DNA from: Adineta vaga
Lineage: Eukaryota > Animalia > Rotifera
DNA: 64,000 nucleotides
Direction of reading: 5' to 3'
NCBI GenBank assembly: GCA_021613535.1
Contig: CP075492.1
Span: forward strand, 9,052,001-9,116,000
The first letter of the stretch is position 1, and each line of letters opens with the position of its first letter. Below the pieces are notes generated by a model. That model did no database searches. It saw nothing but the letters and a program-made list of their open reading frames with translations, and was not told the origin of the DNA. Positions 1 through 64,000 of this stretch are shown here, in pieces. The position numbers and the translations under genes are program-made.

Positions 1-480
1 CCGTAATTCGACTTGGATTGAAGGAGATGGTGAAATTCTGTGAAGAATTCTTTCCTGGTGAGTTAGAAGACATATATATATTTCATTAGAAACGAAGATT
101 TCTTTCTTATTTTTTGTAGGACATCATCCACAAATCTTTTTGGAATCATGTGGAGTTGCAGACTTGGTGACAACATGTTATGGTGGTCGAAATCGTAAAG
201 TAGCTGCAGAATTTGTTAGATCAGGCAAAGACATTAAAACATTGGAAGAAGAAATGCTTAATGGACAGAAATTACAAGGTCCAGATGCAGCAGCAGAAGT
301 TCAAGAATGGTTGAAACAAAAAGGACAAACAAATAAGTAGGATTGATTATAAAATTAAATATTGTATCAAAATCTTTGCGTAGATTTCCATTATTTGTTG
401 CTGTTCATGAAATTTGTGAACGCCGGTTGGAACCTAAAGCTTTAATCGATGCTCTTCGATATCATCCAGAATTTTGGTAA
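1..480 (+). CDS. GPD1: NAD-dependent glycerol-3-phosphate dehydrogenase, 3' exons (5' end outside window)
   Basis: [23 protein letters not shown] and [11 protein letters not shown] motifs; last exon [11 protein letters not shown]...HPEFW*; introns about 58-119 and 337-384. Confidence 0.93.
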
Positions 481-811
481 ACAAACAGACTAATTCAAAA
501 TAGACATTTTATATTTTTAGTTACCAGATAGAAAACTTGTTCGTTTTTTTCTCCTTTCTCCTTGTTATTATTCATAGATTCTTTTTTAAAAGATCCGTAT
601 TTACCGGTTAAAATGAATGGAAATTATTCATATGTCATTGATTTTCATTGATTGTCGTTTCTTTCATGTTAATAGCACGCGATCTGTTTTAACCATTAGT
701 GTTTCCAAGGTTAAAAGAAAAACATTTTGAAATAATTTGTTCCGTCTAAAGAATTTCCTTTTCTTTCCCTGTCTAACGTAAGTCAGTAGAAAAATTTCAT
801 TTACAACAAAT

Positions 812-1399
812 ATGAGTAAACAAGAAATCAAAGAAGTGAGTCTCAACATTTATTCTAATTACATAGAAGAATAGAAATTTAGTTATTTCGAAAATTTGAT
901 AATGGCAATGGTCATTTATCATTAGCTGAAATTGATCGAGCTATTCTCGATTTCTATCCACAATTTGGTACAAATCGAAAAGCAATTCTTCGTGCATATA
1001 AAGCTGCAGACACCAGTGGTGTATGTATCATGACAAACGAATGAGATTGATGTGATTGATTGCATTTTTTTAGAATGGTTTTGTTGAATTGAGAGAATTC
1101 GAAAAAATTGTTCAATTACTTAAACAATATAATGAAATTAGCAAGGTTTTCGAAGAATTAGATACAAATGATGATCATCGTATTAGTTTTCAAGAATTTA
1201 AAAAAGGTTTTGAATTATTGGGAGAAGATAATTCCGATGAAGAAGGTTTAAAACAAGAATTTGATTCGATTGATTCTAACGATGGAAATTATATTCTCTT
1301 TGATGAAGTAAGAATTTTCGAAATATAAAACAGAGAAACAAATTTATATTTTTATATACCTAGTTTTGCATGTACATGGCAAATCGACAAATGCAGTAA
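812..1399 (+). CDS. EF-hand calcium-binding protein, flagellar calcium-binding protein (calflagin)-like, 4 exons
   Basis: Spliced product MSKQEIKE/LFRKFDNGNGHLSLAEID...DTSGNGFVELREF...DTNDDHRISFQEF...DSNDGNYILFDEF; four EF-hand-like loops; three short GT-AG introns. Confidence 0.8.
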
Positions 1400-1488
1400 T
1401 ACAAAATTCGAAAATAATGCATAAACATTTTCATATTGATGTTGTTTTGTTCATAGAAAAATAAATACTTAGATAAAACTTCGTTTTG

Positions 1489-2533
1489 TTATATGGATTG
1501 TAAATCAAATGCATCATTGGAGATTTGTGATCCGGGTACGATTCGATTTTCTCGTATTCGAGTTCGTCGACATGTATTGACAAAAGCATTTCTAACTTGT
1601 CGACGATATCGTGCCGATGAGATTAAAAATAAATAGAAAGAACCCTAAATAAATAGAAAAGAAAAGATCTTGAGAAATTAATGAATTCAATTTACTTACG
1701 GAATAATTCAGATAGAAGAGTGAAATTGTAATTGCTCCAAGAAGTTGAACAATAGCTCGATGAATTACATTCTCTTTACTAATATATACGACATAAGTGT
1801 AGATTCGTTGTAAAACATATGGTGTAGTCAAAACAACGAGAAAACCCACTCGAACGAGAATCATAGCTGTCAATTGTTGATCAAGTTTTCGTCGACGAAT
1901 AGGTATTTGTCGTCGAACAATACGACGAACATTTTGATAAGCTAATATAGCAAACAATGTTGAAATTGTAATAGGTAAAGTTCCCGTTAAGATTAAATAA
2001 TAACCATAAGCGATATAATTTATCATACCTTGATTGTATGAATTACAACCAGATGTTGATTGAATTTCCAAGAAAATCGCTGTTGGAATACTATGAAGAA
2101 TCCAAATAAGTAGTGCAATTATGATAAGAGTTTTTGCACTTCTACTCGAACTCAAATGTCGTAAGTATAGACGATAATTTGTAGAAAAATATTGATCAAT
2201 AGCAGCGAAACAAACGATACTAAGTGAAATTAATGTGGTAGTTTGAGCAAGCATCGAACGTAATTTACACCAAAGTAAAGATGTTTGTGTTAAATCATTT
2301 GCAAAACCATTGATTGCAATACGAGTTGAAAATGGAATGAGCATTTGAAATAGATTAATTATTGATTCGGCAAGAAGATAAATTGTTGATGGATTTCCAC
2401 GAAAAATTTTCAATTGAGATAATACAAAAATATTACAAATATGACCAACAACACCAGAAAATAGAATTATAAAACTTACATAGATCGTATAGTTTTGAGA
2501 AGCAAGGAGAATTGCTTGAGCAATTGATGCCAT
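1489..2533 (-). CDS. Class A (rhodopsin-like) GPCR, 2 exons
   Basis: Seven hydrophobic segments; CK at TM3 start, AAIDQY (DRY variant); intron about 1645-1698 in TM7; basic helix 8 in last exon. Confidence 0.85.
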
Positions 2534-3339
2534 ACTTGATAAATAACAAAATAAACCTTAATACTAAGATCAAAACTGAGTCAGTTGTCTGGAGTATAAT
2601 TGCGTTATGTTTTTGACAGAATAAAATAGTTCTCTTTCAACCGAATAATAATAATAGCTACCAAGGTTATATTAAATGAAATGACTGTTTGTGACGTATT
2701 TAATGAATATGTATGATGATATCATATATGATATTAGACTTGTAAATGAACTTTAGTATCACCAACTGACAACACATAAATTCTGAACTTATTCAAAGAT
2801 TAAAGTATTGGTTTATGTTTGACAAATTGGCAATATATGGTTGATTTCACTTCAAACGAAGTAACATTTCATGGCTATTATTCTTTTTTTAAACATCATC
2901 TTTACCTAGTTGATGAATAGAATATTTCATTTGTTGACAACGGCATCCTCTTATTACACGAAGAAAAGAATAGACGCTACCCTGAAAGAATGAATTTTAA
3001 TTAAAAAGGTAAGAGAAATCTGTAACTTACATTTTCTTCGGATAATATTATCCAACTCACTGCTTATCATGCGATTAAATGAAAAACTATATAGAATTTC
3101 GTCATTTAAAGGATTATCCGAACGTACTATCATACTAGCTTGGTATCATCATGCTCTACTGATGAAAAGCGACATAAATTGCATCTAAAGTAGCTCAAAA
3201 TACACTTTAGAGGAAAATGTGTATAAAGTATGGCTTGTTCTATTCTTTTCATATATATATTTATCACAAACTTGGCTCACCTGACAAAAGTCATTGGTTG
3301 TTGCAAAGTCAGTCATCTAGGTATCTATCTACAAACAAT

Positions 3340-4902
3340 ATGTTGCATATTCTCATCTGGTTACAATATTTTGGAGTATTCATATCCATTTTGTTCTTGT
3401 CACTATGTGCATATATCAAAGCACGTCTATTAGGTAACAAAAAACGTGCAGTTCCTTTATTCAATCGAGATTGTCAAATCGCTATTGTTGGCGGTGGTAT
3501 CGGAGGTGTTAGTACTGCATATGCATTATTACATAGTGGATATAAGAATATCACCATCTATGAAGCACGTGATAAACTAGGTGGTAATGCAAAGACACAT
3601 ATTTGGCAAAACGATAAATCTAATATAACTACTGGTCTTTCGGTTTTAGCATGGCCAGTGATATTTCGTAATTATATTCATTTATTAAATGAATTAAATA
3701 TTCCAACAACTACTGTTGAATTACCATTTTTTATTCATAATAAACAAGATAATAGTTTCTTTGCTCATAGAAAACAACATATACATACTCAACAATATAA
3801 TACTAATCTTAAACGTTGGTCTCGAATGGTAAATACAGTTCGATGGGTTACTGAATATTTCAATGGAAAAGAAGCATCACTCTATCATTTTACATTCCTA
3901 AATCCATTCAATTACATATCTATGCGATGTTTAAGTTTTTGCTTTGGTGTATCGAATCGTTTTTGGAATCATATTGTTGTTCCTATGTATGCATCTTCAT
4001 TTCTATCAACAAAATTATCTTTTATTCCATCATCAATTCTTCCAACCATAGACAGTTTAATTTCCTTACAACCAAATCAAATTCCAACTATGCAAACATG
4101 GCTACAAACATCCATCGATGTTTTCGATAAAATGACACAAGGTGCAACAATTAAAACAAATCATCCGGTGACAAAAGTGCATATTCAACGAAAAGATAGC
4201 AATCATATAATGATTACTATCAATGAAGAAAAAACTATCTATGATCGAATTGTTTTTGCATGTAATGCGGATGCAACAGTGAATGCATTAACGAATGGAC
4301 ATACAAAGATATCTTCGCTATTAAAATTAATGTTATCAAATGTAACCTACGGTGATGATGATGATTTAAATCTTCTAGATGGAATTATTCATCGTGATAT
4401 TAATGTTTTACCAGCAGAATATGCTAAGGAATTATGTTGTGATTATGCGAATTATATTGATTTAAAATATGATTCGAGAAATCAATGTTATTATCATTAT
4501 AATACATTTATTTTAAGTTCATGGTTACCTAATGTTCATGCAATGATGAAAGAAAATCAAATTGAACATAAAACTATGGAACCTATGCTAGTTACTTATG
4601 CACCTTATAATCAACCCGGTCCAAAGATTGATGAAAAGAAAATTTTTGGAAAAGTAGATAATCGTCGTGCACATCCCAGTTTATCATTTCGTAATCAAAC
4701 TATTGCATTATTGATGCGTATAGTACAAGGTGAGAATGGAATGTATTTTTGTGGAAATGCTGTCACACCAGCAAATGGACATGATCTTTCATTGATATCA
4801 GGTTTTGCTGTTGCTGAATTGATTGGTGCTAAATATCCATTTAGTGAAAATATATCAGCATTGCGAGATTATAATCGATTTAAGCGAATGTGTGTGAATT
4901 GA
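3340..4902 (+). CDS. Intronless FAD-dependent oxidoreductase (amine oxidase-like, COG2907-like) with N-terminal membrane anchor
   Basis: IAIVGGGIGG dinucleotide-binding motif, EARDKLGG motif, C-terminal QGENGMYFCG...GHDLSLISG; ORF is open from 3217 but MLHILIWL at 3340 is the likelier start. Confidence 0.8.
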   Translation: MLHILIWLQYFGVFISILFLSLCAYIKARLLGNKKRAVPLFNRDCQIAIVGGGIGGVSTAYALLHSGYKNITIYEARDKLGGNAKTHIWQNDKSNITTGLSVLAWPVIFRNYIHLLNELNIPTTTVELPFFIHNKQDNSFFAHRKQHIHTQQYNTNLKRWSRMVNTVRWVTEYFNGKEASLYHFTFLNPFNYISMRCLSFCFGVSNRFWNHIVVPMYASSFLSTKLSFIPSSILPTIDSLISLQPNQIPTMQTWLQTSIDVFDKMTQGATIKTNHPVTKVHIQRKDSNHIMITINEEKTIYDRIVFACNADATVNALTNGHTKISSLLKLMLSNVTYGDDDDLNLLDGIIHRDINVLPAEYAKELCCDYANYIDLKYDSRNQCYYHYNTFILSSWLPNVHAMMKENQIEHKTMEPMLVTYAPYNQPGPKIDEKKIFGKVDNRRAHPSLSFRNQTIALLMRIVQGENGMYFCGNAVTPANGHDLSLISGFAVAELIGAKYPFSENISALRDYNRFKRMCVN

Positions 4903-5000
4903 TTGCTTTTCTTGATTATTATTATTTTAGCTTTCAAACTTTTAATAAATGAGTATCAGATAAGAAGACATGTACAGATTTTTTCAATGACTTCTAATCA

Positions 5001-6949
5001 TCATAAAGAGATAAAAAATTCATAATTGTCATGACTGAATTCTACTTGAATATGATCATCCAGTTCATTTAATTTTTTATAATCATCAAACCATGAAACA
5101 AATCTTTGTTGATCAATACAGGAACTCGATTCTTTGACTGATACTTCGAGATAATATAGCTGGAATAATCGTTGTAGACAATGTGGAAGAAATATGTAAA
5201 TATGATCAATGTTTTCTAACTGCAGATATAACCATGATATATTCGGAAGAGAATTAGTAATTTGATCAAGAAAATATGTTAAATCATTGTCAATATTTGA
5301 AGGAATAGTAACTGTTAAAAATTTCATTAGTGGTAGAGAATTAGATAAATGTAACGAAGATACTGGCAATTGAAGACTAGTAACATTAGGTAGAATATTT
5401 AGCAAACTAGAAACTAGAAAATAAAGTAAAATAGAATGATGTAAAAGTGTACTTTTCATATTTACGAAAATTGATGGGATTGTTTTCATCATTTAAATAG
5501 ATGTTTTCAATTTTGGCAAGTAAAGATGTAGAGAAGACTTGTTGAAGATCATTTATAATAGTATCGATTGAGGGTGATGAACAATTAGCAGATTCGAATG
5601 AAAATGTAAATCCACCGAGATCTGAATACATACGTTTTGATAAAAGATCTCCTGATAAAGAGTTTTCATGAAAGATAAATGTGAGATTTCGAACACGTTT
5701 ATAGTACGATTTTTCATTATTCCAATCATGAATAGCGATGTTTGTTCGTATCTGTAATCCATGTAAATATGTAGATAACCATTCTTCTTGAATAGGTAAT
5801 GTGTATACACGTAAACGTTTGTCGTTCACCGTTTCTGGATAATATTCAACAACAACTGGCCATCGATGCCAAAAGAGACTATTGAACGATTGAGTTATTT
5901 GGTTTAGATCCACAAGATTATAAATAGAAATATATGTTTCTTCAATGAATATACTAAGCTCTTGCAGTTTTGGTACATAATTAGTAATAACCCGTTCCCA
6001 GTTCATTCCATTTGAATAATCTTCCCCTGTAAAACATCTCACCCTTAATTTTAACAATTGTGGTAATTGTTTAAGAAAACATTCAGTTTCATCAAATGCT
6101 ATCCCGATAAGTTGTAACACCATTTGAGTTAGACGTGGTACATGATCCGCAAGTTCATCGTATATCGAAAAATCAAATTGTTCATAATCATCAGAATAGC
6201 GATTTGATGGATTTACACACATGATTGAGAGTTTTTCTATATTAGGTATACAACGAAGTAAAGATGGTATATCTTTCATCAGACAATCATTGAGAGTTAC
6301 GTGTGTCAGCGATCTACTAATACCTAAAATAAGGATAAAAAATTATTCTATATGATCAGAGATCTTGGCTGATGTAAGTATTGAGTAAAATTCGTGAAAA
6401 TGACTTACCTGTTCGATTATTCTCAAGTTCAATCAGTTCACTAATGTTCAAAACCAACCGTTTAAGTGATGTTTTCTTGAAAATAGATTGAAGCATTTCA
6501 TTACTATGCCTTGGTGTGCATTGCTTATCTTGTATATACTCTATGCGTAATTGTTCGATATTAGTTAAACAACTTAAAATTTGATTAATATCAGTCAGTT
6601 TTGCATTATTCAATGTTAATTGTTTCACTTGACATAGAATATATTTTCTTGTTTCAAAATCGATTGATATCTGGTTGTCATTAGTAAGATATTTTGTCAT
6701 ACGCCCGAACCTGTCGGATAATCTTAAACTACAGATTTGATGACGCGCTTGATATAGGATTGATTTATAATATTGATCCAGATCATATTTTCTTAATACA
6801 TCCGTTAAATCAACGCTCAAACGTTGAGTATAAACAAGATTATTAAAACGCATATTTAAATTGAGTAATGAAATGAATAAATCTTCTGCATTACAATATG
6901 CCAGTATTTCAAGTAGAAGTTCATCCGGTAGGTGCTCCAATTTTGACAT
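5001..6949 (-). CDS. F-box domain protein with degenerate leucine-rich repeats, 3 exons
   Basis: N-terminal LEHLPDELLLEILAY...LLNLNMRFNNLV F-box; repeated LxxLxL motifs (IPNIEKLSI, LPQLLKLRV, LPNVTSLQL); introns about 6323-6408 and 5414-5465. Confidence 0.8.
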
Positions 6950-7380
6950 AAATGAAATAAATCTAAATAACAACGAAGAGATTCAACATTACATATACTC
7001 TTTCGAAATTGATTTTATTGCTAAAAATGTTTGCTACATATGTATGAAATGATGCTCTTTTCGAACTGTAATAGTGAATACACGTTTCTTTTACGATTGA
7101 AGAAATAACTCACCAGCGATGTCGGCAAAGGAAAATGTCAATATTTAATCTCTATTCTTCATTTCATTTTCTTTCTCTTACAAGTCAGATAATAGTAGCC
7201 ATGTGAGCACATGAATATCGAGCGATACTACTTCGATGTATGAAAAAAAAAAGTAATAATCGAAACAAAGAATACAGGAAAGTACTGGAAATATATACAT
7301 TCGTTGAGTCATTTTCCAATGTTGTTTTTATTCAAGATAGTTTTACAGTCGAAAATTGTGATAACATATATAAGAATAGT

Positions 7381-10300
7381 TTAAACAAAAAATGGCACAT
7401 CTCCAGCTACATTTTTACTGAGATGAATTTGCATATTAAAATTAATTTGTTCATTGTCTTCTTCCACATTTGATTGTAATTCAGTCTTTTTTCTGAACAA
7501 AAAAGTGAAATAATTATAATATCACCTATTAAAACTTTACTTACTTGTCTAATAAATGCCATGCTGGTAAATAATACTTGGTACGTTCAGCAAGTAAATT
7601 TGCATATCTCACTGGTGTTGGAACAGATATTGCACAAGTAGTTCGTGCATACAAGAAACATAATGCATATGTTAACATTTGAATTTCATCGAGTTTGAGT
7701 TTATTATCATCATACAGTACGTGATAATGAATGGGACGACTTGTTCCAGGCTATAATTATCGATACTAAATGTGACACGCAAAATGAATTAAATTTATCT
7801 GCCTTACCACTCGATAATTATGACTTTTTAGAAAGAAATCACATGTTGTTGCATTTGTAACATCGTGAGAATCAATAACAGTACCAGCTTCGATATTTCC
7901 ATTTAAATGCATTGGGAGAAATCGAGTATGGTGTCTCTTATTCACTACAATATAAGTTAAATAAGGTTGATAGTCAGATGATAATTCGACACAAGCTTTT
8001 CTTGTAGCCATCATTTCTTTTTCTAATACCATATCAAATTCACTTTCTGAAATACCATCACGATAGATAACGATAGCTTTTGGTGGTTGCTCTTGATGTT
8101 TGTCATAATATTGACGAATCAATGATTTCATGATTTCTTTCATTCGAACAACGTATTCGATACGTTTTTTAGGATTAAATGAAAATCGATTTTGAATATA
8201 AATTTCTTTGAAATATCGATTGGGTATAACGTCTGTCGAAGCGACAGCTGCTACAATAGAACGTTGATCATTTGTACCTGCTGGAGGATGACACAAATCA
8301 ATACCGACATACATAATTCGAGAACCACGCGAAAAAAACTTTTCGATATTCTCACTAGAATATATATTTTTTAAATAATATAACAACAGAAGAAAATAAT
8401 CACTTACGGAACGTGTAGATTAGAGTTAATTTCATTGAGTTTTGCATTAATTTTTAGTAACAGATTATCCAATGTGGAATTAGGACCTTGTTTATTGTTT
8501 TCTAGTTGTCGTTTAATAGTTGTTGATCTCACCATTTGAGTAACAACATTGGAACCACCCTCTATTTCACACTAAAAAACCGAATACTGATTAATCAAAA
8601 AGGAATCTTTATTACAGAATAACATACAAGCTTTTTTACTTCACCGTATAATTGTTCTTGAAGATTAGTATCTTCAGGTAAGATAATAATAAAAAAGTGA
8701 CAATGGTTTTTCGCTGCCATCATATTTTTAAGGTCAGCAATAATTTTGTCGATAGAATCATGTTGAGGATGATATTCTTCATAAATATCCGGTGCAAGAC
8801 ATTCAATGCCTCGACGATAACCCGCCTCACTAAGTTGTTTATAAAATTGTTCACAAGAATCTACATCTAACGTTGAAGATATATTAATCATTCCCCAAAC
8901 AGACGGAAAATGTGTTCGTTTAATAAGTTGTTCACCTATGTTAATTAAAACAAATGTTGACGGTCACTTTCGTTACCTAACGTACGATTCGTCTCTATAC
9001 ATACTTGTAGGTGTAGGCAAAACACGAGCTGTTAATTTGTGCATTTTAGTATCAATCTGAACATTCCATGCACTGGTCGTAGAAGTTTTATCAGAACTTT
9101 GTTCGAGATTGTTACGAACTTCATTAACTCTTTGATAGTAATCATGTGGCTTGAGTGTCGCAGTTCGAGTGAGTTTTGCTTTTTGATCATCAGAAATTTT
9201 TTTCACTTTGACAGGTTCGACATCAACAATTTCCATGGGTACAACCAGTCCATTGCGCATCTTCAATACGGGTAGCGATTCAAATCTATACGTTTAGAAA
9301 AAAGCTTGAATCTTCTCTAAACATATTCATATACGAACTTTAATTCGAAACCATATTGTTGACGGTAATAATCGGCCACAGTGATTAATTGATTACTTTT
9401 TCCCTTCCATTCGAACGTCTGTTCCGATGCAGGTAAACTTAAATCAGTAATTTCATGTACGAATCGTCTATTTCCAACTGACCAATTGACACGTAGATCT
9501 AATATTTGAAAAGAGAAATCCCTTCATAAATATAATAAATCCAGACACTTACGTTTACAATGCTTGAGTAAAAATTCAATCTCACCATCGTAGTATTTAT
9601 TTTGATTTCGATCAAGATAATTCAAAACATCGTTTATATCTATTCGTGAAATATTTCGATCACGCTTATAACGTTTACCACAAGGACTATGACGCATCAC
9701 TTCACGTAGAAACTCAAGAAAGGATTGTCTCTTTTGAAAAACTCCATAATTAACTATAATAATGATATAATGAGCGACGATTGTCTTTTTATCACGCGTA
9801 CTTACCATCAAGATTCATTAGCAATTGATGGGTACCATTGGCAAAAACGAGACATGAATAAAAACCACGCCATGCAGCTTTGCCCATACCAAGATCCCAG
9901 TAAGTATGTGCATCCTCTGTCGTTGGTTGTCTAAAGAATGTTCGATTGCAAATAAAATCAGCATTTGATGAACAATATTCATGTAAAACAAGTGATAACA
10001 TTTGTTGTATATAACGAAGATTATTCTTGTCATCATCGGAGATATCCTTGAATGTCGAGTAGTTTTCTAATAATTTTAGTAAATTCAAATTAGTTGGATT
10101 GCCTGCTTGTTTAATAGAAAATTGATATTCATCATAACGATCCGCTCGATTAGGCGCCTTGATTGATACAATAGTCTCCTGAAGAAAATATTGTAAAACG
10201 GAGTTTCTATTCAGCGTTGCACTTACAGTTTTATCGATACCAGGTAATTGTTGATTATATGTGAATATTGCTGTTTGATTATCAAATATGATTTGATTTT

Positions 10301-10722
10301 GATTGATATCTGGATACTTTTGACAAAAGGCTTTTAACCAACTCTGATACAAAATTCTACAATTTCAAAAATATATCTATTGATAGAAATGAACAAAGAA
10401 TTCATTACCGTCGGAGATTACGTCGAATTACTTCGCCTTTTTTATTCCGTATTTCAATATGATATCGATAGACAACACCATGTTGAGGAAATTGTAGAAT
10501 TGGGAAATAATTTACTAAAACATCGATTTTCTTGCCGAGTATACCTAATTCATTTGATTTCTGTATACGAATTATTGGTTTCTCTGAAGATGATATATCT
10601 GGTGACAATACTGTACTTATTGATGCTTGAGCAGTGAGTGAAGGCGAAGGTGGTTCATGTTGTTCAGAAATTTTTCGTCCTTGACCGCGTCCTCTTCCAA
10701 CTTTCGGTATTGATTGCGCCAT
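7381..10722 (-). CDS. Argonaute family protein, copy A (N, L1, PAZ, L2, MID, PIWI; tetrad D-E-D-N), about 11 exons
   Basis: VNYF N-domain motif, PAZ ending VPMEIVD, MID LYGEVKK/TQM/LKINAK, PIWI GIDLCHPP, YRDGISE, KRHHTRF, GTSRPIHY, PVRYANLLAER, C-terminus PFFV*; needs a 69-nt intron at 8936-9004 to be intact. Confidence 0.9.
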
Positions 10723-11112
10723 AGTATTATTATTATTAATGAATTTGGAATTTTTTTTTCAAGAATTTAAATTTATCGAACACTAACAGAAGGGAAAAAA
10801 ACCCACCTAGTTGATTTTTTTGAAGAAAAGACTTGATTAAAATATACATAAAAGAAAGACGGTTTGTTAGCATAAAGAATTTTTCTGCGTGTTATAACGT
10901 CATATGTTTGCAATTGCCAACAGTAGGAAGAAACACACAATGATGAGTCATGATTGTATGTTTTTGACGAAAAATACAATTGGTAACTCAATTTTAACAT
11001 GAGAAATATGTGTGATTGGAAATTTCTTTATTTTAAGAGATCATATAATAAAAATATTCATCAATCATGACTAATAAAAAAGTAAAAATGACACCAAAAA
11101 AATTGGATGTTC

Positions 11113-14100
11113 TTATACAAAAAATGGACAGTCGCGATCAAGTTTTGAGCTTAGCACAATACGTTGACTTTTGATCATTTTCGAAATCTCGACAGATTCG
11201 TTCACCGGAATAGTTGGTTGATCAGTATTAGATTGTCTAAAACAACGACAAGAGAAACAAAATTAATATTAGAAGAAAATAAAAGTATCCTATCACTTAC
11301 GTGTTGACCATGACCGGATCATTAATATTTATATAATGAGCAGCACGAAATGCTAATAAATCAGCATATTTCACCGGTGCAGGAATTGATATCGATCGAG
11401 TACATCGAGCACTAGTATAACACAGAGCATTGGTCAATAATTGCACTTGATCAGGTTTAAGTTTATTATCATCATATAGAACATGATAATGTGTTGGACG
11501 ACTTGTACCCTAGGAAAAGAAAATATGAGCACATATTTTGAGATCAAAGACAAAACAGTAGTTCATCTTACTTTCTGTGCTTGATGACTAGTTAGAAAAA
11601 AGTCATAAGTTGTTGCATTTGTCACATCATGAGAATCAACAACAGTACCAGCTGGTACGTTTTCTTGTGAATTCACAGGAAAAAATCGAGTATGATGTCT
11701 CTTATTTACTACGATATAAGTTAAATAAGGTCGATAGACAGGTGATAATTCAACACAAGCTTCCCGAATGGCCATCAGTTCTTTCTCAAATATAGTATCG
11801 AATTCACTTTCTGAAATACCATCACGATAGATAACGATAGCTTTTGGTGGTTGTTCTTGATGTTTGTCATAATACTGACGAATCAAAGATTTCATAATTT
11901 CTTTCATATCGACAACATTTTCCCAACTTTCTCCTTTGGCATCTTTTGGTCGTTCTTGCATGTACACTTCTTTAAAATATCGATTGGGAATGTCATCTGC
12001 TGAAGCGACAACTGCTACTGCAGAACGTCCTCTACTTGAACCAGGTGCACCATGACTCAAATCGATGCCGACATACATGATCTGATGACCCTTTGAAAAG
12101 AATTGTTCGATTGGTTCGCTAGAATATGTGATTTTAGTCTGAAATAGTAAAAACAATAGTGAATAACTTACGGAACTTGTAGAATAGAATTGATTCCTTT
12201 TAATTTAGTATTTATTTTGAGCAAGATATTGTTCAATTTTGAATAACTCCATAGTTTTTTACCAGTTTTTATCATTTGAGTAGCGATTCCAAAACCAGAT
12301 TCCAATTCACACTAAGAAAGAAACATGACTTATTCAACATCGTAATTTGACTAAAAGCTATCTTACTAATTTTTTTAATTCACCATATATTCGATCTCTA
12401 ATATTGTCGTTGTCTGGTAAAAGAACGATAAAGAATTTACAATCGATGTTCTTTGTCATCATAGTATTGAGTTTTTTGATCATGTCAGCGATTGAATGTT
12501 GCTGCATGTTGTATTCTTCGAAGATAACAGGTGGAGGACAATTAATACCTCGATCAGCAGCAACTTTGCTCAATTCATTATAGAATGATTCACAATCGTT
12601 TTGATACAGTGATGACAAATTAATCATGGCCCATATGGATGGAAACTCGGTTGGTTGATAAAATTGATCACGAGTATTATTCCAAACACTAGATGATGTA
12701 CGTTGTTGATAGGATGTATTCCCTATCGTTGTATAACTAACGTTTGGACCCGGTAAAACACGAGCAGGTATCGTGAGCATACGTGTACCGACATCAAGTT
12801 GCCATGCTTTGATAAATGGATCATCATGAAAACATTGTTTTGTGGAACTATGACGAACGTCAGTGATACACTTCGCATAATCCACCGGTAATAAAGAAGA
12901 ATTCAAACAAAGAGATGCTCGTTGTTCATCTGTAATTCGTTTAACTCGAACTGGTACTGTGTCAAGAATTTCCATGGGAACATACGATTGTTTTTTCATT
13001 TCCACTGTGGGTAATGATGGATATCTGTACGGAGAAATACTCTATATTAATTATAAATATATTGCTTTACTAACTTTAGTTTATATCCATATTTCTCTTT
13101 AAAGAAGTTTTCCACGGTAATCAACTCATTGTTTTTTTCATTCCATGGAAATGTTTGTGTCGATGCTGGTTGACCAAAGCCATGAATAGTATAGCCAATT
13201 ACTTTTTTGCGTAACTGCGATCGAACAGAAAGATCTATTATCATAGATTAAATTATGAGTATGTAGAGAATATATCAATACTTACATTTACATTGTTTCA
13301 GTAGAAATTCAATCTCACCATCGTAATATTCAGCATTTTGATTTTGATCAAGGTAATTGACAACATCATTTATTTCTATTCGTGAAATATTTCGATCACG
13401 GTTATAATATTTGCCGCATGGACTATGACGCATTATTTCACATAGAAATTCAACAAACGGTTGTTTCTTTTGAAAAACTGCATGACTGACTAGAAAAGTG
13501 AATACGTTTGAATATCAATATATTTTGAAGCTAATACTCACTATCAAGATTCATCAATAATTGATTAGTACCTTTGCTAAAAACAAGACATGAATAAAAT
13601 CCACGCCATAGAGCTTTCCCTAAACCAAGATCCCAGTGACCGTATCTTTCGTCTATAGTTGGTTGTGAAAAAAATGTTCGATTATAAATAAAATCAGCTT
13701 TTGATGAACAACGTTCATGTGCTACAATAGATAAAACTTGTTTGATACTCTGCAGTCTAGTAGGTTCTAGATTATTGTCCGCTTGCGGTTGTTGAATATC
13801 TTCAAGGAGAGTAAGAGTTTTCAAATCGACTGGCTTGCCCACACGTTTAACGGTCAGCGAATATTGTTCATAGCGTCCTGCTCTATTAGGTCCCGATATC
13901 TCTTCATTAATTCCCTATAAGAAAAGATATTCATAGATAATATCATCATATATACTTACAAAAATAGGTCTACTTACAAATTCATCAATGTCTGATAGTG
14001 ATTCACCTAAGACAATGAGAGTATTTTGATTATCGAAAGCTATCTTATTCCGATCAGTTTGTGGATATTTTTCACAATAACGACGCAACCAAGATTCAAA

Positions 14101-14638
14101 CAACGCACTAGTATAGAATGATCACAATTATGAAAAAGTAGTCAGAATGAAATATGATTATTTACCGGCGTTGGTCACGAGAAATATCTGTATTTCGTCG
14201 ATTTTTCACATCAAAATGATATTGATAAACAAGTCCTTCACGTGGAAAGTTTTGAACTGAGAAATAATTGGCTCGAAGATTGATTGGTTGACCAGTTATT
14301 CCCAATTCCAATGGTTTAGATGGACGATCATACGTTTTAAATTGAGCATCGGTTAAATCTGATACTTCCCAACGAGGATCACCAGCAATCATATTTACTT
14401 TCAAATGTGGATCATTAGAAACTTTAGATTTCCCTTTAAATCGATCTCCACGACCTCGGCCAATAACAGTAGCCGTATGTAATGTGTTAGTTGATCTCAC
14501 ATCATTCGAAGTCGAAGAAGTATTCATTTCGATTATTTCCGATGCCATCGTAGGTGGAGCAGGAATTGATTCAGTACTAGCGGTGCCAGTGCCTTGTCGA
14601 GAACGTCCACGACCTTTAGATACTTGTGATGAAGCCAT
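11113..14638 (-). CDS. Argonaute family protein, copy B (tetrad D-E-D-D), about 10 exons
   Basis: LRANYF, PAZ ending YVPMEILD, L2 [76 protein letters not shown]-terminus CPFFV*. Confidence 0.93.
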
Positions 14639-15076
14639 TGTTGCAGTGAGGAATAAAAGAAAATGTTTAAACTTTCAAGTTATGCGAGTAATTCTATACA
14701 ATATATTTGACTCATATCACTGGGTTTTTCTTGACTATGCTTGTTTGCATTATTGCACCTTTCAACTTCAGAGAAAAAACTTACAGGACATACGATCAGC
14801 CAATAGTATTCATTGTAGCAGTTTTTCTCTCTTTCTTTTATTCTGTTTGCAGTACAAATAGATGTGTAAATCTTTACTAATGCAACAAAGAAAGAAATTC
14901 TCAAGTTTTATGTCATTTAGACGGCTTTTATTTTTTCTTTGAACAGTAGATTTCTATCATGTTACAATGTTAGAAAGTGCTGGAACTTAGACAATAGTAT
15001 AAAAGAAAAGATATTGCAAGTACGTATCGCATTCAAAACAGAAACAAATTGAGCTTTGTATTTCATAATCTTAAGA

Positions 15077-16516
15077 TCAATTGATTAACGAAGCAAATGA
15101 TTTTGTACTAGATGTTAAAATATCTGTTTGACAGTCGCCAAAATATGCTGTTTGATTTTGTGATAAAACGCAAATACCATAATAATGAACACATGCAGCA
15201 GCCACAACAAATACATGAAATAGTTGATGACTTTGAAACTAAGAAAAACAAACAATAAAACAATGAAGATAATCGATGAAATCATTGAACTTACCCAAAT
15301 ATCAAAAACACCGGGTGCTAATCGTTCAGGTATACGAGCTATTCAAATTAAAGAAATATATTTGTAGGAAAAAGTAAATGAATAGTATTACCAGCATAAA
15401 GAGCAGCACCAATAATATATAATGCACCTACTAAGAGAAGATATTGTGTTGCACCAGCTAAAATAAAATAGATTTCAGCGATTGCTTTACTGTTATACAT
15501 GAAAATTATGTTCATTATACCTGTAAATGCATGCTTGAAACCAAATCGTAAGATATAATGACAAGTTGGAATAAAACCAAAAACTCCGAATGTAATAAAT
15601 AATACTAGTAGAAGAAAAGAACAACGTTTCAATTTCTTTCATTTTACTAAAAACAGAAACATACAAGCACGATATACTCGATAATCTGATGATGCAAATC
15701 TATCCCACATAGAAATAACTATGCACGCAATTCCTAATAAACCGATCAATGATAGATATACAACTTTTGTTCCAAATTCGCAATAAAACTGATAATAAAG
15801 TAAAGGAACAACTGAACCAATAATTAAAATTGCAATACCACAATAATCAAGTCTAAATTATACCGATAATTAATAAAATACATGCATATATATTTATATA
15901 TAAATCAAATCTTACTTGCTAAAAAATTTAGATATTTTTGGTGAATGACAATACAATGTATGATACAATGTTGAACAAAGTAAACATATAATTGCACCAA
16001 GAAAAAATGCACCAAATATCATTTTCTTTTCTAAATGTACTTCACTCGTTGGTCGAGAAAGAAAATAAATAGCGATTACTACAAAAACGAGTGTTCCAAT
16101 TAGATGTGTCCAAATATTGACTGTTTCCGTATGTAAACGAAAGATAGATGCAAAACATTGTTTGACACTTGGCATAGGCGGACGATGTCCCGAAAGTAAA
16201 AATTCATTATCAACAAGCCAATGTGGAAGATGACTATGATCGACAACATAATGAACAACAAATTTACCAACTTCTTTAGCTTGTTCAACACATTTTGTTG
16301 GAACTTCAAGAACTGAATCAATTAAATCTTCTGTTTGATCATGTAGAGATTTATTCGAAAAATCACCAGTTGATGCATCCTAAATAAAATCATTAGACTA
16401 ACAGTTATCTCTTGGCCGCTTACTTGTAAATTAGTCAATAAACGTTTTCGAATTTCTTGTTCATCTGACTCACGATCATTCATAGATAGAGTATCTGATG
16501 ATACATGACTGTTCAT
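15077..16516 (-). CDS. ADIPOR: Adiponectin receptor (PAQR family) 7TM protein
   Basis: SIFRLHTETVNIWTHL, STLYHTLYCHS, LDYCGI, RIPERLAPGVFDIWFQSHQLFHVFV motifs across short-intron exons. Confidence 0.92.
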
Positions 16517-16707
16517 TCTTATTGAATAATAATGATGGTAATGAACCGAAAGAAAGAAATATCTGAAATAATTCTAGACAATACACATATCCAAATATTT
16601 AATGAATTTAAAAAACGTGAACAAAGAAGAAAACAACATCAAGCCAAAGGAAAAAAAACAAAGTTCAAGTTGATATGAATCATAAGAATAGTAAACATCG
16701 TTAACAA

Positions 16708-17956
16708 CTACTGTTGTGGTTGTATGGGATATCCATTCATAATCGAACCATTTTTTGATGACATCATCATTTGATGATGAGAATAAGCATTTGCTTGTTG
16801 CTGTTGTTGTTGTTGTTGTTTAGCATCGACAATCGGTTGAGGTAAAAATGATAATGGATTTAAATAATCTAATGAAGCGAAAAGTTTAATTTAGAAAAGA
16901 GAACTCTTCATTTTAGCATACTAGGCATTTGTGCTGGACCTCGAGCACGTGGCATCTGACTAGCATATGAAGCTGTCGCTGCAGCAACAGCAGATGGTGT
17001 CATATAGTTAAGATATGCTGAAAATGCTGATTGTGTTTGTGGAGATGGGTAACCGACAGCTGATGCTGGAGTTGAATTACGAGAAACTTGAGAGGAAGAT
17101 TGTGAATACATGGAACCAGGACTAGGTGGTCCTATGAAGAAAAATGAAAAGATTTTAGAAGAAAATATGTCAAAAAAGATCGTTACTTGGATGCATCTGT
17201 GAAACATGTGATGATCGTGATGATTTGCCCGATGGAGATGAATAGATATGTGATGATGATGGACTTCGTGGTCGTTTCGATGCAACATTTGTTGCACTTG
17301 TTGTAGGAATGAATGATTGTTGTTGAGGAGGTTGAGGTGGTGGTTTATATGCTAATAAACGATGTGATGGTTGAGTTGATAAATAATGTTGAGGATGATG
17401 AGCATATTGGGCCATTTGGGGATCTAAAAAAGCAGAGATACATGAGAATTAATCATTGATTAAAAGAATTATTTGATTTTACTTGGTGAATAAAGACTTG
17501 TCCATGATGGTTCTTTTGCTAATGGTTGTTGGGAATGTTTTCGACGATCTTCTTCAGTCAGGGCACGTTTTAATAAATTATACTGTTCAGACTTTTGCTG
17601 TTGTAATTCAGCTATTGTTCGTTCAAGTTGAAGAATATCTTTAGCATTATCTTCTAATTGCACTTTTGATGATGATAATGCTTTTGCCTAAAAACAATCA
17701 ACCATCATTGTCTATCATTGAAATAATCAATATGCAAACCTTTTCTTCTCTTCTTCTTTGTTTATCGGCTTCATTTGCATCTGCTTCTTCTTTCTTTCTT
17801 TGTCGTTCACGTAAAATATGCTTTTTCAATGCATCGCGCATTTCTGTTGGTAGACTCGCTCGTTCAATAACGACGGCAGGCATCTGAAAAATAGCAGATT
17901 CAATAGATTATGAACAGAGAAAAAGAAAAGAGTTACAGAGCGTTATTATCTGGCAT
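16708..17956 (-). CDS. GPS2: G protein pathway suppressor 2-like (NCoR/HDAC3 complex subunit)
   Basis: MPAVVIERASLPTEMRDALKKHILRERQRKKEE and LEDNAKDILQLERTIAELQQQKSEQYNLLKRALTEEDRRK resemble the GPS2 N-terminal coiled coil; P/Q/S-rich tail; start could be 17883 instead. Confidence 0.75.
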
Positions 17957-18114
17957 TTCTTGAATGAAAAATATACACACGAAGAAAGAACATTGACAAA
18001 AATTATAAGAATAATAAATAAAAACAGACGAGTACAATTGTTCGGTTATTTTTTTTTCTCAAGCATGTACACAACGAAAGAAAAAAGAAAAAGCGTGATA
18101 AGAAATTGAAAATA

Positions 18115-21960
<3,846 letters not shown>

Positions 21961-22258
21961 GTATTGACTAGATCATCTATGTAGAAAAATAACTAGTAGA
22001 ATTGTCGAGTGTACAAAATAACATTAGAAGTCAATGAATGAATCATCAGAAGCAGTTGCTACTTTGCTTGTTTGTGAACACCACCTGACTCATATATCAG
22101 TGATTGTAGCGATAAATACACAACACGAATATTCTCTCATTGGCCTCTTTATTTCAACCAATAGAAATCATTGTTTATTCTTATTATTTGTTATTATTAA
22201 ACTTGTCAAAAAAATATCATAATAAATATAGTTGAAAATTTTAAAATTATTTTCAAAA
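21961..22258. promoter_or_regulatory. Probable bidirectional promoter region between Vps34 and QPCT
   Basis: About 300 bp between divergent start codons; inferred from gene arrangement only. Confidence 0.4.
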
Positions 22259-23713
<1,455 letters not shown>

Positions 23714-24068
23714 TGAAATATTTTCATAATAAATTTTCATACATTTGATATATATATATATATATAAAGTTACAAAAAAACGTCTATTAGTACAGAAATA
23801 TCTTTCTAATGGATTAATCTAATTGTTAAATGTCGATTGTGCTTGAATAGATTTCTATACAAAAGAAAAACATGCATTTTTATTTTTATTCACTCAATTA
23901 CAATCTATATTCTCATCTCATTAAAGTAAAAAGGAGAGAGAAAGAGAAAAAAAAGGGTTGTTTCGTAAAAGTATAACCATGAATAAGAATGACACTTCAA
24001 TATGTCACCATTATAAACTATACGTAGGCACGTTCGCGTCATATAATTTCAAATAAAAAAAGAGAAAC

Positions 24069-24140
24069 GGGCCTGACCGGGGATCGAACCCGGAACCTCT
24101 CGCACCCAAAGCGAGAATCATACCACTAGACCATCAGGCC
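24069..24140 (-). tRNA. tRNA-Pro (anticodon TGG)
   Basis: Reverse complement GGCCTGATGGTCTAGTGGTATGATTCTCGCTTTGGGTGCGAGAGGTTCCGGGTTCGATCCCCGGTCAGGCCC folds as a cloverleaf with A and B boxes; T-run (Pol III terminator) follows. Confidence 0.96.
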
Positions 24141-25132
24141 ACGGTATCTGCTTCTAAATAATTCGGTTAAAAGATAATTATCAACTATCTTTAACGTCGC
24201 ATTACATATCATGGTATTCGTCACTCCCACCTCATCTTTACATCTATAAATAGAATATCAAATACATGCAAATTTTAACGACTAATAAATCATAAGAAAA
24301 TTTTTTCCAATTATTCTCTAAGCAGAAGTGTCTTCGAACGCTTCCTGTATTTCTTTGTCGAAAATTGTTGAGTATCTTGACATTGTTCAAGCGAATTAGA
24401 AGCATATTTGCATATTCTTCCTCCTTATATCATCGATCTTCAATATGAATTTTTCTTTCTACACTATTGACAGAATGGTTTTTGTTTCATATTTGATCAA
24501 TAGTTTTCTTTGCATACAACAAATATGCAACTTCAAGGTTGATATGAGTTCTACAAAACAAGCTTTTCTTTCTTTCTTTCTTTTTTATTTATTTAAATAT
24601 TTTTCCTAGACATTTTTTTAATCTTGTACTCTATTCATCGTGTTTTTCCCTGCCTATATACATGTATATATATATATAAATACTAGCAACGATGACAACA
24701 GACGTAAAAGAAATACATATATATAATATATATATATATATATAAAGTTTAAACAAACAAACATACATTAGACATACAATTGTATCTTTCAAACACATTG
24801 ATTCAAAAGCATAAATTAGAATAATACAAAAGAAAAGAAAAAAGAAGAAGAATGACAAAACGTTTGCTCAATAGTTTCTCTCATTTCGCATATCTGCATT
24901 TTTGATCGTCGTAAGAAAAAGATGAAATGAGAGAGATACCACATACAAATCAAAGAAATATGAAGGACAAAAACAAAAGATGAGAAAAGAAGACATTATA
25001 TACATATCTAGCGAATGAGAACTTCAAAAAATAATATTATATGAATATACATATACTAGATTAGAAAAACAAAGTCGATATTTAAATAGTTGTCTAACCT
25101 AGTTTTGACATGAGAACAAAGTTGCACTGAGA

Positions 25133-25510
25133 TCACTTGACTTTTATAATGCGTTGTTGAGAATCAAACAAGTCACGTTTATCATATAATTGTGCATGTT
25201 GATCCATGACGAATGAATCAAGATTTGCTGTATTGACATTGCCTTGAACACTAGTTGATGGTAATGAATAAAGCACCTTCCATTTACGTTTTTTATTCTG
25301 TTGTTTCGTCATTGCTAACGGTTGATGAGACGGAATTGTTGACGATTTCATATTATTATTTTGTGCCAATGGTCGTTTCGATTGCGGAGACGGTTGTTGA
25401 TGTTCATTTTCAATGACAACAAAATCTGATTCATCTTGATCATCGACGACAATCCATGAATCAGTCATTTGTTTTGGTGCTGATTTGAGGGCAGCATTAT
25501 TTTTAGCCAT
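25133..25510 (-). CDS. Small, probably disordered 125-aa protein with two tandem LIR/AIM-like motifs
   Basis: Clean ORF; DSWIVV and DESDFVVI motifs; KKRK basic patch; polypyrimidine-AG acceptor upstream at about 25560. Confidence 0.6.
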   Translation of the reverse strand: MAKNNAALKSAPKQMTDSWIVVDDQDESDFVVIENEHQQPSPQSKRPLAQNNNMKSSTIPSHQPLAMTKQQNKKRKWKVLYSLPSTSVQGNVNTANLDSFVMDQHAQLYDKRDLFDSQQRIIKVK

Positions 25511-27248
25511 TAATTTATTTTAAAGACGATTAAGTAATAGAAAAGAAAATGAGGAAAATCTAGAAGAAAAAGAAAAACAAATTTTTCTTTCTTACCAAGG
25601 TCATTTCCGTTTTTCTTTCTATCGAAGAAAAACCACTGATTTCTATCGGTAGACAAAACCAACCTGTTTGTTATGGAATGATTTCTTTTCGAAAAGATAG
25701 TAGATTTTATATATAGAAATAGTGACGATAGTACATAGACGAACGTTTTCTCTCTCTCGAACAATCGATAATGACGGAGAAAAAATGATGCTGGATCTTA
25801 TTTTCTACTCCGCTTATACGTTTTGACAATTACTGTGGCTGCTGTTGGTGACGAAGAAAAGAAGAAAAAAAAAGAGAAAACGAGAAAGAAAGAAAGAAAG
25901 AAAGAAAGAGAACGAACGATGACGATGTAGGCATGTGATCGTCGTTGTTGTGCGCATATCATGTGAATGTGCGCTCACGAGGTCCATGACATCATTACTA
26001 TTGGGCGAAAGAACAGACATTCATTGGCAGCAGTAGTGCATGTGCTGTGTATGTGGGCATGCGGTTATAAAGAAAGAAAAAGAGAAAAAAAGAACGAACG
26101 AACGAACAAACGATCAAACAAGTACATGAACTTCTGCTTTATATGGAACAAATCTGTATTAATATTTCGAAAGTTAAAAAAAATATTTCAAATTAGAAGT
26201 TTCCTTCTCATCGTTTTTATCTATTGATAAAAATACCTATTATATTACCTTGTTACTCAATCAACTGTAACAAAAGACGTTTCGTTAGTATAATTAACGT
26301 ATAATCAAAGCAATAAACCTTCATAATATGATAATATTAACTATTTCTCACCATTTGATGTTATCATAATGAAAAGCAATAGAAAAGTATCAACCAATGT
26401 AATCATTTTCAATCTATCAAAATAATAATTCATCGCAAAAGATTAATATGTCCAATGTTGATGTTTTATGTACTATTGTTCATCGAATGAGATCATATAT
26501 TTTAGTATCTATTGCTAATTAATATGCTCAAACAATATATCTAGATATAATACTTTCTTTAGTTTTTCTTCAAATTCCGAGATATGATTTAATTTTATTT
26601 CAATCTCGGTAATTTAAGATATATGATTTATACGAAGAATTCTATCAACAAAGCTGAAATAGAAATCTATATTTAATATGGAGGTCATTTTTGAGCAATT
26701 AACTGTTTAAAATCTGAAGAACACGCTCAAAATATTCTTTAATTTTGTAACAAAATGGATCATGCCATTGTAGGAAGTATCTAGATCATTGCAATTAGAA
26801 GGAAGAGTTTTTATCATAATAAGTCCTATACTTATATAGATCAAAACAGTGTTATTGTAAAAAGTAGTTCATCAGATATTTGTTTTAAAAGTAACCAGTA
26901 TTACATTCATCTACATCAATTACTTCAGAATGTTATGATATAGATCAAACAAGATAATCAATCGTATTTTAATGTATATGTTTATAGTAATGAAAACAAC
27001 ACATCACATCACATTATTCATAATAAAAATATGAGTCCTGTGGACAACATTCAAAGCAGAACATTTCTTCGATTTATTATATTTGTTTAGATGAAGACGA
27101 GAACAAGGAGAGAAAAAAATACGAAATATTATTTGAAAGACAAAAGAAAACAAACTATTAAATTCACATATATACATGAATAATTCGACAAATATGTATA
27201 TTTATTGTCGTCGATAGAGATATATCGAAGAGGGATTATCAACAATTT

Positions 27249-30200
27249 TCAATATTGATAATTGAGATTGCGATAATATGTGGGCGGCGGTGGACTACGC
27301 ATAGATTTTTGACGTACTAACTTTCTTTTTGACGAAGATGATGAAGTGATTGGTTCATAAAAATAATTTCGTCGAAACTAGAAAGAAAGAGATGATTATT
27401 GATGTGTGTGTGTTTTTTGGTCAGTAAATATTAATCACCTTTGATTTAATGTTATTTAGCAATAATTAATTAAGAGAAGAGAACAAAGGATTAAATAAGA
27501 AAAATAAATTCATTCATTCATTCATTCAAGCAAAGCATGTGCATGAAGGTTAGAGCGAATCATTCTCTATATTATTATCGTTGTTTACCGGAAATTGGAT
27601 TTCACTATTGTTTGTACTGTTCTGATGAGAAAAACATGGAGGTTCGGATGTAGTTTTACATAAGGATGGATGCGCTGATTCTTCGGATTTAGACGTAAAT
27701 CTCAGCAAAGGTAAATTTGAAGTCTAGAAAGAAAGAACAAAATTAAACTAAAGTTTATATGAATTCAAATATTTACTGGAGCTTTATGTTTGATAATCGA
27801 TGGTAATGTAGTGGATTGGGATGAATTAAATTCATTGGTAGATATTGAGAGTTGATTTAATACTGGCCATTCAGCAGGATCGAGTTGATGATGTGACTCT
27901 GATGAAGATTTTTCGTCGTTATTATTGTTGTTGTCATCGTCCGAAGTTATTTGATTGTTAAATATAAGAAGTGGTAAAGACGAAGAAAGTGTATTTGTTG
28001 GAGTTGTTACAGTCGATGAAGAGTTGTTTGTATTCGTATCTAGATATGTAGTTGGAATTGTTAGTGAAATACCAGCAGCAGCTGCTGCTGCAGCTTCAAT
28101 ATCTCGAGCAACTTTTCTTTCACTTAAACGTCGAAATAAAGATGTACTATGTGAATTTTTTCGATTTGAATTCGTTCCATTCGTATTCAATGTATTTGTT
28201 CCTGAAGAATTCAATGAATGTTTTTGACAATATGATTGATGCGTAGGTGTTGTTGACAATCTCTTTTCTGATTGTTGATGATAACGAAGTTTTTGTTTGG
28301 AAGGTGAGCGACGTCGTCCACCGGTACGTATTTGTGTTTCTGAGCAAGGTATAGCTCGTATTGATAATTTTTCTGAACCACTAAGAATTAATTTAATTAC
28401 TTCAGAATGAAATAAACCAGCAACAGGTTGTTCATTTACATGTGTAATAACATCATTTGGTTTTAAGCCAGCTTCTGCAGCTGGACCATGAACTGCAACA
28501 ACAACATGTTGTGTTGTATAATAATCTGTATTACCATGAAAGACTTTGATAGCACGTAATGTAAAGCCAAAACTACGTGGGCCACGATGAATAATAATTG
28601 GTGGTCGAAGATTATTTTTAACTGAATGAGTTGGAGAAAGTGTGGAAGATGAATATGAATTTTGTTCATATGTTTTTATAGTGGCATCACGTTCAAGTGG
28701 TGAGATGACCATATTATGACGATATGCTTGCCGACATGACCGATCATCCTAAACAAGAAAAGAATCAAATCGTATTAGAATTAGATTTGACAATTTTCTT
28801 TTTGTCAAACCTGATTATGAATGCAAATGGGTGGCGGCGGTGGAGATGATGACGAAGATGAGGATGAAAATGATTTCGAAAGTGATCGTGGAAAAGAACG
28901 CTGTTGTTGTTGATTGTGACAGTTCACTGATTTATAGGATGATAATGAAGATGGTGTTGAACATTTTTCATTTGGTATTGATACAATTGGTGTGATTAGA
29001 TTAGGATTCGGTTTTGGCTGTATGGGAGATAGAGCTCGAGGTATTCGAGTTCTCCTATGATAACGAAATTGATTTTTCTCTTGTTGATTATCATCACTAC
29101 TATCTACAGAATTTTGTTGTTCAAATAATTTAAAAGATGTTTTCCGTTGTTTATAATGTTTCGTCGTTGATAGTGAAGTTTTCTTTTCTTCATTATCAAT
29201 ACTTTTCTGTTTTGTTGATGATTCAGATTCATCAGAAGAAATTGGAATTGGTTCAAAAGTTCCAGAACTAAATATGGGTTCAGTTGTTGATGATTCAACT
29301 AAACGAAAAACGACGCATTCTGAAGAAATTCAATTTATTCAATTATCTTCGATTTGAACTTAAACTTTTCGTCCATACATGTAGCATCTCATTATTTAAA
29401 GAGTACTTCATAAACAATTATGAAAAGTTAAAAACAATTTTTCATAAGTAATTATAGATGAAAAGTTCAACTCATAGTTTTCTACTACTTGAACACCTAG
29501 AAATAGACTTATTTTCTTTTCTACGTTCAGGAACGGTCTCTTATCTATTATTAAAAGTAATTTTTTTCTTGCCTGACATGATTTAATTAAGTTAAAAAAT
29601 GATTACCTTTCTCATCAATCATTGATTTACTCATTGATAGTGCTTGAAATTCATTCGGAGAATCCATATGAAAAGAACCTAATGAATCAGTACATGAATT
29701 TGCACGAGATACATCTGTTGGTGAATTGGAATCATTATCTTGTTTACGTTGTTTATAAGTACCCGATAATTCGGAAGCATATTTGTTTGAAACTGATGAA
29801 AATGATGCAAACAATGAATCAGAATCATTGTTTCCTGTTGTCGTATTTGATAAACTATGATCATCTTCATCATCCGAATGTTTATAACGATCTTGTCTTG
29901 TATCAAAATAAGATGTGTCGTCAGGCGATTCTAATACCGGAACAAAATCAGCTTTTTCTCGTAATAATGAATTCCAATTAATACATGAACAGAATGGATG
30001 TGAACGTATTTCATAAGCACCAGCTAAGGTTCCTAATCGTTTCGATGGATCATGTTCAAGTAATTGTTCAATCAAATTCTTAGCATCGGAATAGATCATA
30101 TCTTCTGATGAATTCTCATCCATATCAGATGTTAATTGACTCCAATCAATTTCACCATTGATTACATTTGCAAATAATTCATCAGGTGTATTACCAGTAA

Positions 30201-32773
30201 ATGGCGGTATACTAACTAGAAATTCATAGAGAATAATGCCCATACTCCACCAATCAACTGCTTTGCCATAACCTTGTCTTAAAATCACTTCCGGTGCTAT
30301 ATAAGATGGTGTACCACATATTTGTTTATCATCAAATGCTTTTGTTTCCTTATCAATAAGTTTTTCATAGAAATTTGTTGTCAATGACATTAAACCAATT
30401 TTCGATAAACCAAAATCTGTTAATTTTATATGACCAATAGCTGTTATTAATAGATTATCTGGTTTAAGATCACGATGTATAATACCATAGGAATGTAAAT
30501 ATTCAACGGCTAATGTTGTTTCGGCAAAATACATTCGTGCTATATCAATATTTAATGGTCCACCAATATTCTTCAATAATGTTGCTACATCACCTCCTTC
30601 GACATATTCCATGACTAGACATAAATGATTTTTTGTTTCAAATGTACATATAAGTGCTACAACAAATGGATTGTCTGTAAACGTCATTATATCACGTTCA
30701 ACAAATGCTTGTTCAATTTGATTTCGTAAGATTAGATGAGTTTTGGAAATCTTTTTCATAGCATAACGTTCTTGTGTTTGTCGATGTTTAACTAAATGGA
30801 CAGCACCATAGGCTCCATTGGAAATCAATTTTAATACTTCAAAATCTTCTTCACATGGTCCTTTCATAGATGATGAACGTTCCACTGGTGGAAATATTGA
30901 ATTTGGTGTAATAGTTAAATAATTTGATTCAATAAATGATTCATTTTCAGTGTCAGTTGAAGAATTTTTTACCAGTTTTTTCTCTTCAGAATGTTCAGAT
31001 TCATTTACCTAGATAAAGTTATTTTTATTTCAAAATAATCTCATCCTTCTTAACTCATAGAGACAAAGAAAGTTTTATTGACAATTTTCTCAGATTTCTT
31101 TATGATGTATTCTAATGAATTTAGTCCCTTGAACTATCTTTTAATTACCTGTAAGCAATCGATGACATCAAGTGGATTTCGTTCTAAATTAAGTTGCGAA
31201 CAAATATATTTAGGAAAATCTTCTTTAAGATCAGCCATTGTTTTTGCTTGACATTCAACTTCTTCTAAAGTGCGAAGAAAATTTTCCGGATTGAAATGTA
31301 AACATTCTAGAAGACGAGCTGATCTTGCAGTAATTAATAATAATTTTCGAACAACTCCTTGAAGATCTTCAACAGATTGAGGACATTTTTCTTGTGCATT
31401 GAGCAATAATCTTTCAGATTATCAGTCATTTCATTAAAATATAAATTTGTTATTAATTCATTTGTTGATTTATTCAAACAATCTTTGGCTAATTCAATAA
31501 TTTGATTATGAATAAATCTTGCTGAACCATCCGAACAATAGTCGAATCTATCGATTACTTTATGTGTATCAATAAAATTTTGTAAACGTTCTTCCATTTG
31601 AACTTTAGCTTTTGGATAACGTTCTTTATAAATATATGCCATTGTATTCATATCTTGATCCGGTATAAGCATTAACTTATTTGGTGAAGAAGAGAGATTT
31701 GCATCGAGTAATGACATTGAAATAGAACGGGATTCTAGATGTTGAAAATCATCGACTGGATTGATGTCGAATGATTGTTTACATGTACAAATATGATGTT
31801 GATGTTGAAGACGTTCAAATGATGAATATTGTGAACTTGGTGGTGATGTTGTTCCATAACCACTCGATGATGGAACAGATGTTAACGACCATCGACGATT
31901 GCTATCATCATCGAGAGTATTCAAATCTTGATTAGGATCCGAAGAAACCGTTGAAATGGTTTGTGGACGTGGTGATAATTGTTTTCTAAATGCATGTTTT
32001 AAATTAATTAAATGTAAACTCGATAAATTTCGCTGACGTGTACTGGGTCGACGTCCTAATAATGATAATGTGTTATTTGTTGTTGATGCTGAAGATGTTC
32101 TTGGAGATGTTTTTACAGATGGACTTGTTTGATAGGATGAATGCGTTTGTAAAGGAGTTAAATTTGGCTCGGAAAGACTAATTCGATAACGACGTAAACG
32201 ACAAATATTGGTAGTTTGTTGATTAGGAAGAACAACATCAGTTGATGTCGAATTTTGTGATTGAAAAACCATCCAACTTCGACGACGAATTGCATCTTTA
32301 AGGATTTTTTTCGAATTTTGATCACGTGGACGAAGAAAATTTTGACTAGAACATGTCGATGATCGTTGACGATAGGGTAATGGTGTCGAAGGTTCAGATC
32401 CTTCACATTCATCAACACTTAATAATCGTCGATCTGTTTTTTCATTTATTATTTCAGATGTACCACCAGAATCTGCATCTAATTATAGAATAGTAAAAAA
32501 AATCATACGCAATAGATACAATGTTTAACCTTGATTTGTAAAAAATCTACCTGAAACAACAACAAATAATTTGGTTGATTTCTCTCCGTTATCATTTGAT
32601 TGTATTAAATCATCTACATTTGTTTTGATATCATCTTCTGATATCGTTACAATTGTTGTGATCGGTGAAGTTTTGGAAGTTAATGTTTGTTTTTCTTCAT
32701 TTTTATTCATTGGTAATAATGGCATGGCAGTAGATGATTTCTGTTTTGACTTTTGGCCAAACAATTTTCTCAT
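27249..32773 (-). CDS. MAST: Microtubule-associated serine/threonine kinase (DUF1908 + AGC kinase + PDZ); apparent 1-nt frameshift near 31415
   Basis: [88 protein letters not shown]; 3' exons uncertain. Confidence 0.88.
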
Positions 32774-35445
32774 ACTTTAATATTCAATAGATAACTTGCT
32801 GTCAACAACAGAGCAATAATAATGTATCACCTTTTTTTTCCTTTCTATTATTCTTCTTTGCATGAAGCGAAAGGGCGAAAAAGAAGAAAAAGGTATAATT
32901 ATGGTTGAAAATATTGATGACAGATGAAAAATAACGACGAAGTATTCTCTAGTGTTTTGCGAGTTTGTTTGAATAAAAGACTTGCTGGTGTTTCTTGCAT
33001 CCTATAATATAGAATAAAAAGCAACGTAAACATTTATATACCGCTATCAATGATAAACAGTTCGTGCTGATAAGTAATCAGAAAAAATATGTCTATCAAA
33101 TTGTTGCTGACAACTCCATAAATAAAAACGAGAAACAGAGAGAGAGAGAAAAAACAACAACAACAAGAATTTTCTTATTGAACCCGACAATAATAATGAT
33201 GAACACAAGAAGAAAAAGAAGAAGATGGTAAATGTGTATGTCGATGTGCCAAAGAAAATTCTTTTTCTAGCCTATTTATTTGTTCGCTCGCATTTGTTTT
33301 TCAAATGACGAGTTGCTTTTTCTTTCCTTACTTTTCTTTCCTTTTTCTTCCTCATTCCTTTTTTCTTCTCGCTCGACATCCTGTGAGAAACTATCAGCTG
33401 TCATTATTATGACTCGATGACAAAAACAGATCAACATATATAAAAAGAATTAGAAGTTATTTCATCATATACAGTTCTCTATCAAGAAAACTAATTATAG
33501 ATACATTTTAAATTTTACACTAATATAATCCATTTCTTATCGGAAAAACTATCTTCAATTACCTTTCATTTGATACATGAGGAATCAAGTCATAAAAAAA
33601 GACCTATTCAAATAGATTTCATCACTAAAATGCCACAGATTCGAAATAACAACACATGAGATAAATATAAATATCGATAACCTTCATGCAAATATGTTTT
33701 AGTATGATTCGCTTACTTATCTACATAGAAGAATCGAAAAGTTTATCAAGTCGACTGTTTTATTATTGACATCAGAAACAAACTCGAGAAGAAATATTGT
33801 TCTATAAATTCTCTCTAACAAATCTTTGTGCTATTTCAAAAAAGATTACCTATTTAATCATCGAAATATCTCGTAATCTATACGAAAGAAAAATAAGAGA
33901 TTATCGTTTGCTTTTCTTTCCTAACCAAACTATCACGGTCAATGAATAGGATAGAATCTTTCTTTTTTTTCTTCTTCTCCTATCGATTCGCGTATTCATA
34001 CACATAAAAAAATGTTCTTGAAAGAACGATAATAAATACTTCGTGAAGCTATGCAATTGCAGCTGTGAATGAGTACGAAATATTTCTTTTTTGTAATCAC
34101 TCGTGCGGAGTAAAAGATATTCGTATAGATAAATAAATTAGTGATTTACTTGTGTATTAACGAAATCATGCGAAAAATTCAATACGAATAATGACATCAA
34201 CAACATTTCGTTGATTCTCATATTTCTTTGCAGAAGATTTATGTCAAGAATAATTGAATTCTATCTAATTTTTCTGCTAATGTTTATAAAAAAAAAGATC
34301 GTATGAACACCGATTGACGTCATTAGATTCGATTGTCTAATGGATATTTTTTCTCTTTTTTTCTTCTTCTTTACTATAGCAAAGAAAAGCATATTTGATC
34401 AAACGTCATTTATGATCGTAAATATACGAATAAAAATGTTGTTGACACTTTTTCCAGTTTAGTATGTCTTTCATCTCATTAACTTTCGCTTCACATGTAA
34501 CTTTTTTCTGTCGAAGATACGTTTATAATTAGTGTAAATACTACTGACTTATATAAATCACTTGCCGTTTTTCTTTTCCATAAAAGATAATAATAAGAAG
34601 AAGAAGAAAAAGAACTCATCTTTCATCGTGTTTGACATGAACAACAAAAGGTATCTCTCCATGTTAAGTTTGGTTTTATTGACATTTAAAAAAAGAAACA
34701 AGCATACAGATTTAATGAATCAAAAATAAGTCATCCGAGACTTTTATAGACTTCATATCTAAGACGAAGAAGAAAACTCCGTTTATTTAGTTGAGTATAT
34801 AAAAATAGCAACAAAATATGTTAATTCAAAGATGTTTCCTGGGATTAGAAGAGAATGAGGAATAATTATAATTATAGTGGTAATGATGAATGACATGAAT
34901 GAGTTGAGAAATTGTGTTCCGAATGTCAAAAAAAAACAAGACTATTCCTACTCATAGTAGTATTATAATTGCCAGCGCTGCTTTGAATAAACTCTACAAA
35001 AACAAAGACAATATGTTTGACATTAGGCATTCAAATTTCGATTAATTTTGTATCTATTTTCTAACGACTAAATATAGAATTAATTATGTATATTGAAGTT
35101 TTTTATTTATATTTCGTCCCTATGATCAAAAGAAATATTACTATAATATTAAAAAGCAAATATAGAAAATATAAAGTGTTGAGATATTAGGTTCAATCTA
35201 ATCACTTGTTTATTGTGTGTAATTCAAGGTCATGAATTGACGTACATTAATAATCAAGCTTAGTTGGTTTCTCAAGTGTTTATAATGTTTTTCTACGATA
35301 ATACAATTCTTCGTACTAAATTATAGTAGGAAGCCACGAAAGAAAATAAAAAATGTATTGTTATTTTTAGAATGAGAAAAACAGATTCAAAGATATACTT
35401 CTTATTCAAAAATGATACTTTTTATGATTATTTTATTAAATTGAT

Positions 35446-35705
35446 CTACACATTTGTAATAGAAGACAATTGTTGTTCTCGATAATGAATCATACGTAAT
35501 GTTTCTGAGAGTGAAGGTTGCGATGCTGCTATCTGACATGTTGGATATTTCATAAGAAGTGCTGTCGATGCAACTGAAGATGTACTTATATGCCTATTAA
35601 CCAGAAAATGGTTTGATGTTTGTTTAGATTGCATTGGTGGATGTTTTTCTACAAAAGAAACAATTAAATCTTTCTAGAACAATATATAATTAGTATACTT
35701 TTCAT
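35446..35705 (-). CDS. Possible small two-exon ORF (about 69 aa), unknown function
   Basis: ATGAAAA/GTATACT...TAG/AAAAACATCCACCAATG splices in frame onto the 62-aa ORF; no recognisable motif. Confidence 0.25.
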
Positions 35706-36331
35706 TGTGTCAGAACGAAAGATTTTCAAACATTTACAAATCAATGAAAATATAATGAGCAATAAAAATAGAATAACAGTAACGAGACCAATATAGACAA
35801 GAATCGATCGAATTTCTTCTTTATAATCAATAAATGCTATAAATAGGAAAATTATGTTTGCATATGGTGTTATACAGAGATAAACTTACTTTCATCGTCT
35901 TGATCAGATGCTATTACCATTTTCATTCTTATATCGTTTGTCTGATCATAGGCATGCATATATTTTGTTTGAAGTGTCTGTTAAATGACAATCATAAATT
36001 TCTAATCTACACTACCGTTCTTTCACTTCGACAATATAAGTGGTTGACCAAGGTGAATAAAGTTAGTAACGTAAAAAGAGATGAAGTATATACATGAAAT
36101 GATTTCAATGTTAAACTTACGAGTAATGGCACGCGTTTTAAATAAACAATCTGAGAAGTTTGACCTTTCTTCATTATATATAACTAGAATCTTGAATTTC
36201 TATTCTTAACTAATGTCAATGAATTGATAAGAATGGAATGTATGTTCTTTTTATTTCACATGGAATCGAGAATTTTTCGATACATAGATTGAACGCACAA
36301 GAAAAAGAAAAAGAACAAAAAAATAGAAGTA

Positions 36332-38879
36332 TTAATGTAATGACGAATAAATACGAATAGTATTGTCTTCATCATCGGTAACATTGTCATCAGTTGTTCG
36401 ATCACCATCTTGTTGAGAAGAAGTTAATTTTATGGCTTGATCATCAACACGTATATTCATCTGTTTTGTTGTTGGTGATAAAGAATTTTTTTTTAATAAT
36501 CGTTCTTGAACTCGAGTTATATTTGATGCACTTAAACATTCGGTACTTGTGACATGATAATTATGATTTGACGATGTGGGCCGTCGACGAATAATATGAA
36601 ATTCTGAAAGGCAATGTAGAACTTCATCAAGAATAATACAACGAAATTTCTTTCCAGCTAAACAATATAGAAAAAAATTGACAATATGTGGCAAATCAGA
36701 CAAAATATCTTGTGTAACACTGGTATAAAAACTAATTTGATATAAACTTATTTCATCATCACTAACTGTTTGACAATCACGGCCACGTAAAATTGCTTGT
36801 GTTCCATTTTTTTTCGTAAAAAAAAATGTTGCTGTATTAGGTATATTGAAAAGAATCAATGAAACTGTAACAGCAAAAAGCATTCGTGTAACTTGAGCAC
36901 TTGTATGACGTCGTCGAGATGCCTGACTTGTATCAGCTGCTAATGATACTGTTGGAGATGTTTGACGATAATTTGATCTTAATCGATTTTTCACTTTTAA
37001 GATTTCTAGTTCCGAACTATTAGATTTGACTTTAGCTTCTTTTCGTGACCAATTAAATGAAGTACGAGATATACGGTGTAAAGTCACAGCAATAACGATG
37101 TTTGCAGCTGTAATTAATGCTAAAATAAAAAAGTAAAAACCATTCGTGAAAAAGAACTATTGGCCTAGATATTCAAATTCTTAACTGAACAAATCTCCTG
37201 TCAAGCATATAGAATCATTCTATTGATAATGAAGGTACTTAGCTGATATTAAATGAAAAGAAGAAAAAAAAACTTTCCCAGACTATCACATAGATACTCG
37301 AAAGATGAAGTATGTTTTTCTTTATTTGATAAGTCCTTGATTCTTTAATATATCCTCAAAGTAATGATGAATCATGTTAAATTCTTGAACGATCCTATAA
37401 ATATTCAGAATACATTTTAACAAGTTCATGTAATCAAAGGATAATTATTACAGATGTCAGAACATCTCCGAGTTATTCGATAGATATGTCAACAACTACT
37501 TACGTTGAAAAGAGAATTTTTCTACAGATAGATGATCGACTACATAACAATTTCATTTCCGTGTCATAGTCTAATTAGTTATTTATATAGATTTGCAATA
37601 ACTATTAACCCTTCCGTGAAAATGTATTCGAGCATAGATAAATAACGATAGCAGCAAAGGAAACCTCGATATTCAAGATGATGAATGTAGCTGTATGAGA
37701 AAGAAAAAAGATATTTCAAAGATTCAATGAAAAATAGTAATAGGTGAGAAATTTAAATATTAATATTTGTTTTTTTTCTTCTTTCTGAGTCTTGTAAATA
37801 AATTTTTGAATAGAGTCAAACTATCATTTGACATTTTAACGGAGAGGGCATGAACTTTTTAGAATCAAGTATACAATGAAGGGACCAGAAGAAAAAAATC
37901 AACAAACTATTTTAAGATTAATGAAGCATCACAATAGAATTAACTGTCTGAACAACTTTTTTAATTACATATTCGAATACTTCTTTTCTTTTGACTTTTT
38001 ATTCTGTAATCAAGCTAATTTGAATGATTATCTCTAATGATATATTAGTCGATGATTCGGAAGGATTCAAAAACTGATTTATGTAAAGCTTCTTTCATTG
38101 TAATTATTCTCTTGTCAATAAAGTTAAAATTACTTGGCTTAAAAAAGAAAGTAAATGAACATCTTACCAATAGGTAATATTGACGCGGTAATGATATCAA
38201 GTACCAGTGGGTCTTTGTTGCTGTCTAATCCACAAGATTTTGAGTTTAAGCCACTAGTATTTTGAGTCGCAAATGAAATAAATGGTAAATTAGCGAGAAA
38301 AAGTATAAGACTTGTTATATAACATATATAAGATGCTCGTTTATGTGTTAACCATATGCTTGATTTCAATGGATAAATAACTGCAATTGCCTTATCTCTA
38401 GAAGAAGAAGAAAGAAGAAGAAGCAAAAGAAGAACTTGTCAGATAAGTTAGTTTATATCTTTGCTTCTTAGTACTTACACACTCATCAAAACGATTGTCC
38501 ACATAGCTATAGAAATACATGTATTCATACATACATATAATGCTTTACAAAAGCCAACTGTTATAAAAGAAATCTCTTTCATTTTGATTGTCGATTGATA
38601 ATTTAATTCTGCTCGAAGATATTTAAGTACAATAGCCAAAATATCAAAAATTGCAAGAAAACGTAAGAAGAAAATTGTTGTCGATTTATTCGATAATCTC
38701 GGCCGAGAAAGAACAATGAGACAAAGAGTATTTAATAATACTCCTGGACCAATTAAGATACGTAAATAATGATAATTTAAATATTTAAAGAATAAATAAT
38801 AGTTTGTATAAACACGATCAGACAATGAACAATTATTGGTTGGTACCAATGTTGATAGAATCGTTTCTGTCGAATTCAT
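36332..38879 (-). CDS. Class A peptide-receptor-like GPCR, 3 coding exons with a 1-kb intron
   Basis: PGVLLN TM1, LAIFD TM2, FCK...MSVDKAIAVIYPL (DRY variant), VTRMLFAV...FNIP TM6, HIVNFFLYCLAGKKFR TM7/helix 8; introns about 38398-38477 and 37121-38167. Confidence 0.88.
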
Positions 38880-41329
38880 TAGTCTTCTAACTGAGAAAGA
38901 AAACAAAAAAGAGATAGATTTATTACAAGTTGCTAATCTCTTCTTTTTTTTACATATGTGAAGTAAAACTTGACAGAATGATCATTACAAAAAAGTTTCT
39001 TTTTCTCTTTTAACATGCATGCTCAACGTCCGGACTGATGAAAGTAATTACAACAAGTGCAGTTAGGCAGGTAGATCTGAGAATATATGATAAACTTACT
39101 CAAATTAAATTTATTATTAGATCAAACAAACAAACAAAAAAGGAATCTAAGAAGAAATGAGTTGAATTCAAAAAGAGAAAGAAAAAACTGACATTCTTGA
39201 ATCGATAGACATTTTTTCTAGTGAATAATTATATAGAAAACTTATCGAACTGGTAATTATTTCGAATTTGATTCGTTTGTATCAAATGACGACGAAATAT
39301 TTCGGATAGGTCAGATTTCACAGAGAAGAAGGATGAGTTTATACTTATTTAAAATCTCGCATTATTTTCATCAATGACGTTAATGTTATTGTCGAAATTT
39401 TCCTTTACAAGAAGAAAATAAATTACTTGAATGAGTAAAAAATATTCAGTCAATCGAATGTCTAACGTATCAATTGATGAATTTCACGAACAAAGAACTG
39501 ATTCTATTGCAAACTTATGTGAGTTTTAATTCATATGTCGATGTTATGACAGACTTTGTGAAAGAGGAGATGAAATACTCAGGGAATTATATATGCTAGA
39601 AATCATCTTCTCGTCATTCTTCTTTTCCTTTCCTAAGATACAAAACGAGAAAAACAAGGAAATTCTTTTGATGATGACAATATATAATGAAAATGAGAAG
39701 AAAGAAAAATCTATTTCTTTTCATAATAGAAGACTAACATATCGAAGTTAATTAGTAAGTTTATTAGCAAGGTTAGAGCTATGCCTAGAAGTTTCCTTTT
39801 TTTTTTACATATGAAAAATTTTTGTTAATATTAATGTCAAACTTCATCATTAGAAAAATGGAATTTTTCGCTTGACTAGATGATTAATTTATTCAATCTA
39901 TGATTTTCTAAGATCAACTCAGTTCGAATTCTAGACCACCAAGTTCAATGTAGTCAATGAGTTTAAACATGTTTGACAAATTGATCAGTCGTGAGATATA
40001 ATTTCCTTCTAACCGAAGAATCTTTTGAAAAAGTAATTGCCTTGCATTTTATATAAATTATAATTCTCATCTTTACGAAAATAAAAGTAAACAAAGATGT
40101 TGTATCACTGATGAATAGAAAAAAAAGTTCTCTTTCATTGATAATACCTTCTTCGAAATATGTATTAATCTAACAAAGGCAATATATATATATATATATA
40201 TAGGATATGTTTAATCTTAGCGTAACATAAGTTTTTAGTCCTTCTTAAGACTGATAAATAGAAAAACAAGATTTCGTTTATTAATATGTGAGTTATTTTA
40301 GATGCATATAATATGTAACTCGATAAGAAGACATTGATCAAATGTCCTTGTCAGATAAAACAAGTATGAATATACAAATTGTTTTACTTAAAAAACAACT
40401 AGTTACATCATGTTTATTATTTTACAAGTGTGAAAATCTTAGTCAAGTTTTTTTTTGTTCTAATAATTTCTAATCCGTTTTGTTTTTCGGAAGTAGATTA
40501 CTCTTTGCACCACTATATTTAACGTTGCATGTCATCATTTGACAATTTGATTAACTGTTTCAAGTTCCGCTTGTCATTTTCCTATGGAAAAACTATGCAT
40601 GTATACATTTATTACTGATGTACTGTGAAATGATATATAAATATCTCATTGCTTCTTAACAGAAAACCAACAACTTTTTATACATCACTCAACCGTATAT
40701 TTGCTGTTAATTTAACATAATAATTACTTGTATTAATGCCTATGTAGTCATAGAAGTCATGTCATCCGTCATGATTATTCATCTTACTTCATAATTCATA
40801 CTAGCGTAGTTTATACGCGAACGAACAAATTAGAAAAAATACATAATAAAATAGATGAAAGAAAAATGATAGAATAATCAACATTTCTACCGTGTTAGGA
40901 TTTTCAGTATTGATAAACGTATTCTTAGGAGAGAGAAAAAAAAGATGAATTACATGTTCAAAATTATTTTCAATGTATGGTTACATTTGAGTATTAATTT
41001 AATTTGTTCTTTTTAGTCTTTTTTCAATGATGTTATTTGCATTTTTTTAATAATAATTACTTATGCATGTTTGCATTAAACAAATCTCAATCTTTATCCC
41101 TAAAAATACCCTTCAAGTAAAAAGCAAACAAATGCTGAAATCACGGTCATATATCTACATTCATAACACTCAGATTTGTTGCATTGAAATCTAAGCATCA
41201 TATCAAAACTGATTATGTGGTTCGATGCTTGACACGAAAATAAGTTTATTCGAGCCGAAAAAAAACAGAATGTAAATCTAATAATTCTAAAAAAAATATA
41301 CGAAAACTGATTTCAGGAGAAGAGGATGT

Positions 41330-42356
41330 CTATTGTGCTGACCAACCACCATCGACAGGTATGGCTGTTCCAGTTCTAATGAAAATCAAATTCATATCTT
41401 AGTATAGATTAGTTTTGTTTTTCATATAACTTACAATGTAGCACTAATGTCACTAGCAAGTAGTAAGGATAAATTTGCAATCAATTCGATAGGTACAAAT
41501 TTTTTGACTGCATGTTTCTGAAGTATAACTCGAGGTATAACTTCCGATTCTAGAACGATATAAAAATAAACCAATGAAAATGTCTTTTCTTCTCAAAAGA
41601 TTCTACCGGAGATGTCATGTGATTTAGCTTGATCACGTATTTGTGCATCAACGAGTGGTGTTCGAACATAACCGGGACAAATAGCATTACAATTAATATT
41701 AAATGGTGCACCTTCGAGTGCAGTAACTTTTGTTAAACCGAGTACACCATGTTTAGCAGCAACATAAGCCGATTTGTATTCACTTGCAAATAGAGCATGA
41801 GCTGATGCGATATTGATAATTCGACCGAATTGTTTTGCTTTCATTGGTTTCATTAGAGCTTTTGTAAGAATAAATGCGGATGATAAGTTTACGCGAAGAA
41901 TATCTTCCCATTTTTGATCCGGAAAATTTTCAATGGGTGAAACATGTTGAATACCACAGTTATTAATTAAAACATCTATAAATAAAACAAGCAATTATTC
42001 ATTAGAATCAATCAAAGAGAAAAGTAAAAATATCAACCAATATGTTTAAATTGTTTTAAACCTTCATCTACCATAGCGCGTAATTGATCTGTATGCAAAG
42101 CATTAGCTGGTGAATAGAGATGATCAACTTGAAATTCTTTTGCAGTAGAAGCAGCAATTTCATGTCCATTTTTTTCTAATCCATTGAATATGATATTATA
42201 TTTAGCTTTAGCAAATCCACGAGCAATTCCAAGACCAATACCGCTAGACAAAGAAAAGTGATTAAACAATTTCGTTTTTTTTTCAAGCTGTGCAAGTTTT
42301 CAACTACTTCTAACCTACCTGGTACTACCGGTAATCAATACTGTTCGTCCAGCCAT
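41330..42356 (-). CDS. D-3-hydroxybutyrate dehydrogenase, bacterial-type SDR, 5 exons
   Basis: TGSTSGIG, NNCGIQHVSPIENFP, NIASAH, YVAAKHG, CPGYVRTPLV, PVDGGWSAQ* match the bacterial BdhA-type signature; four GT-AG introns. Confidence 0.9.
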
Positions 42357-42457
42357 TTATCTAGAAATATAAAAGACAAAAAAACGACCATTCTTTATAT
42401 TTTTTTTAATCTGATACAGGATTTTCGAAAAGCAATAGAAATTATGTTTTTTTTAAT

Positions 42458-43025
42458 CTAATCAGCTCCAGTTTGTTGTTTAGAAATAATTTCATCAAGT
42501 TGTCTTTCAAACTGTGCTAATTCAACTTTTGATTTACTGAACAAACGTTCAAATTCAACTTGTTTACTTGTACCATCTGTTAACATTTTTGCTTGTATCA
42601 TTTTCGATACAAGTAACGTAGCTTTACGTTCATGATGTTTTGCCATTCGACATTGTGTAAATCGTCCCATAGTTAGAATTGGTAAGGAAACAATTGCAGC
42701 TTGAAAAACTCGATTACGATTTGTTGTTAGAAGAAATGCAGCCATACTGCAGAAGAATGACCCAGGTATTCCTGAATTGAGATACAAAAACGATTGATTT
42801 TGATGAATATGTATACGTGTATTGTGATGTGTTTTTACCGAGAATAAGTGCTTCTTTTAAACAAAGTGTTTCTCCTATGGATCTATGTTTCGAGACTTCG
42901 ACAAACATGGCAAAATTACGTTTGATTTGATCCCATACTGTTGATCGTGGTGCATTGGGATCAGTATTAATTGGTTCAACAGATCGTAATTTAGAAAAAT
43001 CTGCTGGATCGTTTTTAGGCGACAT
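42458..43025 (-). CDS. COX20: Cytochrome c oxidase assembly factor COX20-like, 2 exons
   Basis: CLKEALILG/IPGSFF...FLLT...FTQCR...KMLTDGT: two TM segments flanked by Cys, as in COX20/FAM36A; intron about 42772-42838. Confidence 0.65.
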
Positions 43026-43403
43026 ATCTGAAAACAGACAATATTGAGTTTAATAATCATTAGAATATCCAATTAACACAAACTTTGTCTTTATAAGGAA
43101 ATATGTTCCAATACTGATTAAATATAGAGATAAGCAATAGACTTTAGAAACTTGAGACACATAACGGTAATAACTAGGTTAATTGAGTTTCGTTCTCATT
43201 AAAAATTTAACATCATCATAAATAAAACAGAGATTCTTTCTTTCTTATGCAAAAATCTAACAAAAGAAGTTTATTGCAACAAAAATAAATGAAACAACCA
43301 TACACATATTACATATATAGAAATCACCAAATCTGAAAGCTTGAATAACCTCTCTCCATTTATTCATAAACACACATAAAACAAAAACGAAAAATAATAT
43401 CCA

Positions 43404-44438
43404 CTATAATCTCTCACCAACACGAATCTTCTCACCAGTATGACGAGCAAAATGAAATGTCGATGGCGCTTCAAATACTAATACAATGCAAGAACCTAAT
43501 TTAAACTCTCCAAATGCATCACCTTTATCGAATGACATCTGATCAGTTGATTGAAATTTTTCTTTCCACATACGAAATGTATAATCATCTAATTTCTGAT
43601 TTGTTTTCAATGTTTTATCAGCATAAATATCAATTGAGCCAACATTTGTTGCACCAATCATTGTTTGAGTCATTAAACCATGTTGATATTCACCCAAATA
43701 AACGACACGTTCATTAAGTAACAATAAATTTGGTATCCAAATAATAAATTCTGGTCGAACACTCATCAATTCACCTGAAAACAAAAGAAACAATAATAGT
43801 ATTACTTGCTTGTTCAATTCAATATTACCGGTAATATGTCGACGTTCACGAATCTTCCATTTTGCAGGACTATGAAAATGATGATAATTACCAGGATTTA
43901 AATAAATACATGTATAGAAAAGTGATGATTCAGATTGTTTTTCTTGTAGACGTTCAATTTCATATTGATCAAATTGAAATAAATCTTTTATTGTATATGG
44001 AATACCTTTAACAACGATATTTAAATTTTCTACTGATGTTACTAAACCATTCGCCAAGACTTCTCCATCACATGGTGAAACAACTAAACTTTCAGGATCG
44101 ATTGGACGTACACCGGGTTTAAGATTTCGTCGAAAAAATTCACCAAAATTTGCATAGTAGTCAAGATGATCAGGACCATGTTCACATTCGTTAATATCAC
44201 CATCAAAAACACGACAAAAATATTTATAAATCGGATTTCGAAAAGAACGAGGATAGATATTCACAGAAAGTAAACGTGACCAAAAGCGAGATGTTTGACG
44301 TAATGGTAATGAACGATACCAAGCTTCATTTGATGTACATAAAGATTCACGTTTAATATTAATCGAACGGGTATAATGATAAGCAGTGAGAGCAGAGACA
44401 GTTGTTAATGAAAGACATCGACCAATAGGGAAATTCAT
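43404..44438 (-). CDS. PISD: Mitochondrial-type phosphatidylserine decarboxylase proenzyme
   Basis: FGEFFRRNLKPGVRPI, VSPCDG, YLNPGNYHHFHSP, NERV, GATNVGSI, FKLGSC autocleavage site; in-frame 54-nt intron 43775-43828. Confidence 0.95.
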   Translation of the reverse strand: MNFPIGRCLSLTTVSALTAYHYTRSINIKRESLCTSNEAWYRSLPLRQTSRFWSRLLSVNIYPRSFRNPIYKYFCRVFDGDINECEHGPDHLDYYANFGEFFRRNLKPGVRPIDPESLVVSPCDGEVLANGLVTSVENLNIVVKGIPYTIKDLFQFDQYEIERLQEKQSESSLFYTCIYLNPGNYHHFHSPAKWKIRERRHITGNIELNKQVILLLFLLFSGELMSVRPEFIIWIPNLLLLNERVVYLGEYQHGLMTQTMIGATNVGSIDIYADKTLKTNQKLDDYTFRMWKEKFQSTDQMSFDKGDAFGEFKLGSCIVLVFEAPSTFHFARHTGEKIRVGERL

Positions 44439-44750
44439 TCACGACGGATATGTTGACGACGAATAGGTTGTTGTTTTGTTGGAGTAGTTGGGGTTGGAGT
44501 TGTTTGTTGAATTGGTTGTTGATCGTTATTATTTATTTGAAATAAAGCTCGTATAACTCCAAATCGACTTAACACTAATTTCCACAAAAGATACCAAGCT
44601 GAAGAGAAAGACAATTTTGTTTTTCAATGAAATAAAATGATAAGAATATGTTTAGTTACATAGAGCGATAATAGCTAAAGCAACAGCAACGGAAACAATC
44701 GTAGATATGATTAATGCAAACCAATAACGTATGGAATGATCTTCAGTCAT
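44435..44750 (-). CDS. SMIM13: Small integral membrane protein 13-like, 84 aa, 2 exons (not in the ORF track)
   Basis: Exons 44750-44660 and 44598-44435 give MTEDHSIRYWFALIISTIVSVAVALAIIALSWYLLWKLVLSRFGVIRALF...RRE*; WYxxWxLxLSxF matches the SMIM13 motif as I recall it. Confidence 0.75.
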
Positions 44751-44907
44751 TACTTAAACATTTGAATAATCTAGAAAGTATAAAAGATTAAATATTTTTT
44801 GTTGTTTTTTTCTGTGTTTTATTCACATTTCGTGATTGTTTATAAAACAAGAAGAAAAAAGAAAAGAAAAGAAAAAGAAGTCTAATCAGTAACTAATTGG
44901 ATTTGTT

Positions 44908-46042
44908 TTAAAAATTCATTGTTTTTTCCTCGCGATATTGATACATGTAATCATTCGTATCTTTTTCTTCGATCTTCTCCCAACCCGTTTCTTTCATATG
45001 ATAAACTAAACAAATCAAATCATCAGAATGAACAATGTAAAGAATGTCTATTTACTTCGAACAATATTTCCGGAAGCAGCATCACGATGTGCAGCATGTA
45101 CAATAGCTCGACGAGCGAGATCAATTGCATCAGCAGTACTCATTTCATATCTAAACAAATTATCAATCGAGTTTAAGTAAAGTGATATATGCTAAATTTA
45201 ATTCTCTTTACTTGTAACCAGCATCAAGTATACTGTATGCATAGATTGATCCACTACCAACTGAAAATAGATTATCACTGATACGTTCACCATCATCGGA
45301 TACCATATATAAGCCAGGACCCTAATTCGCACAAAAAAGAAAGAGAAAATGAACATTTATTTTTTTGTTACGATGCAAGTCAATACATACTCGTTTATCC
45401 CAACCAACAATCATTGTTCCCATGGATAAGCCCATACCACGATATTCAAAAATCATGTTTGCTAAAATTTTCGAAGCAGCAGCTACTGAAATCTTCTCCT
45501 TGTTTCGTAATTCATAGATACGACATTGACGAGCAAGAACACGTTCCCAAAAGGCACAATCTGCAGCACCACCAGCCATTGTTCCCAATAAATATGGATT
45601 GATTTCAATCACTTTTTTAACTTCTCCCGAAGCTATAAAAATCAATGATATAACACTTTTTAGTAAACATAAAGTTCAAAACAAAACAAACCGATGAAAC
45701 CACCCGCTGTGGCACGACTGTCAACAGCTACTATAACTCCATTACGGAATTTGAATGCTAATGTTGTTGTACCTTTAAGAAATTGTATTTTTACTCGATC
45801 AACTTTTTCATTGACCATTTTTAAATATTTAGCTGGCTTGAAAAGAAAAATATTCAATCAAAGAATAAATAATACAAAAAAATCTTTACATCAGCATAAG
45901 GTGGAAGTGTAATAAATTGTGCGATATTTTCAATATTCAATGTTGGACAAAATTCATCAATATTACTATCCGTTTTCTTACATTGAAGTGAACGATCAAA
46001 TTCAGAATTAGATTTGAAACCAAGTACATTAGCTAAAGCCAT
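44908..46042 (-). CDS. PSMB5: Proteasome subunit beta type-5
   Basis: Propeptide then [54 protein letters not shown]. Confidence 0.96.
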
Positions 46043-46402
46043 GTTTATTTCGAATGATGATAAAACGAATGACTGGTCTTCTAGTTTACTTTACTTACTC
46101 ACTAACAACAACTTATCACGGACAATCTGATTGATCGAATGTTTTCGACCAATGAACAATGTCACCACAATCGATGTATGTAAAAACCTCGCAAAAGAAT
46201 TTCTACATGATAAAAATACAAATTCATATTTTATCTCAAGAATTTCTTTGCTAACCTATTTCTCTAATCAATTACCTTGTCATCTGATCCATACAATACC
46301 CAACAAAATCTTTTTTCTTCCTCCTCTATTTAAAAATCTTGTGCAAAGAAAAAAATCACTTTTTCTTTTTTCTGAAATGATTTATTCAATATCGAATAAA
46401 AC
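46043..46402. promoter_or_regulatory. Probable bidirectional promoter region between PSMB5 and SECISBP2
   Basis: 360 bp between divergent start codons; inferred from gene arrangement only. Confidence 0.4.
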
Positions 46403-49275
46403 ATGACAACATATTCGTCATCTGGTCTTTCGGCAGAAGCGAAAGAATTCGTTCCATTATTATTAAATTCGTCTCCGACGGCGATCGCGCCAATTTATTC
46501 ATCTAACCAACAACCGATGATTTATCCATTAATGAAATATCCTGAAATTGAATTTCATATTCCATCAGCTCAACAATTTCATATGAATACAAATAATACA
46601 TCTCAAATTATGCTTCTACCAACAGCTGGATGTTTTCCAACTACGCCAATACTTTATTCAACACACGAACAATCATCAGCATTTTATCCTATGGAACAGC
46701 CTTCATTAATGAACTATTCATCCCGACAACCAAATTCAAATCGAATCTCATCAGTTCATCAACAACATGGTGCTAATCATTCAATATCCATTCATAATCG
46801 TCGAAATTTTAATTCTACGAATAGTAAAACCTCATCGAAGGGTAATAATCGTTCACGACCAATCCAGCAACAACATGAACAAAGAAAAGAAAATTCGAAA
46901 AATGATCAAATTAACGACGATGAAACTACATTCAAATTACGATCAGAAGATTTTCCAAGTCTTCTCGTAGATAATCAACAATTGGACAAGGTTCCAACAC
47001 AATCACAAGTATCCATCAATACGAAGTTAGCCATCTTTTCTTCTTTTTCTTCAGATTTTGTTAATAAAATCATGTCGATATTTTAGAATAGCATCTTCTT
47101 GGAATAAAGTTGTTTCTACTCCCCGTCCACATTCCACATCTCCACATTCTGTTCCATCAAAAAATCAATCATCAAAGAAGAATAAATCTCCTACACAAAT
47201 AAAATCAAATAAAACAACTGCACAAATAGAACAGCAACGTTCACATTCATCAACTCGTGCTGATAAATCACCAAATAAACAAAATTCCAAAACAACAGAC
47301 GAAACTACTAACGGATCAAAACAACAACAAAAAAGCTTAAAACAAAGAAAATCTAAAGCAAAAGAAGAACCAACAAAAACAACAACAATATCACAAAAGG
47401 CAGAATCATCTATTCCATTTACTCTCGATGATGAAAATGCATTTCCAACCTTAGGACAAGAAATTTTAGTATTAGGAACCAAAAAATTTGACAATGATTC
47501 GTCAACAAAAAATACAAGTAGGAAAATATCATTCTGCATTATTCTATTTCATAGATAGATTTCTTTTCTCTTAGCTTCTGCTCCAGGTTTAATCAACAAA
47601 TCGAAAATTAAAGCTAATCATAGTTTCCAGATATGTTTACAAGATATGTTTAATGCTTTAAATACAGCGAATCAAACAAAACAACCAAATACTCAACATA
47701 AATCATCTACAATTAAAGTCAATGGTGCTAATCCACTCGATTCTAATCCAGCACCAAAACGTGGCAAAGAACGTGAACAACCCAAACCACGTAAACCAAC
47801 AAAATTGAAACGTATTATTAACAAAGAACTTGAGGAAAATCAAAAACAACGACAGCAACTACTAACGAAAGTTGCAGCCATCAAACAATCGGATGATAAA
47901 GATTCTCAAAATGAAACTGATATCAATACGAACACTGATGAGTAAGTTCAATTTTATCCTTTAATCTCTCTCTCCTACATTTGTATTGTCTTTTAGTTGT
48001 ATGAATGATTTGTTACCCAGTAATTTACATGTTAATATGACTGAATACGCCAGTGCATCGTGTACAGAAGAATCGGATGATGAAACAGACGATGACGATG
48101 AACTACTTGATCATGAACCCACCAGTCAATTACAGACTCCATTCGCTCAACAAATTCCACAGTCTACTATTAAACAACAGATACATGATGCTGGTTTTCG
48201 TGAATATTGTTCACAATTAATCGATCGTCAATTGGATGAATTATGTGTTCAATTATTAATTACATTGAAACGTTTTCAAGATCGTAAGAAACAACAATTT
48301 CAATTGAATCCTGAACGTGCACGTCGTAAACGTCGTTTTGTTCATGGAATTCGTGAAGTAACGAAACATTTACGATTACAACGTTTAAAATGTATTTTAA
48401 TTGCACCTGATTGTCAATCGATCCAAAGTGAAGGTGGTCTTAATGAAGCAATCGATCAAATTATTAGTTTATGTAAAGAACAAAATATTCCATACATATT
48501 TACTCTCAATCGTATGAAATTAGGGCGATGTTTAAATAAAATTGCACGAGTATCAACTATAGGTATTTTTGATTACAGTGGAGCCGATCAAATTTACAAA
48601 CAAATTATCGAAATAACGGATGAGAATCAACGAGCTTATAAACAAATTATCGATAATATTATTAATCATGAGGATCCGACAACAACAACAACAACGCCGT
48701 CACATGGTTTAAATAGTCGTGAATTTTATAAAATTCTTCATCGAACATTTCAACAACAAAATCAACAACGTCAACATATTGTTAATACAATACCGAGTGA
48801 ATCTTTATCGAAAATTTTACCAAAAGTTCCTGCACATTATGCACATTCTCGACAAACATCAGATACATCAACTATTTATATTGATCCTCAATTAATTAAT
48901 TCAATGAAAAAACAGCATACACGTGCATCAAGTGGAACATTTGACATGGGTAAAACGGCAGCAGCAGCAGCAACAACAACAAAAAAGAATCATCAACGAA
49001 CATTATCCGATGGAGCAACGACAATCGATGATACATCTATACAAATCAAACATCATATTAAAACACATTCACGTACACCATCAGGTTGTAGTGCAATTAG
49101 TCAAATTGAGCAACAAGATTATTTCGAACAATCAAAAAATATCTTAATCAATAATAATGATGATTTAACATTGGATAATGAAGAAAATCGATTGAAATCG
49201 ATTCATGAAGATACAGAAGAAAGTTCAGCAAATAGCAAGAGAAAAAATGTCGAAAAATGGATCAATGACAATTGA
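46403..49275 (+). CDS. SECISBP2: SECIS-binding protein 2 / SBP2-like (L7Ae domain), 4 exons
   Basis: PAM2-like LSAEAKEFVP; Sec incorporation domain NPLDS...KRGKEREQPKPRKPTKLKRII; FREYCSQ; L7Ae RRFVHGIREVTKHLRLQRLKCILIAPD. Confidence 0.9.
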
Positions 49276-49490
49276 CAAATACATATGTTGACTTTCTTTC
49301 AAAACGAACTATTTTTGTGCACATTATGGCAATGACTTCTGTTTGGGTTCATTGTAGTTTTGTTAAATTTCTTTTTATCTATCTATTATGGATGATTTCC
49401 TTATTGCTTGTGCTTTCTGTATAGTTTATATACATGTGTATGATTATTTTCATTACATTCACAATCTACTACATTTCTATTATCTTCAAT

Positions 49491-49516
49491 TAATAATAAT
49501 AATAATAATAATAATA
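49491..49516. repeat. (TAA)n microsatellite
   Basis: About 8 perfect TAA units downstream of SECISBP2. Confidence 0.85.
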
Positions 49517-50024
49517 GTATTGATATCTGTGAACATAAGAATATAGTTGACATCGGTATGTCAGAAAATAACTCTCATAATATATTTTGAAGTGTCATCA
49601 TGACGATTGTGTTGATATCTATCTTTCGTCTTTCTTTACTAAAAATATATGAAAATCTATTCGAGATATTTTGTAGTAATTTCAATAATCTTGACACAGA
49701 AAAACGTTTCAGTAGAATGTAATGAAGACTTCTAGTTATAACGAATAACAATCAATTCAATAGAAATAAAATTTGTTGATAATGTTACCAAAATAGTTTC
49801 AAAACACTTCAAATTTATGTCTATTGACAAGTATTTGACTTTTTTTTCATATTCTGTCAACTTAATATGATTCGTACGAGATAAAACGTCGTCAAATCTT
49901 TAATATACATTCAGTGTATATATACAACACAATATCTCAGAAAGAAAAGAGAAAGAACGCGTATTAATATCATTGCCAATAGAAACATTTCAAATTTTGC
50001 ATCATTCTTTAAACCTTAGTTACA

Positions 50025-50561
50025 ATGGATTATAATCATCAATTGATAGCAATATTTTTATTTCTAAACATTCAAAATGTAATTGATACAAAAGCATGTT
50101 CTATCATGAAGATATCAACAGCTGATGAATTGATTCAACAAGCGTATGCTATTGTTCGAGTGACAGCTGTTAAATATGAGAAAGCACCAGATAATCTCGA
50201 CATCTGGTCAAATTCAATGCCGACTAGTATTATAAGATTTGAAGTTGAAGAAATAATCAAAGGTGATACATTGATTCCTAATCGACTTTTTATCGAAGGT
50301 TACTTGACTCAAAATGATGATTTCAATGATCATTCTTCACCATACAATTTTGTTCGTCCAAACGGACGTATGGGCAGTTGCTTCGCAATGAAATATAAAC
50401 AAAATGGTAATTTCTTATTATTTCTAAATCAACAATATTCACCATATTGGAGTGCATTAGCACCAGTCAATGAACAACTTTATTCGCCACCACTTGCTGA
50501 TCCATGGTTGCAGTGGATTAAGAGTCGTTTAACTTCTACGACGGATGGTTACAAGTCTTAA
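50025..50561 (+). CDS. Intronless secreted protein of unknown function, 178 aa
   Basis: Signal-peptide-like N-terminus ending TKA/CS; globular composition with DDFND-x3-PYNFVRP-x2-R-x-GSCF and YWSALAPVNEQL blocks. Confidence 0.7.
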   Translation: MDYNHQLIAIFLFLNIQNVIDTKACSIMKISTADELIQQAYAIVRVTAVKYEKAPDNLDIWSNSMPTSIIRFEVEEIIKGDTLIPNRLFIEGYLTQNDDFNDHSSPYNFVRPNGRMGSCFAMKYKQNGNFLLFLNQQYSPYWSALAPVNEQLYSPPLADPWLQWIKSRLTSTTDGYKS

Positions 50562-50796
50562 ATTTGTGACTAGTGGTACAACGAAACTTCGACTTTTTTT
50601 CTTTTAAATTCTATACTGAATAAATTGTACTTTGAGGAAAGAATTATTCAATAAAAAAATGATCTGAATCAATTATAATTTTACAGAAATCTATTAGTAA
50701 ATAAAATGAACATTACGAAATCGAATCGGATGTATTATCAAGTAATAATCAAATCAATCGATATATTTTTTTTTCTGTACTATGGAAGTACTATAG

Positions 50797-51886
50797 ATGT
50801 CGTCGGATGTCATGATTCGTGATAGGTTGATTGTTTGTTGCAATGATTAAAAGAGTAATGGTTTGGTTGGTTTTTGGACTGGTAATAATAGAAATAATAA
50901 ATAGTTTGTATGGTATTTTTTTAGATTATCCTTTTGTGAATAAACTTCAATGCCAAACTCACTGGACAACAGTAACACTGGTGTTGCCACTCAAACGTCT
51001 CGTATTGTACGAGTTCGAGATGTGAGTTTCGTTCGAATCGATTTCCAATAATCATTTCGTATTTAGTTACCAATATATTATGATGCAAAAACTGATGATA
51101 TACATCGATTTGTTCCACGAACAATCGATGAACAAGTAAAAACAAATACTAATGATACTAACAATTGGCTCTACCCATTTATTAGTCAAGTAAGACAATC
51201 AGTACAACAAACATGGACTAATAATAAGGTATATTCAAAATTGTAATATATTGATGGATTTTAAATGATTTCTATTCGTAGAATTTACGTGATAGAGTTT
51301 CTCGTGGTATTGAAACAGGTGGCGCTCATACGAGAGGTAAAACGATCTTTTCGATGATTTTATTTGCATGAACTATTTCTGATTTTTGATATAGCTACAA
51401 TTGATTATATACGTGATGATGAAACATTTTTACCTAAAGTGGGTGTTGTTACTGTTGCTGGACTTGGTGGTCTTCTTCTCGGTCATAAAGGTGGTCCTGT
51501 ACGAAAAACATTCTATTCATCAGTTGCAGCTTTAGTTGCATTAAGTGCTTGTTATCCTAAACAATCAGCGAATATTCTTGATCAAATCTATATTCGTATT
51601 AAGAATGAATCCAATAATCTTCTTAATAGTTCGTTAAAAGTTTTTTTATTTATTTAGCTTATTTTTTATTCATTTCGTTGTTTTTACTTTAGAAACACCA
51701 ACAACATCAACTGTTCATATTGTCGACAATAAAGATCGTATTTTACATACAGCGAAAATTGCTAATGAACCCGTCGTTACTGTTAAAGGTGATTATGGAC
51801 AAGGTACACCAGCTGATCAACATTTATATACAACACGTGGTGGTGTTACTAATCCAATAGTAGTAGATGCAGAAAAGAAACTCTAA
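50797..51886 (+). CDS. MICOS subunit MIC26/MIC27 (apolipoprotein O family), multi-exon
   Basis: FLPKVGVVTVAGLGGLLLGHKGG...ALSACYP matches the ApoO domain; C-terminal DYGQG...LYTTR; start codon uncertain. Confidence 0.8.
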
Positions 51887-52425
51887 ATTATATATCATCA
51901 ATATTACTAGTTCTTTTGATATCTAGTTAGTTATCTACTTTTTTCTCCTTGGAACAGACAAGTATTCTTTCCTCTTATCAATGATCATCCATTGTATCTA
52001 TCACAGATGTTTAAATATAACACTTGCGAACAGTAATTCATTGTAATACTCTTATATCATCAAATCTTCTATGTTTTCTCAGACATCATCTAAAATGATT
52101 ATTGCGCAGATTTTAACATATTCATTTTTCTAATAGAATTTGTATCATCAAATTGAGAATTACATCAAAGTACTTAGGTATATTTAGAAATTCAGTTGAA
52201 AGATTCATAATGTACAATAATTAATTTATACCAGAATAATCACATGAATTGTCTTCGAGTCATGCTTTTGCTTACATTTTAATTGAATTTAAAATTATTT
52301 TTTAATCTATCAAGCCACGCATAAGACAAGCTTTTTCATATCAAAGTCAGTCTATCGAATAGAATTTTCTCATTATATAAAAGCAATGTTAAAAGGATGC
52401 TTATTTGTCAGTTCCTTAGTCAACT

Positions 52426-53466
52426 ATGTCAAATACAGTCGATTCTTTATTTGCTTTTTATACACAACAAGTAGCAATCTACGCCGGATTACCTATTTTG
52501 ATTGCTGGCGTTCTTGGAGAAATATTAAATATTATTATATTTCTTAGTCTTCAAACTTTTCGACAAAATTGATGTGCATTCTATTTATTAACTATGTCTT
52601 GTGTGAATATCGGACAATTACTTACAGGTTTACTTATTCGTATTCTTATTACTGGTTTTGGCATTGATCTAACAGTTCAATCAATATTTTATTGTAAATT
52701 TCGACAATATATTCGTCAAGTATGTGCATTGATATCTCTAACATGTTTATGTTTTGCTACTCTCGATCAATACTTGACTACTTGTTCACGTGTTCGTTGG
52801 CAAAAATGGAGTAGTATCAAAATAGCACGGCGTTTATGTGCAATAACTATTCTATTTTGGATTCTTCATAGCATTCCTACTTTTCTCTACTTCAATATAG
52901 TTCAATCAACAATTACTGGTCGATTGATTTGTATCCTAACGGATGCAAGATATTCGCTATATTTTACTTATGTTTATATAACCATCTTTACAGGATATCT
53001 GCCCGTATTTATTTGTACTTTATTTGGTTTATTAGCTTATTACAATGTCCGACGATTGGCATATCGAACAGTTCCTTTAGTTCGACGTGAATTAGACAAA
53101 CAATTAACGATCATGGTTTTAATTCTTGATATTTACAATTTTATTGCTCTTATACCATATCCTATCATACTTGTGCTGACTTTAGTAACAAGCATAACTC
53201 AAAATCCAGTAATTGCTCAACAGATCAACTTTGTTAGTGATCTAACATCTTATACTTATTTCTCCTATTTTGCTGTAAGTATGTCGCAGATTTTATTCAT
53301 TTGAATTTTTATTACTTAATTTTTAGTGTCCATTTTATATATATATTTGTACGTCTGAACGATTTCGCCGACAATTACATCATGTTCTATTCAAAGTTTA
53401 CCTGGAAAAAAGGCGTCGACAAAAACAAATTACGCCATTTGAATTAAAAGTCTTTGAAGAAACTAG
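52426..53466 (+). pseudogene. Class A GPCR of the same family as 1489-2533, with an in-frame TGA at 52570-52572
   Basis: MSNTVD...GEILNIIIFLSLQTFRQN*CAFYLLTM continues in frame to CKFR, ATLDQY, RRELDKQLT; same TM7 intron position as the first GPCR. Confidence 0.75.
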
Positions 53467-53667
53467 ATGCTAAATAAAGTAGAAGAGGAAAACAAGTTCC
53501 CGGATCATTGTTGTTGGGTCAGAATCGTGCAGTATATGTTCGGTCGTTTACTAATTGAATGAAACGTGTCACTGGTCACTTGTTAATTCAGTCTTTCGTT
53601 TTCTCAAATTTATCTTGTCTTTTTTCTCCCAACTATTTATTTAATGATGTATGTGCTTTCTATCCTT

Positions 53668-53699
<32 letters not shown>

Positions 53700-53912
53700 T
53701 ATTTTCAACTATCAGACAATGTGACAAGATTAAAAGAATAAATCTTTATGAGGTATCTATGAATATACTGATATAAAAAATTATGACCATGACTGTCTAT
53801 GTCTTTCAACATGATAGCACATAGACGAGAGGCCTAGGTCATTGCCCGTTGAGTGTAGGTCGCACAAGTGAAGTATAGCTATGCATTCACCGTTACAACT
53901 GGTCGATAATAT

Positions 53913-54458
53913 TTAGATATTAAATTCGTCTTCCCAATCTTTTCGTCGATACGATTTCATTCCTTTTGTCTTTCCCGATGATTTTTTGCCACGACCACGA
54001 AACACTATCACTCCACCTCTTGCAAGACAACCCTTACATGGTGTTTCATGTTTTCTATGTAATTGCCGTTTTAATGGATATTCATGATCATTAAATGGTA
54101 CATCAATCCATGTATCTATTGTCTCTTGTTCTTCCAATGAAATATTGTTTCGTTTCCCATTTACTAATTGATATTGTCGAGCGCGATCATAATCCTCAAA
54201 ACATCCACCAGAAAACGCTCGCGCGAATGGGCTGACTTTACTATTGGATGTCATATGCATAGGTATCATTTTTCGAATCGGTAGTTGATTTTCTTCAGTG
54301 TTCAATAATTCCCATCGATTGGATTTTGATAATGAAAGAGGAACGGAATTATTCTTCTCGAGAAGAAACTTTCCACGGTTAGCAATACGTTCAAATTCAT
54401 TTCGTCTTATCGTAGCATTTGTTCGTACTCCTTGCCGTTTGCCTTGTCGTTGTGGCAT
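53913..54458 (-). CDS. Intronless basic protein of unknown function, 181 aa
   Basis: 546-nt ORF with higher GC than its flanks; R/K/G-rich termini; HRKHETPCKGC motif. Confidence 0.55.
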   Translation of the reverse strand: MPQRQGKRQGVRTNATIRRNEFERIANRGKFLLEKNNSVPLSLSKSNRWELLNTEENQLPIRKMIPMHMTSNSKVSPFARAFSGGCFEDYDRARQYQLVNGKRNNISLEEQETIDTWIDVPFNDHEYPLKRQLHRKHETPCKGCLARGGVIVFRGRGKKSSGKTKGMKSYRRKDWEDEFNI

Positions 54459-55991
54459 TTCGAACTTGTTACCAAAGAACGTCTTAACTACTTCATATAT
54501 ACTTCATACGAAGCTGAAATTACATCATTACAAGACATGTGCATTGTTTCATGTAATGTTGAAATTCAATGAGTCATCATAACCAAAGAAACCTAATCTG
54601 TGCATTAGTTATATTATTTTTATGAGAAAGAGAAAGAAAGGAATGAACTTAACTGTTATTAATACTTTTAAAATACAGTATTCGAGGACAGTTCTAATAC
54701 TTTTAAAATATGTACATTAAGTATTTAAATTTAAATTCTCAAAGACCTTCCATCGTTCAATAACTTCTGATACTATACTTACTTTAAAGGAGTTTTTATT
54801 ATTTCATATCTTCGTATTCGATAGATAGATATTTCGTTGACGGTTCATTCCTCTTTTCATTCATATGTAAAGTGTAATTTGATACGTTTACTTTTACTAC
54901 TTGATACAAGAGGACAAAAAAACCAATCATTCTTGCAACGTTGAATTAATCATGTAGAAAAAAACCTATTGTTACTAGTTCATTTTTTCTTCTGATTGAT
55001 ATTCTACCAAAGAATCACATTTGAAAATCTTCTCAAACATTGTGTTAATTATCTAATATACTAATACTTAAGATCTTTTCAAATGAATAATAGATTCACA
55101 AATCTTTAATCTATGCAATAATGAATATTTTATTTGACTGATTATGTTTGATTACTGTCTGTCTGTAGTATCTCTTTTTTTCTTGTCTCGCAATGAAACA
55201 TCATCAATTCAGTTTTTTTTCTTTGTTTTGTTGTTCAACAAATACAGTCGTTCTAATCTGTCATAGAATTTTTATGAGAAGATAGATCAAAAGTATCTGT
55301 CTGTATATGCTACAGATGATGTTCAATCAGTAATCCGACTAAGAAACAAGGTAAGTTGTCTCAGCCTTTTCTTTCTTTCTTTCTCGTTTGTCCGATGATC
55401 AATATAAAACGATAAACAGATTTTTTTTTCTTTCGTTCTATCTATCATCATTTGCATCTCATTAGGAGATATTCAACGACGGCATTCAAGGTGGGAACAG
55501 ATAAAATAAAAGATGGACTGTTTGTATTAGAACGACAATGGTCGTTGTTTAATTTTATATAGAGATTTATCTCTCTATCTCTCTGTGTCTCTATCTGCTG
55601 TTGTTGTTGTTCGTTAGTTTTTTATTTTATTTCATTCATTGTCTTACGAGTGGAGTGAGTAAGAGTTGTCATCAGCCGGATTTTTTTTCTCATATCAAAT
55701 CATATAGATCGAGGAGTATCGAATGCCAAAAGCATATTTGAATATCCATATACACATATACATGATGCAATAGTACTCTGATATGCGACGATGCCATTCT
55801 GTTTACAAAATATAAGAGAGTATCATACGTCGCGTCTCTATTGAAGATCGATTGACATATGAGCTATTGAGAACGAAAAGTAGAAGAACAATAAAGGCAT
55901 TGTCGAGACATCTGATCATATCGTTTTATCATCGTTTATTTATTCAATTTTTTTTGTCTCTTGATTTTTAAATCAGAACATTCTTTGAACT

Positions 55992-58921
55992 ATGGCATCG
56001 ATCAACAGCTTGGCTACATCTTTTATGTTCATCTATATTTTAATTCTTTTATCATGGTTTAATCATTTAACAACAGCTGAAGGTACGTACTAGAATAGAT
56101 CAATAGATAAATATTCTTTGCGTTGTTTTTCTTCTGTATGCATTTAAAATGTAGTATGCACGCCGGATGTTTGTAATAAGCATGGTACTTGTATTCCGAA
56201 TACTTCGAATTCATTTACTTGTAAATGTGATACGGGTTTTGTTGGTTCGACATGTAATCAAGGTAGTTTTATCTTGAGTATTATATTTACAGAAGAAAAA
56301 AAAACTACAATATTTTCAATTGATATGATTAGAATTAGATGAATGTGCATCAAATCCATGTTTGAACAATGGTACATGTACGGACTTAGAGAATGGTTTT
56401 CTTTGTCATTGTCTACCGGAATGGAATGGAACTCTTTGTACAGAACCGAAGAGTAGGTGAAAATCGGTTTTAATCGAAGAATCAATGATTTTGTTATTAT
56501 TATTATTATTATTTGAATCTTAGATCCATGTCAATCATCACCTTGTGGTCCATTAGGTAAATGTATTGTGACTAATCAAGTCCAAATTCCATATTACTGT
56601 CAATGTTCTGATGGACAAAATACGATGTTTAAATGTGCTGATCCAAGTAAAGGATTTCAAGTCATTCTTAATAGGAAAAATACAAATTAATTTTAGATCC
56701 ATGTTTACCAAATCCTTGTGGTTCGGGTGAATGTGAAATAACTACAAATTTACTCAATGGTTATATATGTCGATGTTTTGATGGTACTGTTCAAATGACA
56801 AATTGTTCTGCACCAAAAGGTATAATTTTCATTATCATTCGTAAGAACGATATTGATATTCTCTGATAATTCTCTTTTAGATCCATGTACATCAATGCCA
56901 TGTGGTCCACAAGGACGATGTTTAACTTTAGAAGCTGCACCGAAAGGTTATATGTGTATGTGTCAAGTAGATGGTGTTTCTTATACGACTATTGACACAT
57001 GTCCATGTATGTACTTGTATGAATGAAAGAAAAGGATTGTTTATTTTTTGATTATTTCAAATAGCAACAAGCTCGTTTTGTACACATATGACATGTAAAA
57101 ATGGTGGTATATGTGTTCCATTTTCACTCGATGAACCATCATGTACTCCTGGCCAAATCGGCTCTACTTGTTGTCAATGTAAATAAAACCTAGAAAATGA
57201 TTCAAAGTGATTGAGATATTGCTTCTATTTTAGGTCCACCAAATTTTACTGGCTTGCGTTGTGAACAAGGTCTACTTTATATGACATATAAGATCGAGGA
57301 AACGTTTCTGTTCATTTTTTAGAAATTGATTTTTGCTCATCAAATCCATGTAAAGAGAATGGACGATGTCTATCAGGTAAAACAGGTTATCGATGCCACT
57401 GTTATGAAGGATATATGGGCGATAGATGTGATGGTAAATGATAATATCTTGATGGACGTTTTTCTCTTTCATTGATTTATATTCTTTAGTAAAAATCACA
57501 GGTTCTGGTTGTGCATCAAATCCATGTACAGTTGGCATTTGTTATCAATTAAAAGATGGAGGTTCATATGTATGCATCTGTCCAGATGGGACACTCAATC
57601 TCTCATGCAATTCATCAAGTATGCTAATTTCAAACTATCTTTGTATTCATCTATTGCGAAATCAAATTTAGATGTAACACAGAATCTATTTACATTACCA
57701 CCTCTACCACTACAACAAACAAACGACACCAGAAACAATGACATTAATTGGTCCTAATCCAAAATTTCGTGGAGGTGCAAGTGTAAACATTGGTTCTCCA
57801 GTTTCAACTTGCAGTCCATCAGCTAAAGACGTATGCAATGGTGGTCACTGTGTTCTGATTGAAACAGGTGTATATGCTTGTCGTTGTCGAGAAGGTTACA
57901 CGGGTGCTTATTGTGAAAACAGTTGAGTATATTATTCAGACAGTTAGACATCTTATATTACCTATACTATGTTTTTTCGTTAAAATTAGATATTAATGAA
58001 TGTGCATCAAATCCTTGGTAAATTCTCAACAATACATTTTAGGATCTTATTTTTCTAAAATAATTATATAATTTTAGCTTGGGTGGTGCAACATGTTATG
58101 ATCTAATTAATGCATATGCTTGTTTTTGTCCTGATCGAGTATTTCGACCGCAGTGCAACCTCAGTTGATTCGAATTCAAATACTGACTCAAGTCTACTCA
58201 GTAATAAACTAAATAATACGCTGAAGAAAATCATACAGTAAAAATTCATTTGTTTCTTTTTTCCTTTAGATAAATTATCGGGTAATCAAGGAGAAACATC
58301 ATTACAAACAGAATGTAATTGCCGAAATGGTGGTAAATGTTATTCAAATGGAAATGGTGGAAAATTATGTCAATGTATTCATGGATTTACTGGAACATTC
58401 TGTGAACTATCTATTTGTAAGATTGATCAATTAGAAACGAAAGATATATCCTATTCGTTTTTAGCCACTCGTATCAATGCTGGTCAGATGAGATGTAATC
58501 CATCCTTATGTCAAAATGGTGCAACATGTCAAGAACAAGGATTGAACTCTGTTTGTATTTGTAAACCAGGTTATACTGGTGAACGTTGTGAAAACGGTAA
58601 GATAGATCAAGTTTTGTTTTGATATTGAGCTTGTTTTTGTCGTTTTTTTTAAGAATATTTTCGTTGTCAAGGCAATGGTCGATTTGCTGATGTATCGAAT
58701 TGTAAACAAGGACGTTATTTTGAATGTGTTTATTTTGGACAATGTACGTGTGAAATAAGAATCTTTTTAATTTTTTTCTTGTAAACGTAATTTTTCAATT
58801 TATTCATTTAGACGATTTAAATCTTCCAAATGGCATTCTTTATAGTCGTACCTGTCCACCAGGACTTTGGTTCAGTACATTAAATGATCGATGCGACTAT
58901 CCAAGTGCTGTAAAATGCTAA
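55992..58921 (+). CDS. Secreted multi-EGF protein (about 12 repeats) with C-terminal chitin-binding type-2 (CBM14) domain, many short exons
   Basis: Signal peptide exon; repeats such as [15 protein letters not shown] and INECASNPC; C-terminal [21 protein letters not shown]...[22 protein letters not shown]. Confidence 0.85.
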
Positions 58922-59578
58922 AATTGACATTTTTTACTAACTAATGGCAACATGTACACATGATTTTGTTTTTCGACTCTGTTTTCTGTTCTGTTCTCGG
59001 TGTCATTTCTCTTATATCTCACATGGTTAGACTATTCTCTGTAGACATTCTTTGTTTCAGCATCTTATTACTCTGTTTTTGCTCAACATCCTATATATAT
59101 ATATATATATATACAGTACTATATTCTAATTTGTTTTACTCATGAAATCTTGATTATAATAGAATTATTGATGACTATTACAATCAATCAGTTCTTTTGC
59201 TTCGTTCTTCAAATGCTATCGAACAATATCGGAAGAAGACATCGAGTATCTTTGCTTACAAGCAAGCAAGTAATAGAATTGTGCAATGAGCTGATTTCCT
59301 GTTTTCTGTTCTTGTTTGATCAGAAAAGATATGAAGACAGAGAAAAAAAACGAGAAATACCAAGACGACTGTCATCTTTTTTTCCGCTGGCTTAGTTCTT
59401 CAAAGATTGGATTAAGATCACTGTGTATGTTAGAAGAGAAGAAAAAAAGATGCTAATGTCAGCTCAGCTTCGGCACGGAAAACCAGAGAGATAGAGGGAG
59501 AAAATATGAAGAAGTATTATGCTTAACACAAGTGTCTGCTATTAGATATTTTTCTATTCGTGATTCAATGCAGAATGA

Positions 59579-60103
59579 ATGTGGTCTTCAAGTTTGATCG
59601 TGTTAGTCTTTATTAATCTACGACGTAAATAAAATGAAGTTTTTGATTCGAAAATTCATAAATATGAAGATGTTTTTAATAGGAATTGAAGGACTTCTTT
59701 GTTATCAATGTTCAATGAATTATACGAATGAAGAATGTAATTCAAAGAATTCAACATATGCGACAGAATGTCAACCAGCATTTGATACCTGTTTAACAAT
59801 TGTACTTAAACCTGGTTAGATATGTTTTGTTCAACTTCTTCTATATCTTCATATATTTTGCTTTTTCTAGCTATTCTCGATCAATTATTAATCACAAAAT
59901 ATTGTACAAAACGTAGTGCATGTGAACGTCAATTAAATTACACACAATCTTTAGTATCATGTGAACCGAATGATGAAGGTCGTAGTTGGGGTTGCGTGAG
60001 CTGTTGTGGTGATCGAGATCTATGTAATTATGATCATTCGAATACATTCACATCGAATTGGAAAATAGTTATCTTATTGTTATTGATTCGGAGATTTTGC
60101 TGA
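59579..60103 (+). CDS. Ly6/uPAR three-finger protein, probably GPI-anchored, 3 exons
   Basis: Signal peptide, LLCYQC...EEC...C...C, ITKYC, CVSCCGDRDLCN, hydrophobic C-terminal tail. Confidence 0.85.
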
Positions 60104-60501
60104 GAAAGATTTTCATTGAACGGTGATGATGAACTTTGAACAAATTTTATATATAATTTCTATTTTAGTGCATAATAAAAATTCCACATATTTGATTTAT
60201 CAAACTTGAACTCGTAGGAGATCTTTCGTGTTGTAACCTTTTTATCAATGAAAAAAACATAGAAAATGTTACTAGATCAGATTATATTTGCGTGAGATTC
60301 AACAAATAGAACGCTTTTTTTTCTTCTTCCATTTCCTCTACATTTCCATTTTAATTACATACATTGCTCGTCATCAATAGCACACAAATAATCGATAATT
60401 AATAGTATGAAAATGCACAATTCATATCTATACTACGAAATAAGAAACGCGCGTCAAATCAATGATACTTAGTTTTTTTCTTCTTCTAATCTTTCTCAAC
60501 A

Positions 60502-60801
60502 ATGTCAAAGATTATTCAGAAATCAATCGATGGTAGTTATGAAACTGAACAAACATCAATAAAATTTCATTTTCTCGATTGTAATTGTCAATGTTGTGGT
60601 GAAAAACAACAATATATTCCTAATAAAAATATTCATTCTTATCAACAACTGTATTCTCAGATGTTAAAAACACTTATCAAACCATACTATGCTCTTGATT
60701 GTACGTGTCAATGTGGAAAAGATCTCAAACAACTAACAGGATTTTCTACAGATACTGGTATTCGACGATTTAATCAATCAGATGAGGGGAAAACTATGTA
60801 G
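60502..60801 (+). CDS. Small Cys-motif protein, 99 aa, unknown function
   Basis: Good start context (ACAATG); duplicated LDCxCQC motifs. Confidence 0.5.
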   Translation: MSKIIQKSIDGSYETEQTSIKFHFLDCNCQCCGEKQQYIPNKNIHSYQQLYSQMLKTLIKPYYALDCTCQCGKDLKQLTGFSTDTGIRRFNQSDEGKTM

Positions 60802-60820
60802 AAAAAAAGAATCAAACACA

Positions 60821-62574
60821 TTAAAGCAATTGGGAAATTTGTTCATCGATATGAACAGTTTTTTTATCAATATAATCGATGCTATTTTGATCAATTTCAT
60901 CGAAACTGTAGTAACGATAATTGACCATGATTGAGAGTGATTGTTTCCAACCACGTTCACTTCGATCAGCAAGCCAATTCAAACGCCAAATAACAGCACC
61001 ATTACGTAAATGAAAATTAGCCACCGGATCACGTGCATAACCAGTTCGAGAATGTTTGATTTTTGATAAATAATATGCACATAATTGCATTAATATCGGT
61101 CGAAGATCCGCCAGAATCTGTTCGTCTAAATGCCAAGTACTCTGAGTAGTAAGAAGAGATTGAAGCCATGTACGAGTTTCAGAAGACATTAATGATGTTG
61201 ATGAAGAATTCAATTCTTCCGTAAGCCATTGACGGAATTCTATAGAAATTCGATAGATTTGAATAATTAAGTTTATATAACTGACCAGGAATTGGAGAGA
61301 GTGAAGAGAATTTTTCCAATTGAGGATGTTCAACATGTAATTGACGAACACAACGTTTAATTAAAGAATTACCCAGTTCAATACCTTTTAAGCCTATAGA
61401 ATCGAAAACAAAAAGTTTATTTTCAATCACTTTCATTTTGAACTAACCAAGTTGAGTAGAAGAAATTGAATAAAATATTGCTGATTTAATTATCGACGAA
61501 TCTTCTTTTTGAATCTCATCCGATTTATCCGATTGTTTAGAAACTCGATTGATAACTAAACAAAAATACAATGAAAAAACTTCATATATTGAGTTCGATG
61601 ATATATATTCACTCGTTTGAATTGAATTCGATATGTCATCCATTAATGCAACATGAAGAATAACTAGAGGATCATTGGGCATCATATGATGAGTGTAAGC
61701 AAAACATCGACTAGAAATAATTCGAAATATATTAGATAATACTTGTAGATAGATGATTACCGATATGGTCCGAGACGTCGTTTTAAATCTGTCCATCTTC
61801 GAATAGGATGAACTGCTTCATAATCAGATATACGTTGAACTAGAATTTATATTAAAATGAGAGTAATAAATCATATCAGAATTCTACTAGAATAGGATAA
61901 GAATATATCGATCAGATTTTTTTACCAGTAATTAATGCGTTAACAGACAGTGGAATGAATAGAGACAAAATAAAAATCTTACCTATTTCACATGGACTTT
62001 GCCATGTTACACGTTCTACTTTCAATAAACCCGTTGTAAACCATGTTGCAAGTAAATCTTGAAGATTATCACTCATTCGTTTGCCATACTCATGTGATTC
62101 TTAAAAAGAAATTGTCCATAGAATGAAAAAGATGGAATGACATGGTTTTATTCAAACCCATTTCTGGTAAAAATTTCAATAAATCAGCACGTAGATGAAC
62201 AAGTGAACGAACACCATCCGGTTGTCGTCCAATTAAACGGAATAATTCTGCATATTTAGGTGTTGTAGATGCATGAATTTTCTGACAATCTTTAATAAAA
62301 TTCGTTGACGTCATTTTTTGAATCTCCAAAGCAAAAAAACAACAACAGATAAAAATCCATCGAATTCAAAATATGTATATACCTGTGTTGTTACTTCACG
62401 TTCATCGGGATGATAGTCTTTTGCGATATGATCAAGAATGGCAATTTTATTATGTTTATCACTGGTATTATATTGATGAAGAAGTGTTTCGATTTTTGTA
62501 TGTGCTAAAATTGGACTACGTAAAGCCAAATAAAAGATTTCATTTGTTAATGTTCGAATTATTTTTGTATTCAT
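60821..62574 (-). CDS. MLYCD: Malonyl-CoA decarboxylase
   Basis: [21 protein letters not shown]...[60 protein letters not shown]. Confidence 0.93.
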
Positions 62575-62804
62575 TTCTATAAGAAAAGATTATCAAATAT
62601 ATTCATCTTGATATTCAAATAGTGCTGATAGTAAATAGAATCATGACACTGTTAAAAGATAGATGAATTTATTGTTATTGTAGAATAAAAGTCAAATATT
62701 ATCACATAAAATACTTAAAATGCGATCACAAACGATAAAATAATTATCAAAAAAAAACGAATAACAAAGGAAGACAGTATCTAGTAAATATATTTGTGAG
62801 ATTA

Positions 62805-64000
62805 TTAAAGAGGACTTTGATTGAGAAATTGATTCTTCGGTGGTTTTTTGCCAATACAGAAGACATTAAAACCAATGCTCACCAAATGATCATGATCAAG
62901 TATAAGTCGACCATCGAATAAAAACGAAGGTTTTTGCATTGTACTATAGATTAATTCATAATCTAATTTCTACAAAAGAAATAAAGTTAACGAAATAAAA
63001 AGGTTAAAAAGAGATTTTTACACTAAATTCATCCCATTCAGTACAAATAACTACAGCATGAGAATCTTTCGAAGCTTCATAGGGATCATTTGCAATTTGA
63101 ACGTGATGTCGTACTAAAACGACAAGAATACTATCGATATGTGTTTGAACGATAAAAGTCTCTTTTACATTCTCGTTCACTTAAACCAGTTTGTTCGGAT
63201 AAATCCAAATGAATTCGATTTGATGTTACTTTTGGATCGTAAATATGTAATGATGCACCTTCAGCAATTAAATATCGACAAACATAAATACTCGATGATT
63301 CACTTTAGAGAAAAAAACCCAATCATTTCGATTCGAGAGAACAAAAAAAATATTTACCGAGTATCAGCCGTATCTTTTTTAAAAGCAAAACCATAAATAG
63401 CTATTTTTTTACCACTAACACTTCCAAACAAATTCTGAACAATCATTTGTGCAAAACGTTCACGTTGCCAATCATTGACTTTGATAACTTGTAACCAATA
63501 TTGAGCAACTGGTTCAAGTTTTAAAGATTCAGCCAAATAAATTAAATTATAAACATCCTTTTGAAAACAACTACCACCAAATCCTTATATTTTCGAATTA
63601 ATAGAATTATTTAGGTAAAGAGAATTTACTCCTTACCAATACTAGCATTGAGAAATTTCGGTCCAATACGTGAATCAAGTCCAACAGCTTTAGCTACTTC
63701 ACTTACAGATGCACCTGTTGCTTCACAAATTGCAGATATTGTATTAATACTTGATATACGTTGAGCAAGAAATGCATTTGCTACCTAAAAAGAATTACAT
63801 CACTATCATTATACAAATGATCACTTACTAATTTTGATAATTCTGACGACCATGTGTTTGTTGTAAGAATTTTTTCTTTCGGAACCCAATGTTCATAGAT
63901 CCAAGATAATTTTTTGATTGCTAATGATCCTTCAATTGTTTCATCGCCACCAATTAGTACACGATCAGGTGCTAGAAGGTCATGAATAGCTGAACCTTCA
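62805..64000 (-). CDS. UGDH: UDP-glucose 6-dehydrogenase, 3' part (5' end outside window)
   Basis: [70 protein letters not shown]. Confidence 0.96.

Follow-up and report, generated by a model that had tools for sequence, protein, structure and literature searches.

The minus strand of the Adineta vaga window (the whole stretch of DNA that was analyzed, 64,000 nucleotides) carries, in close succession, a tiny upstream ORF (uORF), a small SMIM13-like ORF, and a PISD gene, each of the latter two containing one short intron. The initial annotation had described these elements as a uORF-TAATG-SMIM13-ATGA-PISD chain, in which each stop codon overlaps the next start codon, and every coordinate of this chain holds on the minus strand. 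The features of the locus, listed in the direction of transcription, are as follows.

44910-44908, minus strand: stop codon of the upstream proteasome-subunit gene, 157 nt ahead of the SMIM13-like ATG
44847-44817, minus strand: conserved upstream block, TTTTATAA..CAATCACGAAATGTGAATAAAA, from an alignment of 10 bdelloid loci
44780-44771, minus strand: predicted spliced-leader acceptor tactttctAG (AG at 44772-44771); the mature 5' UTR would begin at 44770
44761-44750, minus strand: uORF of three codons, ATG TTT AAG TAA, read in the sequence
44750-44748, minus strand: SMIM13-like ATG, its A being the final A of the uORF (TAATG), read in the sequence
44750-44660, minus strand: SMIM13-like (DUF4750) exon 1, with the start, N terminus, and transmembrane helix; 30 codons + 1 nt
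44659-44599, minus strand: SMIM13-like intron, phase 1, 61 nt, GTAACT..TTCAG
44598-44435, minus strand: SMIM13-like exon 2, with the conserved WYLLWK.VLSRFGVIRAL motif, a G-poor, Q/P/T-rich tail, and the RRE-TGA end
44587-44585, minus strand: Leu codon TTG directly 5' of TGG, a rare codon; TTA or CTA would make an out-of-frame ATG
44527-44525, minus strand: Asn codon AAC directly 5' of GAT, a rare codon; AAT would make an out-of-frame ATG
44438-44435, minus strand: ATGA overlap of the SMIM13-like TGA (44437-44435) with the PISD ATG (44438-44436); the ORFs overlap by 4 nt
44438-43829, minus strand: PISD exon 1, 203 codons + 1 nt; PF02666, 80.7 bits; N terminus M.FP.GRC.SL.. kept in relatives
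43828-43775, minus strand: PISD intron, 54 nt, in frame and stop-free; its 18 codons are absent from mRNA L016 and from the 326-aa relatives
43774-43404, minus strand: PISD exon 2, with the LGS self-cleavage motif and a TAG stop; PF02666, 72 bits

The junction between exons 1 and 2 of the SMIM13-like gene is matched by the spliced relatives L016, L024, and L038, and the split codon (T+CT) preserves the frame, giving a total of 84 codons that end CGT GAA TGA. A plain ORF finder passes through the PISD intron and returns 344 aa with 18 spurious residues, as against 326 in relatives. The small-ORF intron is itself in frame and open in several lineages, including L025, for which gene callers give read-through products of 94-98 aa.

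Exon 2 of the window alone scored 28.1 bits against Pfam PF15938 (DUF4750; cut-off 27), the two exons having been searched separately and joined only for ATG counts and dN/dS, with the naturally spliced contigs L016, L024, and L038 and the intronless L033 as references for the joined ORF. Full-length relatives of the small protein scored 36.9-42.5 bits over profile positions 5-53 of 54, and its Atlas neighbors are DUF4750 clusters from arthropods and plants. DUF4750 is presumably the family of human SMIM13. The small protein has 31 invariant residues, and its dN/dS between the window and other sequences was 0.06-0.25 (dS 0.5-2.3) over an ungapped block of 52 codons. Because of these invariant residues and a dN/dS of ∼0.1, the peptide sequence is, as judged from substitution patterns, under purifying selection; the SMIM13-like ORF of the initial annotation is real, by profile as well as by selection. 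The PISD matches cover profile positions 1-97 and 101-196 of the 198 in PF02666, and the KLGSC of exon 2 contains the G-S self-cleavage motif. PISD is under purifying selection as well, and selection of this kind on the two ORFs is indirect evidence that both are translated.

Exon 2 of the small ORF is single-copy in the genome (a 100.8-Mb assembly of six contigs), and other PISD-like genes of the genome, considered as a second copy of the locus, were rejected as paralogues of 32-36% identity. Two candidate links between human SMIM13 and lipids were also rejected: the lipidome GWAS locus labeled with this gene maps to a splice variant of the neighboring ELOVL2, and the correlation with SMIM13 expression in liver is weak. 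No study of SMIM13's own function was found in the literature searched.

The ∼30-nt conserved block at 44847-44817, situated 45-75 nt 5' of the leader acceptor, includes a minimal ATG TGA and is shared by environmental bdelloids as well as by Adineta and Rotaria; it may represent either a TATA-like promoter followed by a short outron or the region that holds the poly(A) signal of the proteasome gene. Downstream of PISD, the next gene on the same strand (43025-42461, minus) is COX20-like, with a weak Pfam match of 16 bits that falls below the cut-off. The gene at this position in Didymodactylos carnosus (L036) carries PF12597, and the order of proteasome gene, small ORF/PISD, and COX20-like gene is kept in that species. 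The environmental contigs L011-L015 keep the layout, with downstream ORFs that received no Pfam call.

Conservation of the overlap and of the AUG-free first cistron

The locus was compared with those of Adineta steineri, Rotaria magnacalcarata, R. socialis, Didymodactylos carnosus, and many environmental bdelloid contigs. All bdelloid loci fetched, which amount to 18 distinct sequences and take in the deep-branching Didymodactylos, have GAATGA at the junction of the two ORFs, and the ATGA overlap is therefore not a chance arrangement. The small protein always ends in RRE, save for RSE in one sequence, and the intron position of the small ORF is kept in all lineages but L033, which is genomic (with the proteasome gene upstream) yet intronless and retains the two-ORF layout. 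Two word-based searches for relatives of the small protein outside the bdelloids gave bdelloid-like sequences only, and the upstream small ORF is absent at two distant PISD matches from unrelated organisms (L037 and L043).

Four NCBI contigs of A. steineri and R. magnacalcarata (L007-L010) stop 1-78 nt past the small-ORF stop, just inside PISD, and two independent R. magnacalcarata assemblies break there at the identical base. These may be assembly or haplotype breaks.

As the initial annotation had stated, the spliced SMIM13-like ORF of the window contains no internal ATG in any frame. The chance of this in one lineage is ∼1.5-2%, by synonymous resampling and by shuffling. Across the bdelloids, adjacency, overlap, and AUG depletion are conserved together: no ATG in any frame lies between the two starts in 15 of the 18 sequences, and the 18 together hold four internal ATGs, where 40 are expected from synonymous resampling and 69 from shuffling. 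The ATGs that do occur belong to a tandem in-frame ATGATG start (L031 and L038), to an ATG TTC TAA mini-ORF (L038), and to a 17-codon out-of-frame ORF (L036).

The depletion can be followed to individual codons, and all three codon pairs able to create an out-of-frame ATG avoid it. The Leu codon before Trp is TTG in 16/16 lineages, as against ∼80% TTA or CTA in other Leu columns; Asn before Asp is AAC in all 13 lineages that have Asn there (the remaining three have GAC or CCT), with neighboring Asn columns being ∼88% AAT; and TCA is never used for Ser before Trp. By comparison, two to five ATGs are present in the first 243 nt of PISD. Depletion of AUG between the starts of the first and second ORFs, as expected for leaky scanning, argues for scanning 40S subunits that would reach PISD.

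In 13 of the 18 bdelloid sequences there is a uORF of 2-8 codons, whose end falls in the interval from -3 to +4 of the main AUG; it lies within the mature mRNAs L016 and L024. The base at -3 of the main AUG is A or G in 11 of these 13 and C in two; in each of the five sequences that have no uORF it is T, and acceptor and AUG are just 4-13 nt apart. This association of uORF and -3 base comes from few, poorly resolved lineages. In the PISD tree, itself poorly resolved, the uORF-less lineages are not grouped and the outgroup Didymodactylos has the uORF; repeated loss is suggested by this small sample. In the window the -3 base is G for the SMIM13-like AUG, whose context is therefore not weak, and T for the PISD AUG. 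Because of the G at -3, leakiness in the window would depend on the uORF. The uORF, earlier proposed to divert ribosomes to PISD, cannot be the obligatory route, since it is missing from 5/18 sequences.

Spliced mRNAs and the spliced leader

The mRNA contig L016 (1294 nt) starts with ACCAAGAG, continues with ATTATTGTA, and then enters a uORF, ATG TTT TGA, downstream of which an intron-free small ORF of 77 codons overlaps a PISD of 326 codons. The first element, ACCAAGAG, corresponds to the 8 bases at the 3' end of the rotifer spliced leader, whose published sequence is GGCTTATTACAACTTACCAAGAG (PMC3795323). A TTCTAG/ATTA acceptor is invariant in 10/10 aligned loci. Since TTCTAG precedes ATTA in the genomic relatives and ACCAAGAG precedes the homologous ATTATT in L016, the leader is joined at this site, which corresponds to 44771/44770 in the window. 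The leader junction, sought in the fetched loci, was present in L016 only.

The Adineta vaga genome contains 42 copies of the spliced leader, each with a GT donor directly after it. Many of the spliced-leader RNA genes (e.g. contig 1, 2551160-2551336) are arranged in divergent pairs ∼155 nt apart, with further clusters on contigs 2 and 5, and the genomic leader begins with T in place of the published G.

Other RNA-derived contigs carry the same pair of ORFs. L024 is spliced and has both ORFs in the layout of L016, and both ORFs are likewise present in three spliced contigs obtained from separate runs of another lineage (L038, L039, and L040). In L039 an Illumina adapter abuts a leaderless 5' end ∼20 nt upstream of the acceptor; from this end, a form that is not trans-spliced exists in the L038/L039 lineage. 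The longer leaderless 5' end (positions 1-40 of L038/L039) brings in a second uORF of six codons. Two more RNA-derived contigs are incomplete at the 5' end and have no leader. The prediction that one spliced mRNA carries both ORFs is thus confirmed in three related bdelloid lineages (L016; L024; L038-L040). These relatives share 82-87% PISD identity, and by homology a spliced-leader-capped mRNA with both ORFs, as observed among them, would also be made in Adineta vaga.

Access to PISD

Taken together, these data make it probable, though by no means certain, that the locus is a genuine bicistronic bdelloid gene, encoding a SMIM13-family microprotein and PISD, in which PISD is reached by scanning past the first AUG. 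The primary transcript would receive the 23-nt spliced leader at TTCTAG/ATTA (44771/44770) and lose both small introns, giving a mature mRNA of ∼1.3 kb with, in order, the tiny uORF, the 84-codon microprotein, and PISD. PISD would then be translated by cap-scanning 40S subunits that have not initiated at the microprotein AUG. Such a bypass could occur in two ways: the AUG may be skipped outright (leaky scanning), or the uORF of 2-8 codons may be translated first, with scanning resumed and competence regained only further downstream. As the 225-255 nt leading up to the PISD AUG are kept AUG-free, the next start met would be that of PISD. In the uORF-less lineages, leakiness of the start would instead come from the T at -3 and the short distance of 4-13 nt from acceptor to AUG. 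Start-site choice on a single mRNA would set the ratio of microprotein to PISD.

The pattern points to scanning-dependent access to PISD and not to an IRES. A search for known RNA families, IRES-like elements included, in 43200-45000 gave only two sub-threshold chance matches, and the first cistron showed no stable RNA structure (z = +0.1 to +2.0).

Neither the invariant 4-nt overlap (ATGA) nor the RRE terminus is accounted for by leaky scanning alone, and termination-reinitiation may therefore contribute. As the main route, it would have the whole microprotein translated, with some 40S subunits restarting on the overlapping AUG after the UGA stop. AUGA and UAAUG overlaps count as its hallmark (PMC3035654, PMC10275272). 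The ATGA and the RRE-stop are kept across the 18 sequences, although synonymous sites are near saturation in comparison with Didymodactylos. Against this stands the length of the first ORF, 74-87 codons, which is long for unaided reinitiation in eukaryotes. The TURBS-like motif UGGGA occurs in 0/18 sequences, the longest complement to the genome's own 18S rRNA is 10 nt, as in shuffled sequences, and AUG depletion over the entire first cistron, which favors scanning, is not predicted by reinitiation. The translational coupling at ATGA put forward in the initial annotation is consequently disfavored, and we regard termination-reinitiation as an unlikely principal route, if one to be taken seriously.

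The preferred reading, scanning on a bicistronic mRNA, must also be weighed against PISD being made mostly from a monocistronic mRNA of its own, with a leader added at the 44599 acceptor or another AG, or with an internal promoter, and the two-ORF RNA serving the microprotein only. In bdelloids, over half of the mRNAs are trans-spliced (PMC1925144), and an AG lies 1 nt before the PISD ATG in several lineages. None adjoins that ATG in seven sequences, including the window, where, as had been noted, no polypyrimidine-AG directly precedes it: the closest AG lies 109 nt away on the 5' side, without a pyrimidine tract. L033, which has lost the intron and thus the internal acceptor, keeps the two-ORF layout. 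An internal leader junction was found in none of the seven RNA-derived contigs searched, and no monocistronic PISD message was present among them, with the proviso that assembled contigs drop rare isoforms and that a minor form of this kind could be missed. Nor does any transcript contig start at the 44599 acceptor, the case that had been named as speaking against a shared mRNA, and an acceptor with a leader on the downstream cistron, the mark of a leader-resolved operon, is seen neither in the window nor in the RNA contigs. A separate PISD mRNA also gives no reason for an AUG-depleted first cistron, and we consider it improbable as the main source of PISD.

Less likely again is that the small ORF is a mere regulatory uORF of PISD whose peptide has no function. 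It does sit in the PISD leader, and its translation must lower that of PISD; nonetheless, the DUF4750 match above the curated cut-off, the 31 invariant residues, and the dN/dS of ∼0.1 are at odds with a functionless peptide. Barely credible is a programmed frameshift or alternative splice that fuses the ORFs into one membrane-anchored PISD: canonical animal PISD does have a longer N terminus with a membrane segment (L037) where that of bdelloids is short, but in the window a TGA lies directly 5' of the PISD ATG in the PISD frame, no slippery site was seen, the two frames stay separate in all spliced RNAs, and the PISD initiator Met and N-terminal motif are conserved.

With a bicistronic mRNA as the favored reading, the locus offers a functional lead, in that the uncharacterized SMIM13 family is tied to mitochondrial phospholipid synthesis across the bdelloids. 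We suggest only tentatively, and with rather low expectation, that the microprotein is a dedicated partner of PISD at the inner mitochondrial membrane (e.g. a membrane anchor, an assembly factor, or a regulator of phosphatidylethanolamine synthesis), the shared mRNA fixing the ratio of the two proteins and the uORF making that ratio respond to eIF2 status in stress such as desiccation. If true, this would be the first functional assignment for the SMIM13 family, and the locus could stand for a wider class of leader-capped yet bicistronic mRNAs in bdelloids.

Comparison with known systems

Truly bicistronic nuclear mRNAs are few in animals, and the mechanism of their translation is usually obscure; no report of bicistronic mRNAs in rotifers was found in the literature searched. 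The combination of an invariant 4-nt overlap with fixed, AUG-avoiding rare codons would constitute a clear evolutionary signature of scanning-dependent access to a second cistron. The locus would also be a boundary case for spliced leaders, in which a leader-using animal, perhaps with operons, leaves a gene pair unresolved on one mature mRNA.

With caliciviruses and influenza B, in which AUGA or UAAUG is accompanied by a TURBS, the bdelloid locus shares the overlap of stop and start; it differs from them in having neither the TURBS motif nor 18S complementarity, and an AUG-free first cistron does not characterize those viruses. In the ORF35-ORF36 mRNA of KSHV, uORF2 overlaps the start of the 5' cistron and diverts ribosomes, which reinitiate downstream by linear scanning (Kronstad et al. 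2013, PMC3561293). The short bdelloid uORF likewise overlaps the start codon of the 5' cistron. Unlike the viral mRNA, however, the bdelloid one is cellular, its uORF has 2-8 codons and is lost in 5/18 sequences, and the bypass function is a putative one.

As in the spliced-leader operons of nematodes and tunicates, the genes are tightly packed on the same strand and the leader is found at the 5' end of the unit. In contrast to those operons, the bdelloid cistrons are left unseparated, with no acceptor before the second cistron in the window, and the mature RNA is bicistronic.

AUG depletion and leaky scanning have been described for the bicistronic mRNAs of green algae (Duenas et al. 2025, PMC11892635). 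There, as here, a mature nuclear mRNA carries two conserved ORFs, with AUG under-represented before the start of ORF 2. The weak ORF 1 context of the algal mRNAs is matched only in the uORF-less bdelloid lineages, whereas in most bdelloid lineages ORF 1 has a purine at -3 and is preceded by a tiny uORF. The bdelloid mRNA is, furthermore, that of an animal, bears a spliced leader, and has a 4-nt overlap between its ORFs, and leaky scanning on it is a prediction from sequence.

The well-known dicistronic genes of Drosophila comprise 159 pairs, and 13 of the polycistronic pairs overlap briefly in different frames (Crosby et al. 2015, PMC4528330). Both these and the present locus are animal nuclear loci with two unrelated proteins on one mRNA, in Drosophila only sometimes with an overlap of a few bases; the bdelloid case differs in belonging to a rotifer, in its spliced-leader cap, and in an avoidance of AUG that is documented codon by codon.
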